A stretch of DNA of 64,000 nt, taken from positions 2,203,380 through 2,267,379 of the forward strand of contig CBDAVT010000002.1 in NCBI GenBank assembly GCA_965201145.1. The letters run 5' to 3'. The translations under genes were made by a program, and so were the position numbers. Positions 1-64,000 of this stretch are shown here, one piece after another. The stretch comes from Dehalococcoidia bacterium. GTDB lineage: Bacteria; Chloroflexota; Dehalococcoidia; Lucifugimonadales; UBA3495. Below the pieces are notes generated by a model. That model was not told the origin of the DNA, made no database searches, and saw only the letters and a program-made list of their open reading frames with translations. Each line of letters opens with the position of its first letter. Positions within the stretch are counted from its first letter, which is position 1.

Positions 1-20
1 ACGCAAAATTTAGGAAGCCC

Positions 21-203
21 CAGGGCTATCGCATATGAAAAAATTTCAGGCTCAGAACGGAACTTTCCGATGTTTTGGCGGCGCTTTACTGGGTAATCAA
101 CATCAAAACCAACGGTTTAAGTCTTAAATTACCCAAATTTAGCAGTTAAAAACGGAGATTTACCCGTCAATTGGCCTCTTAAATTCCATATGCGATAGCC
201 CTG
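21..203 (+). mobile_element. 183-bp MITE-like element, copy 1 (variant A)
   Basis: Starts CAGGGCTATCGCATATG and ends with its exact reverse complement (17-bp TIR). Flanked by a direct 10-bp duplication TAGGAAGCCC (11-20 and 204-213). No credible internal ORF. Confidence 0.9.
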
Positions 204-210
204 TAGGAAG

Positions 211-247
211 CCCTCACCCCCGGCCCCTCTCCCGCGAGGAGAGGGGA
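211..247. repeat. REP-like GC-rich palindromic element
   Basis: CCCTCACCCCCGGCCCCTCTCCC-GCGAG-GAGAGGGGAG hairpin. Same motif family recurs in at least 12 intergenic sites of the window. Confidence 0.7.
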
Positions 248-337
248 GTAGTTGGCCCGGTTGTTTCCCGGTTCCGCAGGGGGTAAACTTAACCCACTGT
301 CGCAGGGCCGCACAGGTATGAGCGCGAGGTGTGAAAT

Positions 338-1534
338 ATGACTGGACTGCAAGGAACTTATGAACCGCCGGCGCAGTCGCGGGTGACTTTCGGTCAGGGC
401 CGGGCGGAGAATCTGGCGGCGGAACTGGACCGATTGGGCAGCCAGCGAGTAATGGTTTTATCCGGTCGCAGTGTTGCGGAGAAAACCGATACGGTGAATC
501 GAGTGGCTTCGCTGCTGGGCGAGCGCTGTCTGGCCGTCTATTCCAACCTGCCCCAGCGGGCGCCCCTGGCTACCGCCGTTGAGGCGACGCAAATTGCCCT
601 GGATAACCGGGTGGATACGCTGGTTGGCGTGGGGGGCAGCACCATTTCTGACGCGGCCCGGATGATTGGCGTAATGATGGCCGAGGGCATTACTACCGAG
701 GCTGAATTGCGGGAACGGGGGCATCAAGGCGGGGGGAACTTTCGCTCCAACGCCGCCGGTGAGCAACTGCCCTGGCAGGTGTCCATTCCGACAACCCTGT
801 CCGCCGGCGAATTCAACGTGGGCGGCGGCAATGTCCTGGACGACCGGGCCGGGCATAAAATCAGGGTTCGGCACCCCGACCTCTACGCCCATTTAATCGT
901 CTTGGACCCGGACCTGACCGAAGGCACTCCCGACTGGCTTTGGCTGTCCAGCGGGGTCAAGGCGCTGGACCACTGTATCGAACGGCTCTACTGCCGGGGC
1001 AGCCAGCCGGCTACCGACGCTACCACTGCCAAGGCGGCGGAACTGCTGCTGTCCAATCTGCCCAATTCCAGAGAGGCGATGGGCAATTCCGAAGCTCGCT
1101 TGAACTGTCTGCTGGGCGCCTGGCTGTCGATGATGGGCGCGCCCAGCGTGGGGTCCGGACTCAGCCACGCCATCGGCCACGTCATCGGAGTCAAGTACAG
1201 CGTGGGCCACGGTTACACTTCCTGCGTAACCCAGCCCTACGTGATGGAATTCAACCGTCCGGCTTCGGCGGACAAGCAAGCCTTGCTGGCTCAGGCCGCC
1301 GGTCTGGACACCCGGGATCTGGGGGATGAAGCGGCGGCGGCCGCGGTGGCCCGGGTAGTCGATGACTTCATTATGGATCTGGGAATGCCCCACCGACTGC
1401 GGGAGCTGGAGATACCCCGGGAAGACCTGCCGGAAATCGCCCGGCTTACCCTGGAGGACGGCCCGGCGCGCAACAACCCGGTTCAGGTTTCCGAACCGGA
1501 GGAACTGCTGCCCCTGCTGGAAAAGGCGTGGTAG
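338..1534 (+). CDS. iron-containing alcohol dehydrogenase family protein (maleylacetate reductase-like)
   Basis: 398-aa ORF. Has the Fe-ADH glycine stretch GVGGSTISDAAR and His cluster SHAIGHVIG...GH. Neighbours are a dienelactone hydrolase and a lactonase. Confidence 0.8.
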   Translation: MTGLQGTYEPPAQSRVTFGQGRAENLAAELDRLGSQRVMVLSGRSVAEKTDTVNRVASLLGERCLAVYSNLPQRAPLATAVEATQIALDNRVDTLVGVGGSTISDAARMIGVMMAEGITTEAELRERGHQGGGNFRSNAAGEQLPWQVSIPTTLSAGEFNVGGGNVLDDRAGHKIRVRHPDLYAHLIVLDPDLTEGTPDWLWLSSGVKALDHCIERLYCRGSQPATDATTAKAAELLLSNLPNSREAMGNSEARLNCLLGAWLSMMGAPSVGSGLSHAIGHVIGVKYSVGHGYTSCVTQPYVMEFNRPASADKQALLAQAAGLDTRDLGDEAAAAAVARVVDDFIMDLGMPHRLRELEIPREDLPEIARLTLEDGPARNNPVQVSEPEELLPLLEKAW

Positions 1535-1833
1535 GGAAAAGAAGTTCAGGCATTTAACGGGCAGATCAAGGGTTTGCCCGCCGCCGTTGCTTGACTTGCC
1601 AGGGATTTCATAAAGTCCGGGCCGGACGGCGGGAAGGTGAGGTCAATCGTCAACCTCCGGCTTCCGGCAAATCCTGAAGCCCCGGTAGTCGCGGTTGGCG
1701 GCGCCGGAGACCTGGTCGCGACCGGGGCCGGGGATAATCCCCAACTCCGGCCGCCAATCTGCTACAATTCACCTGCCGGCCCGAGTCGGGCCCGGCGCAA
1801 CAGCGCCACGACAATAAAACGGAGGTATGCGCA

Positions 1834-2547
1834 ATGCCGTCTTTTACCGACAAGTTGACCGTCAACGGGGAAGAAATGGAGATGTACGCCGCGGTTCCCA
1901 GCGGTTCGGGGCCTTTTCCCGCCGTGGTAATCGCCTTTCACGTCGGCGGAATGGATGAGTTTGACAAGGTTATGGCCGACCGGTTCGCCGAGGAAGGCTA
2001 TGTCGCCGTGGTTCCCGACCTGTTCCACCGCTTCAGCGAAGAGGTTATGGCCGGCCCCCGTCTGGACCGGCTGGGCCACCTCAACGACCCGGACATCATC
2101 GCCGATATGAATGCCGCCGTGGACTTTCTCACTAATAATTCGGCCGTCGACAACGAGCGCATCGGCGTTACCGGGTTCTGCATGGGCGGGCGCATTGCCT
2201 GGCTGATGGCCGCGGTCAATCCCATTTTCAAGGCCACCGTCCCCTTCTACGGCGGCAACATTATGGGCATTTGGGGCGATGCCGAGCAGACGCCCTTTGA
2301 ATTGGCCGACGGCATCAACTGCCCGATGCTGTTCCATTTTGGCGAGATTGACCGCAACCCGTCGCAGGAGGATATGGTCAAGCTTGACGCCGAGTTGACC
2401 CGGCTGGGCAAGGAACATATCTTCCACACCTACCCCGGCGCCGACCATGCCTTTATGGACTGGACGGGAGCGCGCCACAACGAGGAAGGCGCCGCCCTGG
2501 CCTGGCCCAGGACGATCGAGTTCTTTAACCAGTACCTGAAGGGGTAA
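1834..2547 (+). CDS. dienelactone hydrolase family protein
   Basis: 237-aa ORF. Has the alpha/beta-hydrolase nucleophile elbow GFCMGG (Cys nucleophile typical of DLH) and C-terminal GADHAF His motif. GGAGG RBS 8 nt upstream. Confidence 0.8.
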   Translation: MPSFTDKLTVNGEEMEMYAAVPSGSGPFPAVVIAFHVGGMDEFDKVMADRFAEEGYVAVVPDLFHRFSEEVMAGPRLDRLGHLNDPDIIADMNAAVDFLTNNSAVDNERIGVTGFCMGGRIAWLMAAVNPIFKATVPFYGGNIMGIWGDAEQTPFELADGINCPMLFHFGEIDRNPSQEDMVKLDAELTRLGKEHIFHTYPGADHAFMDWTGARHNEEGAALAWPRTIEFFNQYLKG

Positions 2548-2694
2548 GAGCGGGCACCCCGCCAGGGTAGGGAACGTGCCGGCTGGTCTGCCGCTTCAGG
2601 AGCGCCGCTAACGGTCCGCTGGCGAGCCAGCCCTTGCGGAGTGAGGCAATATCGTTGCAACGGAACGTCACAGGATGTTAAAACCGGACTCCTG

Positions 2695-3780
2695 ATGCCG
2701 GCGCTACTGGAAAGAAAGGAAGAGTACCTGCCGATACCGGAAAAGGCTTTGGCCCGTCTCTGGCAGAAGCGGGCGGCCCGGCAGCGGGAGTTTCGCACCG
2801 GCGCCGGACGGCGGGTGCGGGTATTGTATCCGGGCCGGCCCGGCACCGCCGCCGGCCCGGACTTCCGGGACGCGCTGCTGGAAGTGGAAGGACTGGGTCT
2901 GGTAAAAGGGGATGTGGAGCTGCACCTGCGGCAGCAGGATTGGTACGCTCACGGCCACGCTACCGATCCCAACTATAACGGGGTGGTGCTTCACGCCGCC
3001 CTGCAGACCTCGCCCCAGCCAACTAAATTGCACAATGGGCAGCAGGCTCCGGTAATATCCTTGGCTGGGTTGCTGGACGAAAGCGCTGCCGACTTCGACG
3101 CTGCTGCCGAAAGTCCGGGAGCCCCGGGGCCGGCCGGGTCCCTGTGGCGGCTGCTGGCCGACCGGGGCTGGACGCGTCCCGAGGATGCCGCGGGGCTTGG
3201 GCGGTTGCTGGATGCCGCCGGCGATGCCCGCTTCCGGACCAAAGCCGCCAATTTCGCCGCTTTCAATCGGGAGCAGCCGCCGGCCCAGACCTTGTACGAA
3301 GGACTGCTGGAGGCGCTGGGATATTATGCCAACCGCCAGCCTTTCCTGAAACTGGCGCGGCAGGCTCCCTGGCAAGCCCTGTGTGCCGAAGCTGTAACTG
3401 TCCCGCCGGAAAGCCGGAGCGCCGTCATTGAAGGCCGTCTGCTGCACTTGTCCGGGTTGGCCGAAGGGGAAGGGAGCCGACCCCGCCGGGCCGCCGGCTA
3501 CGGGCGACCTCTGCTGGCCGCCGAGTGGAACTGCTTCCGGGTACGGCCGGCCAACCACCCGCGCCAGCGCATCGCCGGCGCCGCCCGACTGCTGGCCCGT
3601 TGCCTGATGGAATCGGCAGGGGCTCAGCCGGTTGAGGATTCTTTGGTCGAAAACCTCCGCCGGGCAGTAGCTGCCGACAGCGCCGCCAAGCTGACCGGCG
3701 CGCTGACCGTAAAGGCGGATAGACCCGGGGCGTGGCCTACATCGGCGCCGCCCGGGCCCGGGACCTGGCGGTCAACGTGA
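2695..3780 (+). CDS. DUF2851 family protein, frameshifted (C-terminal part continues in ORF 3732..4001)
   Basis: Family-typical stretch GPDFRDALLEVEG...GDVELHLRQQDWYAHGH...VVLH. The conserved C-terminus (ARDLAVNVILPFL...LQPNEICREMAEQLL) is in another frame from about 3732. Start chosen at MPALLERK. Confidence 0.6.
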   Translation: MPALLERKEEYLPIPEKALARLWQKRAARQREFRTGAGRRVRVLYPGRPGTAAGPDFRDALLEVEGLGLVKGDVELHLRQQDWYAHGHATDPNYNGVVLHAALQTSPQPTKLHNGQQAPVISLAGLLDESAADFDAAAESPGAPGPAGSLWRLLADRGWTRPEDAAGLGRLLDAAGDARFRTKAANFAAFNREQPPAQTLYEGLLEALGYYANRQPFLKLARQAPWQALCAEAVTVPPESRSAVIEGRLLHLSGLAEGEGSRPRRAAGYGRPLLAAEWNCFRVRPANHPRQRIAGAARLLARCLMESAGAQPVEDSLVENLRRAVAADSAAKLTGALTVKADRPGAWPTSAPPGPGTWRST

Positions 3781-4082
3781 TTCTGCCCTTCCTGGACGCC
3801 CTGGATAGGGTCAATTCTTCGGACACCCCGCAGCCCGACAGCCCCTCCCTTACCCTCTACCGGAAATTTCCCAAGCTGCAACCCAACGAAATCTGTCGGG
3901 AGATGGCCGAGCAATTGCTGGAGGCGGACTGGAGCGGGACCGTAAACTCCGCCCGGCGGCAGCAGGGACTGATTCACCTGCACCGCCAACTGACCGGCTG
4001 AACCCGCTAATTTCCGACCGCTGCCGGGGACGGGTTCTATACCGCCCCCTGACCGGCAATCAGAGTATTCCGGGCCTGGCCG

Positions 4083-5096
4083 CTAAACTTCCACCGGCAG
4101 CACCCACATTGGCCCCGCCCCCAGTTCGTAGGTTTCGAACCGCTCCAGCTCGCCGGTATCGGTAATTCGGAAGGCGGCCAGCTTGCCCGACTCCAGGCCG
4201 GCCGAGTACAGGTAGCGGCCGGTGGGGTCGATGCCAAAGGCTCGGGGCACCGGTTCGGCCGGCGTCTGGCCCAGGGCAGTCAAGCGGCCGGCGTCATCCA
4301 CCGCATAACCGGCGATGCTGTCGTGGCCCCGGTTGGGCGCGTAAAGGTAGCGGCCGTCGGGGGTAATCTGGATTTGAGCGCAACTGTTCCGCCCTTCGAA
4401 CCCTTCCGGCAGGGTGGTGAGGGTCTGGAAGGGAGTCAAGCCGCCGGTGTCCGTATCCAGGTGATAGCCGGTGACGCTGCAACCCTGCTCGTTGGAAACG
4501 TAGATAATATCCTTGCTGGGGTGAAAACAGAAATGCCGGGGCCCGTCCGGGTTAGCCGGGCTGACCCGGGGCGGGTCATTGGGCGTGATCTGCCCCGTGG
4601 CCGGGTCGAAGTGGAACTGAAAGATGGCGTTGGGGCCGTCGCCGGCGGCAATGTGCGGTACGTAGCCGTAGCGGTTGCCGGGGTCGGTCTGGAAGCAGTG
4701 CGCCCCGGTGCCGGTAGCCACCCATTCCACCGGCGGGCCGGTTACGGCGCCGTCAGCGCCGATGGCGTGCACCGCGGCGTGGCCGGCGTTGTAGTAGGCC
4801 GACAGCAGGTAGCGGCCGGTCCGGTCGGTGGCGATGTAGCACGGGTCCGACTCCAGCCCCGCCGTGACAATGAGCTCCAGCTCGCCGCTGTCGGGAATCA
4901 GCCGGTAGCTGGATACCTCCAGGTCGTCCCGCCGGCCCACGTAAACGAACTGCCGGTCAGGACTGGCGGCCATAGGCGCCGGCCGGCCCGGCGCCGCGGT
5001 CTCGCCCAGCAATTCCAGACGGCCGTCGGCCGGGTCCAGGGCGAACCGCAGCGCCTTGCCTTCGCCGGAAATGGAAACATACACGTAAAAAGCCAT
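4083..5096 (-). CDS. lactonase, 7-bladed beta-propeller family (6-phosphogluconolactonase/cycloisomerase-like)
   Basis: 337-aa ORF with repeated blade signatures (FVYVGRR, YLLSAYY, YGYVPHI, IIYVSNE, YLYAPNR, YLYSAGL). Confidence 0.75.
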   Translation of the reverse strand: MAFYVYVSISGEGKALRFALDPADGRLELLGETAAPGRPAPMAASPDRQFVYVGRRDDLEVSSYRLIPDSGELELIVTAGLESDPCYIATDRTGRYLLSAYYNAGHAAVHAIGADGAVTGPPVEWVATGTGAHCFQTDPGNRYGYVPHIAAGDGPNAIFQFHFDPATGQITPNDPPRVSPANPDGPRHFCFHPSKDIIYVSNEQGCSVTGYHLDTDTGGLTPFQTLTTLPEGFEGRNSCAQIQITPDGRYLYAPNRGHDSIAGYAVDDAGRLTALGQTPAEPVPRAFGIDPTGRYLYSAGLESGKLAAFRITDTGELERFETYELGAGPMWVLPVEV

Positions 5097-5338
5097 TGCT
5101 TTACCTCATCTTCCTCAGAATGGTTGTCCGATTGTAAATTAGACGTGATTCTACCACAGCGGTTTTGGAGGGTCGGGTGTTAGTTAAGCGCCGTCTCCCT
5201 CATAATGGCGAAATGCAGTATGCTGAGCGTGTCGGGTTCAGACACAAACTCATTCAGAGAAATCATTGCTCAAAGGCTCCCTTTATTGTCCCCGGGGGCA
5301 GGGAATGTCGGGATTCCATCGAAGAAGAATGTGTCGGA

Positions 5339-6661
5339 CTAAGGGGGGCTGTCCAATTCTACCCGGATTACCCGATAGGTCTTGCCACGAAGGACTACTA
5401 CAATGTCATCTCCAATTTCTTTCCCTTCAATATGACATATTCCCAGAAATGGTATTTCTTCCCACGAGTATCTGCCCCGGTTTTCATATACCCTTGTTAC
5501 ACACGGGTTGTTATTCCGCGTTGTGTGCCACCAAGAACCGTTTTCTTCCCAAGTCAACAGAGCCAGGAATGAACCGTCATTGTAATGCGCCTCCGGTATT
5601 GACGGTGTGGGAGTAGGTAATCTTACATTTCTGCCGGCTTTCAGGAAATTAAACCGAGAGTAAATTTCTTCAATAGCAAGGGCATAACCTACATTTTCCA
5701 AGTGGTCCCACCCGCAGGTATTCATACCGATGATATTACCGTCGGTTGTCATTAACGGCCCGCCGCTGTTTCCCGGATTAAGGGCTGCATCGGTTTTGAT
5801 CCAGTGCACTCCATCTTGGCAAGCGCCGTAAAGAACTTTTGCAACGGAGACTATGCCACTGGTAACAGTTCGGCTGCCTCCCCCTTGGGGATAGCCCATC
5901 GCTATTACCCGGCTCCCTTTAGCGATGTTGGTGGATACAGTAATTCCGGCCCCCCATTGCTTCAGATAGCTTATCCCGTCCTTATATCCAGTTCCAGCCC
6001 AGTCGAAGTCATTGGGCCCGACGTCGATTAAAGCTACATCTGCGACTTCATCTACACCCAGAACTTGGGCCCGCGAAATAGTAATGTCTCGGTACCAGCG
6101 CAATTCTACCCATTGGTCATTTCCTACAACGTGAGCGTTTGTGACCAGATACCATTCGGTACGGTTAGACGGATCCTGGATAAAGAACCCGGTCCCGGAG
6201 CCACCTGAGGACAAAATTAGCACTATATAAGGGTTCAACCTATCGCTCCAGTCAGCAATACTAGGGGTCGGGGTTGGAATGCGAGTTGGTCTGACGGTCG
6301 GCACTGGGGTAGCGGTTGGCTGGGGGGTGGACGTGGGAATCGGAGTAGGAATCGGCTGCGGAGAAGCCGTCGGCGCCGGGGTTGCCGTCGGTTGAGGCGT
6401 GGCAGTGGGAATCGGGGTAGGAACTGGCTGCGGCGACGCCGTTGGCAGTGGAGTAGGGATAATTTGTGGCGTCGCCGTAGCCACTTTTGGAGCTGGGGTA
6501 GTGGTTGGTTGGGGCGTCAACGTAGGCATTGAATCCACAACCGCCTGAGCCCTCTGGTCAATCAAGCGGTTCAGCTCCTCCGTGGAAGGGCCGCAGGCCA
6601 GTACCGCAAAGATTAACGCAACAGCCCCAACACGCCCGAAATTTAACCAATCGCCAAACAT
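5339..6661 (-). CDS. secreted trypsin-like serine protease (S1 family) with Pro/Thr-rich linker
   Basis: 440-aa ORF. Has a lipoprotein-like signal (VLACG), repeated TPQPTxTPAPT linker and the serine motif GNSGGPL. The catalytic and C-terminal part is visibly AT-richer than its neighbours. Confidence 0.8.
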   Translation of the reverse strand: MFGDWLNFGRVGAVALIFAVLACGPSTEELNRLIDQRAQAVVDSMPTLTPQPTTTPAPKVATATPQIIPTPLPTASPQPVPTPIPTATPQPTATPAPTASPQPIPTPIPTSTPQPTATPVPTVRPTRIPTPTPSIADWSDRLNPYIVLILSSGGSGTGFFIQDPSNRTEWYLVTNAHVVGNDQWVELRWYRDITISRAQVLGVDEVADVALIDVGPNDFDWAGTGYKDGISYLKQWGAGITVSTNIAKGSRVIAMGYPQGGGSRTVTSGIVSVAKVLYGACQDGVHWIKTDAALNPGNSGGPLMTTDGNIIGMNTCGWDHLENVGYALAIEEIYSRFNFLKAGRNVRLPTPTPSIPEAHYNDGSFLALLTWEENGSWWHTTRNNNPCVTRVYENRGRYSWEEIPFLGICHIEGKEIGDDIVVVLRGKTYRVIRVELDSPP

Positions 6662-6689
6662 ATTTCCGACTCTAACCTTATCGTATTCC

Positions 6690-8192
6690 CTAAATAAACC
6701 GGGCCTGGGTTCTAGGGGTGTCGGCGTAGTCGATATAGACGGTGATTACTTCGCTGAAGAAGTCCACCGCCTCTACTCCCTGTTCCCGCTGGCCCACGCC
6801 CGAGGCTTTGAGGCCACCGAAGGGGAGATGCACTTCACCCCCCAGCGTGGGAGCGTTGACGTGAACCATGCCGGCATCTACGGTGTTGATGTATTTATAA
6901 GCTCGGGGCAGGTCCCGGGTGTAAACCGACGAAGACAGACCGAACTTGACGCTGTTGGATACTGCCACCGCCTCTTCCAGGTCCCGAACTTTGAATACCG
7001 TCAACACCGGCCCGAATATTTCCTCCTGGGCGATGCGCATATCCGGGGTAACGTCGGTGAAAATCGTCGGTTCCACGTAGTAGCCTTCTGCAAATTCGCC
7101 CCCGGTCAGGGCGTGGCCGCCAAAGGCCAGGTGCGCGCCCTCCTCGGCGCCGATGCCGATGTAGTTAAGCACGGTATCCAACTGGGACTGGCTGGCCAGG
7201 GGGCTGACGTCGGTATTCGGCGCCATCCCGTCGCCCACCCTCAGTTCGGCGGTGCGCTGAATCAGCTGCTCCATGAAGGTGTCATAGACGTCTTCTTCCA
7301 CGATGACCCGGCTGGTGGCGGTGCACCGCTGGCCGGTAGAACCGAAGGCCCCCTGCACAATACCGCCCAGGGCCTTGTCCAGGTCGGCGTCGGCCAGCAG
7401 AATGACGGCATTCTTGCCGCCCATTTCGCACTGCACCTTTTTCAGCCGCTGGGCGCCCGCGGCGTAGATGCCGGTGCCGATTTCCGTTGAGCCGGTGAAG
7501 GAGATGCCCTGCACCTCCGGGCTTTCCACCAAGGCGTTGCCTACCGACCCGCCGGGGCCGGTAATCAGGTTTAACACTCCCGGCGGCAGGCCGGCTTCCT
7601 CAAATACCTCGGTCAGCTTGACGGCGCTGAGGGGAGTAATGGAGGCCGGCTTGAAAACCAGGGTGTTGCCGCAGATGAGGGCCGGCGCCATCTTCCAGGC
7701 GGGTATGGCGATGGGGAAGTTCCAGGGGGTAATGATGGCGACGACGCCCAGCGGACGGCGCACGGTATAAGCCACCGTGTTGGGCAGTTCCGAGGGAGTG
7801 GTATAGCCGAACATCCGGCGGCCCTCCCCGGCGGCGTACTCGATGATGTTCATTGCCCGGCGCACCTCGCCCTGGGCGTCAGGCAAAGGTTTGCCCTCCT
7901 CCTCGGTGATGGCGCGGGCCAGTTCGTCGCTGCGGCGGGCCATAATGTCCAGGGCGCGGTAGAGAACCTGGGCGCGGGCCGGGGCCGGCGTATTGGCCCA
8001 GCCTTCCAGCGCCTGCCGGGCGGCCGCCACCGCCTGCAGGGCATCCTCCGGGGTTGAGGTCTGAAACTCGCCCAGCACCCGGTCCTTGTGGGCCGGGTTG
8101 GCGATGGGGTAGGTGCGGCCGGATACGGACTCAACCCATTGTCCGCCAATGAAATTGCGATGGGGGTCAGCCGGTAGAGTAGTCATAGACAA
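6690..8192 (-). CDS. NAD(P)-dependent aldehyde dehydrogenase
   Basis: 500-aa ORF with ALDH motifs [15 protein letters not shown] (catalytic Glu) and GQRCTATSR (catalytic Cys). Confidence 0.9.
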
Positions 8193-8431
8193 TTCCTCAG
8201 TTCTTCTTTTTCGACAGCGGGGTCAGTTAATACCCCGTTGCAGTAAAGTACCATTACCGCCCGTCAGGGGCAAGTTGGCAAGGGTCGAAGGAACGGGGCA
8301 ATCGGATTGCCGGCAGCCCTTTTGTCGATTATTCTTCGCAGCCAGCCCGCAATTGCCGGGCGGGTGTGCCGCAAGGCCGATTCCGGTAAAATGGGATCCG
8401 GGAAACAAAACTAATTTGGAGAGGCAAAGCA

Positions 8432-8719
8432 ATGGCAGGTTATATGATTGCCGACGTTACGGTAACCGACCCGGCGGGATTTGAGGAGTACCGCCAGCTG
8501 GTCAGCGCCACCATCGAAGCCTACGGGGGCCGCTACGTGGTGCGGGGCGGCGCCACCGAGATGGTGGAAGGGGACTGGACGCCCAGCCGTCTGGTAATTC
8601 TGGAATTTGACAGCGTGGAGCAGGCCAAGGCCTGGTATTACTCCGAGGAGTACGCCGGCCCCAAAGCGATGCGGCACAATTCGGCCACCACCAACGCCGT
8701 TTTCGTTGCCGGCATTTAG
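8432..8719 (+). CDS. DUF1330 domain protein
   Basis: 95-aa ORF. Pattern YMIADVTVTDPAGFEEY...GGRYVVRGG...EGDW...LVILEF.S.E.A.AWY.S.EY is typical of DUF1330. GGAGAGG RBS upstream. Confidence 0.7.
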   Translation: MAGYMIADVTVTDPAGFEEYRQLVSATIEAYGGRYVVRGGATEMVEGDWTPSRLVILEFDSVEQAKAWYYSEEYAGPKAMRHNSATTNAVFVAGI

Positions 8720-8752
8720 TCTTTTCCACCGGCTCTGCCACCGCCGGGGCGA

Positions 8753-9427
8753 TTACGGTAATTCCGGACGGGTCTGGAGTTTTTCGAACAGGTAGGCGGG
8801 CGCGGATTTGGTTGGCTTGAACCGGGCCCGGCTGGGCGGTCGGCCGGCGTCGCCAGCCACCATTTCCGCAGTGAACCGGGTCTCCCGGTCAGTCTTGAAA
8901 TAGGCGGCCAGTTGCGCTTCAGTCGTTTCCAGAAGGAGGCCGCTGCCGGCAAAGGCGCCAATCAGCCGATAATCCGGGTCGGTCCAGGCCCGGCGGGCAT
9001 CGTAATGTTCGTCATTGACCAGCAGCCGGCCGCCGGGACGCAGGAATCTCTTGCCATACCGGGAAACGAACCCGGCGTTAAGGGATATAAGCAGGTCGAA
9101 GGCTGCTTCGGTCGCGGCGGCAAAGGCGCGGTAGTCTTCCTGATAACAGCGAATTTGGGCGGCTTCCGGGTAAGCTTTATGGTGGTTTACGTATTCCAGC
9201 AGGGCCGGGTCGGCCATGGCATTGGCAAAGCCGGCCAGGGAGTCAACGTAGGTCACTTCGGAGAAGAACAGGGACGGAGTAAGGTGCAGCCATCTGCCGA
9301 GGTAGAGGGTCCGGGCTGCGCCGAAGTTGGCCCGTAGCTGCTGGAAAACCGGCCCCAGGTCGCAGTTGCAGTCTGGCCGGTTTCGGTAATGTTCCAGATA
9401 GATGTTCAGGGGATTCCGTAAAGACAT
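8753..9427 (-). CDS. hypothetical protein (possible SAM-methyltransferase-like fold)
   Basis: ORF 8753..9502. Start moved to MSLRNPLNIY. Only weak motif support (RFLRPGGRLLVND). Confidence 0.35.
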   Translation of the reverse strand: MSLRNPLNIYLEHYRNRPDCNCDLGPVFQQLRANFGAARTLYLGRWLHLTPSLFFSEVTYVDSLAGFANAMADPALLEYVNHHKAYPEAAQIRCYQEDYRAFAAATEAAFDLLISLNAGFVSRYGKRFLRPGGRLLVNDEHYDARRAWTDPDYRLIGAFAGSGLLLETTEAQLAAYFKTDRETRFTAEMVAGDAGRPPSRARFKPTKSAPAYLFEKLQTRPELP

Positions 9428-9524
9428 TGGCGCGGCTTCGTCCTTACCCCCTCTCCTTCTGACCGGAGAGGGGGTTGTTCCGGTCTCCCGGTGCGGTGGC
9501 AAGCCCGGCGGCGGGCTTGATAGT

Positions 9525-9941
9525 CTAGCGCCAGGCGGCGTGGTACATAACTTCGATCAGGTTGCCGTCCGGGTCCCGGAGGAAGCCGGCCAGCTTGCCG
9601 ATGTCATTCAACTTCGGTTCACGGCCCGGCTCGAAGTCGATTCCTTCCTGCCGTAAATTGGACAGCCAGGCGTCCCAGTCCTCCACCTCGACGGCGAAAT
9701 GGTTGGTAGGATGGGGCTGGGGATTGGCCTCGACGTGAAGATGCAGTTCCGTATTGCCCAGCTTCAGATAGCGGGGGCCGTCCTCGGTCCATTCGGCGCC
9801 GAAGGCCCGGGCGTACCAGTCCTGACTGCGGGCCACGTCGCTGGTTTCCACATTGGTATGCTGAATCATACTGACCTTGATGCTGCCCTGGGTAAACGCG
9901 GGTATGTAGGGATTGCGTTCCGGCATAATGCTTACCTCCAC
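9525..9941 (-). CDS. VOC (glyoxalase/bleomycin-resistance/dioxygenase) family protein
   Basis: 138-aa ORF. Has the VOC-like pattern HTNVETSDVARSQDWYARAFG...HFAVEVEDWDAW...LRDPDGNLIEV. Confidence 0.7.
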   Translation of the reverse strand: MEVSIMPERNPYIPAFTQGSIKVSMIQHTNVETSDVARSQDWYARAFGAEWTEDGPRYLKLGNTELHLHVEANPQPHPTNHFAVEVEDWDAWLSNLRQEGIDFEPGREPKLNDIGKLAGFLRDPDGNLIEVMYHAAWR

Positions 9942-10172
9942 TCCAATTATGCGCTGGGCGGCCCAGGCCCGGGGAAAACGGCTGTCCTCTGGGCCGTTGC
10001 GGGTCGCCCCAAATATATTACAAGGGGACGGAAGCGGTCAAACTGGCCGGTGACCGACGGGATTTGATTGCCGGGAAGGGCCGTGCTAGACTGCGGGCAG
10101 AGGCAAAGATGAGGAAGTAGAATAAATGATGGTTAATGCTGGTTCGTACAACGGTGGTTATGGTAAATAATG

Positions 10173-11949
10173 CTAATTTCCTGAATCCCGGTCGCCTTGC
10201 TCGGAGACGTGTCGAAATATTTGCTCATGGGCATACTCTTGAGCCTCGAACAAATCAACCAAATCTCTAATACTATTAACGTACAATCTCTTGTTATCGG
10301 CATTGTTAATCCTTAACTCTTCCAGTGTCAGCTTATTCCGCTTAATTCCGTTGCAAGTACGGTGGAGTAATGCCAGATTATAGAGTTCATCATTTCCTTG
10401 CATCCCTTCATTTGCTTTCCTGGCCCGGATGTGGTCAACTTCCAGCAGGGTATCATCCAGAGTTCCGTTGGGCCGGTAGGGTTTGTAGCCGCAACCCCAA
10501 CAGACCGGGCCAAATCGGTCCATCAGTAGCTTCTTGGCTTCCTCTTTGGGTATGCGCCCGGACCATGTAGAGGATTGTGATGGCAGTTTCTGCCCTTTCT
10601 TACGTTGTGAGATGTTGTAGAAAGGAGCGGGATCTATATCAGTACGCTTGGGCAATTGATCTGGGCCAATAGTATATGAAGTTGACTGTTGCAGTTCGGT
10701 TTGATGTTCTCCTAACGCTTTGTGTGTGCTGTTGGTCGTGTCAGAAAGGGCAAAACCATTTAAGTAAAACCTCCGTTTGAGCATAGTCCACGCTCTATAT
10801 GCCATGTCGCAAGCCAACCATCTACGGTTTAGTCTTTCAGCTGCGATGGCAGTTGTAGCACACCCGGCAAATATGTCCAAAACAACGTCGCCAGGATTAC
10901 TAGAAACTCGTATAATACGCTCATAGAGGTCTAATGGCTTTTGCGTGGCGTACCCGGTTTCCTCCAGCCTCCTTTTAACCAGTTGGTAGGCATATAGCTG
11001 TTTAATGTCGCTCCAAACTGTAGATAGTGGAACACCTTTGGATTCATCTAAATATTGAGTTTCTGTATTACCGTTAGGTCGTTTCCTTGTACGGAAGCGG
11101 CGGCCATCACCGTCTTTGTAGATGAAACGTTCACTGACGTACTTGTCTGAGTATGGGAGATAGATAGGATTGCAGGGCTATCGCATATGAAAAAATTTCA
11201 GGCTCAGAACGGAACTTTCCGATGTTTTGGCGGCGCTTTACTGGGTAATCAACATCAAAACCAACGGTTTAAGTCTTAAATTACCCAAATTTAGCAGTTA
11301 AAAACGGAGATTTACCCGTCAATTGGCCTCTTAAAATCCATATGCGATAGCCCTGGATAGGATTGTAAGTATGTTTACCGCCATTCCTAGCGTAGAATAA
11401 AAGCGTATCATGCGCTTTGACCTGTTTTGCTCCCCCTGCTCTTCCTCCTGACGGCGTACCATAACTCCACACGATTTCGTTCACCATATTGTTCGCTCCG
11501 AACACGGCATCTAATAACATACGCAAATAGCTGTTCGCATGGCTGTTACAGTGAACATATATACTACCTGTATCCTTTAGTATGCGTCTGCACTCGATTA
11601 ATCGGACTGCCATAAAAGCAATGTATGCCGCTTCGTTATCAGTCGCGCACGCTTCGACAGCTTGGATTACAGCATGGATGGCAGGATAATCATCTTGTAT
11701 TCGCATCTTCCATGTCGGATGCACGTCATCGTCCCAGTTCCAAACGTCCTTTACTCGTGTCTCTCCAATACCTTCGTTATGAGCGACACGATGCTCACGT
11801 GCTAAAGCCTTTTCTTCTTGTAGCTCAGCAGGTGTTATGGGGGGGTTAGGCTTTCTTTTGAACGTTTCATTAGCAGCAAATGGTGGGTCTATGGCAATAA
11901 GGTCAACGCACTCGTTGTTAAGGGACCGAAGGAACGTTAAGTTATCCAT
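10173..11949 (-). pseudogene. DNA methyltransferase (N4/N6, DPPF motif) fused to a C-terminal HNH nuclease domain, interrupted by a MITE
   Basis: N-terminal part has IAIDPPF (motif IV). After the MITE the same frame continues (YLPYSDKYVSERF...VLDIFAGCATT, motif I). The C-terminus has HNH-like EVDHIRARK...LALLHRTCNGIKRNK. Removing 11173-11355 plus one TSD restores one 527-aa ORF. Confidence 0.85.
11173..11355 (+). mobile_element. 183-bp MITE-like element, copy 2 (variant A)
   Basis: Same TIRs. 10-bp TSD GATAGGATTG (11163-11172 and 11356-11365). Lies inside the methyltransferase coding sequence. Confidence 0.9.
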
Positions 11950-12241
11950 TATCGCTAGGGTGCGGTTAGCTACGTTTAAGTTTCCATAACCACCGTTGTG
12001 CGAACCAAAAGCGCCCCCGGGTGGTGGGAGTTTTCGGGGTTATTGCATTGCTGGCTTTGGGCCGGGGCGTCAGCGCAGCTCGCAAGCATCCGCCGGGGGA
12101 AGGGGAGTCGCTCAATAAGATGTAACTCCCGTACACTTTCAATTCCCCCGGCGGACTGTAGTTTCGGCTAAGCAGCGGCGGTGGAACCGGAGACGCCACA
12201 GCTTCACGATTCAAGCTGAACCCATAACCCTGGGCCTGCCG

Positions 12242-12661
12242 TCAGGCGTCGATATTCATGGCCTTGAGGCCGATGGCGGCCAGCTCTTCGTCCCGGGCCA
12301 GGTAGCCGCCGACGCCGATGCCGCCCATGATGACTCCGTCTTTGGACTTGACTACCACGCCGCCGATGCCGGGGGTCAGGTTGGGGTCGCCGTAGTCGCT
12401 GACGGTGCGGCCCCGTTCCTTCAACTGCTCTCCGTGAGGGCCGGTATCCATACCCATAACGGCGGCGGTGTAGGCCTTGCGGAAGGCGTGCCGGCGGGCG
12501 TAGAGCCGCACGTTGTCCATCTGGGCGTAGGCAACCATATTGCCGGCATCGTCCACGATGGCAATAGCCACCGGCATCACCACCGGACTGGTGGCCTCTG
12601 CAATGATGGCCTGCATGGCGGCCTGGGCCTGCTCAAAATCAATGAAGGGTTTTTCGGACAT
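12242..12661 (-). CDS. GlcG/HbpS-like heme-binding protein (DUF336)
   Basis: 139-aa ORF with the family-typical IAIVDDAGN...A..KA.TA and GGIGVGG motifs. Confidence 0.75.
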   Translation of the reverse strand: MSEKPFIDFEQAQAAMQAIIAEATSPVVMPVAIAIVDDAGNMVAYAQMDNVRLYARRHAFRKAYTAAVMGMDTGPHGEQLKERGRTVSDYGDPNLTPGIGGVVVKSKDGVIMGGIGVGGYLARDEELAAIGLKAMNIDA

Positions 12662-12743
12662 ACAGCTTGTTCCTCCCGGTATTTTTCAGGTTCTGGATCC
12701 GGGCCGCAGCTTGAACTATCCGGAGCGGCCGGCGAATTTACAG

Positions 12744-14447
12744 TTACAGCGTCGCATCCCGGCGGTGGATTCCGGTGGCGCCGCTGGGTCGATTGCCGCG
12801 TTCCTCCTCAATCTGCGGCGTACCGTCCAGTTCGGCGCAGCGCACTTCAAAGGTGTGGTCTCCGGCGGCAAAGGGCCAGTCATAGCGCCAGATGACCCAG
12901 GTAGTCTCCGACAGGGGCGACCGCAGTTGGGCGTCCTGCCAGGGGCCTTCGTCCACCCGCACCTGGACGCGGGATATGCCCCGGGCTCCGGCAAAGGCGA
13001 TGCCGCCCACCGGCACCAGACGCTGCCCCTCCTTTTCGATAATGTCCCGCACTGCCACGGTGTCAATGACCGAAGTGGCCTTTACCCGGGCTACTTCGTC
13101 CCAGCCGCGCTCGACCCAGTAACCCTCTTTGTATTCCTCGGTTACTTCGATGTCAACAATCCATTTCGGCTGCTTCATCCCGTAGCGGTCGGGCAACCAG
13201 ATGCGCAGCGGGAAGCCGTGGTCGAAGGGCAGCGGCTCGCCGTCCCAGGCGTAGCAGAGCATTATCCGTTCATCGGAGCCAATCAGGTCCAGGGCGACTG
13301 TTTCGTAGAAGCCGTCGGCCGACTTGATTACCAGATAGCGGGCGTTGGGTAAGGGCTGAACGTCGGCCAGTATCTCCTGCAGCACGGCGCCCGTCCACCA
13401 GGTAGTGCTAATCAGGGTGGTTCCGATGCGTCCGGAGATGCAGGACAAGGTTACGTACTGGTCGCGGGAGGTGTAGTTGTTCCGAATCTCCTCAATGGTC
13501 AGCTCCCGCGGGTTGGCGACCAGGCCGTGAATGGGCAGCACCCAGTTGCTGATGTCAATGAAGGTAGGTTCGGTGCGCAGGAAAACCTGATAGTGGTCTT
13601 CCACCGGCGTAAATTCGGGACGGGTGCCCGGGGCGGGAGTTACCGGGTCGCCGTCGTTGGGCAGAGGACGCTTGGGGGGCATCTCCGCCGGAGGCATCGA
13701 GCCGGCTACCGACTCGCTGATGCGGGCTTGCTCGCTCTGGGAGAGGACCGCTCCCAGGCCGGCGCCGGCAACGGTGATGGTGGCGGTGGTGGCCCCCAGG
13801 CGAACCAGGAACTGGCGGCGGTTCAGGACGCCGGTCGAGCGGCTCTCGCCATTGACAACTACGTCCTCCGTCGCATCGGCTGCGGCGCCGGCGCCGGCCG
13901 CTTCCCGGGCCAACCGAAGCTGGACGCGGCCCAGGGCCAGACCCCAAATCAGGAACATTGCCAGCAGCGCAACAAAGGCGATAACCGGATTCATGGTTGA
14001 CTGGCCCAGGCTGACAACGGTCAGCGGCAGGCCGAAGATGAGACCGACAATCAGGCCGGGCGCCGGCCGGGCCAACAGGCTGGACAGCGGGCCTCCAACC
14101 ATCCCCACGGGTTCGGCCGGCCGGGTTCGCAGCACGGCAAAAAAGACGGCGGCCGCGACTACTCCCAGCAGAAATACCATAAGGATGGCCGCCACTTGTT
14201 CGCTGGTCTTGGCTGCCGCCGCCACGCTCAGATTGAACAGCAGCAGCGCCTCAATCATCAGATCGATGCCGAAGGTTATCAGAGAGCCGGGAGTAACCCG
14301 GGCAATCCAGTCGAACAGGGTAAAGGGGACGAAGGGCAGGTCAATTAACTTGTCCGCCAGGAACATTAACCCTAACAGGGGAGCGGTAAAGAGACTACCG
14401 ACCAGCGCGCCATAACCCAGGCTGGGCTTCAGTCCCGTCATCTGCAA
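12744..14447 (-). CDS. membrane-anchored molybdopterin-dependent oxidoreductase (sulfite-oxidase fold)
   Basis: 567-aa ORF. N-terminal polytopic hydrophobic region followed by a Mo-co binding/dimerisation-like region (VTLSCISG, GFPLRIWLPDRYGMKQPKWI). The ATG at 14441 is better spaced from the GGAGG than the TTG at 14447. Confidence 0.7.
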   Translation of the reverse strand: MQMTGLKPSLGYGALVGSLFTAPLLGLMFLADKLIDLPFVPFTLFDWIARVTPGSLITFGIDLMIEALLLFNLSVAAAAKTSEQVAAILMVFLLGVVAAAVFFAVLRTRPAEPVGMVGGPLSSLLARPAPGLIVGLIFGLPLTVVSLGQSTMNPVIAFVALLAMFLIWGLALGRVQLRLAREAAGAGAAADATEDVVVNGESRSTGVLNRRQFLVRLGATTATITVAGAGLGAVLSQSEQARISESVAGSMPPAEMPPKRPLPNDGDPVTPAPGTRPEFTPVEDHYQVFLRTEPTFIDISNWVLPIHGLVANPRELTIEEIRNNYTSRDQYVTLSCISGRIGTTLISTTWWTGAVLQEILADVQPLPNARYLVIKSADGFYETVALDLIGSDERIMLCYAWDGEPLPFDHGFPLRIWLPDRYGMKQPKWIVDIEVTEEYKEGYWVERGWDEVARVKATSVIDTVAVRDIIEKEGQRLVPVGGIAFAGARGISRVQVRVDEGPWQDAQLRSPLSETTWVIWRYDWPFAAGDHTFEVRCAELDGTPQIEEERGNRPSGATGIHRRDATL

Positions 14448-14886
14448 AACCTCCTAAACCGAAAGGCCCCTGGGAAGTTGGTATAGTGGATACTTCCCGG
14501 GCCGGTAAAACAGTTCTACGTTTTCCGGGCCATCAAGGATTCATTTTCTGCTTTTGCCCCTGGGTTACGGTTCCGGCCGACGGGCCGATAGCTTTATACA
14601 ATGGCCGGAAGTTTCGCGTTCTTCCCCCGGAAGCGGCGGCCGTTCAGATTACCCCCGGCGGCACGGGATCGGGGAAGCGGCTCCGGGCAATTGGGGGCAG
14701 GTTCGTCAGGATTTCAGCTATCCCTTCCTTCGGGACTGGCGGCGGCCGTCTCCGGGTTGATTGATTCAGCCTGAAAATGCCGCCGTCCGGCATGGCTGCC
14801 TCTAGCCGGGCCGAACTCAGATCGTTGTATAGTAATGCTGGTAAAATAAGTTGTCGGTTGCCATTATAACCTAAAGGGAGCAGCAG

Positions 14887-16125
14887 ATGAATAATGCAGT
14901 CGCTTTGATGTTGCTGGCTATTTGCCCGGTCCTAATTGCTGCCTGCGGCTCACCGCCGGAGGACAGCGGCGCGACTCTGTTCCTGCCGGGGTCCGGCAGC
15001 AGCGCGGCAGAGTCCCCTACCCTGCGGGACCGAATGGCGGCCCGGGACGGGCTGGCAGTTCCGGGAATAGATGAAAGTGTCGGCGGTGGGCCGGCCTCGG
15101 TACAGTTTGGCCCGGCCAACCCCGGAAATATGGGGCGGTCAGCTATCGGGCCCTTCGGCCCGGCCGCCGGGCCGGGAGCGGACGCCGGAGCGCCGGAATG
15201 GGCGCTGCCGCCGGAGGTAGAGTCCCTGGCCCGGGTGGCCGTGGCCGTGGAGTCGGTGGCGGCGGCGTCGGCCCAGCTTCAAGCCATTGCGGAAAGACTG
15301 GGCGGATTTGTGGATGCCCTCGCCAGTTCCGGTGGCAGCGCTGCCCCCCAGGCGGACATCACGATTAAGGTGCCCCAGGTTCAAATCGCCCCGGCCCTGG
15401 AATTCATCGAATTTTTGGGCGACGTGCAGTACCGCAGCCTGCGCAGTGAGGACGTAACCGAACGGCACATTGACCTGACCGCCCGACTGTCGGTCTATCG
15501 GAAGGAGGAGCAGAACCTTCTTTCTCTGCTGGAACGCAGCAGCACGGTAACCGAACTTTTAAGTATCGAGAAGGAATTGGCCCGCGTCCGGACCGATATT
15601 GAGCGCAGTCAGGGACAACTGAATCTGCTGGAAGATCGGGTAGCTATGGCGGCAATTCAAGTTACGTTGTTTCCCCGGGATGAAAAACTTGCCGGCCCGG
15701 CGGCCGTTTTTAACGTCCGGGTCGCCGACGTTGCCGACCGGGTGGCCGAGTTGCAGGAATACGTGAGCGGCCAACGGGGCGAAATAGACGAAATTTATCT
15801 GGCCTCGGCCGGCGCCGCGGAGCGGGCGGAGGTGGCTTTCCGAGTATTTCCCCAAAACTTTCAGGCGACGGCCCGGTTTATCGAAGACCAGGGGCAGGTG
15901 GAGTCCCGGGAACTGCTGGAGCATCCGACTAAACCCTCCGGCGGGGCGGGCTCGTCCCGGGACCCGGCGGCCAGTTTTGAAGTGTCCTACGTGGACCACC
16001 CCGCCGGAGTCAACCTTTGGACGCCTCTACTGATAATCCTGGGGCTGACTGCCCTGGGCGGCGGTCTGGCATTCCTGCTGCGGACAGCCTACCGGCGGGG
16101 CCGGCAGCGGGGCAGCTTCATTTAG
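14887..16125 (+). CDS. DUF4349-like lipoprotein
   Basis: 412-aa ORF. Has a lipobox LIAACGS, a central coiled region and a C-terminal TM helix (LLIILGLTALGGGLAFLL). Confidence 0.55.
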   Translation: MNNAVALMLLAICPVLIAACGSPPEDSGATLFLPGSGSSAAESPTLRDRMAARDGLAVPGIDESVGGGPASVQFGPANPGNMGRSAIGPFGPAAGPGADAGAPEWALPPEVESLARVAVAVESVAAASAQLQAIAERLGGFVDALASSGGSAAPQADITIKVPQVQIAPALEFIEFLGDVQYRSLRSEDVTERHIDLTARLSVYRKEEQNLLSLLERSSTVTELLSIEKELARVRTDIERSQGQLNLLEDRVAMAAIQVTLFPRDEKLAGPAAVFNVRVADVADRVAELQEYVSGQRGEIDEIYLASAGAAERAEVAFRVFPQNFQATARFIEDQGQVESRELLEHPTKPSGGAGSSRDPAASFEVSYVDHPAGVNLWTPLLIILGLTALGGGLAFLLRTAYRRGRQRGSFI

Positions 16126-16130
16126 AGTAT

Positions 16131-16170
16131 GCCCTCACCCCCGGCCCCTCTTCCCGAGGAAGAGGGGAGA
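16131..16170. repeat. REP-like palindromic element
   Basis: GCCCTCACCCCCGGCCCCTCTTCCCGAGGAAGAGGGGAGAG, immediately after the stop of the preceding gene. Confidence 0.7.
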
Positions 16171-16295
16171 GGAGATGGTGAAGGGGAATGATGCAGCCCT
16201 GTACCCGGTAATGGTTTAAGGCTATAATCCCGTTAGAGGGATACTCGGACTGGCGCTTTGCCAGCCCGGAATAAGCGACAGAGGGAAGGTAGAGG

Positions 16296-16751
16296 ATGGC
16301 AGACGCAGACGGCAAGTATGTCGAGTGGGTTCACGGCTCCAGTATGCAAGTAGAATACCTGGGCCGCATTACTTCGGTGCGGCACACTGGGCCTTTCGTC
16401 CGGATTGAAGGCGCCGGCGGCCAGAATACGTGGGTGCATTTTCCCGTGCCTACGATGGCGATTGCCAACGGGAAGCACACCCGGGCCGAGGCGGCGCTGG
16501 TGAGTTTCCGGACCCGCGCTTGCGCCACCGTGCATGAGGTCATCGTTTACGACGGCGAGAAGTGCATCGCCGAACACATGGACCTGGGGCTGCAGGGCGA
16601 TAATCTGGACGCCCGTTTTGAGATTCCGGAGGCTCCGGAGGTGCAGCAGGGGCTTAACGTGACGGTGGGCGTTACCTTCGCCGCCGGCGCCCCGGATACC
16701 CGTTCCATGCAGATTGAGATAGTCGGCGTCGGCATAGAATTTGCCCTCTAG
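16296..16751 (+). CDS. hypothetical protein
   Basis: 151-aa ORF with non-repetitive composition and an AGGTAGAGG RBS-like stretch upstream. No family recognised. Confidence 0.4.
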   Translation: MADADGKYVEWVHGSSMQVEYLGRITSVRHTGPFVRIEGAGGQNTWVHFPVPTMAIANGKHTRAEAALVSFRTRACATVHEVIVYDGEKCIAEHMDLGLQGDNLDARFEIPEAPEVQQGLNVTVGVTFAAGAPDTRSMQIEIVGVGIEFAL

Positions 16752-16901
16752 CCCGCCGCTGTTCCACCGACAAGAGATAAAAGAAGCCGTCCGGCAGCCG
16801 GGGCCCCGGTGTCCGTCAGCCCGACGCTGCGTGTTGAGCCGGTTTCTGGTCGAAACTGACTCAATACGCGGTCATTGGTGAATCGGAAATAGGTAGGCCG
16901 G

Positions 16902-18146
16902 CTACAGCAGTCCCGCCCGCCCGAAAAGCCCGCCCAGCGCGCCGGCCCCGATAATTACCAGGGGCGCCGGGATGCGGAAGAACATTACCGCCCCAAAGGC
17001 CAGCAGGGCGATTACCGCCCCGGCCGGATTGGGGTCGGCCCGCTGCCACAGCAGGAACACTACCCCCACCACCAGGCCAATGGCGGTAGCGTTGATTCCC
17101 ACCAAAGCTATCCGCACCCAGGGATACCGGCGCAAGCGTTCCCAGAAAGGCAGTACGGCGTAGATTAGCAGCACGCCGGGCAGGAACAGGCCGACAAAGG
17201 CCAACAGCAGCCCGGGAATGCCGCCAGCTACCGCTCCCAGATAGGCGCTGAAACTGAACAGTGGCCCCGGCAGAGCCAGCATCAGGGCGAATCCGTCCAG
17301 AAACTGCTCTTCGGTTACCCAGCCGGGTTCCACTACTTCCGTCAACAGCATGGGCAGAACGACCTGGCCGCCGCCGAAAATCAGCGAGCCGGTGCGGTAG
17401 AAGGACTCGAACAGGGCCAGCCATTGCTGCTCGAACACCAGGCGCGCTGCGATGAGACCTGCCAGCAGACCGAAAAAGATAGCCAACAGCAGAACCCCGG
17501 CCACCGCTGATATTCCCAGGTTGTCCAGGGGAACGCCGGCCGCGCTTGGGGCGGAATCCTGGCGCCGGTTCCGCAGGGCAAAGACGGTGATCAAGCCGCC
17601 CAGGGCCAGTACCGCCGGAAATGCCCAGGGTTGGCGCACCAGGATGGCGGCCACCGCGCCCAGCAGCATTAACCCCATGGTCAAGCGAGTGTTGACCACC
17701 ACGACGCCCAGCCGCCAGGTGGCCACGGCCACCAGGGCTACCGTGGCCGGCTGAATTCCGTCCAGCCAGGCCGGGCGGTCCCCCTCCGCAAAGAAGTGGG
17801 CCACGCCCAGGCCGGCCAAGGCCATTACCGTTGCCGCCGGCAGCAGGAACAGGAAGAGAGCCAGCAGTCCCCCCATCGGCCCGGCCCGGACGGTACCTAC
17901 TGCCACTACCATCTGGGTAGAGGTAGGGCCTGGCAAGCCCTGGCCCAGTCCCAGCAGTTCGACGAACCGCTCTTCGTCCAGCCAGCGTCGCCGGGCTACG
18001 AACCGCTCCTGGAGCAAGGCGATGTGCGCTTGGGGACCGCCGAAGGCAATCCAGCCCAGGGGCAAGAAGGCCCAGGCAACTTCCAGCAGCCGGCGGGCCA
18101 GGGATGCCGCCGCTGCCGGCCCTTGAACCGGATTTGTTTCTGCCAT
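16902..18146 (-). CDS. chrA: chromate transporter (CHR family)
   Basis: 414-aa polytopic ORF with duplicated CHR halves (FGGPQAHIALL... and FGGGQVVLPML...). Confidence 0.8.
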   Translation of the reverse strand: MAETNPVQGPAAAASLARRLLEVAWAFLPLGWIAFGGPQAHIALLQERFVARRRWLDEERFVELLGLGQGLPGPTSTQMVVAVGTVRAGPMGGLLALFLFLLPAATVMALAGLGVAHFFAEGDRPAWLDGIQPATVALVAVATWRLGVVVVNTRLTMGLMLLGAVAAILVRQPWAFPAVLALGGLITVFALRNRRQDSAPSAAGVPLDNLGISAVAGVLLLAIFFGLLAGLIAARLVFEQQWLALFESFYRTGSLIFGGGQVVLPMLLTEVVEPGWVTEEQFLDGFALMLALPGPLFSFSAYLGAVAGGIPGLLLAFVGLFLPGVLLIYAVLPFWERLRRYPWVRIALVGINATAIGLVVGVVFLLWQRADPNPAGAVIALLAFGAVMFFRIPAPLVIIGAGALGGLFGRAGLL

Positions 18147-18252
18147 ACCCGCATCCCGTCCCTCGTAATATAGCGCCGGCGCAACCGGCCGACGTCTGGC
18201 ATTGTACCTGCCGCCGGCGTCCGACGCTATGCTGAAGCGCCGTCCTTAGCAG

Positions 18253-18293
18253 CCTCTTCCCTCTCCCTGGGGGAGAGGGGCCGGGGTGAGGGC
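18253..18293. repeat. REP-like palindromic element
   Basis: CCTCTTCCCTCTCCCTGGGGGAGAGGGGCCGGGGTGAGGGC. Confidence 0.7.
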
Positions 18294-18339
18294 CGGCGGA
18301 ACAAGTCGGATAAGGCTTGACAAGAACCCGCTCAGTGTC

Positions 18340-18351
18340 GAACAATTGTTC
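18340..18351. promoter_or_regulatory. candidate LexA (Cheo-type) SOS box GAACAATTGTTC
   Basis: Perfect GAAC-N4-GTTC palindrome 28 nt upstream of the 18380 start. It lies 17 nt downstream of a TTGACA hexamer (18317-18322), which is where a -10 element would sit. Confidence 0.6.
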
Positions 18352-18379
18352 TAAATCATAACTAACCGTAGGGGGAATC

Positions 18380-18769
18380 TTGAACTTGTACCTACTCAAG
18401 GCTTGCCGCCGGTGCGGCGGAGATTTGGCAGAAGACGATGGGGACTGGATTTGTCTCCAGTGCGGCGCCTATGCTTACGTGGGATTGTATAGCCAGCCCG
18501 GCTTGCCGCCAATAGTTCCACCGGATTGGCCGTCGCCTGCCGACGGGGCCGGTGATACATTCGGTTCTTTCCGGGAATCCGGCGACAGCAGCAAACATCT
18601 ATCAGGTCAAATATCCGGTCAAAATGACCCGGCCTGGCCTCGGTCAGATTGCCGGGTTCCGGCGCGCTTCGTCGAGCAGTCCCGGGGCAGCGACTCGCCG
18701 GTGCGGTACGGTGGGGATACCGGACGCCCGGAACGCGACGGCGGCCCGGCCCGGCAGCCCGGACTATGA
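18380..18769 (+). CDS. zinc-ribbon protein with low-complexity tail
   Basis: 129-aa ORF with a TTG start after an AGGGGG RBS. Has CRRCGG...CLQCG (CxxC-N15-CxxC). Its stop overlaps the next start in ATGA (18766-18769). Confidence 0.5.
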   Translation: MNLYLLKACRRCGGDLAEDDGDWICLQCGAYAYVGLYSQPGLPPIVPPDWPSPADGAGDTFGSFRESGDSSKHLSGQISGQNDPAWPRSDCRVPARFVEQSRGSDSPVRYGGDTGRPERDGGPARQPGL

Positions 18770-19233
18770 CCTTGCTGGCGCTGGACGCCGCCGTAAGAGA
18801 AACGGGCTGGGCCATTTTTCGGCCCGACGGGAACACCGCTACCGGCGTCATCAAAATGTCGCGCAGTCGTCGGCTGGATGCCGCCGGCCGGATCAGTTAC
18901 CTGACCGGCTGCCTGGACCTGCTGGTGGAACAGTGGCAGCCCGGAGCGGTAGCTTGCGGTCAGCCTTCGGGCATCCGCTGGCCGGCGCCGGCCCTGGAAT
19001 TGCTGGACAACTCCCTGGTCGGGTGGGCGGCCCGGCACCGGCTGCCTCTGCATACCTATGCAACCCAGGAAATTCGTACTGTCATCGCCCGCCACGCCCG
19101 GGTTCCCCAGGACCAGTTAGCCTATGCCATAATGCGAAGCCTGCGGCTCATCGGCGTCAGCAAGGCTACTTCCGAATGGGAGGCGCTGGCCGTAGGCTAC
19201 TATCATTTTTGCCACCGGAAGCTTAACGGCTGA
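18766..19233 (+). CDS. divergent RuvC-like (RNase H fold) nuclease homolog
   Basis: 155 aa from MTLLALDAAVRETGWAIF. Collinear with RuvC by eye (LALD = first Asp; SEWEALAVGYYH in place of D.ADALA.A..H). The expected catalytic Glu region reads AVACGQPSG. Confidence 0.55.
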   Translation: MTLLALDAAVRETGWAIFRPDGNTATGVIKMSRSRRLDAAGRISYLTGCLDLLVEQWQPGAVACGQPSGIRWPAPALELLDNSLVGWAARHRLPLHTYATQEIRTVIARHARVPQDQLAYAIMRSLRLIGVSKATSEWEALAVGYYHFCHRKLNG

Positions 19234-19327
19234 AATGTCGGAACGTTTACCGGCACGATACCCAATACGGCGCGCTTTACCCCCAGCCGGAGTTTTAGTC
19301 CACCGATCGGATTCCGGGTGGGGTTAA

Positions 19328-19350
19328 GCGGCCGCGGCCGCCTGCTTTTT
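19328..19350 (+). terminator. possible intrinsic terminator
   Basis: GCGGCCGCGGCCGC stem followed by CTGCTTTTT, about 95 nt after the RuvC-like stop. Confidence 0.4.
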
Positions 19351-19469
19351 GCGTCGCCGTCCGCTGCCGTCGGGTGCGATTTACCGCAATTCGGGGCGGG
19401 CAGCCGGAATGACTTTCCCGGGGCGTGTATAATGGTTGACGCCGCAACTGAAACGGGGAGGTTAACCCG

Positions 19470-19823
19470 ATGCCAATTATTCAGCGTCCTTACGTTCCCC
19501 CGGAAGACCAGCCGCCCCAGGAAGAGAGCTACGTCAACCCCGGCGATACCCGGGGAGCCGATGCTTCCGGGGAGCCGATTACCTTTTACTGCGACTCGTT
19601 CCACATTTACAGCAGCCTCTACTCCGCCGTCCTCTTCTTTGGCGAGCAGATGGAGGAGCGGGAGCCGATCCTGCGGGCCAGAATCAAGGTCAGCCCCCAA
19701 ATGCTGAAAGCCTTTGCCCTGCTGGCGAATAAGCACGTCCGCGACTACGAGGAAGCCGTTGGCCCGATAACGCTGCCGGAACAGGTTTACAATGCCTGGG
19801 ATATTGAGCCGGAGCAAAAGTAG
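19470..19823 (+). CDS. hypothetical protein (DUF3467-like)
   Basis: 117-aa ORF. GGGGAGG RBS and a TGTATAAT -10-like element at 19424-19431. The family call is a weak recollection only. Confidence 0.45.
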   Translation: MPIIQRPYVPPEDQPPQEESYVNPGDTRGADASGEPITFYCDSFHIYSSLYSAVLFFGEQMEEREPILRARIKVSPQMLKAFALLANKHVRDYEEAVGPITLPEQVYNAWDIEPEQK

Positions 19824-19954
19824 TTAGCCGGAGCAGCGCGGGAGAAAGCGCGCCGGGAATAAAGGTCAAGTTGATTGCCCGGCTTCCGCAGAGTGCCGCG
19901 AAAGCGATTAGTACCGGGCAGTTGGAAAATTCAGTATTTTGAAGCGAGGCGCTT

Positions 19955-20467
19955 ATGACCGATCCGGGTTTGGAATCCAGCCCACAACCGGAGGGAGTCC
20001 GCTCCGTGGCGGAGAACGACGCTTGTCCGGTGGAAATAGAATCGGAAGTGGATGTCGCTACTCCGCCGGATTGGGACTGGCGGACTATCAGCGCCAGCCA
20101 GCCCAACGCTGCTACCTTTCACATCAACCACAGCGACGTCACGCAAGTGAAAGTGGATGCCCTGGGGCCCGACGATTCGCCGCCCGATGCCCCCTTCGTG
20201 ATTACCGGGAGCATACCGATACTGATAATCGATACCCTGGACCAGTACTGGGCCGGCGAATCCCACACCCGACTGCCCCTGCAAGGGCTGCGGGTGCCGG
20301 TGGCCGCCGATACCGAAGCTGAAGCCAAACAGAAGCTGGCCGCCGACCTGGCTGCCCAACTGCGTCTCCTTTTGTTGCTCTCTTCTTCCCGGCAGGGCAA
20401 CATTGCGCCGGAGCTGAGAGCCAATCTGGTTTACCTCAGTTCGGTGCTGGACTCCCGGTCGCGTTAG
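19955..20467 (+). CDS. hypothetical protein
   Basis: 170-aa ORF. No family recognised. Confidence 0.35.
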   Translation: MTDPGLESSPQPEGVRSVAENDACPVEIESEVDVATPPDWDWRTISASQPNAATFHINHSDVTQVKVDALGPDDSPPDAPFVITGSIPILIIDTLDQYWAGESHTRLPLQGLRVPVAADTEAEAKQKLAADLAAQLRLLLLLSSSRQGNIAPELRANLVYLSSVLDSRSR

Positions 20468-20745
20468 CCGGCCCCGCTGCCGGGACTGATGGGCGGGAGC
20501 AGCCCCGGGTCATGGCGTAAAGAACTGCGGGTGCGCAAATTTGCGGCTACGGCCCAACGCCGATTGCCCGGCGGGAAAGCAGCGATTCGGAGCAAAGGCG
20601 GGAAAGGCAACCAGAGTCCAATGCTGACGGGGTATCCGGTCGGCCCGTTTCCGCCGTCCTTCGGGTTGCGGCGGCCGGAGCGCCGCCGCTGGCAAGGGCG
20701 GGCCGGCCAGCTAAGGAGAATGCCGGTCGGAGGATTGGGCCCGAG

Positions 20746-22446
20746 CTACCCAAGCCGGGCCTGGCTTACCGCCTCCGGCACATCCGCCAGGTCAACCATA
20801 GTGGCTTCGGCCTGGCTGCGGGCCTTCATTTCAACGGCATTATTGCGGAGATTGCGGGGGCTGACCACCAATCGCAGCGGCAGTCCCATCAGGTCGGCGT
20901 CATTCAGCTTGACCCCGGCGGTCTGGTCTGGGCGGTCGTCGTAGAGGGTTTCAATCCCGTTGTCCCACAGCTCCCGATACAGCTTGTCGGCAGCTGCGGC
21001 CACGGTCGCGTCGGCCAGGTTCAACCCTACCAGGTGAACCTGGTAGGGAGCTATGGGCGCCGGGAAGATGATTCCCCGGTCATCGTGGTTCTGCTCGATG
21101 GCCGCCGCCAGCAGCCGCCCCACTCCGATACCGTAACAGCCCATAGTTATCGGATGCTGCCGGCCCTCCTGGTCCAGGTACATGGCCCCCAGATGCTCGC
21201 TGTAGGATGTGCCCAGCTTGAAGATATGCCCCACCTCAACGCCGCGGGTGGCTTCCAGCGGACTGCTGCACTGAGGGCATAGATGTCCCGGCTGAGCCAG
21301 GGCAATGTCGGTCAGGATATCTACCTGGAAGTCCCGGGGATAGTTGGCGTTTCGGTAGTGGGTATCGGGCTTGTTGGCCCCCACCACGAAGTTGCTGCCC
21401 CGGGTAATGGACGCGTCGGCGACTCGCCGGACGTGGGTTATGCCGACGGGCGAGGCCGATCCGGCAACCAGCCCGGCCTCCCGCACTTCTTCGTCGGTAG
21501 CAAAGCGCAGGTCATTGCAGCCCAGGCAGTTCTTCAGCTTGACCTCATTAACTTCCAGGTCGCCCCGCAGCGTAACGAATATCACTTCCCCGTCGGCGGA
21601 GTAGAAGACGGCTTTAAGGGTCTGGCTGGCGGGGACGTTCAGGAAGTCGGCCAGGCCGGCGATAGTCCTTAGTCCGGGGGTGTCGATTTCGTCCAGGGGT
21701 TCCGGGTCAGCTTCATCCGGGTCCGGGAAGATGCCCACCGCCTTCTCGGCGTTGGCGGTGTAGCCGCAGGCGGGACAGGTAATAACGGTGTCCTCGCCGG
21801 TGGGAGTAGCCAGCAGAAACTCGTGGGAATCCTTGCCGCCGATAGCGCCGCTGTCGGCCTCGGCCATCAGCACGGGCAGGCTGCAACGGCGGTAAATATT
21901 CCGGTAAGCCCGGGCCATATTCTGATAGCTCTCATCCAGGCTGGCGTCGTCGGCATTGAAACTGTAGGCATCCTTCATATCGAACTCGCGCACCCGAACC
22001 AGGCCGGCGCGGGGTCGCGGCTCATCCCGGAACTTGGTCTGTATCTGGTAGAGGATCACCGGCAAATCCCGGTAACTCTGCACATTGGCCCGTACAATGC
22101 TGGTGACCACTTCCTCGTGGGTCGGGGCCAGCACCATGGGGCGGCCCCGCCGGTCTTCCATGGCAAAGAGCACTTCACCCATAGCCTCGGCCCGGCCGGT
22201 TTGCTCCCACAACTCCCGAGGCTGCAGGGCGGGCATCATCAATTCCTGACCGCCGGCGGCGTCCATCTCTTCCCGAATGATGTTCTCAATTTTGCGCAGG
22301 GCCCGCCAGGCCAGGGGCAGATAGGCGTAAACGCCGGCGGCCACCTGGTAGATGAGGCCGGCCCGCAACATCAGGCGATGGCTGGCCGTTTCCGCTTCGG
22401 GCGGGTCTTCCCGCAGAGTCTTGGTTACCAGTTGGGTGAATCGCAT
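20746..22446 (-). CDS. proS: proline--tRNA ligase
   Basis: ORF 20746..22494. Start placed at MRFTQLVTKTLRE. Has class II aaRS and bacterial ProRS editing-insert architecture (YQIQTKFRDEPRPR, GCYGIGVGRLL). Confidence 0.9.
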   Translation of the reverse strand: MRFTQLVTKTLREDPPEAETASHRLMLRAGLIYQVAAGVYAYLPLAWRALRKIENIIREEMDAAGGQELMMPALQPRELWEQTGRAEAMGEVLFAMEDRRGRPMVLAPTHEEVVTSIVRANVQSYRDLPVILYQIQTKFRDEPRPRAGLVRVREFDMKDAYSFNADDASLDESYQNMARAYRNIYRRCSLPVLMAEADSGAIGGKDSHEFLLATPTGEDTVITCPACGYTANAEKAVGIFPDPDEADPEPLDEIDTPGLRTIAGLADFLNVPASQTLKAVFYSADGEVIFVTLRGDLEVNEVKLKNCLGCNDLRFATDEEVREAGLVAGSASPVGITHVRRVADASITRGSNFVVGANKPDTHYRNANYPRDFQVDILTDIALAQPGHLCPQCSSPLEATRGVEVGHIFKLGTSYSEHLGAMYLDQEGRQHPITMGCYGIGVGRLLAAAIEQNHDDRGIIFPAPIAPYQVHLVGLNLADATVAAAADKLYRELWDNGIETLYDDRPDQTAGVKLNDADLMGLPLRLVVSPRNLRNNAVEMKARSQAEATMVDLADVPEAVSQARLG

Positions 22447-22510
22447 ATTACCTTGTCCTTCCGGCGGCCTGGGAACGGCGGCAAGGCCGGCCACGGCGGC
22501 GGCGCGCCGG

Positions 22511-23671
22511 TTAATCTCCCGCCGGCGCGGGCGTATTCTCTACCTCTTCCATCAAGGCCGTAAACATTTCCGCCTCGGAAACGACGCGCACCTTCTGGCC
22601 CTTGCGGAAGATTACGGCCCGTCCGGCGCCGGCAGCAATGCCCACGTCGGCGTCCTTGGCCTCGCCGGGCCCATTCACTTCGCAGCCCATTACCGCAACC
22701 TTGACATTCCGATCGGTTTTCTTCAGCAGCGCATCCACATCGTTAGCCAACTTGCGCACATCCACGTCGGCCCGGCCGCAGCTAGGGCAGGCTACCAGGG
22801 TAGCTCCCTTGCTGCGCAGGTTCAAAGACTTGAGAATTTCGTAGCCGGCGGCTACCTCTTCCCGGGAGTCGTCGCTCAGGGATACGCGGATGGTATCGCC
22901 GATGCCTTCGTAGAGCAGGTATCCCAGACCCACGGCGGTGCGAATGGAACCGGACTGGGCCGTCCCTGCCTCGGTAATGCCCAGGTGGAAGGGGTAAGGC
23001 ACCATATCGGCCAATTGCCGGTAGGCCTCGACGGTGGTCGGCACGTCGAAGGCTTTGAGGGAAATTTTTATCTGGTCGAAGTCCTGCTGCTCCAGCAGGC
23101 TGATTTCCCACAGGGCGGTAGCCACCATGTGGTCCACGATGCTGTATTCGCCTTCCCTGGCCTCGCCGGCCTTGGGCAGCTTGTTGACCAGGTCCATGTG
23201 TCGGGAGAAGCCCCGGGTGCGGCCAATGCCGCCCACGGGAGGCAGGCTGCCAAAGTTTACGCCGATACGGATGGGGATGCCCCGCTCTTTGGCTACCTTG
23301 ACCACATCCTTAATCTGGTCCTCGTTGCGCAGATTGCCGGGGTTCAGCCGCAGACAGTCCACTCCGCCCCGGGCGCACTCGATTGCCAGTTGGTAGTGAA
23401 AGTGGATGTCGGCAATCAGGGGTATATTGATCTGCTGCTTGATTTCGGCCATGGCCATGGCCGCTTCCATGTCCGGCACGGCGGAACGGATGATGTCGCA
23501 GCCCACTTCTTCCAGTTCGTGAATCTGGCGCACGGTGGCCTTGACGTCCCGGGTGTCAGTCTTGGTCATCGACTGAACTGTGATGTCAGCGCCACCACCG
23601 ACTTTGACATCCCCTACGTAAATTGGTTTGGTAACTCGGCGCTTCAGCATAGATTCAACCCTCTCCGCCAT
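22511..23671 (-). CDS. ispG: 4-hydroxy-3-methylbut-2-en-1-yl diphosphate synthase
   Basis: 386-aa ORF with IYVGDVKVGGGADITVQSMTKT, LRLNPGNL and CPSCGR ... CEVNGPGE Fe-S cysteines. Confidence 0.9.
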   Translation of the reverse strand: MAERVESMLKRRVTKPIYVGDVKVGGGADITVQSMTKTDTRDVKATVRQIHELEEVGCDIIRSAVPDMEAAMAMAEIKQQINIPLIADIHFHYQLAIECARGGVDCLRLNPGNLRNEDQIKDVVKVAKERGIPIRIGVNFGSLPPVGGIGRTRGFSRHMDLVNKLPKAGEAREGEYSIVDHMVATALWEISLLEQQDFDQIKISLKAFDVPTTVEAYRQLADMVPYPFHLGITEAGTAQSGSIRTAVGLGYLLYEGIGDTIRVSLSDDSREEVAAGYEILKSLNLRSKGATLVACPSCGRADVDVRKLANDVDALLKKTDRNVKVAVMGCEVNGPGEAKDADVGIAAGAGRAVIFRKGQKVRVVSEAEMFTALMEEVENTPAPAGD

Positions 23672-23918
23672 CGGCTAAATTAAGGTTAGCGCTACCTGTC
23701 TCACTACTACTATCGATCCATGTTACACGAAACCGGGGGTGGACGCTACTAGGGGCAGTATCCCGAAATGGGATAGCTGCCCGTTGTCGCTGCCGGAAGC
23801 CCGGTCGAATCATCCCCGAACCGGCGCGGGAGCGACGAAGCGCTGACCCAATCCGGCGACTTCCGCGCCGGATTTGCTTTAACTCCTTGACAACCCGTAT
23901 GACCCTCAGTCAACATTA

Positions 23919-23932
23919 AGAACATAAGTTCT
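23919..23932. promoter_or_regulatory. candidate LexA (Cheo-type) SOS box AGAACATAAGTTCT within a promoter
   Basis: GAAC-N4-GTTC lies between a -35-like TCAACA (23910-23915) and a -10-like TATACT (23933-23938), 30 nt upstream of the radical-SAM start. Confidence 0.6.
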
Positions 23933-23961
23933 TATACTTTAAGACGGGAGGTTGACCTGCT

Positions 23962-25326
23962 GTGCTCATCAAACGCGCCCCGGACGTTTACGAAAAAATG
24001 CAAATCCTCGGCGGAATGGCCGGCGACGACATTCTGGCCCAGCCCCAGGGCGGTAAATGGAGCCGAAACTCCCCCGCCCCGGCAGACGCGGCGGCCTCCG
24101 CCGGCAGTTATTCCTATACCAACCCGGCGAAACGGCCGGCCCCCGGCGTCTATCGCGCCGCTATGCCCAACGGCAAGTTCATCAACCTGATGCGGGTAAT
24201 GTTTACCGACTTTTGTATGATGGACTGCGCCTACTGTCCCAACAGCGTTTACGTACTCCGCAAGCGATACGCCTTCAAGGTGGAAGAGCTGGCTAAAGCC
24301 TTTATGGAAATGCACCAGCGCCACACCGTCGCCGGTCTCTTTCTCAGTTCCGGCATCGCCGGCAGCGGCTCCAAGACCTCGGACAAGATGATTCAGGTCA
24401 TCGAAAGCCTGCGCCAAAAGCACCACTTTAAGGGGTATGTCCATCTAAAGGTGATGCCCGGCACCGAGTATCAGTACGTCGAGGCGGCCCATCGCCTTGG
24501 CACCCGCCTGTCGGTCAATATCGAAACTCCAACGGCGGAGATGATGCGGCGGATAAGTCCCCACAAGGACTTTGACGGCGGTATTCTGGCGCCGATGGAA
24601 TGGATTGACCGGCTGACTAAAGAAAGCAGTGGCGGCGCCGTGGGTCAGGCTACCCAGATGGTAGTGGGCGCCGCTGACGAGACCGACGCTGACATCTTTC
24701 AGCGCATCGACCAGCTCTATACCGACTGGAACCTGAAACGGGTCTATTATTCGGCTTTTCGCCCGGCGGCCCACACTCCCATGGAAGAACATCCGGCCAC
24801 GCCGCCGCGCCGGGAGCACCGACTCTATCAGATGGATTGGCTTAAACGGATCTACCAGTATTCCAATGCGGAGCTGAACCTGGCTTTTGACGCCGGTGGT
24901 TTTCTGCCGCTGGATCAGGACCCGAAGACGGCCATCGCCCTGGAAAATCTGGACGCCTTTCCGGTGGACTTGAATGCCGCCAGCCACGAGCTGCTGCTGC
25001 GGGTGCCCGGCCTGGGGCCAACCTCGGCGCAGCGGATTATCGACAACCGCCGGAGCCATCGTATCGATAACTGGCGGGATTTGCAGGCGATGGGCGTGGT
25101 GCGGAAACGGGCCTGGCCTTTTGTCGCCTTTCCCGGTCAGCGGCCGCCCCGGGCCAAGCAGCTGAAACTGGAGCTGTTTCCGGAAGGGGCTAAAGACGGC
25201 CCGATTCCGGCCGGGCCTTTGGGGACGGTCTGGGGCAGCGGCCAGAGTAATGGGTCGGCCCCCTGCGGCCAGGCCCGAACCTGTCACGGGTGCCCGCTGT
25301 ACGGAACCCCGGGCCACCCGGGGTAG
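23962..25326 (+). CDS. putative DNA modification/repair radical SAM protein (TIGR03916-like)
   Basis: 454-aa ORF. Has the radical-SAM cluster CMMDCAYCPN and a C-terminal helix-hairpin-helix LLLRVPGLGPTSAQRII. Confidence 0.75.
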   Translation: MLIKRAPDVYEKMQILGGMAGDDILAQPQGGKWSRNSPAPADAAASAGSYSYTNPAKRPAPGVYRAAMPNGKFINLMRVMFTDFCMMDCAYCPNSVYVLRKRYAFKVEELAKAFMEMHQRHTVAGLFLSSGIAGSGSKTSDKMIQVIESLRQKHHFKGYVHLKVMPGTEYQYVEAAHRLGTRLSVNIETPTAEMMRRISPHKDFDGGILAPMEWIDRLTKESSGGAVGQATQMVVGAADETDADIFQRIDQLYTDWNLKRVYYSAFRPAAHTPMEEHPATPPRREHRLYQMDWLKRIYQYSNAELNLAFDAGGFLPLDQDPKTAIALENLDAFPVDLNAASHELLLRVPGLGPTSAQRIIDNRRSHRIDNWRDLQAMGVVRKRAWPFVAFPGQRPPRAKQLKLELFPEGAKDGPIPAGPLGTVWGSGQSNGSAPCGQARTCHGCPLYGTPGHPG

Positions 25327-25420
25327 TGGGGCGCCGGCCTTTATAAGGCTCCAAAGAGTGCGCCGGCCTTTTGCTTCTGTCGGAAGGACGGCGCTGTTTT
25401 TCTGGAGTGGTATGGCTGTT

Positions 25421-26368
25421 CTATTGGTGAGAACCGGTTGATACTAACGGCCTAATCTCTACTGCGGACTCCCGGGGGTACTTTCGCGGATAGGCAATGG
25501 GGCCGGCGCCGTCGGTATTTCCGGGAACGGCGGGCCGGGCGTTCCTTTGCTTGACCGTTGCCGGGGCGGCGCGCCGGGGATATTGGTCTGGCCGCGGCGC
25601 CAACTTCGCCGGCTGCGGGTTCGGCCGGACGGGAGCGAAATTACGGGCGGCGGCCGGAGCCTGCTCCAGGCCCCGGATTGAATTCAGGGGCCGGTCGTCT
25701 CTGCCACGGGCCAGATTCCAGGCTCGCCAGCCCTCCGGCCCGAACCGAGTCAATGCCAAGTCAGCCGGCATATCGGCGACCTGACCCAGGGTATGGAATC
25801 CGAGACGATGCAGAGCCGCTCGGGTGCTGGAGGAGACCGGCAGCAGGTCAACCGGGTGCGGCGCCAGGAATTTGGCCGCATCGGGCGACACCCGAACCGC
25901 TCCCGGCGCTCGGCTGCTGCGGGCGGCCACCAGCGCCGGGAATTTGCCCTCGCCGACGCCGATACCGGGATTCAGCCAGCGCGGCAGCAGGTTCAGCAGG
26001 GTGGCGACCAGCCGCGCTTCGCCGCCGTACATCGGCCCCAAACCGTCAATAGCCACGTAGGCGAGGCCCAGTTCCGCCGCCTCCACCCGGGCGCTGACTC
26101 CCAGCAGGCCGGCAAGGGCCTGTCGGAATACCCGGCAGTAATAGGCTTCGTCGGCTTCCAGCACAACGGCATGGGGCGGATAAATCAAAGCCGCTTCCGG
26201 GGGGGGGGGGGGGGGGGCCGCCAGCGTTGCTTCGGGCCGGGCGTCGACTACCCGGGCCGGGCTGCGGCTGCGGTCCGCTAAAATAACGGTACGTGGCTTG
26301 AGCTGCGGGTTTCGATGCAGCTCGGCCTCGACCCTCAGGTGTTTAATCAGGACACAAGCTACTTTCAT
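25421..26368 (-). pseudogene. Y-family DNA polymerase-like (ImuB/DinB-type) gene remnant
   Basis: The N-terminus MKVACVLIKHLRVEAELHRNPQL...VVLEADEAYY...AYVAIDGLGPMYGG...GVGEGKFPALVAA...LPVDLLP...LGFHTLGQVADMP is collinear with Y-family/ImuB proteins. The conserved A..GV.PGM segment is replaced by poly-Pro from a C19 run. The sequence becomes low-complexity after about residue 235. Confidence 0.55.
26199..26217. repeat. G19 homopolymer tract (C19 on the coding strand of the Y-family remnant)
   Basis: Counted directly. Translates as PPPPPP, in frame. Confidence 0.9.
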
Positions 26369-26419
26369 TTCATCCCGGCAAGGCCCAGTAATGTAGAGTA
26401 GCGCTTCCGGGTAATTGTA

Positions 26420-26432
26420 AGAACTATGTTCT
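26420..26432. promoter_or_regulatory. degenerate LexA-box-like palindrome AGAACTATGTTCT (N3 spacer)
   Basis: GAAC-TAT-GTTC lies about 55 nt upstream of the 26368 start. The spacer is one nt shorter than the canonical box. Confidence 0.3.
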
Positions 26433-26731
26433 ATATGTCAATGTCCAGTGAAGGAGTGGTGGTGTTCCAATTTAGGTTGTCGAGGTGTATGTCTGCGACC
26501 CCTGTGGCTGCCCTGGCGGTAATGGGACAAATGCTGCGTCTTGACTTAAACTACCTTGCAACGCCGCCCAAGCAACGGTTTCATTTGACTCAGGCCGGCA
26601 GATATATTAATATAGAGATATACAATTATAGAGTATTCCAATGTTAGACTTAAATTTAGCTAACCGAACTGCCTTGCACCGGGATAACAGACCAATACTG
26701 CGGGGAATCAATACCGGAATAACAGCCCTTA

Positions 26732-26748
26732 CCCCCCCCCCCCCCCCC
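26732..26748. repeat. C17 homopolymer tract
   Basis: Counted directly. Intergenic, 46 nt upstream of the riboswitch candidate. It is inverted relative to the G19 tract 514 bp away. Confidence 0.9.
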
Positions 26749-26794
26749 GTTCCACGTAACTCGGTAGCCTCTCCCGCCCAGCGCCGGACAATTT

Positions 26795-26872
26795 AGTCCG
26801 GGGAGTAAACCGGGTAGCTGGTACCAGGGCGCTTACGCGGGATGGGTTGACGCGATAAGAGACGCCCGGACT
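26795..26872 (+). promoter_or_regulatory. candidate yybP-ykoY (Mn2+) riboswitch aptamer
   Basis: P1 pairing AGUCCGG(G)/(C)CCGGACU encloses GGGGAGUA at the 5' side and UUGAC...AAGAGAC at the 3' side, the motif's conserved blocks as I recall them. Two small internal hairpins. It is followed by a terminator and then membrane-protein genes. It is shorter than typical members. Confidence 0.45.
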
Positions 26873-26886
26873 GCAAGCTTGGGTCG

Positions 26887-26936
26887 CCCCGGAATCTCCA
26901 GAAACCAGGCTGGAAGACTCCGGGGCCGCTTTTTTT
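26887..26936 (+). terminator. intrinsic terminator (expression platform of the riboswitch candidate)
   Basis: CCCCGGAATCTCCAG-loop-CTGGAAGACTCCGGGG imperfect 15-bp stem, then CCGC and TTTTTTT (26930-26936). Confidence 0.6.
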
Positions 26937-27085
26937 GCCGGCCCGGGACGGCCCCGCACCAGCCGTGATGTCGAATATGTTGCACTGGCGTAATTTCTGA
27001 CCGGGAATGCGGATTCCCTCAGTAGTCTCTAAAAACAAAGGAAACCTAAGGCGCCTTTAATCTGGCCGTCGAAGGAGTTAAGCGA

Positions 27086-27445
27086 ATGGCATTGATAATG
27101 TACGCTGCCGCCGGGTTAGTTATAATCGGCACTTTCCTGACTTGGGACACTTCCTGGTATATCCGGGGGATCAAGCGCTCTTTTGGAATAGCCACTCTGG
27201 TGATGGGCATTATTGCAATAATAGCTATCTCGCTGGGAAAGCTATCCGAGAACGAGAAAATGGACTCAGTGATGCAAGTCTTCCTGATTTTGCTGGCCGT
27301 GGGAATTTCCGGTATCTGTATCATGCTCGCAGCGGTGGCAATTGACCCCGATGATTGGGGAGTGGGGTTGATAATGACCGCTGTTGGTGGGGTGCTGCTG
27401 GGTTTGGGAGCCATTTGGAAGATAGGTCAAGGACATAGATTTTGA
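27086..27445 (+). CDS. small polytopic membrane protein (4 predicted TM segments)
   Basis: 119-aa hydrophobic ORF. GAAGGAG RBS 8 nt upstream. Paralogous in architecture to 27647..28099 (shared FL(T/P)W motif after TM1). Confidence 0.55.
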   Translation: MALIMYAAAGLVIIGTFLTWDTSWYIRGIKRSFGIATLVMGIIAIIAISLGKLSENEKMDSVMQVFLILLAVGISGICIMLAAVAIDPDDWGVGLIMTAVGGVLLGLGAIWKIGQGHRF

Positions 27446-27646
27446 AATTTAGCGGGATAATGGGCCGGACTGGCCGGAGGGGCAGCCGACTGCCGCTGCT
27501 GCTCTCCTTTACGACGCGACGAAAAGCCCCCCTGGCATACATCGGTGTAACCGCTAACAACTCGCCTTAATGCTCTGCCGTTCCCAAAAGGAAAGGCAAG
27601 AAATTTAGGCCGGGGATGAGCCGGGTAATCAAGCGTATGCCGCAAG

Positions 27647-28099
27647 GTGCGGAGGTGGACAGTGGCGATTGTAATATACGTTGGAGCGGTGGTGGTTATA
27701 ATCAGTATGTTCCTGCCTTGGGTAGAAACCTCAGGGATTTACGAGATGACAGCGGGGAATTTCAACGCCCTTGAGATGGGCTCCCCTTTTCTTATTCTCG
27801 GCCTCCTGGTAGGGCCGGTCCTTGCAATGTTAATGTGTGCGCTGGGGAATCTGTGGAATAAGAAAAGCACGGTGATCCAAATCCTTTTGCTTTTAATCGC
27901 CGCCGGGATCTGCTTTTTAGTAATCTTAACCTGGATCGAAATTAACGACATCGGCAATCTCATCGCCCGAAGAGGCTCCGGTCCAATAGTGGCAGTCATT
28001 GGCTGTGTGGCAATAGTTTTGGGAACTCTGGGAATCTGGACCCGGAGTGAGAATAGCGGTCCGGTCTGGACGGAGAAGTATGACGGGCGGAACTACTGA
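27647..28099 (+). CDS. small polytopic membrane protein, paralog-like
   Basis: 150-aa hydrophobic ORF. An alternative GTG start at 27662 follows GGAGGTG. Confidence 0.5.
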   Translation: MRRWTVAIVIYVGAVVVIISMFLPWVETSGIYEMTAGNFNALEMGSPFLILGLLVGPVLAMLMCALGNLWNKKSTVIQILLLLIAAGICFLVILTWIEINDIGNLIARRGSGPIVAVIGCVAIVLGTLGIWTRSENSGPVWTEKYDGRNY

Positions 28100-28182
28100 T
28101 GGCGGAGCTGCCTGACGGGACTTGTTGTCGGCAACGGTTGACGCTATTATAGCCGGCGCCAGACCAGACCTACGGAGGCGTT

Positions 28183-29100
28183 ATGGTTCAATACTCCTTC
28201 CGACTGCCCAACGCCGACTACCTGGGCTTTCCGGCCACCCCGGAAGCCATTGTCCAGACCGCTGTTAAAGCGGAAGAACTGGGTTTCGATGCGCTGTTCG
28301 TCAACGACCACGTTATCGTCGATGACTCGCCCCGCAGCGAACCCTGGCGCAATGTTTACGATCCGTTGGTGGTCCTCGCTTACGTGGCGGCCCGAACCTC
28401 CCGGGTAAAGCTGGGGACTTCGGTGCTGATAATGCCTTACCGAAATCCGATCGTAACGGCCAAGATGTTCGCTACCCTGGATCAAATGTCCGGCGGGCGG
28501 GCCATCGCCGGGGTGGGCGTCGGCTGGAATGAAGCCGAGTACGCCGCCCTGGGCGTCCCGTTCCGGCAGCGAGGGGCCCGCGCTACCGAGTACCTCCAAA
28601 TCTGGCAAGCCTGCTGGGCGCCGGGGCCAACGACTTTTCACGGCCGCTTCTTCTCCTTCGAGAATATGCACGTCAACCCCAAACCGCGGCAGCAGCCCCA
28701 CCTGCCGCTGTGGATTGGCGGCTCCGGCCCGGCGGCATTGCGGCGGGCCGCCCGCTTCGGTCAAGTGTGGCAGCCCACCCCGACCCCATTGGACGCTCTG
28801 GTCAGCAACCAGAATTACCTGAAAGACTTTTGTGCCGAAATCGAGCGGGAAGAAGCGCCGGCCACTCGGATGAGCTTTCGGGTCAACTTCAGCCGAATAA
28901 CCGGCAGTTCCGGCGGAAGCGGCGACCGCCCCACGGGACAGGGAACCCCGGAACAGGTGGCCTCGGACATCACCCGCTATCGTCAGGAAGCGGGGCTGGA
29001 GCAATTTCAGATTAACTTCAACGGCTGCGGCAGTTTGCAACAACTGCTGGATTCTATGGACGCGCTGGTGGAGGAGGTTATTCCCCGGGTGGACGGGTAG
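28183..29100 (+). CDS. LLM-class flavin/F420-dependent oxidoreductase
   Basis: 305-aa ORF with the luciferase-like pattern (FDALFVNDH, LGTSVLIMPYRNP, GGRAIAGVGVGW, LWIGGSG). Confidence 0.8.
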   Translation: MVQYSFRLPNADYLGFPATPEAIVQTAVKAEELGFDALFVNDHVIVDDSPRSEPWRNVYDPLVVLAYVAARTSRVKLGTSVLIMPYRNPIVTAKMFATLDQMSGGRAIAGVGVGWNEAEYAALGVPFRQRGARATEYLQIWQACWAPGPTTFHGRFFSFENMHVNPKPRQQPHLPLWIGGSGPAALRRAARFGQVWQPTPTPLDALVSNQNYLKDFCAEIEREEAPATRMSFRVNFSRITGSSGGSGDRPTGQGTPEQVASDITRYRQEAGLEQFQINFNGCGSLQQLLDSMDALVEEVIPRVDG

Positions 29101-29165
29101 TTAAGGCGATTGGTCGCCCCGGCTTCGGCCCGGTCAGCGTAAAGTAGCGGCGCCGGACTGCGGCC

Positions 29166-29663
29166 TCAACGCCGCCGCGGGTCGATATATTCGCCAGGAT
29201 TTGAGGGGCGTTCCATGCCGATAGTCGCCATAATCAGCGCCAGCGCGATGGGTATCAGGAGGCCGGCGGCGTAAATCGGCACGTGCCCCACCGAGCCCTT
29301 GCCAACTTCCAGCAGCCGATCCGCCAGGCTCATGGTCTCCCACCGATCCGAGTACAGGGCATCCAGCGGAGCCGCCTCGTAGTTTCGTTCGAAGTGCAGC
29401 CACATCCCCACCCCGGCTACCAGTATGGTAACGACGGCGATCCCCCGGGCCAGCTTGGCCGGGAAAGGGGTGGGACGGATTATCAGCAGCAGCAAGGCCA
29501 GAAAAATTGCGCCCAATGCCGCCCAAGGCGCCAGTTGCCAGATACTGTCCCAGTGCCGGTGATAGGCCAGGGCAATCGCGGTGCCCAGCACGCCCAGAAA
29601 GACCAGACACAGCAGGCTGACCCGCAGCGAGGAGGCTACTTCTTCGTTTCTGGTATCGCGCAT
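29166..29663 (-). CDS. hypothetical membrane protein
   Basis: 165-aa ORF with four hydrophobic segments. Start abuts the stop of the upstream gene. Confidence 0.5.
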   Translation of the reverse strand: MRDTRNEEVASSLRVSLLCLVFLGVLGTAIALAYHRHWDSIWQLAPWAALGAIFLALLLLIIRPTPFPAKLARGIAVVTILVAGVGMWLHFERNYEAAPLDALYSDRWETMSLADRLLEVGKGSVGHVPIYAAGLLIPIALALIMATIGMERPSNPGEYIDPRRR

Positions 29664-30106
29664 CAGGGCAGCTTCAGCAGGGCGATGATGTCGTCGATTG
29701 CGCCCATATTGTGATTGTGGCGGGCAAAGTCGCTGCGCAGTTGCTTGAATTCGTGATCGTCTTCCGGGTAGGGGCGGTGATCCTCGATTTCGCGAGCCCA
29801 GGCTTCAGCGTGGCTGATTCCGGCCCGCTCAAAGGCGGCCCGCAAGTCTTCCCGGCTGGCGTTGTTGGCGGAAACCTTTTCGCCGGGAGTGTCAGTTGGG
29901 GCTGCTTCTGTCGGAGTCGGGGGCGGCGCCGGCGTCGGAGTAGGACTGGGCGTGGCGGTAGGAACAGCTTCCGTCGGGGGTGGCTCCGCCGCGGGCGCCC
30001 CAGAACCGCAGGCGGCTAACACTACCGCCAGACCGAACAGGGACAGCAGCGCCCCGGACGCATAAACGTACTTCCAGACCTTCCAATTACTTCCACTAAT
30101 CCGCAT
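29663..30106 (-). CDS. hypothetical lipoprotein with Pro/Thr-rich linker
   Basis: 147-aa ORF. Lipobox LAACGS, PT-rich linker and a small C-terminal helical domain. Confidence 0.5.
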   Translation of the reverse strand: MRISGSNWKVWKYVYASGALLSLFGLAVVLAACGSGAPAAEPPPTEAVPTATPSPTPTPAPPPTPTEAAPTDTPGEKVSANNASREDLRAAFERAGISHAEAWAREIEDHRPYPEDDHEFKQLRSDFARHNHNMGAIDDIIALLKLP

Positions 30107-30272
30107 AACCGCAGCCTCAAAGATTTATCAGGCGTGTCCTGGCTGAAGATTCGCCAACAGCCAATTACGTTAGACTAACGCCTAAAATTGTAAGCCAAAC
30201 CCCCGAAAATTTGCAAAGGGTCTGATACCCATTTCACCTCAACTCTCTTCTAAAGAAGAGAACAAAACCAAT

Positions 30273-30311
30273 CTCCCCTCTCCTCGCGGGAGCGGGGCCG
30301 GTGGTGCGGGC
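30273..30311. repeat. degenerate REP-like element
   Basis: CTCCCCTCTCCTCGCGGGAGCGGGGCCGGTGGTGCGGGC. Confidence 0.5.
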
Positions 30312-30353
30312 TGGCGATACAATTTGGTACTTCCCAATAACTGATACACGGTA

Positions 30354-30381
30354 TTGACAACGTTAACTCCGGTGCTATAAC
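30354..30381 (+). promoter_or_regulatory. sigma70-type promoter candidate
   Basis: TTGACA-N16-(TGC)TATAAC, 77 nt upstream of the 30458 start. Confidence 0.5.
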
Positions 30382-30457
30382 TTATACTAGGTATCAATAA
30401 GAGCAGGAAAATAGAACTGCGTCAACAATACTACGATGCCGAAATGGAGTGACCTAA

Positions 30458-32800
30458 ATGTCCAGAAACCCGTTGCCAATTTTGTTACCCCTTGTTGCTG
30501 TCTTTATTCTTTTAGCGGCAGCCTGTAGTTCTTCAGATCAGGCAACCCAACCGGCCCCGACATCCCCGCCGACCCAGAATATGCCCGCGGCCGATGCCCA
30601 GACCGAGCCGGCGGCGGAGCCGTCCCAAATGGTTCAGGTAGTTACTACCAGCAATATCGTGGCCGACTGGGTCGCGGCCGTCGGTCAGGACCGGGTGGAA
30701 GTTCTTTCCCTGATGCCGCCGGGCGCTGACCCGCATACCTACCAACCCGGCGCGCAGGACATCAGCCATGTCGCCGACGCGGACCTGATAATGAGCGTGG
30801 GGGTGGGCCTGGAATCCGGCTGGCTCAACGATCTGGTGCAAAATGCGGCCCAGGATGCCCACGATATTGTGGAACTGGGCGAGTCGATTGACCCCATAGA
30901 TTTTGTGGAAATATTTGAGGAACCGGCCCACGAAGAAATGAGCGAGCTGGTCGGGCGTTTGCTCATCGGAGACGGCGACACGGGCGCCGTTTCGGTCATC
31001 GAGCTGGACCACGGCGAGGTGGAACAGGACGCCTATGACCTGGGCAGCCGAGCCGGCCGCATTTACGCCACCAAGAGCGGCCGCTTCGCCGTCGCCGTCG
31101 CCAGCGACGCCAATTTGGCCCAGGTGTTCGACGGCGGCATTTACCAGGAAGCCCATGATGACCACTTTGACCTGGTGCACCGGGAAATGAGTCCCGTCGG
31201 CCTCGACCTGGCCGGCGACCGCCCCGTCCATCTCTACATCGGGAAAGAGTGGGCGACTATATTTTATGACGGCAGCGGCGACGTTCTGCTGATTAATGAG
31301 CATGAACTGGAAGAAGAAGGCGCTGCCTATACGCCGGTAAAGCTTAACGCCGGGCCGCACCACGGCGCGGCGGTGCCTTTTGAGGGCGACTTGTTCGCCA
31401 TCACGGCTCAACATCCCGATTTTGACTCCGACCCGGAGCAATACCGCCTTCCCACGACGGTGGATATTCGCGACCTTTCCGGCGAGGTGCTCTACAGCGC
31501 CGGCGACTGCCCCAGCCTGCACGGGGACGCCGGCAACGGCCACGTGGCCGTGTTCGGCTGCCGCGGCGGCGTCCTGACCGTGAGCGCTGAAGCCGGCCAG
31601 TTTGACCATACCTTCATTCCGGCGCCGGTCGGAGAACCGGAAGATTTCCGCCTCACTTCCGTATGGGGCGCCCCAGGCTCGGAGCATTTCTTCGCTCTGG
31701 GTTCCGCCGTGGGCCTCTACGTGGTGGAACCTGAGGCGGGGAGTATGGAGCAGTTGGTGCCCGTCGCCGGCGACCTGGTCCCGATTCAGGTCGCCCTTAG
31801 TTCGGACGGCGAGCAGCTGGTGGTGGTGCTGAGCGATGGCGAAATCCGCCTGTACGATGCCCACGACGGCGCGGTAATCGCGACCAACGCCGAAGCCCTG
31901 ACTACGCCGGTGGAAACCGGTTTCTGGGCTCGTCCCCACGTGGCCATGGGGCCGGATGCCATCTTCGTTACCGACTCGGTGGGCAACCAGGTTCTGCATC
32001 TGGATGCCCATGACCTGGAAGTGGTAAACCACTGGGATGTGGCCGGAACTCCGGTGAAGATTGCCTTCGTTGGACTACCCGGCGAGACCGGGGGACACCA
32101 CGAAGATGAGCATGACGGCCACGGGCACGAAGCCGAGGCCGAAGCCGGACATGACGGCCACGGGCACGAAGCCGAGGCCGAAGCCGGACATGACGGCCAC
32201 GACCACGAAGCGGAGGCCGAAGCCGGACATGACGGTCACGACCACGATGCCCACGCCGGCCACGACCATGGCGAGCTGGACCCGCACTTCTGGTTTGACC
32301 CCCTGCGGGTCAAGCAGGCGGTGGACAGCATCGCTGCCCACCTGTCGGAATTGGACCCGGACGGTCAAGCCCACTACCGGGAAAATGCCGCTGCCTACAA
32401 CCGAGAGCTGGATGAATTGCACGCCTGGATCCAAACCGAGGTGGACCAACTGCCCCCGACGCAGCGGCAGTTGGTAACAACCCACGATGCCTTCCAGTAT
32501 TTCGCCCAAAGATACGGGTTCGAAGTCGTTGGCACCGTACTGCCTCTATCCACCGAAGTCGATCCTTCCGCCCAGGAAATAGCGGCCCTGGTGGAGAGTA
32601 TCCAGGACTCCGGCACGAAGGCGGTGTTCGCCGAGAAGTCCCAATCAGACCGCCTTTTGCGGCAGGTTGCCGATGATACGGGAGCGCAGGTTATCGGCGG
32701 CCTCTACACCGGTACATTGGGCGAACCCGGCGGGGAGGCCGGCACTTACCAGGATTTCATGCGCTATAATGTCACTACTATTGTGACGGGGCTGAAATAG
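30458..32800 (+). CDS. ZnuA/TroA-family metal-binding lipoprotein with a large internal insertion and His-rich repeat
   Basis: 780-aa ORF with lipobox LAAACSS. N-lobe VVTTSNIVADWV...PPGADPHTYQP. C-lobe starts at LDPHFWFDP and continues LVTTHDAFQYFAQRYGFEV. About 430 aa are inserted exactly where ZnuA proteins carry their His-rich loop. Confidence 0.75.
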   Translation: MSRNPLPILLPLVAVFILLAAACSSSDQATQPAPTSPPTQNMPAADAQTEPAAEPSQMVQVVTTSNIVADWVAAVGQDRVEVLSLMPPGADPHTYQPGAQDISHVADADLIMSVGVGLESGWLNDLVQNAAQDAHDIVELGESIDPIDFVEIFEEPAHEEMSELVGRLLIGDGDTGAVSVIELDHGEVEQDAYDLGSRAGRIYATKSGRFAVAVASDANLAQVFDGGIYQEAHDDHFDLVHREMSPVGLDLAGDRPVHLYIGKEWATIFYDGSGDVLLINEHELEEEGAAYTPVKLNAGPHHGAAVPFEGDLFAITAQHPDFDSDPEQYRLPTTVDIRDLSGEVLYSAGDCPSLHGDAGNGHVAVFGCRGGVLTVSAEAGQFDHTFIPAPVGEPEDFRLTSVWGAPGSEHFFALGSAVGLYVVEPEAGSMEQLVPVAGDLVPIQVALSSDGEQLVVVLSDGEIRLYDAHDGAVIATNAEALTTPVETGFWARPHVAMGPDAIFVTDSVGNQVLHLDAHDLEVVNHWDVAGTPVKIAFVGLPGETGGHHEDEHDGHGHEAEAEAGHDGHGHEAEAEAGHDGHDHEAEAEAGHDGHDHDAHAGHDHGELDPHFWFDPLRVKQAVDSIAAHLSELDPDGQAHYRENAAAYNRELDELHAWIQTEVDQLPPTQRQLVTTHDAFQYFAQRYGFEVVGTVLPLSTEVDPSAQEIAALVESIQDSGTKAVFAEKSQSDRLLRQVADDTGAQVIGGLYTGTLGEPGGEAGTYQDFMRYNVTTIVTGLK
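32111..32265 (+). repeat. 39-bp coding tandem repeat (about 4 units) encoding HDGHGHEAEAEAG
   Basis: Units at 32111, 32150 and 32189 plus a partial fourth. Nearly identical at the DNA level. Confidence 0.85.
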
Positions 32801-32921
32801 CGCGCCTGAGGGTACGGCGTGCCGTAGTTTAAGGCAGCGCCGGCTCAGCGAACTGCAAACACCGGGGCAGCTCCGTATTAGAGCTGCCCCGGTGTACGTT
32901 AATATCCTTTTTCCTCAGCCG

Positions 32922-34013
32922 CTACACTTCGTAACAGGCGGCCCAGTGGCCCGGAGACTTCTCCTCGGTGGGCGGGTGCGGGTTGTCCCGGCAAAAGTCG
33001 GTAGCCAGGGGACATCGCTCGAAGAAACGGCACCGGTCCGGTGGATCAACGGCTACCGTCAAGTCGCCCCGGATGTCGGGCGGCGCCCGCCGGTAACCGG
33101 GGTCCGGCGCCGGAACCGCCGAAAGCAGGGCCCGAGTGTAGGGGTGAACCGGATTGCGCAGCAGCTCTTCGGTTTCCCCCAATTCCACGATTTTCCCCAG
33201 GTACATTACGGCGATGCGGTGGCACATATAACGCGCCACCGCCAGGTCGTGGGTTACGTAGATGTAGGCAACCCCCAAGTCCCGGGCCAACTGCTGCATC
33301 AGGTTCATAATGCCGGTGCGGCTGGACACATCCAGCATGGAAGTCGGTTCGTCGGCCACAACGAAGGACGGCGTTACCACCAGCGCCCGGGCAATTGCCA
33401 CCCGCTGCCGTTGGCCCCCGGAAAGCTCATGAGGGTGCCGGAAAAGGAAGGCCCCCGGCGGCGTAAGGCTCACCCGCTCCAGAATCTCCGAAACCCGGTC
33501 CACTCGGTCCATCACGGTGCCGATGCTCTGCACCGCCAGCGGTTCGGCGATGGTATCGTAGATGGTACGCCGGGGATTCATCGACTCGTAGGGGTCCTGA
33601 AAAATCATCTGCACCTGACGGCGGAAAGCCCGCAAGTCCCGTCCCTGAATCGTTCTCGATTCCACCGGCAGCTCGGGAGACTCCCGGTTGGTCAGCCCGG
33701 GCAGTCGGAACCAAATTTCCCCCGTAGTCGGTTCCAGCAGCTTGACCAGTAGCTTCCCGACGGTAGTCTTACCGCAGCCTGACTCGCCCACCAACCCCAG
33801 ACTCTCCCCCGGGGCCAGGGCCAGGGACACAGCGTCCACGGCATGGATAAAACTGGCCGCCTTCCGGAAAAGGCCCCGGCTTACCGGGAAGCGCACCGTC
33901 ATTTCGGCGGTGGACACCAAAGCCCCGGGGAGCGCCGGCGGAGTGGCGAAGTTGGTCACGCGGCCCTCACTTGCCGGATGCCGCCGGTGCGGCAGCTGCG
34001 GCTGCGGTTTCAT
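32922..34013 (-). CDS. ABC transporter ATP-binding protein (OppF/DppF-like)
   Basis: Walker A GESGCGKTT, signature LSGGQRQR, Walker B FVVADEP and a C-terminal oligopeptide-ABC extension. The true start may be the GTG at 33959, just after the upstream stop. Confidence 0.85.
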   Translation of the reverse strand: MKPQPQLPHRRHPASEGRVTNFATPPALPGALVSTAEMTVRFPVSRGLFRKAASFIHAVDAVSLALAPGESLGLVGESGCGKTTVGKLLVKLLEPTTGEIWFRLPGLTNRESPELPVESRTIQGRDLRAFRRQVQMIFQDPYESMNPRRTIYDTIAEPLAVQSIGTVMDRVDRVSEILERVSLTPPGAFLFRHPHELSGGQRQRVAIARALVVTPSFVVADEPTSMLDVSSRTGIMNLMQQLARDLGVAYIYVTHDLAVARYMCHRIAVMYLGKIVELGETEELLRNPVHPYTRALLSAVPAPDPGYRRAPPDIRGDLTVAVDPPDRCRFFERCPLATDFCRDNPHPPTEEKSPGHWAACYEV

Positions 34014-34980
34014 CCAAAGGGTGCCAGCAGTCGGCCCACCGGCTGCCCCGCCTTACCTTGGGTGGGTACTCCTCCCGACATTCCCGGGTAGCGTGCCGGC
34101 AGCGGGGATGAAAAGGGCAGCCCGGCGGCGGGTTGATGAGGTTGGGCGGTTCCCCGGCCAGATTTACCAGGGGACGTTTGGGGCCGGTAACGCTGGGAAA
34201 GGCGCCCAGCAGCGCTTCCGTGTAGGGATGCAGCGGCGCGCGGAATACATCCGCCACGTCCCCGAACTCCACCAAACGGCCAGCGTACATCACGCCGATA
34301 CGGTCGGAAACTTCGGCCACCACGCCAATGTCATGGCTGATGTAAATTACGGCCATCCCCAGTTCCCGCTGGATACTCTTCAGCTCCCGCAGAATCCGGT
34401 CCTGCACGATTACGTCCAGGGCGGTGGTAGGCTCGTCGGCAATGACAATGGTTGGGTCGCAGGAAAGAGCCATAGCGATGACCGCCCGCTGCCGCATCCC
34501 GCCGCTGAACTCGTGAGGGTAGCGCTCCATCAGCGCCGGGTCCAGGCCCACCAGGCGGAACAGACGCGCCACCCGCGCCCTGGCGGCGGCGGGCGTCGAT
34601 TCCACCCCGTGCGCTTCAATGGCCTCAATTACCTGCCGCCCTACCCGATACACCGGGTCCAGGGCATTCATCGCCGCCTGAAATACCATGGCGATGCGGC
34701 TCCAGCGGTAGTCGCGAATCTCCGCTTCGGATAGAGCGAGAAGATCCCGGCCGTCCAGGAAGACCTGTCCGCTCTCCAGCCGGGCGTTGTCGGGCAGCAG
34801 CCGCAGCAGACAGTTGGCTACCGCCGTCTTCCCGCAGCCCGACTCGCCGACCAGTCCCAGCGCCTGCCCCGGGGCCAGATCAAAGCTGACTTCCTGCACC
34901 GCCTTGACCTCGCCGCTGCGGGTAAGGTAACGCAGGGACAAACCGACCACTTTCAGGATGGGAGCGTCCGCCGCCGCCAT
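33967..34980 (-). CDS. ABC transporter ATP-binding protein (OppD/DppD-like)
   Basis: Walker A GESGCGKTA, signature FSGGMRQR and Walker B IVIADEP. Confidence 0.85.
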   Translation of the reverse strand: MAAADAPILKVVGLSLRYLTRSGEVKAVQEVSFDLAPGQALGLVGESGCGKTAVANCLLRLLPDNARLESGQVFLDGRDLLALSEAEIRDYRWSRIAMVFQAAMNALDPVYRVGRQVIEAIEAHGVESTPAAARARVARLFRLVGLDPALMERYPHEFSGGMRQRAVIAMALSCDPTIVIADEPTTALDVIVQDRILRELKSIQRELGMAVIYISHDIGVVAEVSDRIGVMYAGRLVEFGDVADVFRAPLHPYTEALLGAFPSVTGPKRPLVNLAGEPPNLINPPPGCPFHPRCRHATRECREEYPPKVRRGSRWADCWHPLDETAAAAAAPAASGK

Positions 34981-34999
34981 AACCGGGCTCCCCCGATTC

Positions 35000-36001
35000 C
35001 TAACTGCGCTGTCGGCGCAGTCGGGGATTTACTACCTCATCCAGGGCGCGTCCGCCCAGGTAGAAGGCGCTGCACAGCAGTGTAATTGACGCGCCGGCCG
35101 GAATTATCAACCACCAGTACCGGGTGCCGTCCATCAGGTAGCCGCCGGTATTGGCGGTATGGATCATTATCCCCCAGCTCATTCGGATGTCCAGCAGCCC
35201 CAGGAAGGACAGCACCGCCTCGGCAAATATGGCCGTGGTGACGGTGAACATCATATACAGCAGGGACAAGGGCAGCAGATTGGGCAGGATGTGGACAAAA
35301 ATTATGTGAAAGTGGCCGCCGCCGGCTACCCGCGCCGCCTCGATATAGGGTTTCACCTTAATGCTGATCGCCTGGGACTTGAGGATGATGGCCGTTCCAC
35401 CGAATCCGCCCAGTATCCCGATAACCAGGGCCAGGTAGAACAGGTTCAACTTGAACAGAGCGCTCAGCACAATCAGCAGGGAGATGCCGGGCAGAGCGAT
35501 TATCAGGTCGGCCAGGCGCATAAAGAAGGTGTCCACCAGCCCGCCATAGTAGGCAGACGCCGCGCCCACGGTGGTGGCAATGGCTACGGTAACCAGCGCC
35601 GCCGTAATCCCCAGCACAAACTCGGAGCGCGTGCTCCACAGCAACTGGCTCAGCACATCCCGCCCCAGGGGGTCAGTTCCCAAAGGATGCCGCCAGGTAG
35701 GCGGCGCCGGCTGCTCCAGACGGTCGTAGGCATAGCCGGTTACCGGGTCGTAGGTGTCCCGGTCCCAGATTGTCAGCATCAGGATGGGGTGGGCCACGGC
35801 CATCAGCGCAAAAATGCCGATGATGACCAGGGCCAGCACCCCGATACGACTTTCCATGAATATGGCCCAACCGGCGCGGAAGGAGCGCCCGGCCAGCCGG
35901 CCGCGGGCTACCAGCAGCCGGAATCGGCTGTGGCCTACTTCAATGGCCGGCGGTTCGGGAGCGGTTTCCGGCCCGGGTGGCAAATTATGCGGTGTAATCA
36001 C
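35000..36001 (-). CDS. ABC transporter permease (DppC/OppC-like)
   Basis: 333-aa polytopic ORF with an EAA-loop-like YIEAARVAGGGHFHIIFVHILPN. Overlaps the upstream permease by 4 nt. Confidence 0.85.
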   Translation of the reverse strand: MITPHNLPPGPETAPEPPAIEVGHSRFRLLVARGRLAGRSFRAGWAIFMESRIGVLALVIIGIFALMAVAHPILMLTIWDRDTYDPVTGYAYDRLEQPAPPTWRHPLGTDPLGRDVLSQLLWSTRSEFVLGITAALVTVAIATTVGAASAYYGGLVDTFFMRLADLIIALPGISLLIVLSALFKLNLFYLALVIGILGGFGGTAIILKSQAISIKVKPYIEAARVAGGGHFHIIFVHILPNLLPLSLLYMMFTVTTAIFAEAVLSFLGLLDIRMSWGIMIHTANTGGYLMDGTRYWWLIIPAGASITLLCSAFYLGGRALDEVVNPRLRRQRS

Positions 36002-37140
36002 TGGTATCGTATCCTGGGGTCGAGATAGACGTACAGAATGTCCACAATCAGGTGCGCCAGCAGGGAGAAGAGGCCAATAAATACCATTGCGCCCATTACC
36101 AGGGGCAAGTCTTCGGTCCGCACTGCCTGGAGCAGAGTCATACCGGTGCCGGGCCAGGAAAATACGCCCTCGATGATGACGCTGCCGTCAATGGCGAAGA
36201 TGAGGCTGTAAACCAGACTGGTTACCACCGGCAGGAGGGCGTTGCGGGCGGCGTGGCGGTCCCGAATCTGCTTTTCCGGCAGGCCTTTGGCCCGGGCTGC
36301 CATCACGTAGTCCTCCCGTATCGTTTCCAGCATACTGTTGCGGGTCAGCAGCATGGTGCCGGCAAAGGATATGAGGGTCAGGGTGGCAATGGGCAGCACC
36401 ATGTGCTTGAGGATGTCCAGGGCCAGCCCGCCAACGCCCGACATATACCATATTAGCAAGGCGGCGGCCACCGCTCCGGCGATGGCCGGCCACCGCCACC
36501 GGCCCAGTCGCAGCCTTTGCAGCAGGTACAGCGCCAGCAGCGAGAAGACGGTCAGCAGGAAAGCGGTCAGCAGCATTTGACCGAAGACGAAGTTGGCCGA
36601 TACTTCGGCGTGGCGCCAGACCAGAGGGTCCAGAAACTTGCCCACCGGCAGCCAGCCCAGCCGGAAGGCGAAAATCCAGATCATCATCAGGGCGAAGGCC
36701 GGCGTAAATACGGTAAAGAGGGTGGCGCCGGAGATGGTGGCGGTGTATTCCAGCACGCCGCCCCGCCGCCACGCAATGGCTTTCCCCAGGAAGAAGCCGA
36801 CGTAGAAGGACAGGATGGTAGCGGAAAGAAACAGTACCGCCGTTCGGGGCACCCGTTCCGCCAGCACTTCCAGCACCGGGCGGGGGAAATGGCCGAAGGA
36901 TACGCCAAAATTTCCGGTAACGGTATTCTTCAGGTGAATCAGGTATTGCTGCCACAAGGGCTGGTCCAGGCCAAAGGAGGCCCGAATCTGCTCCCGCACG
37001 TCGGGAGGCAAGTCCGGGTTAAGGGCGTAAAAAGAGGCATAGTCCCCCGGCTGGGCCTGAACCAGGAAGAATGTCAAAGTTATTATCAGGAAAAGGGTAA
37101 GGCCCATTTGTCCCGCCCGGCGGAACAGATAACCGGTCAT
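35998..37140 (-). CDS. ABC transporter permease (DppB/OppB-like)
   Basis: 380-aa polytopic ORF with an EAA-loop-like YVMAARAKGLPEKQIRDRHAARNALLPV. Confidence 0.85.
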   Translation of the reverse strand: MTGYLFRRAGQMGLTLFLIITLTFFLVQAQPGDYASFYALNPDLPPDVREQIRASFGLDQPLWQQYLIHLKNTVTGNFGVSFGHFPRPVLEVLAERVPRTAVLFLSATILSFYVGFFLGKAIAWRRGGVLEYTATISGATLFTVFTPAFALMMIWIFAFRLGWLPVGKFLDPLVWRHAEVSANFVFGQMLLTAFLLTVFSLLALYLLQRLRLGRWRWPAIAGAVAAALLIWYMSGVGGLALDILKHMVLPIATLTLISFAGTMLLTRNSMLETIREDYVMAARAKGLPEKQIRDRHAARNALLPVVTSLVYSLIFAIDGSVIIEGVFSWPGTGMTLLQAVRTEDLPLVMGAMVFIGLFSLLAHLIVDILYVYLDPRIRYQ

Positions 37141-37461
37141 AAGGGACGCTCCCGGTTCAAACAGTTGGGTGGGAAGACTCTAATTCCAAACATCGCAGCT
37201 CCGTCCCCCGGCAGTTGACCCACCGGAATGACGCTGCAAATAATCGACGGGCCGGTAAGAAGCCCGGTTTCCAATCACGACAAATCTCAATCATTTGCGG
37301 GAGAAGCTAGTTGAATTCACCGGACAGTTAGTTGCCACCGCCTCCGGATTTCAAGTTTCCCGGTCGAACTCAAAAAAGAGCTGTTGCCGGACGTTACTAC
37401 TTATCAGCTTCCACCATAGGAGCAAATTGGCGTACTCCGGCTCTCCTACCAAGGGTGTAGG

Positions 37462-37908
37462 TCAAATCGGCGTGAAGAGCGTTTCCGAGGATATCTTCTG
37501 CTTTAGGACCCGGTTTATTTGACTGCGCTCTACGTTTGCATCCTCTTGTAAGCCAAGACAATGGATAATGCCATTGACATCGGCGCTAAGGCGAGCGCCT
37601 AGCGCAATTTTCAGGAGGCCGTCGCTTTGTTCGTTTACCTGATAAGAGTGAAAATGCACCGGGTCAGCCAATACTGCCGGGGTCTTTAAGTGCGAGAAAT
37701 CAAACACTCCACTCATATAGTCGAGTAATACATCCTGGATTACGAGTACAAGTTTCTTGTTCAGGTGTTCGAAGGTCTGACTTTTGTGGTGCATTTGCAC
37801 CAGTATTGTCTTCGCAGTCATTTTCCAGTTCATATCCTCGACTATCCGCGCCCAATCCTGGTATCTTCTGGTAGTGGCCTGGCCGAACAGTTCAAGTATT
37901 CGGTTCAT
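37462..37908 (-). CDS. putative type II restriction endonuclease partner (uncharacterised, possibly truncated)
   Basis: The ATG at 37908 overlaps the methyltransferase stop in ATGA. AT-rich like the methyltransferase gene. No nuclease motif recognised. A further ORF-like stretch follows in another frame downstream (about 37300-37460). Confidence 0.35.
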   Translation of the reverse strand: MNRILELFGQATTRRYQDWARIVEDMNWKMTAKTILVQMHHKSQTFEHLNKKLVLVIQDVLLDYMSGVFDFSHLKTPAVLADPVHFHSYQVNEQSDGLLKIALGARLSADVNGIIHCLGLQEDANVERSQINRVLKQKISSETLFTPI

Positions 37909-39041
37909 ACCGCCAATCCACAACGTTCCAGGGACATATCGAGATACTCTCGCGAAATGTCAATGCCAACCGATTTACGGTCGAGCTGATTCGCAACGTA
38001 CAGGGTAGTTCCAGTACCTGCAAAGGGGTCTAAGACAACTCCTCCCAGAGGGCAAGTAGCCAATATTGGTATCAGACAGAGATCAACCGGATACGGGGCG
38101 AAATGCAGTTTCCGGTCTTGGGTATCTTCGGGAATTATGTCCCACACATCGGCCGGCTTTGCTCCTTTGGGATGGTATTGCAGAAAGTAGAACCCTTTAT
38201 CTTTTAGCTCCTTGGCGCGTCCTGACAACTTGCTGCTGTCTGAATGGGTAGTCCGCTGCTGGCCGCGTATAATCATTCTAAAGTCGGCCAACTGACCTTC
38301 GGCTACCGCAGTAAGCATTTTGTCGAGCCCTCGGAAAGCAGCGTCCTTTTCGCTGGCGCTAAGCGCTGTAGAAAGCTCAATCTGACGACGGTATCTCACC
38401 CCTGAAACACCGGTGGCTGAAACTACAGCGCCATTTACAACTTTGCTCTTTTGCGGATTTGCTCTGATTGCATCGACATCGTAATAATACTTTGGCTGCT
38501 TCACAAAGTGAAATATATTCTCGTGGACGTTGCCCAGTCGGTCTTTGGTTGTATCCCTCCCTCCCTTTACTTTGTTCCAAATCACGCTGTTCCTGAGTAT
38601 CCATCCCTGGTTATCGGTCAATTCGAAGGCGACACGCCACGGGATGCCCATCAACTGCTTGGAATGGTATGAATCGCCTAGGTTCAGCCAGAATGACCCT
38701 TTTGGCTTCAATATTCGTTTCAATTCAATAAAGACCGCTGCCAGGTTGCTTACATAGTCGTTATAGTCCGGCTCCAGCCCGATGCCGCCATCGGAATATT
38801 CGCGCTTGTTCCAGTAAGGCGGCGAGGTTACAGCGCAATCCACGGATTCATTCGGTAAATGCGCCAGCACTTCGGAGGTGTTTCCCAGAAGCGTCAACGG
38901 GAGAGTAGAGGGGCCTTGCAGATATTCCACAAACGCTTCGGCATAGGCGTCAGTTACTACCCTTGGCGCACAGTCCTTTGGACCTTGCGCTGTAGGGTGA
39001 AATGACATCTGAAAACCGCAGCCATCGGGTTTCATCGTCAA
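37905..39041 (-). CDS. DNA methyltransferase, beta class (SPPY motif; N4-C or N6-A)
   Basis: 378-aa ORF. Motif IV DCAVTSPPYW precedes motif I VLDPFAGTGTT. GAGGAG RBS. AT-richer than its flanks (28/60 G+C at 38401-38460). Confidence 0.85.
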   Translation of the reverse strand: MTMKPDGCGFQMSFHPTAQGPKDCAPRVVTDAYAEAFVEYLQGPSTLPLTLLGNTSEVLAHLPNESVDCAVTSPPYWNKREYSDGGIGLEPDYNDYVSNLAAVFIELKRILKPKGSFWLNLGDSYHSKQLMGIPWRVAFELTDNQGWILRNSVIWNKVKGGRDTTKDRLGNVHENIFHFVKQPKYYYDVDAIRANPQKSKVVNGAVVSATGVSGVRYRRQIELSTALSASEKDAAFRGLDKMLTAVAEGQLADFRMIIRGQQRTTHSDSSKLSGRAKELKDKGFYFLQYHPKGAKPADVWDIIPEDTQDRKLHFAPYPVDLCLIPILATCPLGGVVLDPFAGTGTTLYVANQLDRKSVGIDISREYLDMSLERCGLAV

Positions 39042-39104
39042 GGCTCCTCTGCTGGTTCGGGTTCATTAAGGCTTTAGCCAACCGTTTTGGTTCGAGCCAC
39101 CCCC

Positions 39105-41234
39105 TCACTTTATATTCACCACGGTGGTCATTCCGTTGGTGTTTTGCAGGCCGCCCAGGGTTTCGGTGTAGGGGAAGGTCAGACGGTCGCTGCGGTAGGT
39201 TTCCACGGTGGGCGTGGTGAACAGGGTAATATAGGGCAGTTCTTCCGCCAGAAATTCCTGCATCTTGAAGACCTGCTGCTGCGCTCGGACCACATCCGTT
39301 TCCGCCACCAATTCATCGGCCAGACGGTCAAACTCCGGGTTGCTGTACCCGCCGGCGTTGAACCCTTCCAGGGATGAGTGGCGGCTGTGAAAGAAGTTCT
39401 CCAGATAGTCGGGGAAGAGGGTCAAACTCCAACCCAGAAGCCACAGGTCAAAGTCCTGCTGGTCAAAGACCTTCTCCACAATCAGGTTAAAGCCGGTCAG
39501 GTCGGCCTGCAAGGGTATGCCCACCTCGTTGAGCCAGCGTTCAATCCAGATAGCGAAGGTGGAGCGCAAGGGATCATACCCCGGACTGGGCGCCAGGACC
39601 GTCATCGCCGGTATGGGGTCTCCGTTGGGCAGCTTTAACCCTTCACCCTTTTGTTCGACAAAACGGCCGTCCTCGCTGACTCGGGGCTCGGTTTCCCAGG
39701 TGAAGCCGGCCTCCTTGAGGAGCGCAACCGCCTGTTCCACCCGCTGGGCCCGGGTTAGCCCCTGGCCGTAGGTCGGCACATCCGGGTTATACCAGGCGGC
39801 GTTGCCTTCAGGCACCATGGCATATACCGGAATCGCCACCCCTTGCAGCACCGTATCGGTCAGAAACTCCTTGTCAATCAGGATGGCTACGGCCTGGCGG
39901 AAAGCCTTGTCATCCAGGGGCGCGCGCCGGGTGTTGAAGCCCATGTAGCGGACGCCGGAGGAGGCGTTTTCGATAGTGGTCAGCCCCGCTTCGCCGACTA
40001 GCTGTTCCTGCAACCCCTTGGAAAGGCCCAGCGGATTCAACATAAAGTCGATGTCGCCTTTTCTGAGGGCCAGCACCGAGGCATCCTGACTGCCGTAGAT
40101 AGAGTAGATGATACTGTCAGCGTAAGGCCCCACGGTATATTCCAGAGACTTCTCCCCGGTTGGGGCGCCAAAAGCGCTGAACTCGAATACCCCCGGCTTG
40201 GCCTCGGCGTAGGCTCCGTTAGTGTATTCGGTCACGGTGCTGCCGGTGAAATAGAAGTCCGCGTTGCGGGTCTTTTCGGCAAAAGCGCCGCGTTCCCATT
40301 TGGCGAAGCTGTGGCCGCCGGCGACGGGCTCACCCTCGGGGACGTGGGCGTAAAGGACCTTTTGCTGCTCGGTAAGCTCTCCGGCCCCTTTGGCTTCGGC
40401 TACCACCGGTCCCCAGTAGGCTTGGGAAAAGATGGGCATAAAGGCCAGGCCGAACTGCCAGCGAGCCAGACCAGGCTTCTGCTTGAAGTAGATTTTGAGC
40501 CGATACGAGTCCAGCGCCTCGGCATGGTCGAAGTAGTCCTGGTCAACGATGGAAGGCCAGTTGCCGGTAAGCCGCAGGTCGGTAACGGTGGTGGCGGTAA
40601 AGACAAAATCTTCGGCAGTTACATCATTGCCGTCGCTCCATTTAACTCCCGGCTTCAACGGCACTTCGGTAGTCCAAAGGGTTTGTCCGGCAACCGTCTC
40701 CTCTTGCAGCGGCGTGGGAAAGTCGGCAGCCAGCGCGGGAATCCAGTCGAACCGCTGGTCGGAATAGGTATAGAGAGAAAGCTTGCCGCCTCCCAGCACA
40801 TATCGGTTCCAGATGGTGCCGTCGGGCCCGAGGTAAGCCCAGAAATTGTCGGTGGTCAAATCCTCGGAAATGCCAAGCTGATACACCTTTTCTTCGGCAT
40901 CGCCGGTTCCGGTTTCCGGGCCGGTCGGAACCGGGGTGGGATGGGACGGAGCCAGGGTTGGCGCCGCAGCTGGCCCGGCGGCGGAAGTATCGGCAGCGGT
41001 GGTTTGAGGTGTAGCCTGCGGTGGAGGAACGGCAACGGCAGTCTGCGGCGTAGCCCGGGGCGCCGCCGAAGCACTGGCGTCCGCTGCGGCCGGCCCGGGG
41101 GTGGGAGTTACCACCACTTCCACTTCCCGGACGACCTCCACCTGCCGCGTGCAGGCAAGCAGGGCTGCCAGAACCAGCAGCAAGGTCAGAATGGAAACCG
41201 GTCGAGCCAGACAGGTCATTGTCAGCACCCCCAC
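39105..41234 (-). CDS. ABC transporter substrate-binding protein, family 5 (peptide/nickel)
   Basis: 709-aa ORF with signal/lipobox LLACT, a long PT/A-rich linker and an SBP_bac_5-like body. First gene of the operon continued at 37140. Confidence 0.85.
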   Translation of the reverse strand: MGVLTMTCLARPVSILTLLLVLAALLACTRQVEVVREVEVVVTPTPGPAAADASASAAPRATPQTAVAVPPPQATPQTTAADTSAAGPAAAPTLAPSHPTPVPTGPETGTGDAEEKVYQLGISEDLTTDNFWAYLGPDGTIWNRYVLGGGKLSLYTYSDQRFDWIPALAADFPTPLQEETVAGQTLWTTEVPLKPGVKWSDGNDVTAEDFVFTATTVTDLRLTGNWPSIVDQDYFDHAEALDSYRLKIYFKQKPGLARWQFGLAFMPIFSQAYWGPVVAEAKGAGELTEQQKVLYAHVPEGEPVAGGHSFAKWERGAFAEKTRNADFYFTGSTVTEYTNGAYAEAKPGVFEFSAFGAPTGEKSLEYTVGPYADSIIYSIYGSQDASVLALRKGDIDFMLNPLGLSKGLQEQLVGEAGLTTIENASSGVRYMGFNTRRAPLDDKAFRQAVAILIDKEFLTDTVLQGVAIPVYAMVPEGNAAWYNPDVPTYGQGLTRAQRVEQAVALLKEAGFTWETEPRVSEDGRFVEQKGEGLKLPNGDPIPAMTVLAPSPGYDPLRSTFAIWIERWLNEVGIPLQADLTGFNLIVEKVFDQQDFDLWLLGWSLTLFPDYLENFFHSRHSSLEGFNAGGYSNPEFDRLADELVAETDVVRAQQQVFKMQEFLAEELPYITLFTTPTVETYRSDRLTFPYTETLGGLQNTNGMTTVVNIK

Positions 41235-41453
41235 AAATCAGGAAACTTGTACCCTTTGGAAAAATATCGAGAATGGGCCGATGGAAGACCGAAAGGGGCA
41301 TCGTTGGTAAAAGAGACCATCCGCCGTTCCATTCTGCCCAAAGCCCCGTTCGGACCGGAAAAGATGCTGTCCGGAAGCAGGCAATGACGAAAAGCATTGC
41401 TCGTAAAGCTTACCAGCAGGTTCAAGCCTTGTCTAGCAAGACGGGGAAGGGGT

Positions 41454-41636
41454 CAGGGCTATCGCATATGGATTTTAAGAGGCCAATTGACGGGTAAATC
41501 TCAGTTTTTAACTGCTAAATTTGGGTAATTTAAGACTTAAACCGTTGGTTTTGATGTTGATTACCCAGTAAAGCGCCGCCAAAACATCGGAAAGTTCCGT
41601 TTTGATCCTGAAAATTTTTCATATGCGATAGCCCTG
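41454..41636 (-). mobile_element. 183-bp MITE-like element, copy 3 (variant B, inverted)
   Basis: Same TIRs. 10-bp TSD GGGAAGGGGT (41444-41453 and 41637-41646). Lies about 220 nt upstream of the SBP start. Confidence 0.9.
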
Positions 41637-41800
41637 GGGAAGGGGTCTGATAACCAGGTTCCCATTATTTTTAAGTCGTATCTCTGAAAAGAGGGGAAAC
41701 AGCGTGGAAAGGTGTTACTGAATGGTTGGCAATGAGATAAAGGAGTGGGGCCGACTCCCAGTCGGCCCCACAAAATTGGCTTGCCGGTAGAGAATCGGGA

Positions 41801-43072
41801 CTAGATGTAGTCCTCTTCCTCCATCATGCCCATGTTGTCCCGGCTCTGGGACAGGCCGCGAGCCATCTCGGCGCGGAATTCCTCGATCATGTCGTCAGTA
41901 ATGTTTCCGCCGTTGGAAAGGGCCTTTTCCTTGAACTGGAGGAACGCCCATTCTTCGGTGTCGCCCTGCGGCATATTGAAGAACCCGGCATCGAAGACCG
42001 GCATTTCGCCGGGGCCGAAGTAGCCCTTCCCTTCCAGAGTGTAGCCTTCCAGGTCGTGGGTGCCCTTGCCCAGCACCTGACCGGTCTCGGCATAGTGCTC
42101 CATGACATTCTGGAGACCGTACTTCTGGATGGGGCAAACCTTCATGCAGATGCCGCAGCCGAGGTAGCGGGCCATGACCGGGCGGCAGCGCTTGAAGTAG
42201 AGCTTGTTCTTCTCGATCCCGCGCCACCAAATCTTGTCGCGCATGAGGGCGCGGCCGGGGCAGCGGTTTACGCAGACCTGGCAAACCTGGCAGAAGGCGT
42301 GGATGCCGTAGTCCACCGGCGAGTCATAGGTGACATTGGCGTCGGTGGTAATCATCATCAAGCGGCAGCGGGAGCCAACGTGGGGGGTCAGCAGGTAACC
42401 GCAAGCGCCCAACTGACCGAGACCGGCAGACACGAACATGGGGATGTAAGGGCCGGTATTGTCATTGGGACTGTGCACCTGGGCGCGATAGCCGAGGCTG
42501 CGGATGTAGTTGCCCAGTTCCAAGCCGGCGGCGCCTTCCGTCCGATAGGTGCTGGAGTGGACAATCTCGGCGTCAACGCTGGGGATGGTCTGAGTCGGCT
42601 CGAAGTCCTGTTCGTAAGCCAAGCAGATGACGTGAGGGAACTTTACCCAGTCTTTCTTGCTCTGGTAGGTGTAGTGGGTGTCATAGGCGGTAATGCCGAC
42701 TTCCACGTAGCCCAATTCCCGGGCTTTGCTCTTGATCAGCTCGCTGACATCCTCGCCGGTAGGTTCGACGGTGGGCTCCAGGTCGCCGGTCAGTCGGGCG
42801 CCCATAATCAGGGAGCGATTGAGTTTGTCATGTTCCTTGCGGATTTCGCGCATTTCGACGTGCTGGTCGCGGATGGCGTTGGCCCAGTCGCGGGAAGCGC
42901 GCTCGGTGATGTTCATGGTCTCCACGGGATATTCCCGGGCGTACCAGTCAACTTCGCGCTGAATCTTGGGAATACCGGGCACCGTCTCCAGCTCTTCAGG
43001 CACCGGGATGGTTACCGGGGCATCGCCCATATTCTTGCCGGGTCGAACAACCTCATGTCCGATTCTGAGCAT
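41801..43072 (-). CDS. reductive dehalogenase/QueG-family 4Fe-4S protein (no signal peptide)
   Basis: 423-aa ORF with CQVCQVCVNRCP and C-x10-CGICMKVCP ferredoxin-type motifs after an RdhA/QueG-like core. No TAT or Sec signal is visible. Confidence 0.55.
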   Translation of the reverse strand: MLRIGHEVVRPGKNMGDAPVTIPVPEELETVPGIPKIQREVDWYAREYPVETMNITERASRDWANAIRDQHVEMREIRKEHDKLNRSLIMGARLTGDLEPTVEPTGEDVSELIKSKARELGYVEVGITAYDTHYTYQSKKDWVKFPHVICLAYEQDFEPTQTIPSVDAEIVHSSTYRTEGAAGLELGNYIRSLGYRAQVHSPNDNTGPYIPMFVSAGLGQLGACGYLLTPHVGSRCRLMMITTDANVTYDSPVDYGIHAFCQVCQVCVNRCPGRALMRDKIWWRGIEKNKLYFKRCRPVMARYLGCGICMKVCPIQKYGLQNVMEHYAETGQVLGKGTHDLEGYTLEGKGYFGPGEMPVFDAGFFNMPQGDTEEWAFLQFKEKALSNGGNITDDMIEEFRAEMARGLSQSRDNMGMMEEEDYI

Positions 43073-43276
43073 AGCTTCTCCTCCCTATTGATCATCTCGA
43101 ACCGTAGGATCAAGTCTTGCGCCTAACAATAAACCTTGCATTTTTATTTGTCAATACTATGGGGCAAAGGTTTTTGTATTCCTTTTTACGATAATAAATA
43201 ATAAACCGGAATCGCCAGACCGGACAAGGTGTTTGACGATTGCTGGAAGGCGGTGAGAAATTTTGGTGGGGCCCGC

Positions 43277-43792
43277 CTATTCGCCGACCCGGAGCGGCAG
43301 CGCTTCCCGGAGGACCGTCAGCGTCCCTTTTAGCTCGGACACTTCCCGGGAAATTTCGTCAACCCGGACCTGTAAGGCGTCGATACGGCGGTTCGTTTCA
43401 TCAATGCGGCGGTTCGTTAGGTCAATACGTTGATTTACATAGTCAAACCGCAGGTTCAGATCATCAATGCGCTGATTAACGGCGGCAAAACCATCGGTCA
43501 TCCGCACTTCCAAATCGTCGATGCGCTGATCTATCCGAGCTTCCAAATCATCGACCCGCTGATTGACCGCGGCAAAGCCCTGATCCATCCGAGCTTCCAA
43601 ATCATCGACCCGCTGATTGACCGCGGCAAAGCCCTGATCCATCCGGGATCCTAAATCATCGACCCGCTGATCCATCCGGGTTTCCAGGTCATTGGCCCGC
43701 CGGTTTTGCATTCGGGCTACGGCCAGAATTAAGGTGGCGAGCCCCACTCCCACCCCGATAATGGCGATTATAACTGCGATTTCACCGGACAT
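43277..43792 (-). CDS. N-terminally membrane-anchored coiled-coil protein with hendecad-type repeats
   Basis: 171-aa ORF. TM helix IAVIIAIIGVGVGLATLILAV followed by repeats R(M/I)DQ....NQR(V/I)DDLE. Confidence 0.6.
   Translation of the reverse strand: MSGEIAVIIAIIGVGVGLATLILAVARMQNRRANDLETRMDQRVDDLGSRMDQGFAAVNQRVDDLEARMDQGFAAVNQRVDDLEARIDQRIDDLEVRMTDGFAAVNQRIDDLNLRFDYVNQRIDLTNRRIDETNRRIDALQVRVDEISREVSELKGTLTVLREALPLRVGE
43533..43640. repeat. 54-bp coding tandem repeat (2 exact units plus degenerate flanks)
   Basis: ATCCGAGCTTCCAAATCATCGACCCGCTGATTGACCGCGGCAAAGCCCTGATCC occurs at 43533 and again at 43587. Confidence 0.85.
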
Positions 43793-44041
43793 TGTGCGAA
43801 CAGTCCTAAAAAATTACCTGGACAGAAGGTAGTATAAAGCAAGCGCAGCTTGATTGGAATAGCCTTGCTGAATGATATTGTTAACTTAAAGTGGAGGTAG
43901 CTATATAATTGTTGCCAGCTAATATTTCGGAGGGCGGCGCCTGGCCCTGGGGCCCGAGCCGCGCCCCCGCCTTTATGACCGGCGGCCCTATCCCTGGCTT
44001 GGCCCCGCGCCTACGGGGGAGGCTTGGGACCCGCTCCCAGA

Positions 44042-46786
44042 CTACTCCGACAGCCCGGCATACCTCTGGCCGGTAACCGACGGCTCCCGGGACAAGTCCC
44101 GGCGGATAGCGGCAACGGTTTCCTCCTCTACTCCCAAAGCTGCGCATACCGCCGAATTCAAAGCCTGTCGCACCGGGTCGTTGTTCATCTGCGGCAGGGG
44201 CAGCATAACTGAGTTGGCATATCGATCATAGGCTGCGGCCAGGGTGGACACCACTTCTTCGCCGATGGCGGAGAAGTGGGGAACTAGTAATTTGCGCAGA
44301 TCATCAATGGAGAAACGAGGATAAGACGGTACTCGATTTGAGCGATTGCCCAGCATAACAAGTACACCGATAGATGAGTTCAGGAAAGTGCAAATAGCTT
44401 TTTCCAGCCGCTCTTTCTCCGGTTCGACTGCCGTCAAGTTGCAAGGTGACCAGGATGATCCTACCACTGGAGTATCCAGTCTGACTGCCAAAGCTTTAAC
44501 TGTATTGAGGCGCATCCGGTTCGGTAACAGAAATTTGCTACGCTGCTGCCAATATTTGGACGCCAAATGTTCTTTCTTTGGTTTAGTCGCAAGGTTGGTA
44601 TCAGGCAAAGCTACCATGCTTTGGGTAACTTCCGTCTGGTGTTCCCACAAAGCAACCCTGGACTCGCCACTCGGCATTGGGGATTTTATGAAAGCATCCC
44701 GAATTCTCCGACCTTCCGGTCCAACGTCTGAAATCTCGCCAAGAGCGACTACCTGGAACAGTTTATTGTTTCTCAAAGCGAGAAAACTGCTGCAAAGATA
44801 GGGAGAAAGAAACTGGACTCCACCCCAATCACCGGCCCCAATCAAGTGTTCGGGCCACTCCTGGACCGTGCCGTAACCCTGTGTTTCAACGGTTCCATTC
44901 AGAATTGCCCGGGCGACATTCAGAGAATTGGCGGGAGCAGCCGGGTTGAGCGCCAGATTTATCACTCGGGTCGGCGGCTTCGGTCCTTTGGCCGCGTTCC
45001 AGCGCCGGCAAACCAGGAGCATTTCCCCAATGGTGGTGTTTTCGGAGAAATAGATACGTTCCGGGTCGTGGGAAGCTACGATAAATTCGACGTGAAACTT
45101 GCTGGCTAGATAACACCTCATTTGACTTCCTGAAACATCTGTAGCAGCTATCATCGGTAAGACCGTAGCAATTACACCTTCATCGGTCTTGCAAATATAT
45201 TCCGCTAGGAACAGGAACGCACCACTGTTGCCGGCCATATACGTGGGTTTATTGTAAAACAGGTCCTTTTCCCGGTCTTTGATTCTCTTTTCGTCCGCGG
45301 GGCTGAATTGGTCGTGACGCAGGCTGTCCCGGGTAAAGGGCGGGTTCATAATCACCAAATCGGCCGGTTCGGCCTGGGACATTTCCTCACCGCTGTCCAC
45401 CTGACTCACCGCTTGGGTGGCATTAGGCCAGGGCATCAGCCGGGGCTGCTGGTCCAGAAATTCTAGCGAACCGAGATATGCCTTCCGGTTCTGGCCCACG
45501 CCAAGAAAGGCGCGGCCAATTTTCATATTGCGGAAACGGGTAGCCGGGGATAATAGCCCCAAGGTGGTAGCCGCCATGTGGGTGGCAGTCAAATTCACGT
45601 CATAGCCGGTCAGCACCCGTTCAATCAATGCGGCGGCCAGATTTCCGTCGTCCCGCGCCTGGGGCGCCAAGTCCCGGATACGCTCGGCCGCAGCCATCAG
45701 CAGCGTTCCGGTGCCGCAGGCCGGGTCGGTAATCCTCAATTTGGCAATGGCCTCAGAATCTTGCCAGTCGCACATAGTTTCAGTGATGGCTAAAGCGGCC
45801 AGCAGGGTTGCCGCCGGGGTAGTAGTGTAAAAGGAGCCATCGTAACGGGCGGTATCCAGGACGGTATGAAATACGGGCCCCAGCAAGTCGTGGCGCAGAC
45901 TGGCGATGTTGCCCGATACGGCCAGGGCCGCCGCGGCCGTATCCCGAAGGGCGGCGGTAAAAGCGGAGTCTTGCGGGCAGGACAGGAGCGCTGCCCGGCC
46001 CGTCTCAAATATCGGCTTGTAATCCAGCGCGAGAATCAGGTCCCAGGCAGCGTTGAAAGCGCCTACCGGATCATCGGCGGCGGCGCACTGCTGCGCCAGA
46101 TCCGGCGGCCAGGGTCCGGAGAAGGGCGCGTTGGTTCGATTGTCCACCTCAGGGCGCAGGTCGTTTCGGTGGGCGTCCAGCCGGGAATGGAACATGACGG
46201 CGGTGGCGACTACCAGCAAGGCTCGTTTGGCTGGCGCATCCCAGGGATTTCGAACCACCCGACCTTTCCTGGTCTGGCGGGGCAAGTCCAGAGCCCGGGC
46301 AAAAGCTTCCTTCTGCGCTTCGCTTAACCGGATTACCGCTCCGTCCAGGCTGCTGGACCGGGCCGCCGCCGTGGCATCCGGGTCGCCCAGTTGAGCCGGC
46401 GTCAGCCGAATGACCGATACCAGCCCCCGGATGTCGCCCTCTACCCATTCCGCCGCCGCCCCTTTGCCGTCCCGAACCGTCCAGACTAATTGAGCATTGG
46501 GCAGAGATTCCCTGGTGGTATCGTCGGGATAGCAGACGGCAACGGCGCATTGAGCCAATCCTTGCTTCAATCGGGCGTCGGCATCTTCGACAGCTTCCCG
46601 ACGTTTAGCCGTACTTTGTCCGTGTTCCGCTTCTACGGCAATGACGGCCGGCCCGATGCGTACTTCCACATCCATCCGGAGGTTGCCTGGATAGATAACC
46701 TCCGGTTTTGCGGCAAGGCCGTACTTCTGACTAAACTCGTCAGCCAACTGGATGTTCAGAACGGATTCCCATTGCCTGGTAGTCAT
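44042..46786 (-). CDS. 914-aa N6-adenine DNA methyltransferase-domain protein with long N- and C-terminal extensions (type IIG/IIL-like candidate)
   Basis: Motif I ITDPACGTGTLL and motif IV VIMNPPF (gamma-class order). About 330 aa lie upstream and about 400 aa downstream. G+C is mosaic (38/60 at 46201-46260 versus 29/60 at 44581-44640). Confidence 0.65.
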   Translation of the reverse strand: MTTRQWESVLNIQLADEFSQKYGLAAKPEVIYPGNLRMDVEVRIGPAVIAVEAEHGQSTAKRREAVEDADARLKQGLAQCAVAVCYPDDTTRESLPNAQLVWTVRDGKGAAAEWVEGDIRGLVSVIRLTPAQLGDPDATAAARSSSLDGAVIRLSEAQKEAFARALDLPRQTRKGRVVRNPWDAPAKRALLVVATAVMFHSRLDAHRNDLRPEVDNRTNAPFSGPWPPDLAQQCAAADDPVGAFNAAWDLILALDYKPIFETGRAALLSCPQDSAFTAALRDTAAAALAVSGNIASLRHDLLGPVFHTVLDTARYDGSFYTTTPAATLLAALAITETMCDWQDSEAIAKLRITDPACGTGTLLMAAAERIRDLAPQARDDGNLAAALIERVLTGYDVNLTATHMAATTLGLLSPATRFRNMKIGRAFLGVGQNRKAYLGSLEFLDQQPRLMPWPNATQAVSQVDSGEEMSQAEPADLVIMNPPFTRDSLRHDQFSPADEKRIKDREKDLFYNKPTYMAGNSGAFLFLAEYICKTDEGVIATVLPMIAATDVSGSQMRCYLASKFHVEFIVASHDPERIYFSENTTIGEMLLVCRRWNAAKGPKPPTRVINLALNPAAPANSLNVARAILNGTVETQGYGTVQEWPEHLIGAGDWGGVQFLSPYLCSSFLALRNNKLFQVVALGEISDVGPEGRRIRDAFIKSPMPSGESRVALWEHQTEVTQSMVALPDTNLATKPKKEHLASKYWQQRSKFLLPNRMRLNTVKALAVRLDTPVVGSSWSPCNLTAVEPEKERLEKAICTFLNSSIGVLVMLGNRSNRVPSYPRFSIDDLRKLLVPHFSAIGEEVVSTLAAAYDRYANSVMLPLPQMNNDPVRQALNSAVCAALGVEEETVAAIRRDLSREPSVTGQRYAGLSE

Positions 46787-46857
46787 TTCTGCCTTTGCAA
46801 CTGTCAGTTATCGTTTATCTGCCAATTAGCCTTGCCTTAATTGGCAGCGATTACCCC

Positions 46858-47727
46858 CTAATACCCCCGGAAGCTTTCGGTGAATAGCAGCGCATTTTCC
46901 AGGGGGCCGTCTATTTCCAGTTGGGCCGGCGTGTCGCCGCCGCTGCTGAGGTCCAGGCGGCCGTAGATTAGCAGCACGTAGGCGCTGGCGTTGGCCCGGA
47001 AGGCCACGTCGGGCGTGGCGGCCCCGGCCGGTTCAATGCGGAAGCTGTCTCCCTCCAGAACTACATCCTCGGCCAGCGTGGCGGCGCCGGAAACTTCGAA
47101 CCGGAACCGGGCGCGGCTGCCGTCGCCCCGGGGACTGAAGCAGGCATTCAACCAGCGATGGGCCACATTCACAATCAGGGCAGCGGCCGGGTCGGACAAC
47201 TCTGCCGCCGGGTCAAAGGCGGACCGAATGTCCCAGCCGTGGATGGCGATCTCCTGAATGCGCCGGGTTACATTTTCGTGTACCGGCACAACGCCCCGGC
47301 GGTGAAAAGAAGGTTTCTCCCAGTCCGCCTCCTGCAGTTCATTGGCCGTTTGGCACAGGCTGACATGGCCCTCATTTAATGCCGCCAACAGTTCGGCGCC
47401 GTCCCGCCCACCGCGAAAGGTGATGGCCCGGTCCGCCGTCATCTCCGAAGCTCGATCTCCGGCATCCAGAAATCGGGCGCCTTCCGGCGGGTCGCTGAGG
47501 CCCTGTCGGGCGCGGGACAGCGCCGTGGCCGTACCACTGGCGCCCTGAACCAGGTGCGCCACCACATCACCCACCTTCCAGGCGGTGCAGGCGCTGTCCC
47601 GCTCCCACCCGGCGGCATCCAGCCCGGCCAGGAATCGAGCCAATTCCTCGCCCTCGCTCTGGAGAACCTGAATCACATTCGGTCTGGGGGGTATTGTCCT
47701 GGAAACCATATTAACTCCTTGCGTCAT
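46858..47727 (-). CDS. DinB/MDMPI-family (TIGR03083-like) metal-binding protein
   Basis: 289-aa ORF. The N-terminal pattern CTAWKVGDVVAHLV is typical of mycothiol-maleylpyruvate-isomerase N-terminal domains. Confidence 0.6.
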   Translation of the reverse strand: MTQGVNMVSRTIPPRPNVIQVLQSEGEELARFLAGLDAAGWERDSACTAWKVGDVVAHLVQGASGTATALSRARQGLSDPPEGARFLDAGDRASEMTADRAITFRGGRDGAELLAALNEGHVSLCQTANELQEADWEKPSFHRRGVVPVHENVTRRIQEIAIHGWDIRSAFDPAAELSDPAAALIVNVAHRWLNACFSPRGDGSRARFRFEVSGAATLAEDVVLEGDSFRIEPAGAATPDVAFRANASAYVLLIYGRLDLSSGGDTPAQLEIDGPLENALLFTESFRGY

Positions 47728-47779
47728 CCAACGGAAACTGTCAAATATCCGCCAATTCCGGCGGTGGAATCTTAACCGC

Positions 47780-48718
47780 TTATTGCACTACCCCGGCCCC
47801 GTGGCGGCCGGTGTCCGCGGCCCGGTACAGGCTGCCCCCGGTGGTAGTCACGTACAGGTCGCCGCCATCCGGGCCGCCAAAGGCGCAGTTGGTGGGCGTT
47901 TCGGGCAGTCGATGCGACTCCAGAATGCGGCCCGTGGGCGTCAAGACGTAGGCCATCGGTCCCGGCCCGGATCCCTCGCCGCCAGCCACCGCTACTATGT
48001 TGCCGGCATCGTCCAGACACATACCATAGATGCCCCGTTGGACTCCCCGGCGGCCGCTTCCATCGTCCTGGCCGAAGGTGTGCAGCAGCCGATAGGGGCC
48101 CAGCGCGCCGCTCTCCAGAATGGGATAGGCCCGCAGCTCCCGCCTTCCTTCCGGGGCTTCGCTGCTTTCGGCCACGTACAAGACATCTTCCTCCGGCGCC
48201 AGCAGGAGGGCCATAGGCGCATCGGTATCGTAGGTCATTCGGGTAATGGGCGCATCCAGCCCCGACTCGGGGGATTCCAGCCGCAGCACCGAAGCGTGGT
48301 CGAGCTTATCGTGAATCTGGGGATTCATCGCCTCCCGCAGGTCGCCGTGAGGGTCGCAGAACCAGATTCGGTCCGACCCGTCCACCAGCAAATCCCGGGG
48401 TTGGTTGTGGTACACGCCATTCAGTTTGTGCGCCAGGGGCGAAGTGCTGCCGTCGGCATTGAACCGCACCAGCCGGCGGCCGCCGCTTTGGGCCCCGTAA
48501 AGGACACCGGAGCGGGAGAAGGCCAGCCCGCAGGTTCGGTTGGTCCAACGGCGAAAATCGGCAACTTGTCCCGAATCGGGGGCGTAGCGGAGGATGCGGT
48601 TGTTGGCGGCGTTGAAGGGGAAGGTCAACTGCGTGAACAGCAGCGCTTCCCCGTCCCAAACGGGCCCGTCGGTGGGACTGCCGAAGGGCCCGGCCACCGG
48701 TTGAAAATCCCAGTTCAC
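47780..48718 (-). CDS. SMP-30/gluconolactonase/LRE-family beta-propeller protein
   Basis: 312-aa ORF with the family-like pattern PTDGPVWDGEALLFT, RPNDL-like QPRDLLVDGSDRIWFCDP, and GPDGGDLYVTT. Confidence 0.7.
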   Translation of the reverse strand: MNWDFQPVAGPFGSPTDGPVWDGEALLFTQLTFPFNAANNRILRYAPDSGQVADFRRWTNRTCGLAFSRSGVLYGAQSGGRRLVRFNADGSTSPLAHKLNGVYHNQPRDLLVDGSDRIWFCDPHGDLREAMNPQIHDKLDHASVLRLESPESGLDAPITRMTYDTDAPMALLLAPEEDVLYVAESSEAPEGRRELRAYPILESGALGPYRLLHTFGQDDGSGRRGVQRGIYGMCLDDAGNIVAVAGGEGSGPGPMAYVLTPTGRILESHRLPETPTNCAFGGPDGGDLYVTTTGGSLYRAADTGRHGAGVVQ

Positions 48719-48801
48719 GGTAATCTTACTCCAGGCAGCTGGTTAGGTCAGGATTGTAGGAGCCGGCCAATGGGGGTGTCAAGGAAACGGGGGCGGGGTG
48801 G

Positions 48802-48984
48802 CAGGGCTATCGCATATGAAAAATTTTCAGGATCAAAACGGAACTTTCCGATGTTTTGGCGGCGCTTTACTGGGTAATCAACATCAAAACCAACGGTTTA
48901 AGTCTTAAATTACCCAAATTTAGCAGTTAAAAACTGAGATTTACCCGTCAATTGGCCTCTTAAAATCCATATGCGATAGCCCTG
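48802..48984 (+). mobile_element. 183-bp MITE-like element, copy 4 (variant B)
   Basis: Same TIRs. 10-bp TSD GGCGGGGTGG (48792-48801 and 48985-48994). Lies in a divergent intergenic region. Confidence 0.9.
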
Positions 48985-49150
48985 GGCGGGGTGGGTCATT
49001 ACACGCTCATTGGTGAATTAATGCATCTACTTACAGGACCCCGGCAGGTCTGCGCTAATCTGAAGGATTGGTTGAATTATCTCACTGCCAATGCTAATCT
49101 GCCTGCAAACACCGATGGACGACACCAGAAATAAGAGAAGGTGAGCAGCG

Positions 49151-50107
49151 ATGGCGGAAAGGCGAATTGGCGTGGCGGCAATGGGCGGTGACAGTCGGGC
49201 GGTGGTGTCCCGGATTCAGCAACTGGAAGAGCTGGGCATTGCCGCGGCCTGGCTGACTTCCGGCGGCGCCGGGCCGGATGCGCTGACCACCTTTGCCGCC
49301 GCCGCGGCCACTACCGAGCGCATTCTGCTGGGTACCAGCATTATTCCCACTTACCCGAGGCATCCTATCGTGGCGGTGCAGCAAACGCAGGTAGTGGCCC
49401 AGTTGGCGCCGGGACGGTTCCGGCTGGGTTTGGGCCCCAGCCACAAGGTCAGCATTGAACCGATGTACGGCATAGAACATCACGCCCCCTTGACCAACCT
49501 GCGGGAGTATATCCAGGTGGTGAAGGCGCTGCTCTGGGAAGGTCAGGTGGATTTTGACGGCGCCCAGTATCACGGGCACGGAGCGCTGCCGGGCGCGCCG
49601 GCCCCGGATGTGCTGGTAATGGCATCGGCGCTGCGCCGCCGTTCTTTCCGGCTGTGCGGCGAGGTGGCCGACGGGGCCATCAGCTGGGTCTGCCCCGGCC
49701 AGTACCTCCGGGATGTGGCTTTGCCGGAGTTGCAGCGCGGCGCGGCGGAGGCCGCTCGTCCAACGCCGCCGTTGATTGCCCACGCCCCGGTTTGCGTCCA
49801 CGAGAACCTGGAGGAAGTTCGGGAGGCGGCCCGGGCGCAGTTAGCCAACTACCCCCGGTCGCCCTTCTACCAGGAAATGTTCGCCGCCTCAGGCCATCCC
49901 GAAGCCCGGGACGGGACCTGGAGCGACGGTATGCTGGAGGATGTGGTTTTCATGGGCGATGAAGATACGGTAGCCGGCCGGATTCGGGAGTTGTTTGACT
50001 GGGGCGCGACGGAAATTCTGGCCCACCCCATCACCGCCGGCAGCGACCCGGCAGCCTCCATGAACCGCAGCCTGAACCTGATTGCGACGGTGGGTCAGGG
50101 GCTGTAG
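49151..50107 (+). CDS. LLM-class F420-dependent oxidoreductase
   Basis: 318-aa ORF with the luciferase-like pattern (LGTSIIPTYPRHP, RFRLGLGPSH). Confidence 0.8.
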   Translation: MAERRIGVAAMGGDSRAVVSRIQQLEELGIAAAWLTSGGAGPDALTTFAAAAATTERILLGTSIIPTYPRHPIVAVQQTQVVAQLAPGRFRLGLGPSHKVSIEPMYGIEHHAPLTNLREYIQVVKALLWEGQVDFDGAQYHGHGALPGAPAPDVLVMASALRRRSFRLCGEVADGAISWVCPGQYLRDVALPELQRGAAEAARPTPPLIAHAPVCVHENLEEVREAARAQLANYPRSPFYQEMFAASGHPEARDGTWSDGMLEDVVFMGDEDTVAGRIRELFDWGATEILAHPITAGSDPAASMNRSLNLIATVGQGL

Positions 50108-50155
50108 GAAAATTCGGAAATTACTGAAAGGAACCCGGGACTTTCACGAGGTAAT

Positions 50156-51097
50156 ATGACCCTGACTGCAAATGTAGCAAATTGGAAATTCGACTATCGC
50201 TCTGATTATGTCGGCAACTCACTCATAATCCAGGCAAATTGTTTTGAATGGCTCAAAAGAATTCCCGAGAATAGTATTCACGCCTTCGTTACTGACCCAC
50301 CCTACGTAGTTAAGGAGTACGAAAGGGAGCAACTGGACAAAAGAGCTAACGGAAGTGGCGGAGTTTGGAGGATTCCACCGTCTTTCGATGGGCATTCCAG
50401 GGCGCCGTTGCCCCGGTTTACGGCTCTATCCCATAAGGAAAGGCAAGTTTTAACGGATTTCTTCACTGTTTGGGCCAGGCTGGCAGTGCGAGCGTTGTTG
50501 CCGGGAGGCCATGTGATTATTGCCAGCAATGCTTTTCTTTCGCAAGCCGTTTTTTCTGCTCTTATCGATGGTGGGTTGGAGTTTCGAGGTGAGTTAATCA
50601 GAGTTGTCCGTACTTTGCGCGGTGGAGACCGACCCAAAAACGCCGAAGAGGAATTTTCAAACGTGTCTTCACTCCCACGTGGATGCTACGAACCTTGGGG
50701 AATTTTTCGTAAAACTTTGCCGATAGATATGACCCTACGTGATTGCTTGCGTAAGTTTCAGACTGGCGGACTTCGCCGACTTCCCGACGGGAAACCTTTC
50801 GAGGACCTGATCTTCAGTGAAAGGACTCCGAAGAAGGAAAAAGAAATCTCAAACCACCCTAGTTGCAAACCCCAATCCTTTATGCGTCAAGTTGTTTATG
50901 CTGTGCTACCGATGGGCGAAGGTATCATATGCGACCCATTTATGGGTAGTGGGAGCACCTTGGCTGCCGCTGAAGCTGTAGGAGCTTGTTGCGTTGGCCT
51001 AGAGACACGTCAAGAATACTACGATCTAAGCCGCATAGCCATTCCGAGATTAGCTGCTATGGGCACAAAGCTAAATCCTGCACTATTGCTACTGTAG
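50156..51097 (+). CDS. DNA methyltransferase, beta class (DPPY motif; probably N6-adenine)
   Basis: 313-aa ORF. Motif IV FVTDPPYV precedes motif I CDPFMGSGST. AT-rich (26/60 G+C at 50161-50220). Confidence 0.85.
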   Translation: MTLTANVANWKFDYRSDYVGNSLIIQANCFEWLKRIPENSIHAFVTDPPYVVKEYEREQLDKRANGSGGVWRIPPSFDGHSRAPLPRFTALSHKERQVLTDFFTVWARLAVRALLPGGHVIIASNAFLSQAVFSALIDGGLEFRGELIRVVRTLRGGDRPKNAEEEFSNVSSLPRGCYEPWGIFRKTLPIDMTLRDCLRKFQTGGLRRLPDGKPFEDLIFSERTPKKEKEISNHPSCKPQSFMRQVVYAVLPMGEGIICDPFMGSGSTLAAAEAVGACCVGLETRQEYYDLSRIAIPRLAAMGTKLNPALLLL

Positions 51098-51737
51098 GGC
51101 CTACAGAGAGCGGTATATCCAATTGTCTGCCATTTTCCGGTATCCCGAGCAGTAACTGTGGCAGTAATGGTGCGTCGGCTAGTTGATGAGCGTCCTGAAA
51201 ACTGCCAATCGCTTTCTTCAAGATGTGCGACAAGGACTTGAACAAAGCGGAAAGGACGTCTATCAGTTCTCGTCCCTGTATCTTGAGGTCTGTTGCTGTC
51301 AAATACAAACACTATTAACCAGGTACTTTCCGGGTTGTGTCCCTGCCAACCACGCAAGTATCGGGAAGCCTTGACTCAATCCCGGAACTTGTATGCTGGA
51401 CCGAGTCATCGGGGAATTGCCCTGCGGGTATCAAGTCCGGGTGCCCGTTATGATAACGATTCTTCACTATATTGGGGCTATGTTTGGGTAGAGTCGAAAT
51501 CATGAACTCTCCAACCATGCTACTGAAGTTGGCCGGCATTAGTATGGATTCTAATCGAGCCTGGCCTCGTTCATTGAGTTGGTTATTGATGAATCCCAGA
51601 AAATCCAGATACTCGCACATAGCGAGATAAATTTGCCGGACAGTAACTCCGTAAGGCAACTTGGCATTGCGGTTAAAATCCCTAAAGCGGACTGAATTTG
51701 GAGTGCAGGCGGCCTTTTCTGAGTAGTTATTATTCAC
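51057..51737 (-). pseudogene. decayed restriction endonuclease-like gene (at least two frameshifts)
   Basis: Three overlapping minus-strand ORFs in three frames (51315..51737, 51019..51357, 51057..51308) read as one protein. GHPDLIPAG...GIES shifts to RGWQGHNPESTWLIVFVFDS, which shifts to TATDLKIQGRELIDV... It is convergent with the methyltransferase. Confidence 0.45.
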
Positions 51738-51874
51738 GTTGGCTCTGGTTGAATCCTAAATTCTGAGTTTCTAGTCTCAACAAGCTTAACGAAAATAGCG
51801 TGATTAGTTTATCCTCCGAACTCCGTTGTTGCCTGAGTTCGAATACCCGCATCAGTTCAATGCAGCTCCGGCCC

Positions 51875-53449
51875 CTAAATCTTCGCCTTGGCCGCTTCCC
51901 TTTGGCCGGTGGCGGTCAGTTCCCAGCTTTTTCCGGTGGGGTCCTCCCGCAGCAAACCGTAGGCTGCCAGCGAGCGGCGGGCTAATTCCGCCGAGTTCCG
52001 CCACCGGATTTGGCCCTCCGGAAGTTCCTGGTAGTCGGCGCCCTTAAAGTAAGGCCCAAGCATGGCCTCGATTCCGGCCAGCACCGATTCGGTGTCGCCC
52101 TGGCCGCCCAGGTCAAAGAGAACCTCAAGGATGGGGAGCTCAAATTCGCCTACCGGAGTGGCCGCGCCGACCGGGGAAGGCTCGGCAGCGCCACCGGAAC
52201 CACTGCCGCTTTGCGGTTTTGGAACCTCTTCTTTGGCCTCCGCCGCGCTGTTTTGACCGGAACCGTTTTGGCCGGTCTCGGCGGCTTGACGCTCGGCGTA
52301 AATTTGGTGCGCCCGGTCAATAGCCCGGACCCGGCCGCTGACCAGAATTTCCTGACGCTCGGCGGCCCAGCGATTCGAGGCGGCAACACTACGGACCGAA
52401 CCTTGAAAATGGGGCATAACGTAGCGGGCCAGCAGTTCAAAGCTGTGCAGCATCTTCTCCCGGTGCGCCCAGTCGATGGTCTGGACCAGAAAGCCGCCAA
52501 AGCCGCCGCTCTGTTCGGCCAGGTTGTTGATGCTCCGGATGCAGTCGTCCGGGGTGCCGATAATCCAGGACCCATTGTCGGCCATAAAATCCACCACCTC
52601 TTCCAGTGGGCCGTCAAAGGCCGCTTTGCGCCCGTTGGTTCCCTCGGAGTACTCGCGCAGATAGCGGCCGGAGCCCAGCCGTACCTCGTCCAGGGCCTGC
52701 TGCCGGTCCTCGGCCAGGTGAACCGGCACCGCCAGCCGCCAGTCGAATCGGTCCACCGTCTGCCCGTGCTCCGCCGCCGTGGTTTCAGCAATCTCCCACA
52801 AACCCTTCAGGTTGGACGGGCCGGCCGAAGGGTCGCGAGGCACGGTGATGGTCAGCACTGCTGCGCCGTACTTGCCGGCCAGGGCGACTCCGGCTGGCGA
52901 CTGCACCGATGCTACCGCTAACGGCATATAGGGGCGCTGGTAGGGTCTCAATTGAAGCATGGCCTCCCGCAGTTCGAACCAGTCGCTCTTGTAGGTGATT
53001 GGCTCATCTTCGGTGAAGAGTCGCAGGACGATGCCCATGGCCTCATCCATCTTTTCCCGTTGGGTAGCCGGGTCGATTCCCATCATATAGGCATCGCCGG
53101 GCAGCGCGCCCGGGCCAACGCCCAGCATAACCCGTCCGTGGGTCATGTGATCCAGCTGCACCATCCGGTTGGCTACCATGAAGGGATGGTGGTAAGGCAG
53201 GCTGATGACCCCGGTGCCCAGCTTGATGTGGCGGGTTCGCTCGGCAGCGGCGGCGATAAACAGTTCCGGCGAGGATATGGTTTCCCAACCGGCGCTGTGA
53301 TGCTCGCCAATCCAGGCTTCATCGTAGCCCAGATAGTCCAGCCACTGGATTAACTCCAGGTCCCGGTCTATCGCCAGGGTGGGATTCTCGCCAACCCGGT
53401 GGAAAGGGCCCAGGAAGATGCCGAATTTCATGCGGTCAGGCAGGTTCAT
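51875..53449 (-). CDS. LLM-class flavin-dependent monooxygenase fused to a C-terminal Mrr_N-like winged-helix domain
   Basis: Start placed at MNLPDRMKFGIF (AAGGA RBS). Luciferase-like core (EAWIGEHHS, KLGTGVISLPYHHP), a Gly/Ser/Ala-rich linker, then LPILEVLFDLGG...IRWRNSAELARRSLAAYGLL...GKSWELTATG. Confidence 0.7.
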   Translation of the reverse strand: MNLPDRMKFGIFLGPFHRVGENPTLAIDRDLELIQWLDYLGYDEAWIGEHHSAGWETISSPELFIAAAAERTRHIKLGTGVISLPYHHPFMVANRMVQLDHMTHGRVMLGVGPGALPGDAYMMGIDPATQREKMDEAMGIVLRLFTEDEPITYKSDWFELREAMLQLRPYQRPYMPLAVASVQSPAGVALAGKYGAAVLTITVPRDPSAGPSNLKGLWEIAETTAAEHGQTVDRFDWRLAVPVHLAEDRQQALDEVRLGSGRYLREYSEGTNGRKAAFDGPLEEVVDFMADNGSWIIGTPDDCIRSINNLAEQSGGFGGFLVQTIDWAHREKMLHSFELLARYVMPHFQGSVRSVAASNRWAAERQEILVSGRVRAIDRAHQIYAERQAAETGQNGSGQNSAAEAKEEVPKPQSGSGSGGAAEPSPVGAATPVGEFELPILEVLFDLGGQGDTESVLAGIEAMLGPYFKGADYQELPEGQIRWRNSAELARRSLAAYGLLREDPTGKSWELTATGQREAAKAKI

Positions 53450-53564
53450 GGCGGCCGTCCTTAGTTTTAGAGTAGGGTAAAGGTTCGAAATAGGGGACAT
53501 TTTCCGGAGTATGTCGGGCATTATAACCAGCGGGCCGGGCCGGGGCAATTGCCGGTGCGGGACG

Positions 53565-53639
53565 GCCCTCACCCCTCACCCCGCTCCCCCAGGGAGAGGG
53601 GCCGGGGTGAGGGCTTCCCCCTGGCCGGGAGTGAGGGCC
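53565..53639. repeat. compound REP-like palindrome
   Basis: GGCCCTCACCCCTCACCCCGCTCCCCCAGGGAGAGGGGCCGGGGTGAGGGC...GGGAGTGAGGGCC. Confidence 0.7.
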
Positions 53640-53713
53640 GCCGCGACAGTACCCAAGTCGGCAGCGATGGGTTAAAATAGTGCTACTATCCAGAACCCGG
53701 GAGGCCCTATACC

Positions 53714-54175
53714 ATGGACATGGGCGACATCGCCGCCATTGCTGCCATCTCCACCGTATTTCTCGCCATAGTCGGACTTTCGGCCACGGCCATTTTCCGT
53801 ATCGGCAAACTGACCGAGGCCACGGACAGGATACCGGAAGAGTTCCGCGCCGAACTCCAGACCGTGGAAGCTCGCAACGAAGAACGCTTCCAGCGAGTAG
53901 ATGACCGTTTCCAGTATATGGAGGCCTTGAATGAAGAACGCTTCCGACGCATGGAAGAGCGTATGGAAGAACGCTTCCAGCGTATGGAAGAGCGTATGGA
54001 AGAACGCTTCCAGCGTATGGAAGATCTCATTCACCATAACGAGGAGTTAATTCGTTCCGAGAGTGAACGAATTCAGGGGCAGATTCTCATTTTGCAGCAA
54101 GCGATAATGACCCACTCCCACGACCAGGACGGCAACGTCATGTTTCGGGTTCCTATGCCTGATACTGAGGAATAG
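53714..54175 (+). CDS. N-terminally membrane-anchored coiled-coil protein with 11-residue EERFQRMEERM repeats
   Basis: 153-aa ORF. TM helix IAAIAAISTVFLAIVGLSATAIF. 33-bp DNA tandem repeat units at 53933, 53966 and 53999. Confidence 0.6.
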   Translation: MDMGDIAAIAAISTVFLAIVGLSATAIFRIGKLTEATDRIPEEFRAELQTVEARNEERFQRVDDRFQYMEALNEERFRRMEERMEERFQRMEERMEERFQRMEDLIHHNEELIRSESERIQGQILILQQAIMTHSHDQDGNVMFRVPMPDTEE

Positions 54176-54193
54176 TTCCGCCTGTTTGCAGAC

Positions 54194-54332
54194 GGCCCTC
54201 ACCCCTCTCCCCGGAAGCCCTCACCCCTAACCCCTCTCCCGCGAGGCGAGGGGGACTTTGGGCAAACTCTCCCCTCTCCTCCAGGGAGAGGGGCCGGGGG
54301 TGAGGGCTTCCCCCTGGCCGGGGGTGAGGGCC
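54194..54332. repeat. cluster of REP-like palindromes
   Basis: Three nested or adjacent copies of the CCCTCACCCC / CCCCTCTCC ... GGAGAGGGGCCGGGGGTGAGGG motif, between two convergent genes. Confidence 0.7.
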
Positions 54333-54447
54333 GCCGGGGAGAGAAGCCAGGGCAGAGGGCAAAACCAGGCCCGGTTGGAAGTTTACGCTTCCAACCGGGC
54401 CTTTTCCCGTTTGCCGTTTAGATACGCCGGCCGTTGGCCGGCTGCAA

Positions 54448-57400
54448 CTAGCCGTTGTCCAGGGTGAACTTGAACTGGCCGCTGGCCGTGCCTCCGTTGG
54501 AGTCCGTGGCCGTTATCTTGATAGTCAACTCCTGGGAGGCGGCTCCTCCGGCGGTCAGCGTTAGCGTGCTGCCCGACCAGGAACCCGTTACCTTGTTCCG
54601 GGCGATCTCGTTCAGCTTCCCGGTTTTGACCGCTCCGGTGCGCTGGTGGGTGGTGGTCACCTCAACTGCGTAGGTCAGGCCGTCGCCGCTGAAGTGGCTG
54701 GTCATATCCAGCGCGCTGGTTTCGCCTTCCGACAACTCAACGTCGTCGAACTCGTCAATCAGCGTTGCCGGGTTATCCGGCTCCGGGGTAGGTTCCGGAG
54801 TGGGCTCGGGCGTAGGCTCCGGGGTCGGTTCCGGAGTAGGCTCGGGCGTAGGCTCCGGGGTCGGTTCCGGAGTAGGCGCAGGCGTAGGCTCCGGGGTAGG
54901 TTCCGGAGTGGGCTCGGGCGTAGGCTCCGGGGTCGGTTCCGGAGTGGGCTCGGGAGTAGGCTCGGGGGTGGGTTCCGGAGTAGGCGCAGCCGTCGGTTCC
55001 GGCGTGGCCGGGGGAACCGCAACCAGCGTCAGCGTGAAGTCGTCGCTGGCGGTGCCACTGTTCTCGTCGGTAGCCGTGATGGCGATGGTCAGCGACTGCA
55101 AGGCCGCCGGGCCGCCGGTCAGGGTCAGGACGCTGCCGTCCCACGCGCCGGTTACCTTGTTGACCGCAATCGTGTTGAGTTCGCCGGTCTTCTGGTTGCC
55201 GGTGCGCTGGTTGGTGGTGGTAACCATCACCTGGTAGGTGAGGCCGGCCCCTCTGAAGTGGTCGTCCATATCAAGGGCCTGCTCGCCGCCGTTCCAGATG
55301 TCCAGGTCATCGAAAGCGGCAATCAGCGTCGCATCCGGCCCTGGCGTGGGATCCGGCGTCGGCGCAGGCGTGGGTTCCGGGGTCGGTTCCGGGGTAGGCG
55401 CTGCCGTCGGCTCCGGGGTGGGTTCCGGGGTTGGCGCTGGCACTGCCGTTGCGGTGGGCACTGGCGTGGCCGTGGCGGTCGGTCCCGGCGCGGTTGTGGG
55501 CGCCGGCGTCGTCGCCTCGGTCGTCAGGCCGCTCACTTCCACCGTAAAGTCGCCGGCGGTGGAGCTGTAGAACGTCGTCGCTTCGATCGTGTAGGTCCCG
55601 GCGGACAGCGTTCTGGTTATCTGTGAGTTGGTATAAACGCCGCCGTCATCGTTTTCCTCGATTACGCTGCCGTTCGTACCCTCGCCCGAAAGCAGGTACA
55701 TATATGCGTCCCGTCCGATTATAAAGTCGCCCGGTGTGGTTGGATCCGGGACATCGGCCGGAACGATGAGGTCGATCTGAACTTCAGACTCCTCGCTGAG
55801 GGTGAAGCTGTAGTACTTGGCGTAAGCGCCCGGGGGACGATTGGCGGAACCGCAAGAGCTGTCCCAGGTACCCTCCACCGTAACGCTGTCCGAGGACTGG
55901 TCCAGGGCCTCTACCACACAGCCTGGCATGGGCGTTGGCGTCGGCTCAGGCGTGGGCTCGGGCGTCGGTTCCGGCGTGGGGGTTGGTGTCGGCGTCGGTG
56001 GAAGCTCAGGCGTCCCCTCTACCGTGCCGATGGCGAGAACGTTGTCGTCCGAGTCCAGGGCCACAACTTCAACGCTGTAGAGCTGATCCGCCGTCAGGCC
56101 GCTGATGGCGTGGGCATTGGCGGAATCGGTGGCAACGCGGGCGCTGTATGGGCCGATCACCTTCTGGACGACGCCGTTGTTGTCGATCTCATTAACCTCG
56201 CCCCAGCGGATGCTGTGTGCGGCAGCGCCGCTGAACGCGGTCCAGCTGATGGAGAGCGATGTTCCGTCGCCGCCGTCGGTTGCCGTCAAGCTATCAATCT
56301 GTGGGACGATGGGGGTTATCCCGCTGTCGGGCGGGCCGCCCGGCGCGGTTCCTTGCGGCTTGCCGGTCAGTAGAGCCGAGGGGACACGGAGCTGGACATA
56401 GTTGTTGTTGCCCCAGCAGCGGGTCTTGCCCGTGCTGGTGATTGCGCAGGCGTGCTCCTTGCCGACGTCGACGCGCACATACCGCTCGTCATCCGGCGGA
56501 TGCGTCAGACCCTTCGGGCGGTAAGTGTAGATGCCGTTCTCGTTGAAGTACACGTAGACCGGCATCGAATCGACCCGCTCGAACTTGGCGTAGCCGTAGT
56601 GCGTGCCGCCGATAGTGTAGCCGGACGAGCGCTCCCACCAGAAGTCCGTTTCGTCCGTGTCCGTCGCGCCGCGGTTCAGGCGGTCGTTGTTGTACCACGA
56701 CACCTGGAATGGCTCGCTGGAGCCGGTCCAATCGAAAGTCGTGGGACTGGTGCCGTCCCAGAGCGTCAACTGCTCGCCGATGTGCCACGAGGCGTTCCAG
56801 CAGCGGATGTGCCCCTCCAGCCGGGTGGCGCAGATGCCGCCCGGGCCCATGCCGACGGAGGTGTAGGCCCCGTTGGGCATAAAGTTGCCCCGGTCAAAGG
56901 GATAATCCCGGCCGGACACGGCGCCGCTGCCGAATTCAAAGCAGTCCAGCCCGAGGTCGTGGGCGATGAGACAGAGGGTATTGTTGGAAACTTCCAACGC
57001 ATCAAGGCTGTAGAGCTCCGCTCGTTTGATGGCCGGACCGCCACCCAATGACGAGATATCAGGGCCCTGGATCGAAACGCGCTGGTCGCCATCCCCTCTG
57101 CTGCTCGGCGAGTCGGCGCAGCGGGCCGCTCTGAGGTCAAGACCCCCAAAGGACGCGGTGTCCGGTATCAGACCACAGGTGAAATTGCCCCAGTCGTCCA
57201 CTGCGAGCTTGACTATATTATGATTCGCTTCGTGCGGGAAGTCTCCCTGCTTCGGGGTGCTGTCCTTGAAGCATATAGGCTGGTTACTATCCTCCTGTAC
57301 CAGACAGGCGTGGCGCCCGCCGACGGCAACGTCCTTCACGTTAGGGTAGGCAGTGCCGCTGCTGTCGGATATGATGGTGCCGATTTTTTTGCCGAGGGAC

Positions 57401-59259
57401 TCTCGGGAGTATCCCTTGCCCCAGCAGACCGCGTTCTTGCCGGCGGTGATGCCGCAGGTGATCGAGTCCCCGGCGGAGACTGCGTCCCAGTGGTACTTCG
57501 TGCCGTTGAGGTCGGTCGGGACGTTCGTTTCGCCGTAGGTGTTCTTGCCCCAGCAGACCAGCGCGCCTCTGCCGTGGTTCAGCGCGCAGGTGTGGTAGAA
57601 GCCGGCGCTGATGTCCACATCGCCCTGCATGATCGGGGAGGCGGCATCGCCGAACAGGCTCAGGTCATGCACCGTCGGGTAGTTGGTTTCGTACCCCTCC
57701 ATATAGACGACGAAAGATTTTCGGGCTGGTTCCCCGGCCGGAGGCGCGTTGTGACGTGTGCAGGTGATGCGTATGTTGTCGCCACCGATGGGGGTGTCGA
57801 GATGCTCAGAGCAAATCACGCCCGATGAGGTTTTCACCCCTCCCGGCAGGACGGCGGCGTAGCGATAGCCGCCGGGCATCTCCGCCACCGCGGGCTGGAT
57901 CTTGACATACTCCCCGTCAGACCATTCGTGCATGTACTCCGGGGCGTTCAGCCGGAAGCGGTAGCCGTCCCACTTGGGCCAGACCATCTCATCGGTTCCG
58001 TGCCAGTCGCCGGCCTTGCCGTCGTAGTTCCAGTCGGACCAGTACTGCGGGGCAACGACGCCGTCGTACAAGCCCTTGTTGCCGTGATCGCCGGTGCCGC
58101 TGCCGTCGCCGTCGCTCATGATCAGCTGGATCCTGATCCGCTTGTCGCGGTTCTGGACCATATCCTCAGACATGCTCATGCGCAGGTAGTTGACGCCGTC
58201 GTTCATATAGCCTGGGCCGATGGGGCAGCCCTTGGCGTACTTTTTCCCTTTGTAGACGTAGCTGCCGGGCCGCACTGTCGGCTCGCGGCGCGTTTCGTCA
58301 TAAACTATGGTGTCCTGGTGACAGGGGCCCGTAATGAGCCGGAGGGGGCCCGAATCGGGCTCGCCATCCTTCGGCGTCGGCACAGAGGCGTGGTGCTGCC
58401 AGTAGTCCCGCTGATCCCACTGGCTGTCGAAGTAGCCGTTGGAGTTGGCGTAGTTGATCTGGACGTAGATGCCCTTGATGTAGCGGGCGGGCGGCGGATT
58501 GTCGAACTTCCAGGCGATGGTGAAGCCGCGCTTGCCGTCTTCCGGCTCAACGTCAACGTAGTTGAGCCAGGCGTCAAAGCCCATAGGGTCTGGGTTCGCC
58601 TCGGCCGGCTCCAGGTTGAACAGGCAACTAGCCAAATCCGCTCCTGCGACTGAGTTCAACCCGGCGTTCTTTCCGCCCGGCACACTCGCAACCGGGATGT
58701 CATCGTGGTCCGGGACGGTTACGCCGATGGAGTTCTTGAGGTGATACTCATGGTAGGCGTATTGGGTGCCCTCTACTTGGTTTGATACGTCTCCCCGGGC
58801 GGTATCTGCATTGCCGGAGATATACCAGCCCTTGGGTAGGTTCGAGCCTAGGTACTGATACTTGTACCCCACATAGTCCGCGGTGCTCAGGGCATCGGGG
58901 ATGTCCCAGCCGCAGACCACCACCGGGTCGGTGTCCGTGGTGATGTCCTTGTAATGGACGGTGACCTCCATGTCCAGGTCCGAGTTGGCGCCCTGGCCGA
59001 AGGTCCCCAAGTTCAGCGTGCGGTCCTTCAGCGTGAACTTGGTGCCGACGCCGTAGTAGTCCTCGTCGTTATAGTTGTTGGTTCCCGAGGTGTGGCGCCC
59101 GTCGCGGAAGAAGGTGTCTTCCTGCAGGGACGGCGTGGCGCCGTACTGCACCAGCACTTCGTCCAGGACAACGTGGTTATTGCTGTCGCTGGTGTCGGTC
59201 AGCTTGATGACGATCGTCAGCCCGCCGGCGCCGCCATTGGGCGGGTCGAGGCTGGGCAC
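54448..59259 (-). CDS. giant secreted multidomain protein (main reading frame)
   Basis: 1603-aa ORF. Contains RCC1-like repeats (C.L...G...CWG.N.YG), an FN3-like segment, a pre-peptidase C-terminal (PPC)-like domain (YYSFTLSEES...TYTIEATTF), three PT/PEPT linkers and two about 100-aa Ig/cadherin-like repeats at the C-terminus. It has no signal peptide of its own. Confidence 0.8.
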   Translation of the reverse strand: MPSLDPPNGGAGGLTIVIKLTDTSDSNNHVVLDEVLVQYGATPSLQEDTFFRDGRHTSGTNNYNDEDYYGVGTKFTLKDRTLNLGTFGQGANSDLDMEVTVHYKDITTDTDPVVVCGWDIPDALSTADYVGYKYQYLGSNLPKGWYISGNADTARGDVSNQVEGTQYAYHEYHLKNSIGVTVPDHDDIPVASVPGGKNAGLNSVAGADLASCLFNLEPAEANPDPMGFDAWLNYVDVEPEDGKRGFTIAWKFDNPPPARYIKGIYVQINYANSNGYFDSQWDQRDYWQHHASVPTPKDGEPDSGPLRLITGPCHQDTIVYDETRREPTVRPGSYVYKGKKYAKGCPIGPGYMNDGVNYLRMSMSEDMVQNRDKRIRIQLIMSDGDGSGTGDHGNKGLYDGVVAPQYWSDWNYDGKAGDWHGTDEMVWPKWDGYRFRLNAPEYMHEWSDGEYVKIQPAVAEMPGGYRYAAVLPGGVKTSSGVICSEHLDTPIGGDNIRITCTRHNAPPAGEPARKSFVVYMEGYETNYPTVHDLSLFGDAASPIMQGDVDISAGFYHTCALNHGRGALVCWGKNTYGETNVPTDLNGTKYHWDAVSAGDSITCGITAGKNAVCWGKGYSRESLGKKIGTIISDSSGTAYPNVKDVAVGGRHACLVQEDSNQPICFKDSTPKQGDFPHEANHNIVKLAVDDWGNFTCGLIPDTASFGGLDLRAARCADSPSSRGDGDQRVSIQGPDISSLGGGPAIKRAELYSLDALEVSNNTLCLIAHDLGLDCFEFGSGAVSGRDYPFDRGNFMPNGAYTSVGMGPGGICATRLEGHIRCWNASWHIGEQLTLWDGTSPTTFDWTGSSEPFQVSWYNNDRLNRGATDTDETDFWWERSSGYTIGGTHYGYAKFERVDSMPVYVYFNENGIYTYRPKGLTHPPDDERYVRVDVGKEHACAITSTGKTRCWGNNNYVQLRVPSALLTGKPQGTAPGGPPDSGITPIVPQIDSLTATDGGDGTSLSISWTAFSGAAAHSIRWGEVNEIDNNGVVQKVIGPYSARVATDSANAHAISGLTADQLYSVEVVALDSDDNVLAIGTVEGTPELPPTPTPTPTPEPTPEPTPEPTPTPMPGCVVEALDQSSDSVTVEGTWDSSCGSANRPPGAYAKYYSFTLSEESEVQIDLIVPADVPDPTTPGDFIIGRDAYMYLLSGEGTNGSVIEENDDGGVYTNSQITRTLSAGTYTIEATTFYSSTAGDFTVEVSGLTTEATTPAPTTAPGPTATATPVPTATAVPAPTPEPTPEPTAAPTPEPTPEPTPAPTPDPTPGPDATLIAAFDDLDIWNGGEQALDMDDHFRGAGLTYQVMVTTTNQRTGNQKTGELNTIAVNKVTGAWDGSVLTLTGGPAALQSLTIAITATDENSGTASDDFTLTLVAVPPATPEPTAAPTPEPTPEPTPEPTPEPTPEPTPEPTPEPTPEPTPAPTPEPTPEPTPEPTPEPTPEPTPEPTPEPTPEPDNPATLIDEFDDVELSEGETSALDMTSHFSGDGLTYAVEVTTTHQRTGAVKTGKLNEIARNKVTGSWSGSTLTLTAGGAASQELTIKITATDSNGGTASGQFKFTLDNG
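54777..55008. repeat. coding microsatellite-like repeat (18-bp period) encoding PEPTPE linker
   Basis: GGCTCCGGGGT(A/C)GGTTCCGGAGT(G/A)GGCTCGGGCGTA reiterated. Shorter versions lie at about 55330-55500 and 55925-56000. Confidence 0.8.
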
Positions 59260-59693
59260 CAGCTTTTCCGTGGTGTTGTTCGAGCCAGCTTGGGGGAACC
59301 AAGGTTGTTTTCGGTCCAGTCGGTGTCGAAGCCGAGCTGGACGATGCCGTCGGAGCCGTCGTTATACAGATAGACGTTGTCCATCTGTACAAGCTGCTCC
59401 CCTTCGGGCACGTGGAAGTCGAACGTTGTGGGGTTTATGGTCCCTTCGGAGTTTATCGCCCGGTCGAAGCAGATGAAATCCACCGCGGCGCCGCCGCGGG
59501 TCATCGGTTCGCTGCACCCCTTGACGTTCTCAATTGCATGGTTGCTCCTACTGGCGTCGCGGGCTTCAGCCTGCTGGGTGGGCGCGGCCAGGGCCAAAGC
59601 CGTCAACCCCACCACCGCCGCCAGGAACAGGGCGGTGATAAACGGTAAACTTCTGACGGGTAAATTTTTGCTGGTACGGTAAAGGGCAAACAT
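59217..59693 (-). CDS. N-terminal fragment (signal peptide plus first domain) of the giant protein, separated by a 1-nt frameshift
   Basis: The ATG at 59693 gives MFALYRTSKNLPVRSLPFITALFLAAVVGLTALALAAPTQQAEA (Sec-type signal). The frame meets the 54448..59259 frame at a C5 run (G5 on the plus strand, 59292-59296). One extra C fuses them. Confidence 0.6.
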   Translation of the reverse strand: MFALYRTSKNLPVRSLPFITALFLAAVVGLTALALAAPTQQAEARDASRSNHAIENVKGCSEPMTRGGAAVDFICFDRAINSEGTINPTTFDFHVPEGEQLVQMDNVYLYNDGSDGIVQLGFDTDWTENNLGSPKLARTTPRKSWCPASTRPMAAPAG

Positions 59694-59697
59694 CTTA

Positions 59698-59717
59698 CCC
59701 CCCCCCCCCCCCCCCCC
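59698..59717. repeat. C20 homopolymer tract (G20 on the coding strand), 4 nt upstream of the giant-protein start codon
   Basis: Counted directly. The mRNA-sense context is G20-TAAG-ATG. Confidence 0.9.
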
Positions 59718-59916
59718 GCCGGCGCGGGCTAAGCCGGGGGAGGATTTTCCGCATAGTACGAGCCATTGGGGGCACCTCCTGAATTTTGTTGGTGTGTGGA
59801 TGGGTACTCGGTATAGGTACACACTGCGCCCGGAAACACAACTCCAGCGATTCTATCAATCAAGCGCAGCATAAATAATGCTAGAACATAATTGGGCGGA
59901 ATGCAAGGGGGTAACA

Positions 59917-59946
59917 GGCCCTCATCCCCGGTCCGGGGGGTGAGGG
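59917..59946. repeat. REP-like palindrome
   Basis: GGCCCTCATCCCCGGTCCGGGGGGTGAGGG. Confidence 0.6.
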
Positions 59947-59968
59947 TTTTCCGAGGAAGGGGTAAGGG

Positions 59969-60481
59969 CTAGTCCAAAGTAAGCACCAGGGTCAGCAGGG
60001 CGCTAACCGTTGCAATCACCATCGCCGCCGAGCCGCCAACAATGGCATAAAAGAGCCGGTCGATTCGGGAATTAACACTCTGCTGCATGGCATCAATCCG
60101 GGCGGACACCAAATCAATCCGAGTGTCCATACTTTGCTGCAGGGCATCAATCCGGGCGTCCATACTCTGCTGCAGGGAGATTATCAGGGCATTTGTCGCC
60201 CGCTGGTCCTCCCGCAGCTCGGACACTGCCGTCTCCACCCCCGTCAGCCGGGCATTCGTTTCCCGCTGGTCCTCCCGCAGCTCGGACACTGCCGTCTCCA
60301 CTCCCGTCAGCCGGGCATTCGTTTCCCGCTGGTTGGCCTGCATCTCCCCGCGCAGCTCCACCAGGCCCGTCTCTACCCCCGTTAGCCGGGAATTGGTTTC
60401 CCGCAAATCGTCCCGCAGGTCTGCAACCGAGTGCTCTACCGCCGTCATCCGTTCCGACAAGTCATCCGTAGTTGTTACCAT
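59969..60481 (-). CDS. tail-anchored coiled-coil protein, tandem paralog 1
   Basis: Start at MVTTTDDLSERMTAVE (AGGAGA RBS). Modular 11/21/25-aa repeats (RLTGVETAVSELREDQRETNA). C-terminal TM LFYAIVGGSAAMVIATVSALLTLVLTLD. Confidence 0.7.
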   Translation of the reverse strand: MVTTTDDLSERMTAVEHSVADLRDDLRETNSRLTGVETGLVELRGEMQANQRETNARLTGVETAVSELREDQRETNARLTGVETAVSELREDQRATNALIISLQQSMDARIDALQQSMDTRIDLVSARIDAMQQSVNSRIDRLFYAIVGGSAAMVIATVSALLTLVLTLD

Positions 60482-60512
60482 GGTTTTATCTCCTGATTGA
60501 GCTATGCCAACC

Positions 60513-60540
60513 ACTATACCGGATACCGGCCCATTGTCAA
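60513..60540 (-). promoter_or_regulatory. sigma70-type promoter of paralog 1
   Basis: Minus-strand TTGACA-N16-TATAGT, about 30 nt upstream of the start codon. Conserved upstream of all four paralogs. Confidence 0.6.
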
Positions 60541-60570
60541 TCCACTGGGCCAAGGGGAGCGAAACAAAAT

Positions 60571-60608
60571 TCCCCTCTCCTCGCGGGAGAGGGGCCGGGG
60601 GTGAGGGC
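60571..60608. repeat. REP-like palindrome
   Basis: TCCCCTCTCCTCGCGGGAGAGGGGCCGGGGGTGAGGGC. Confidence 0.7.
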
Positions 60609-60628
60609 TTCCTGGGAAGGGGTAAGGG

Positions 60629-61048
60629 CTAGTCCAAAGTAAGCACCAGGGTCGGCAGGGCGCTAACCGTCGCAATCACCATAGCCGCCGAGCCGCCAAC
60701 TATGGCATAAAAGAGCCGGTCAATGCGGGAATTAACACTCTGTTGCAAGGTTTCAATCCGGGCGGCCATCTCGCTCTGCAAGGAATCGATCCGGGAGGTC
60801 ATCTCGCTTTGTAAGGTATCAATCCGGGAGGTCACGCCATCGATCCGGGCGTCCACACTTTGTTGCAGGGAGATTATCAGGGTATTCGTCGCCCGCTGGT
60901 CCTCCCGCAGCTCGGACACTGCCGTCTCCACCGCCGTCAACCGGGCATTGGTTTCCCGATGGTTGGCCTGCATCTCCCCCCGCACCTCCAACACCGAGTG
61001 TTCCACCGCCGTCATCCGTTCCGACAAGTCATCCGTAGTTGTTACCAT
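60629..61048 (-). CDS. tail-anchored coiled-coil protein, tandem paralog 2
   Basis: Same N-terminus, RBS (GGAGGAAAGGAAACT) and C-terminal TM as the others. Different set of internal modules. Confidence 0.7.
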   Translation of the reverse strand: MVTTTDDLSERMTAVEHSVLEVRGEMQANHRETNARLTAVETAVSELREDQRATNTLIISLQQSVDARIDGVTSRIDTLQSEMTSRIDSLQSEMAARIETLQQSVNSRIDRLFYAIVGGSAAMVIATVSALPTLVLTLD

Positions 61049-61079
61049 AGTTTCCTTTCCTCCGTAAGTTCTGCCAACC

Positions 61080-61107
61080 ACTATACCGGATACCGGCCCA
61101 TTGTCAA
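61080..61107 (-). promoter_or_regulatory. sigma70-type promoter of paralog 2
   Basis: Minus-strand TTGACA-N16-TATAGT. The MITE copy 5 boundary is 19 bp upstream of the -35. Confidence 0.6.
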
Positions 61108-61126
61108 TCCACCGCAGTACCCGGCC

Positions 61127-61309
61127 CAGGGCTATCGCATATGGATTTTAAGAGGCCAATTGACGGTTAAATCTCCGTTTTTAACTGCTAAATTTGGGTA
61201 ATTTAAGACTTAAACCGTTGGTTTTGATGTTGATTACCCAGTAAAGCGCCGCCAAAACATCGGAAAGTTCCGTTCTGAGCCTGAAATTTTTTCATATGCG
61301 ATAGCCCTG
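61127..61309 (-). mobile_element. 183-bp MITE-like element, copy 5 (variant A, inverted)
   Basis: Same TIRs. TSD (A)GTACCCGGCC (61116/61117-61126 and 61310/61311-61320). Confidence 0.9.
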
Positions 61310-61317
61310 AGTACCCG

Positions 61318-61433
61318 GCCCTCACCCCTAGCCCCTCTCCCACGAGGCGAAGGGGAACTTTGGCGGATAAGCCGGCTACTGCCCCAAACATAAACTCCCC
61401 TTTCCCCCAGGGAGAGGGGCCGGGGGTGAGGGC
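61318..61433. repeat. compound REP-like doublet
   Basis: CCCTCACCCCTAGCCCCTCTCCC...spacer...CCCCTTTCCCCCAGGGAGAGGGGCCGGGGGTGAGGGC. The same doublet occurs at 62185-62297 and 54215-54310. Confidence 0.7.
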
Positions 61434-61477
61434 TTTCGGGACGGGGCCGAGCTTTCGGGAGGAGAAGGGGGTAGGAG

Positions 61478-61915
61478 CTAGTCCAAAGTAAGAACCAGGG
61501 TCAGCAGGGCGCTAACCGTCGCAATCACCATAGCCGCCGAGCCGCCAACAATGGCATAAAAGAGCCGGTCAATGCGGGAATTAACACTCTGTTGCAGGGA
61601 GATTATCAGACCATTCGTCGCCCTCTGGTCCTCCCGCAGCTCGGACACCGCCGTCTCCACCGCCGTCAACCGGGCGTTGGTTTCCTGCAAATCACCCCGT
61701 ACCTCCAATACCGAGTGTTCCACCGCCGTCATCCGGGCATTGGTTTCCCTCTGGTTGGCCTGCATCTCCCCGCGCAACTCCACCAAGCCCGTCTCCACCG
61801 CCGTCATCCGAGCGTTGGTTTCCCGATGGTTGGCCTGCATCTCCCCGCGCAACTCCACCAGGCCCGTCTCCACCGCCGTCATCCGTTCCGACAAATCATC
61901 CGTAGTTGTTACCAT
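61478..61915 (-). CDS. tail-anchored coiled-coil protein, tandem paralog 3
   Basis: Same termini. Contains two TGLVELRGEMQAN(H/Q)RETNARMTAVE modules. Confidence 0.7.
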   Translation of the reverse strand: MVTTTDDLSERMTAVETGLVELRGEMQANHRETNARMTAVETGLVELRGEMQANQRETNARMTAVEHSVLEVRGDLQETNARLTAVETAVSELREDQRATNGLIISLQQSVNSRIDRLFYAIVGGSAAMVIATVSALLTLVLTLD

Positions 61916-61946
61916 AGCTTCCTTTCCTCCGTAAGCTCTGCCAACC

Positions 61947-61974
61947 ACTATACCTGATACCGGTCCATTGTCAA
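61947..61974 (-). promoter_or_regulatory. sigma70-type promoter of paralog 3
   Basis: Minus-strand TTGACA-N16-TATAGT. The MITE copy 6 boundary is 19 bp upstream of the -35. Confidence 0.6.
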
Positions 61975-61993
61975 TCCACCGCAGTACCCGACC

Positions 61994-62176
61994 CAGGGCT
62001 ATCGCATATGAAAAAATTTCAGGCTCAGAACGGAACTTTCCGATGTTTTGGCGGCGCTTTACTGGGTAATCAACATCAAAACCAACGGTTTAAGTCTTAA
62101 ATTACCCAAATTTAGCAGTTAAAAACGGAGATTTACCCGTCAATTGGCCTCTTAAATTCCATATGCGATAGCCCTG
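61994..62176 (+). mobile_element. 183-bp MITE-like element, copy 6 (variant A)
   Basis: Same TIRs. 10-bp TSD GTACCCGACC (61984-61993 and 62177-62186). Confidence 0.9.
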
Positions 62177-62184
62177 GTACCCGA

Positions 62185-62297
62185 CCCTCACCCCTAACCC
62201 CTCTCCCGCGAGGCGAGGGGGACTTTGGCGGATAAGCCGGCTACTGCCCCAAACACAAACTCCCCTCTCCCTGGGGGAGAGGGGCCGGGGGTGAGGG
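62185..62297. repeat. compound REP-like doublet
   Basis: CCCTCACCCCTAACCCCTCTCCCGCGAGGCGAGGGGG...CCCCTCTCCCTGGGGGAGAGGGGCCGGGGGTGAGGG. Confidence 0.7.
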
Positions 62298-62340
62298 TTT
62301 TCCGGACGGGGCCGGGTTTTCGGGAGGAAGGGGGTAAGCG

Positions 62341-62790
62341 CTAGTCCAAAGTAAGAACCAGGGTCAGCAGGGCGCTAACCGTCGCAATCACCATAGCCGC
62401 CGAGCCGCCAACGATGGCATAGAAGAGCCGGCCAATTCGGGAATTAACACTCTGTTGTAAGGTATCAATCCGGGCGGTCATCTCGCTTTGTAAGGTATCA
62501 ATCCGGGAGGTCACGCCATCGATCCGGGCGTCCACACTTTGTTGCAGGGAGATTATCAGGGCATTCGTCGCCCGCTGGTCCTCCCGCAGTTCGGACACTG
62601 CCGTCTCCACCGCCGTCATCCGGGCATTGGTTTCCCGATGGTTGGCCTGCATCTCCCCGCGCAACTCCACCAGGCCCGCCTCCACCGCCGTCAACAGAGC
62701 ATTGGTTTCCCGCAAATCACTCCGCAGCTCCACCAGGCCCGTTTCCACCGCCGTCATCCGTTCCGACAAATCATCCGTAGTAGTTACCAT
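62341..62790 (-). CDS. tail-anchored coiled-coil protein, tandem paralog 4
   Basis: Same termini. Its module order differs again. Confidence 0.7.
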   Translation of the reverse strand: MVTTTDDLSERMTAVETGLVELRSDLRETNALLTAVEAGLVELRGEMQANHRETNARMTAVETAVSELREDQRATNALIISLQQSVDARIDGVTSRIDTLQSEMTARIDTLQQSVNSRIGRLFYAIVGGSAAMVIATVSALLTLVLTLD

Positions 62791-62821
62791 AGTTTCCTTT
62801 CCTCCGTAAGTTCTGCCAACC

Positions 62822-62849
62822 ACTATACCTGATAGCGGCCCATTGTCAA
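62822..62849 (-). promoter_or_regulatory. sigma70-type promoter of paralog 4 (unoccupied MITE target next to it)
   Basis: Minus-strand TTGACA-N16-TATAGT. The single-copy GTACCCGGCC at 62859-62868 is the empty-site equivalent of the copy 5/6 targets. Confidence 0.6.
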
Positions 62850-62865
62850 TCCACCGGGGTACCCG

Positions 62866-62938
62866 GCCCTCACCCCTCTCCCGCGAGGCGAGGGGTGTTT
62901 CTTTTTCGTCACCCCTCCCTCAGGAAGAGGGCAGGGGA
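62866..62938. repeat. REP-like palindromes
   Basis: GCCCTCACCCCTCTCCCGCGAGGCGAGGGG ... CACCCCTCCCTCAGGAAGAGGGCAGGGGAG. Confidence 0.6.
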
Positions 62939-63033
62939 GTTTCGTTCCATCTGGTGTATAATATATCTTCGGACGAAGCGGCCCGCCCCGACACTTGCAG
63001 CCGCAACGATTCAATAAATGGAGGTATGATTCA

Positions 63034-63726
63034 GTGAAGTTACTGGTAATCAGCGGTGGACGACACCCCTACGAGGAATCTACTCCTATCCTTAACGACT
63101 TTCTTACCGCCGCCGGCCACGACGTGACGGTTACCGAGGATGCCTCGGTGCTGGCTAATTCGGCGGAGATGAACGCCTTTGACGCGCTGGTGTTTAACAC
63201 TCGCCGGGAAAACATCCCCGACTTTGGGGACTGGGCTTTAGCCCCGGCGGAACGGCAGGGTATGGCCGACTATATCCGTTCCGGCAAAGGATTCGTCTGC
63301 CTCCATATTTCCACCTGCCTGTCCAATACCTGGCCCGAGTACCATGAAATCACCGGCGGCGGCTGGATTACCGGAACCAGTTACCACCCGCCCTACGGCG
63401 AGTTTACGGTCAACGTGAGCCAGGCCGGGCATCCCGGCGTCCAGGGCGTATCCGACTTTGCCACCAATGACGAGCTTTATATGGGCCTGGCCTACGGGGA
63501 AGGCAACGATATTTTCCTCACCGGAGATTCGGAGGACGGTACCTGGCCCTGGGGCCCGAATCGCTCCCCCACCTTTATGGCCGGCGGCACCTATCCCCTG
63601 GCCTGGACCCGCGCCTATGGCGAAGGCAAGGTCTTCGTCCTGCTGCTGGGCCACGACGGACGCAGCTTCGAAACACCCGAGTTTCAGCAAATAGTCCTCA
63701 ACGGCGTAGATTGGGCCACCGCCTGA
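63034..63726 (+). CDS. ThuA-domain (trehalose-utilisation-like) protein
   Basis: GTG start 9 nt after GGAGG. KLLVISGGRHPYE ... GFVCLH ... WTRAYGEGKVFVLLLGHD is ThuA-like. Confidence 0.65.
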   Translation: MKLLVISGGRHPYEESTPILNDFLTAAGHDVTVTEDASVLANSAEMNAFDALVFNTRRENIPDFGDWALAPAERQGMADYIRSGKGFVCLHISTCLSNTWPEYHEITGGGWITGTSYHPPYGEFTVNVSQAGHPGVQGVSDFATNDELYMGLAYGEGNDIFLTGDSEDGTWPWGPNRSPTFMAGGTYPLAWTRAYGEGKVFVLLLGHDGRSFETPEFQQIVLNGVDWATA

Positions 63727-63769
63727 GCGCGCTAATTAACCACCTCTACCGCAGCCGGAAAGAAAAACC

Positions 63770-63800
63770 GGGCCGGGGCTTTTGCCCCGGCCCTTACTTT
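63770..63800 (+). terminator. intrinsic terminator
   Basis: Perfect 10-bp stem GGGCCGGGGC-TTTT-GCCCCGGCCC followed by TTACTTT. An A-run on the 5' side makes it potentially bidirectional. Confidence 0.6.
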
Positions 63801-64000
63801 GTGCGGTAAGCTCGGCTTCGGGCCCTGCCCCACCTACGGAAATTCAATATATTGCTATTCCCTTACCCCCGGGGAGAGGGGAGTCAATACTTTCCTCGCA
63901 GGACCCCTTGCAAACCCGGCCTATTTTCCCTGCTCTATCCGTGGTACTCGCAGGGCAATAACCGGCTGCGTCTTTTCGCGTCCTGCGTGGTTAAACAGTT

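Follow-up and report, generated by a model that had tools for sequence, protein, structure and literature searches.

An ISAs1-family transposase clade probably homes to sites just upstream of promoters, and the coinciding positions of two MITE copies at the adjacent paralogous genes P2 and P3 are best read as two insertions at such a preferred target. Recurrence of the site at P2 and P3 would thus reflect homing upstream of promoters. Strong target preference behind the coinciding sites, one of two possibilities raised in a sequence-only reading of this DNA, is thereby supported. The window, which is the whole 64-kb stretch of DNA that was analysed, contains six copies of the MITE, and related elements from other genomes were used to characterize the target.

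MITE copies in the window

The MITE is 183 bp long, and its six copies in the window exhibit pairwise identities of 97–100%. Each end is formed by a perfect 17-nt TIR (CAGGGCTATCGCATATG), and the two TIRs enclose 149 bp of internal sequence. TSDs of 10–11 bp flank all six copies and have no common sequence motif beyond GC-richness. No gene-sized ORF lies wholly inside the 183-bp element, and the ORFs listed over copy 5 extend into its flanks. The element is therefore short, non-coding, TIR-bounded and TSD-flanked and occurs in multiple near-identical dispersed copies, as expected of a MITE. An alignment of the six copies resolves three SNP sublineages. No Rfam families were found within the window, and a metagenome scan with a MITE-internal 30-mer gave 0 matches. 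The internal sequence is also absent from at least 114 TIR-matching loci in a genome scan, none of which overlaps the window.

The six copies occupy different surroundings. Copy 1 (21–203, plus strand; TSD TAGGAAGCCC) is adjoined by a REP head at position 211, and its candidate left-side -35 would fall beyond the window edge. Copy 2 (11173–11355, plus strand; TSD GATAGGATTG) splits a 557-codon methyltransferase/HNH-like ORF, and copy 3 (41454–41636, minus strand; TSD GGGAAGGGGT) lies in a convergent 3′ intergenic region. Copy 4 (48802–48984, plus strand; TSD GGCGGGGTGG) occupies a site without a REP. Copy 5 (61127–61309, minus strand), with perfect 17-nt TIRs, is inverted relative to copy 1 and is located upstream of the P2 promoter. 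Copy 6 (61994–62176, plus strand) is located upstream of the P3 promoter and is 100% identical to copy 1. The TSDs of the last two copies are perfect on both sides: the copy 5 TSD (AGTACCCGGCC; left 61116–61126, right 61310–61320) comprises 11 bp, a length also recovered by a scripted TSD search, and the copy 6 TSD (GTACCCGACC; left 61984–61993, right 62177–62186) comprises 10 bp.

Promoters of the paralog array

The paralog array on the minus strand consists of P1 (59969–60481), which encodes a coiled-coil protein with a hydrophobic C-terminal segment, and its paralogs P2 (60629–61048), P3 (61478–61915) and P4 (62341–62790). Exact-protein look-ups of P2, P3 (with two start choices), P4 and the homologs P0001 and P0002 returned no records. 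All four genes carry the same TTGACA-N16-TATAGT promoter consensus on the minus strand. The P2 promoter spans 61080–61107 (-35 at 61107–61102) and the P3 promoter 61947–61974 (-35 at 61974–61969), and the P3 gene and promoter form a 684-bp cassette enclosed between the inverted copies 5 and 6. The P1 promoter (60513–60540) is unoccupied and has a different upstream sequence. The P4 promoter (62822–62849) is also unoccupied, and an uninterrupted target (GTACCCGGCC, 62859–62868) that is homologous to the occupied P2 and P3 sites is located 9 nt from its -35.

Copies 5 and 6 end at a distance of exactly 19 nt from the P2 and P3 TTGACA, respectively. The 19-nt spacing, the opposite orientations of the two copies at homologous sites and the uninterrupted target at P4 had all been noted in the sequence-only reading and are borne out here. 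Its shared target holds as a homologous site but not as a single TSD length, since 11 bp are duplicated at copy 5 and 10 bp at copy 6. An empty P4-type site is also present in an independent metagenome contig, L117, which is a P2/P4 mosaic. The contigs from other samples, obtained through look-ups of the ThuA and Fe-ADH genes, are short-read and end at each MITE or REP, with the exception of L117. A palindrome or hairpin was found at the P2–P4 targets only in P4 (GGGTACCC).

The same spacing recurs at copy 4, outside the array. In the copy 4 flank, the TSD is followed by 9 nt, a TTGACA hexamer (48782–48777), an N18 spacer and TACAAT (48758–48753), with a minus-strand gene (47780–48718) downstream, so that TTGACA again lies exactly 19 nt from the element end. 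The window contains 25 TTGACA hexamers on both strands, and the probability of an exact offset of 19 in at least two of five independent insertions is ∼1.5 × 10⁻⁶.

Parent element

The 17-nt TIR and 4–6 subterminal nucleotides of the MITE match the ends of 1188–1217-bp elements with 10-bp TSDs in Dehalococcoidia MAGs (L076, L091 and L103). These relatives, which reside in other genomes, are autonomous elements with the same ends as the MITE. The L076 and L091 transposases combine PF13808 and PF01609 and score 385 and 388 bits with the ISAs1 model NF033564 (cut-off of 70 bits), as measured on these relatives from genomes other than the source. No transposase copy was seen within the 64-kb window.

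ISAs1-family elements, as described in ISfinder and the Siguier reviews, have TIRs of ∼14–22 bp that start with CAGGG and TSDs of ∼8–10 bp. The TIR and TSDs of the window MITE fit this description. Like ISAs1, IS1358 and the H-repeat elements, the present elements have TIRs starting with CAGGG and TSDs of 8–11 bp; across the 74 elements compared, the TSD ranges from 8 to 11 bp and is 10 bp in 59. The autonomous relatives are ∼1.2 kb long with a single transposase ORF (NF033564), whereas the window holds only a 183-bp non-coding derivative. Judged by its ends, the MITE is derived from an ISAs1-family insertion sequence. Literature searches found no report on the insertion specificity of this family.

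Target preference among relatives

Seventeen elements of the clade are represented by both ends together with a TSD and others by single ends, and in this clade TTG stands 18–19 nt from one element end far more often than expected by chance. In the Chloroflexi set, a TTG starts at offset 19 in 12 of 38 ends and at offset 18 in another 4, compared with a background of 0–2 per offset. An independent metagenome set contains TTG at offset 19 in 9 of 93 non-hairpin ends, where 1.24 are expected (Poisson 6.5 × 10⁻⁶). Counted by element, 18 of 38 non-hairpin elements have TTG at 18 or 19 on at least one side, against a rough estimate of ∼2 expected. A -10-like hexamer follows at N16–18 after 13 of 27 such TTGs (48%), compared with 2.7% when every TTG of those loci is counted, a control that is not restricted to intergenic TTGs. 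Sigma70-type promoters are thus enriched at a fixed distance from the IR end, and the element ends are positionally associated with -35/-10 motifs across genomes. Either element end can face the promoter in the relatives, depending on the copy. A comparison of downstream co-oriented ORFs on the promoter side and the other side gave no discrimination in these GC-rich sequences.

The target class follows the transposase clade. Elements whose transposases are at least 78% identical to that of L076 are of the promoter type, and those at 45% identity or below are mostly of the hairpin type. No more than about half the non-hairpin elements have TTG at 18–19, and neither copy 2 (in a gene) nor copy 3 (3′ intergenic) conforms, so the spacing represents a preference and not a rule. 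Elements with TTG on both sides number 2, compared with 2.6 expected as calculated from the element table. The pattern is also statistically compatible with a weak symmetric preference for TTG half-sites instead of recognition of a promoter complex.

Insertion beside REP elements

The principal alternative, which we consider unlikely, is that the transposase recognizes the CCCTCACCCC REP by its 5′ head and inserts immediately beyond it, and that the -35 spacing is a by-product of a compact intergenic layout. Copies 1, 5 and 6 each have a CCCTCACCCC REP head after their TSD. A REP doublet of two inverted REP units is located between P3 and copy 5 (61319–61432), with a terminator-like minus-strand hairpin and T-rich tail, and another is located between P4 and copy 6 (62185–62297). 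The last two nucleotides of the right copy 5 TSD are the first two of the REP head (61319–61328), and the right copy 6 TSD overlaps its REP head (62185–62194) by 2 nt. In all three copies, the outer TSD edge is 2–3 nt inside the head. The REP-head offset of copy 1, whose left flank extends beyond the window, equals that of copies 5 and 6 within 1 nt and is unexplained by the promoter model. REP-head adjacency is observed at three of six window copies and two independent sites. With 17 REP heads in 64 kb, at least two of five independent events would adjoin one with a probability of ∼3 × 10⁻⁶, a value obtained with a post hoc criterion that was set after the data were seen.

More distant, mostly alphaproteobacterial relatives that share the TIR lend further weight to a REP-directed mode because their 9–10-bp TSDs are centred on the loop of REP-like CCCTCCCC-loop-GGGGAGGG hairpins (for example, in L074 and L002), and this hairpin-loop type accounts for 34 of 74 elements. 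However, the window REP hairpin is never split, unlike the targets of these relatives, and the hairpin-targeting transposases share only 35–45% identity with those of the clade matching the MITE at its ends. Copy 4 maintains the 19-nt spacing to a -35 without a REP, and no REP-like flank occurs in any promoter-type relative. REP adjacency is unnecessary at copy 4 and absent from the promoter-type relatives, so that REP targeting in the window stays a secondary possibility. The earlier proposal that the MITE targets REP boundaries is retained as to the adjacency of copies 1, 5 and 6 but not as to the REP as determinant. The apparent determinant common to copy 4 and to relatives elsewhere is re-assigned from the REP to the 19-nt spacing from the -35 hexamer.

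Targeting of REPs has been documented in the IS3, IS110, IS4, IS256 and IS5 families, with IS1397/ISKpn1, ISPpu9/10, ISPa11 and ISRm22 as REP-targeting elements (Tobes & Pareja 2006, PMC1525189). The reported REP-targeting families do not include ISAs1. The three window copies resemble these elements in adjoining a REP but differ in that insertion occurs at the outer edge of the REP head, which leaves the REP unsplit, and in that one promoter-type copy has no REP. The broken-REP flanking of type 1 of Tobes and Pareja is not seen at the window MITEs. It is seen at the distant same-TIR relatives, whose insertion at REP-like hairpins matches the palindrome-axis insertion of ISRm22.

Independent insertion of copies 5 and 6

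Random insertion without targeting, followed by purifying selection that spares only harmless sites just upstream of promoters, is highly improbable. Insertions that lie between genes and spare promoters do the least harm, and the TSD keeps native DNA to about -54. Selection, however, cannot yield spacing at single-nucleotide resolution, as found at offset 19 in both sets of relatives, nor does it account for the same nucleotide being hit twice in paralogous promoters or for copy 2 residing inside a gene.

Still less credence is given to a single ancestral insertion that was copied with the paralog unit, by tandem duplication or by gene conversion, and then flipped in one copy by TIR recombination, generating an invertible element. 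The sites are homologous, a flip in situ would leave no scar because the TIRs are perfect, and the paralog array is clearly recombining, as the L117 mosaic illustrates. The sequence-only reading had concluded that independent insertion and inversion in situ cannot be told apart. The two are separable by TSD length, a G/A difference, SNP sublineage and the divergence of the MITE relative to its flanks. Both members of each TSD pair carry the G/A difference, so duplication and flip would require a matching change in the two TSD copies at one site in addition to a 1-nt indel in one TSD. Copy 6 groups with copy 1, its identical counterpart 61 kb away, and copy 5 groups with copy 2, from which it differs by 1 nt. 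Copies 5 and 6 differ from each other at 2 of 183 positions, whereas their flanks differ at 5 of 78 and 15 of 164 positions (binomial p ∼3 × 10⁻⁵). MITE divergence is thus ∼8 times below the flank divergence of ∼8%, and a duplicated MITE would have to be homogenized to 98.9% within flanks that are ∼92% identical. Two recent and mutually independent insertions account for copies 5 and 6, neither of which is a duplicated or flipped version of the other.

An invertible promoter-proximal segment, the other possibility raised in that reading, is disfavoured by the same loci. No predicted promoter or promoter-like site is found inside the MITE, no recombinase gene is found at 59–64 kb, and the TIRs, at only 17 bp, argue against a flip by TIR recombination. 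The 17 promoter-proximal base pairs are moreover identical whichever orientation is adopted. The least probable reading is a composite transposon in which the 1050-bp copy 5–P3–copy 6 segment was inserted as a unit between outer flanks (GTACCCGGCC and GTACCCGACC) that resemble a 10-bp TSD with one mismatch; it is rejected because each MITE carries its own perfect TSD, the inner flanks are ordinary paralogous intergenic sequence, and the mismatched outer “TSD” represents no more than the paralogous target.

Proposed mechanism

In the homing model, the MITE would be mobilized in trans by an ISAs1-family transposase encoded outside the window. The clade would favour integration with the element end 18–19 nt upstream of a sigma70-type -35 hexamer, through a staggered cut of 9–11 bp at roughly -45 to -55. 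Because the P2, P3 and P4 promoters are near-identical and strong, each would present the same preferred target, of which two have been hit and that of P4 is still empty. Insertions would be randomly oriented owing to the perfect symmetry of the MITE TIRs, and the opposite orientations of copies 5 and 6 would be an outcome expected half the time. The TSD would preserve the native DNA to about -54 and the identical 17-bp TIR would be placed alongside it in either orientation, leaving the core promoters untouched. We infer that the spacing may arise from active target choice by the transposase, either by direct reading of TTG or by tethering to promoter-bound RNA polymerase. Any effect of MITE insertion on paralog expression is likewise a matter of inference.

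Comparison with known systems and implications

To our knowledge, promoter-upstream homing is rare among bacterial transposons and has been associated until now with a single transposase superfamily. TnGBS-type promoter-upstream elements are reportedly described in work by Brochet from 2009. The TnGBS ICEs, the ISLre2 family and the ISKra4 group are prokaryotic Mutator-like transposases of p-MULT3/4, and tethering to the transcription initiation complex was proposed for this promoter-homing superfamily, in which promoters occur on either side of those ISs whose IRs are almost perfectly symmetric (Guerillot 2014, PMC3942029). The present elements are similar in their fixed short distance upstream of a sigmaA/sigma70 -35, with transcription directed away from the element, and in the occurrence of symmetric-IR elements in both orientations with the promoter spared. 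They differ in spacing (18–19 nt for the ISAs1 clade versus 15–17 nt), in the 10-bp TSD and, for the window element, in the MITE cargo. The ISAs1 clade fits at only about half of its sites. The Mutator-like signature of p-MULT3/4 is lacking, the parent transposase belonging to the unrelated ISAs1 family (PF13808 + PF01609). An ISAs1-family transposase implies that the element would work like the TnGBS/ISLre2/ISKra4 group without being a member of it, and promoter-upstream homing, previously described only in that group, would be new in an unrelated transposase family.

The fimS/FimBE and hin/hix switches share with copies 5 and 6 a short IR-bounded segment beside a promoter, present in both orientations at paralogous sites. 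The window elements differ from these switches in the absence of both a recombinase and a promoter inside the segment, and their two orientations occur at two loci with different TSDs.

We tentatively propose, at somewhat less than even confidence, that the ISAs1 clade independently evolved landmark-directed integration ∼19 bp upstream of the sigma70 -35, possibly tethered to RNA polymerase, in convergence with TnGBS/ISLre2/ISKra4, and that its sister clades, which share its terminal repeats, instead home to REP-like hairpin loops. If the homing model is true, a second, unrelated DDE family would use the strategy, which would then have evolved repeatedly as a “safe-haven” solution. The clade would provide an independent system for finding the recognized cue, whether the TTG motif or the sigma/alpha subunits of RNA polymerase. 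The lineage would also be a natural system of target-mode switching between sites marked by a protein and sites marked by a structure, with MITEs as passive reporters. Homing would explain the build-up of MITEs beside strong promoters and the repeated hits on paralogous promoters. The inverted 183-bp copies 5 and 6 that bracket P3 could drive P3 inversion or loss, and such MITEs could mark real promoters when poorly studied Chloroflexi are annotated.

Six MITE copies and the promoters of P1–P4

All six 183-bp copies of the MITE in the window carry the perfect 17-nt terminal inverted repeat (TIR) CAGGGCTATCGCATATG, are 97–100% identical and are each flanked by a direct target site duplication (TSD). 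The TSD spans 10 bp at copies 1 (21–203, plus strand; TAGGAAGCCC), 2 (11173–11355, plus; GATAGGATTG), 3 (41454–41636, minus; GGGAAGGGGT), 4 (48802–48984, plus; GGCGGGGTGG) and 6 (61994–62176, plus; GTACCCGACC) and 11 bp at copy 5 (61127–61309, minus; AGTACCCGGCC). Copy 2 breaks a methyltransferase/HNH-like ORF; when the copy and one TSD are removed in silico, a 557-codon frame reads through without interruption (10176–11847, minus strand). This ORF contains a DPPF methyltransferase motif and an HNH-like C-terminus and lies in a 48% GC patch of the 60% GC window; copy 2 disrupts a restriction-modification-like gene that is probably foreign. Copy 3 is located in a convergent 3′ intergenic region.

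Copies 5 and 6 are found among four tandem paralogous genes on the minus strand, P1 (59969–60481), P2 (60629–61048), P3 (61478–61915) and P4 (62341–62790), which encode small coiled-coil proteins with a hydrophobic segment at the C-terminal end. Searches of Pfam and NCBIfam with these proteins returned no family above its cut-off. Each gene is preceded by a predicted promoter, TTGACA-N16-TATAGT, that matches 11 of 12 consensus positions. Exactly 19 nt separate the end of copy 5 from the TTGACA of P2, and the spacing between the end of copy 6 and the TTGACA of P3 is the same. The two copies are mutually inverted, and an unoccupied intact target, GTACCCGGCC (62859–62868), is present upstream of P4. 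The sequence-only reading had described this arrangement, and all of its features are present, with the 11-bp TSD of copy 5 as the sole correction.

The paralogs form a mosaic array in which P2 and P4 are 96% identical, each is ~84–85% identical to P3, and the number of internal repeats varies. In contig L117 (1–150), which comes from a different sample, the 5′ coding end is P2-like and the upstream region P4-type; the P4-type site adjoining this mosaic gene is empty. Only five homologs (62–79% identity) were found among 5.8 billion database proteins. A second repeat-rich coiled-coil membrane protein, with an N-terminal TM segment and 18-aa-type repeats, is encoded at 43277–43792 (minus strand), and an adjacent ThuA-like sequence (43926–43986) is 87% identical over 61 nt to 63528–63588 in the ThuA gene adjoining P4, which suggests a recurring gene pairing. 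Long G/C homopolymers occur at 59698–59717 (C20), 26199–26217 (G19) and 26732–26748 (C17). The C20 tract reads as G20 in coding-strand orientation and stops 4 nt short of the ATG of an ORF with a signal peptide; this ORF overlaps the beginning of the gene for a 1603-aa PT-repeat surface protein (54448–59259). These tracts may be phase-variable or assembly artefacts.

Parent element and target preference

Using the TIR as the query in a scan of GTDB genomes, identical ends were found, among the matches listed, on 1188–1217-bp elements with 10-bp TSDs in the Dehalococcoidia MAGs L076, L091 and L103. The transposases of the L076 (373 aa) and L091 (369 aa) elements contain PF13808 and PF01609 domains and score 385–388 bits against the NCBIfam ISAs1 equivalog (cut-off, 70). 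The MITE matches the ends and both subterminal regions (…CATATGGATTTT and …CATATGAAAA) of the L076-type insertion sequences, which makes it a non-autonomous derivative of the ISAs1 family. The 64-kb window itself encodes no transposase. A 10-bp TSD is observed in 59 of 74 non-redundant elements having both ends. A MITE-internal 30-mer had no match in the metagenomes, and short-read contigs from other samples stop at every MITE or REP, L117 being the one informative exception. Such Logan contigs of the same organism (L115–L134, many samples) include L125, which spans window positions ~220 to ~11200, from the copy-1 REP to copy 2.

Flanks were read outward from each TIR end, and the offset of each TTG start was recorded. 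In the Chloroflexi set (38 ends, window included), 12 ends have a TTG starting at offset 19 and 4 have one starting at offset 18; the remaining offsets have 0–2 TTGs each, apart from one with 3. This result was taken as the prior hypothesis for a replication set of 120 metagenome loci defined by a clade-specific pattern, in which 9 of 93 non-redundant ends outside REP-like hairpins have TTG at offset 19, where the background is 1.24 (Poisson, 6.5e-6). When every trinucleotide was scanned blind at every offset in the metagenome set, TTG at 19 ranked as the third-strongest cell, and the top two are residual hairpin flanks that passed the filter. Counted by element, TTG is present at 18/19 on one or both sides of 18 of the 38 non-hairpin elements (~2 expected by our own estimate). 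The hexamers at these offsets are -35-like (TTGACA five times, TTGCAA four times, and others), and a -10-like hexamer follows at N16–18 after 13 of 27 such TTGs; among TTGs at any position in these loci the share is 2.7%. Copy 4 reads MITE, CCACCCCGCC, cccgtttcc and TTGACA-N18-TACAAT, with the GTG start of the gene at 47780–48718 located 35 nt beyond TACAAT. The distance from element end to TTG is constant at 18–19 nt for TSDs of 9, 10 or 11 bp. Of the two explanations raised by the sequence-only reading, the strong target preference is supported. It is not absolute, given that copy 2 lies inside an ORF and copy 3 in a convergent 3′ region.

Transposase clade and target class go together: transposases at least 78% identical to that of L076 belong to promoter-type elements, those at 57–60% to neither class, and those at 45% or below mostly to hairpin-type elements. 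As judged from these flanks, the likeliest reason for the recurrence at P2 and P3 is that the promoter-type clade prefers sites ~19 nt upstream of -35 hexamers; the P2, P3 and P4 promoters are near-identical, so each offers the same target. The ISAs1-clade transposase may read the TTG motif directly or may be tethered to promoter-bound RNA polymerase. A weak symmetric half-site preference would also fit the TTG pattern: elements with TTG on both sides number 2, and 2.6 are expected from the 74-element table.

Three different Dehalococcoidia MAGs have the sequence GATTGCAAAGTC at a distance of 17–18 nt from an element end (L005 2441+, L006 508+, L058 329+ and L067 2383−). This motif may represent a repeated promoter or the terminus of a different repeat element, used as a recurrent target.

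REP elements and hairpin-type relatives

The REP unit consists of a 5′ head, CCCTCACCCC, followed by a CCCCTCTCC…GGAGAGGGG hairpin. The 64-kb window contains 17 exact heads, including those at 53560–54340, 61319–61432, 62185–62297, 205–250, 16126–16170 and 18253–18293. Inverted doublets are common and resemble REPINs/BIMEs, and T-rich tails follow several units. The minus-strand hairpin and T-rich tail are terminator-like for the upstream paralog.

At copies 1, 5 and 6, the TSD is followed by a REP head, with the TSD edge 2–3 nt inside the head. This adjacency, from which REP targeting had been proposed, is present, but the promoter is a likelier determinant than the REP, because copy 4 lies 19 nt from TTGACA at a site with no REP. 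REP targeting is unlikely to contribute to the choice of site, even though chance adjacency at the three copies is improbable (by a post hoc criterion) and copy 1 is left unexplained by the promoter preference. A -35 located 19 nt leftward of copy 1 would span positions −5 to 1, just beyond the window's left edge; position 1 is compatible with it but says little. At copies 5 and 6, the adjacency may simply result from a terminator REP standing directly against the next promoter. Many same-TIR relatives, mostly alphaproteobacterial, insert in REP-like hairpins, so a residual affinity for REP-type DNA is conceivable. The hairpin type accounts for 34 of 74 elements and has a 9–10-bp TSD centred on the loop of CCCTCCCC-loop-GGGGAGGG, with the flank consensus CCc....GGGGGaGGg. 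Examples are L074 5819–6055 (CCCCTTGCGG on both sides), L002 7502–7668, L026 and L060, with many more in the comparison loci L001–L254. These elements, from alphaproteobacterial genomes and many metagenome contigs, share the 17-nt TIR, and their transposases are only 35–45% identical to the promoter-type clade. A literature search found no paper tying ISAs1 to REPs via loop-centred insertion.

Independent origin of copies 5 and 6

Independent insertion and in situ inversion had been considered inseparable for copies 5 and 6. On sequence comparison, the copies can be separated as independent insertions. Their TSDs differ in length (11 and 10 bp) and also by a G/A difference seen in each half of both TSDs. 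The sequence of copy 6 matches that of copy 1, 61 kb away, at every position, and copy 5 has one private change in addition to the column-164 variant found in copies 2–4, which places copies 5 and 6 in different sublineages. They differ at 2 of 183 positions, versus 5 of 78 on the promoter side and 15 of 164 on the REP side of their homologous flanks. At 8% divergence, no more than two differences would be seen with a probability of 3e-5. The MITE copies are much younger than the paralog tandem duplication. Had one ancestral insertion been duplicated together with the paralog unit, its TSDs would have had to acquire an indel and two parallel substitutions; this reading is disfavoured. The invertible promoter-proximal segment is not supported, since no promoter-like site is predicted within the MITE, no recombinase gene was found at 59–64 kb and the promoter-adjacent 17 bp are the same in either orientation.

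Copies 5 and 6 constitute 183-bp inverted repeats (98.9% identical, 684 bp apart) that enclose a REP doublet, P3 and its promoter. They are a plausible substrate for homologous (RecA-mediated) inversion, which is more realistic than inversion between the 17-bp TIRs. The outer flanks of the 61127–62176 segment (GTACCCGGCC / GTACCCGACC) resemble a composite-transposon TSD.

Comparison with known promoter-targeting elements

Integration upstream of promoters is known for TnGBS (15–17 bp upstream of the -35), the ISLre2 family and the ISKra4 group, whose transposases are all Mutator-like (Guerillot et al. 2014, PMC3942029). Orientation is set by asymmetry between the two IRs, and near-perfectly symmetric IRs are associated with promoters on either side of the IS (PMC3942029). 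The latter agrees with the inverted arrangement of copies 5 and 6 and with the occurrence of both orientations in the wider set. The elements described here work like these three groups but are not members of them, because their ISAs1 transposase is unrelated. No paper on the insertion specificity of ISAs1 was found in a literature search. Native DNA is kept to about −54 at P2 and P3 after insertion, so the core promoters should be intact, and an effect on upstream regulation of the two genes is possible. Promoter-upstream homing, known for Mutator-like elements, is here observed for a clade of the ISAs1 family and for its MITEs.
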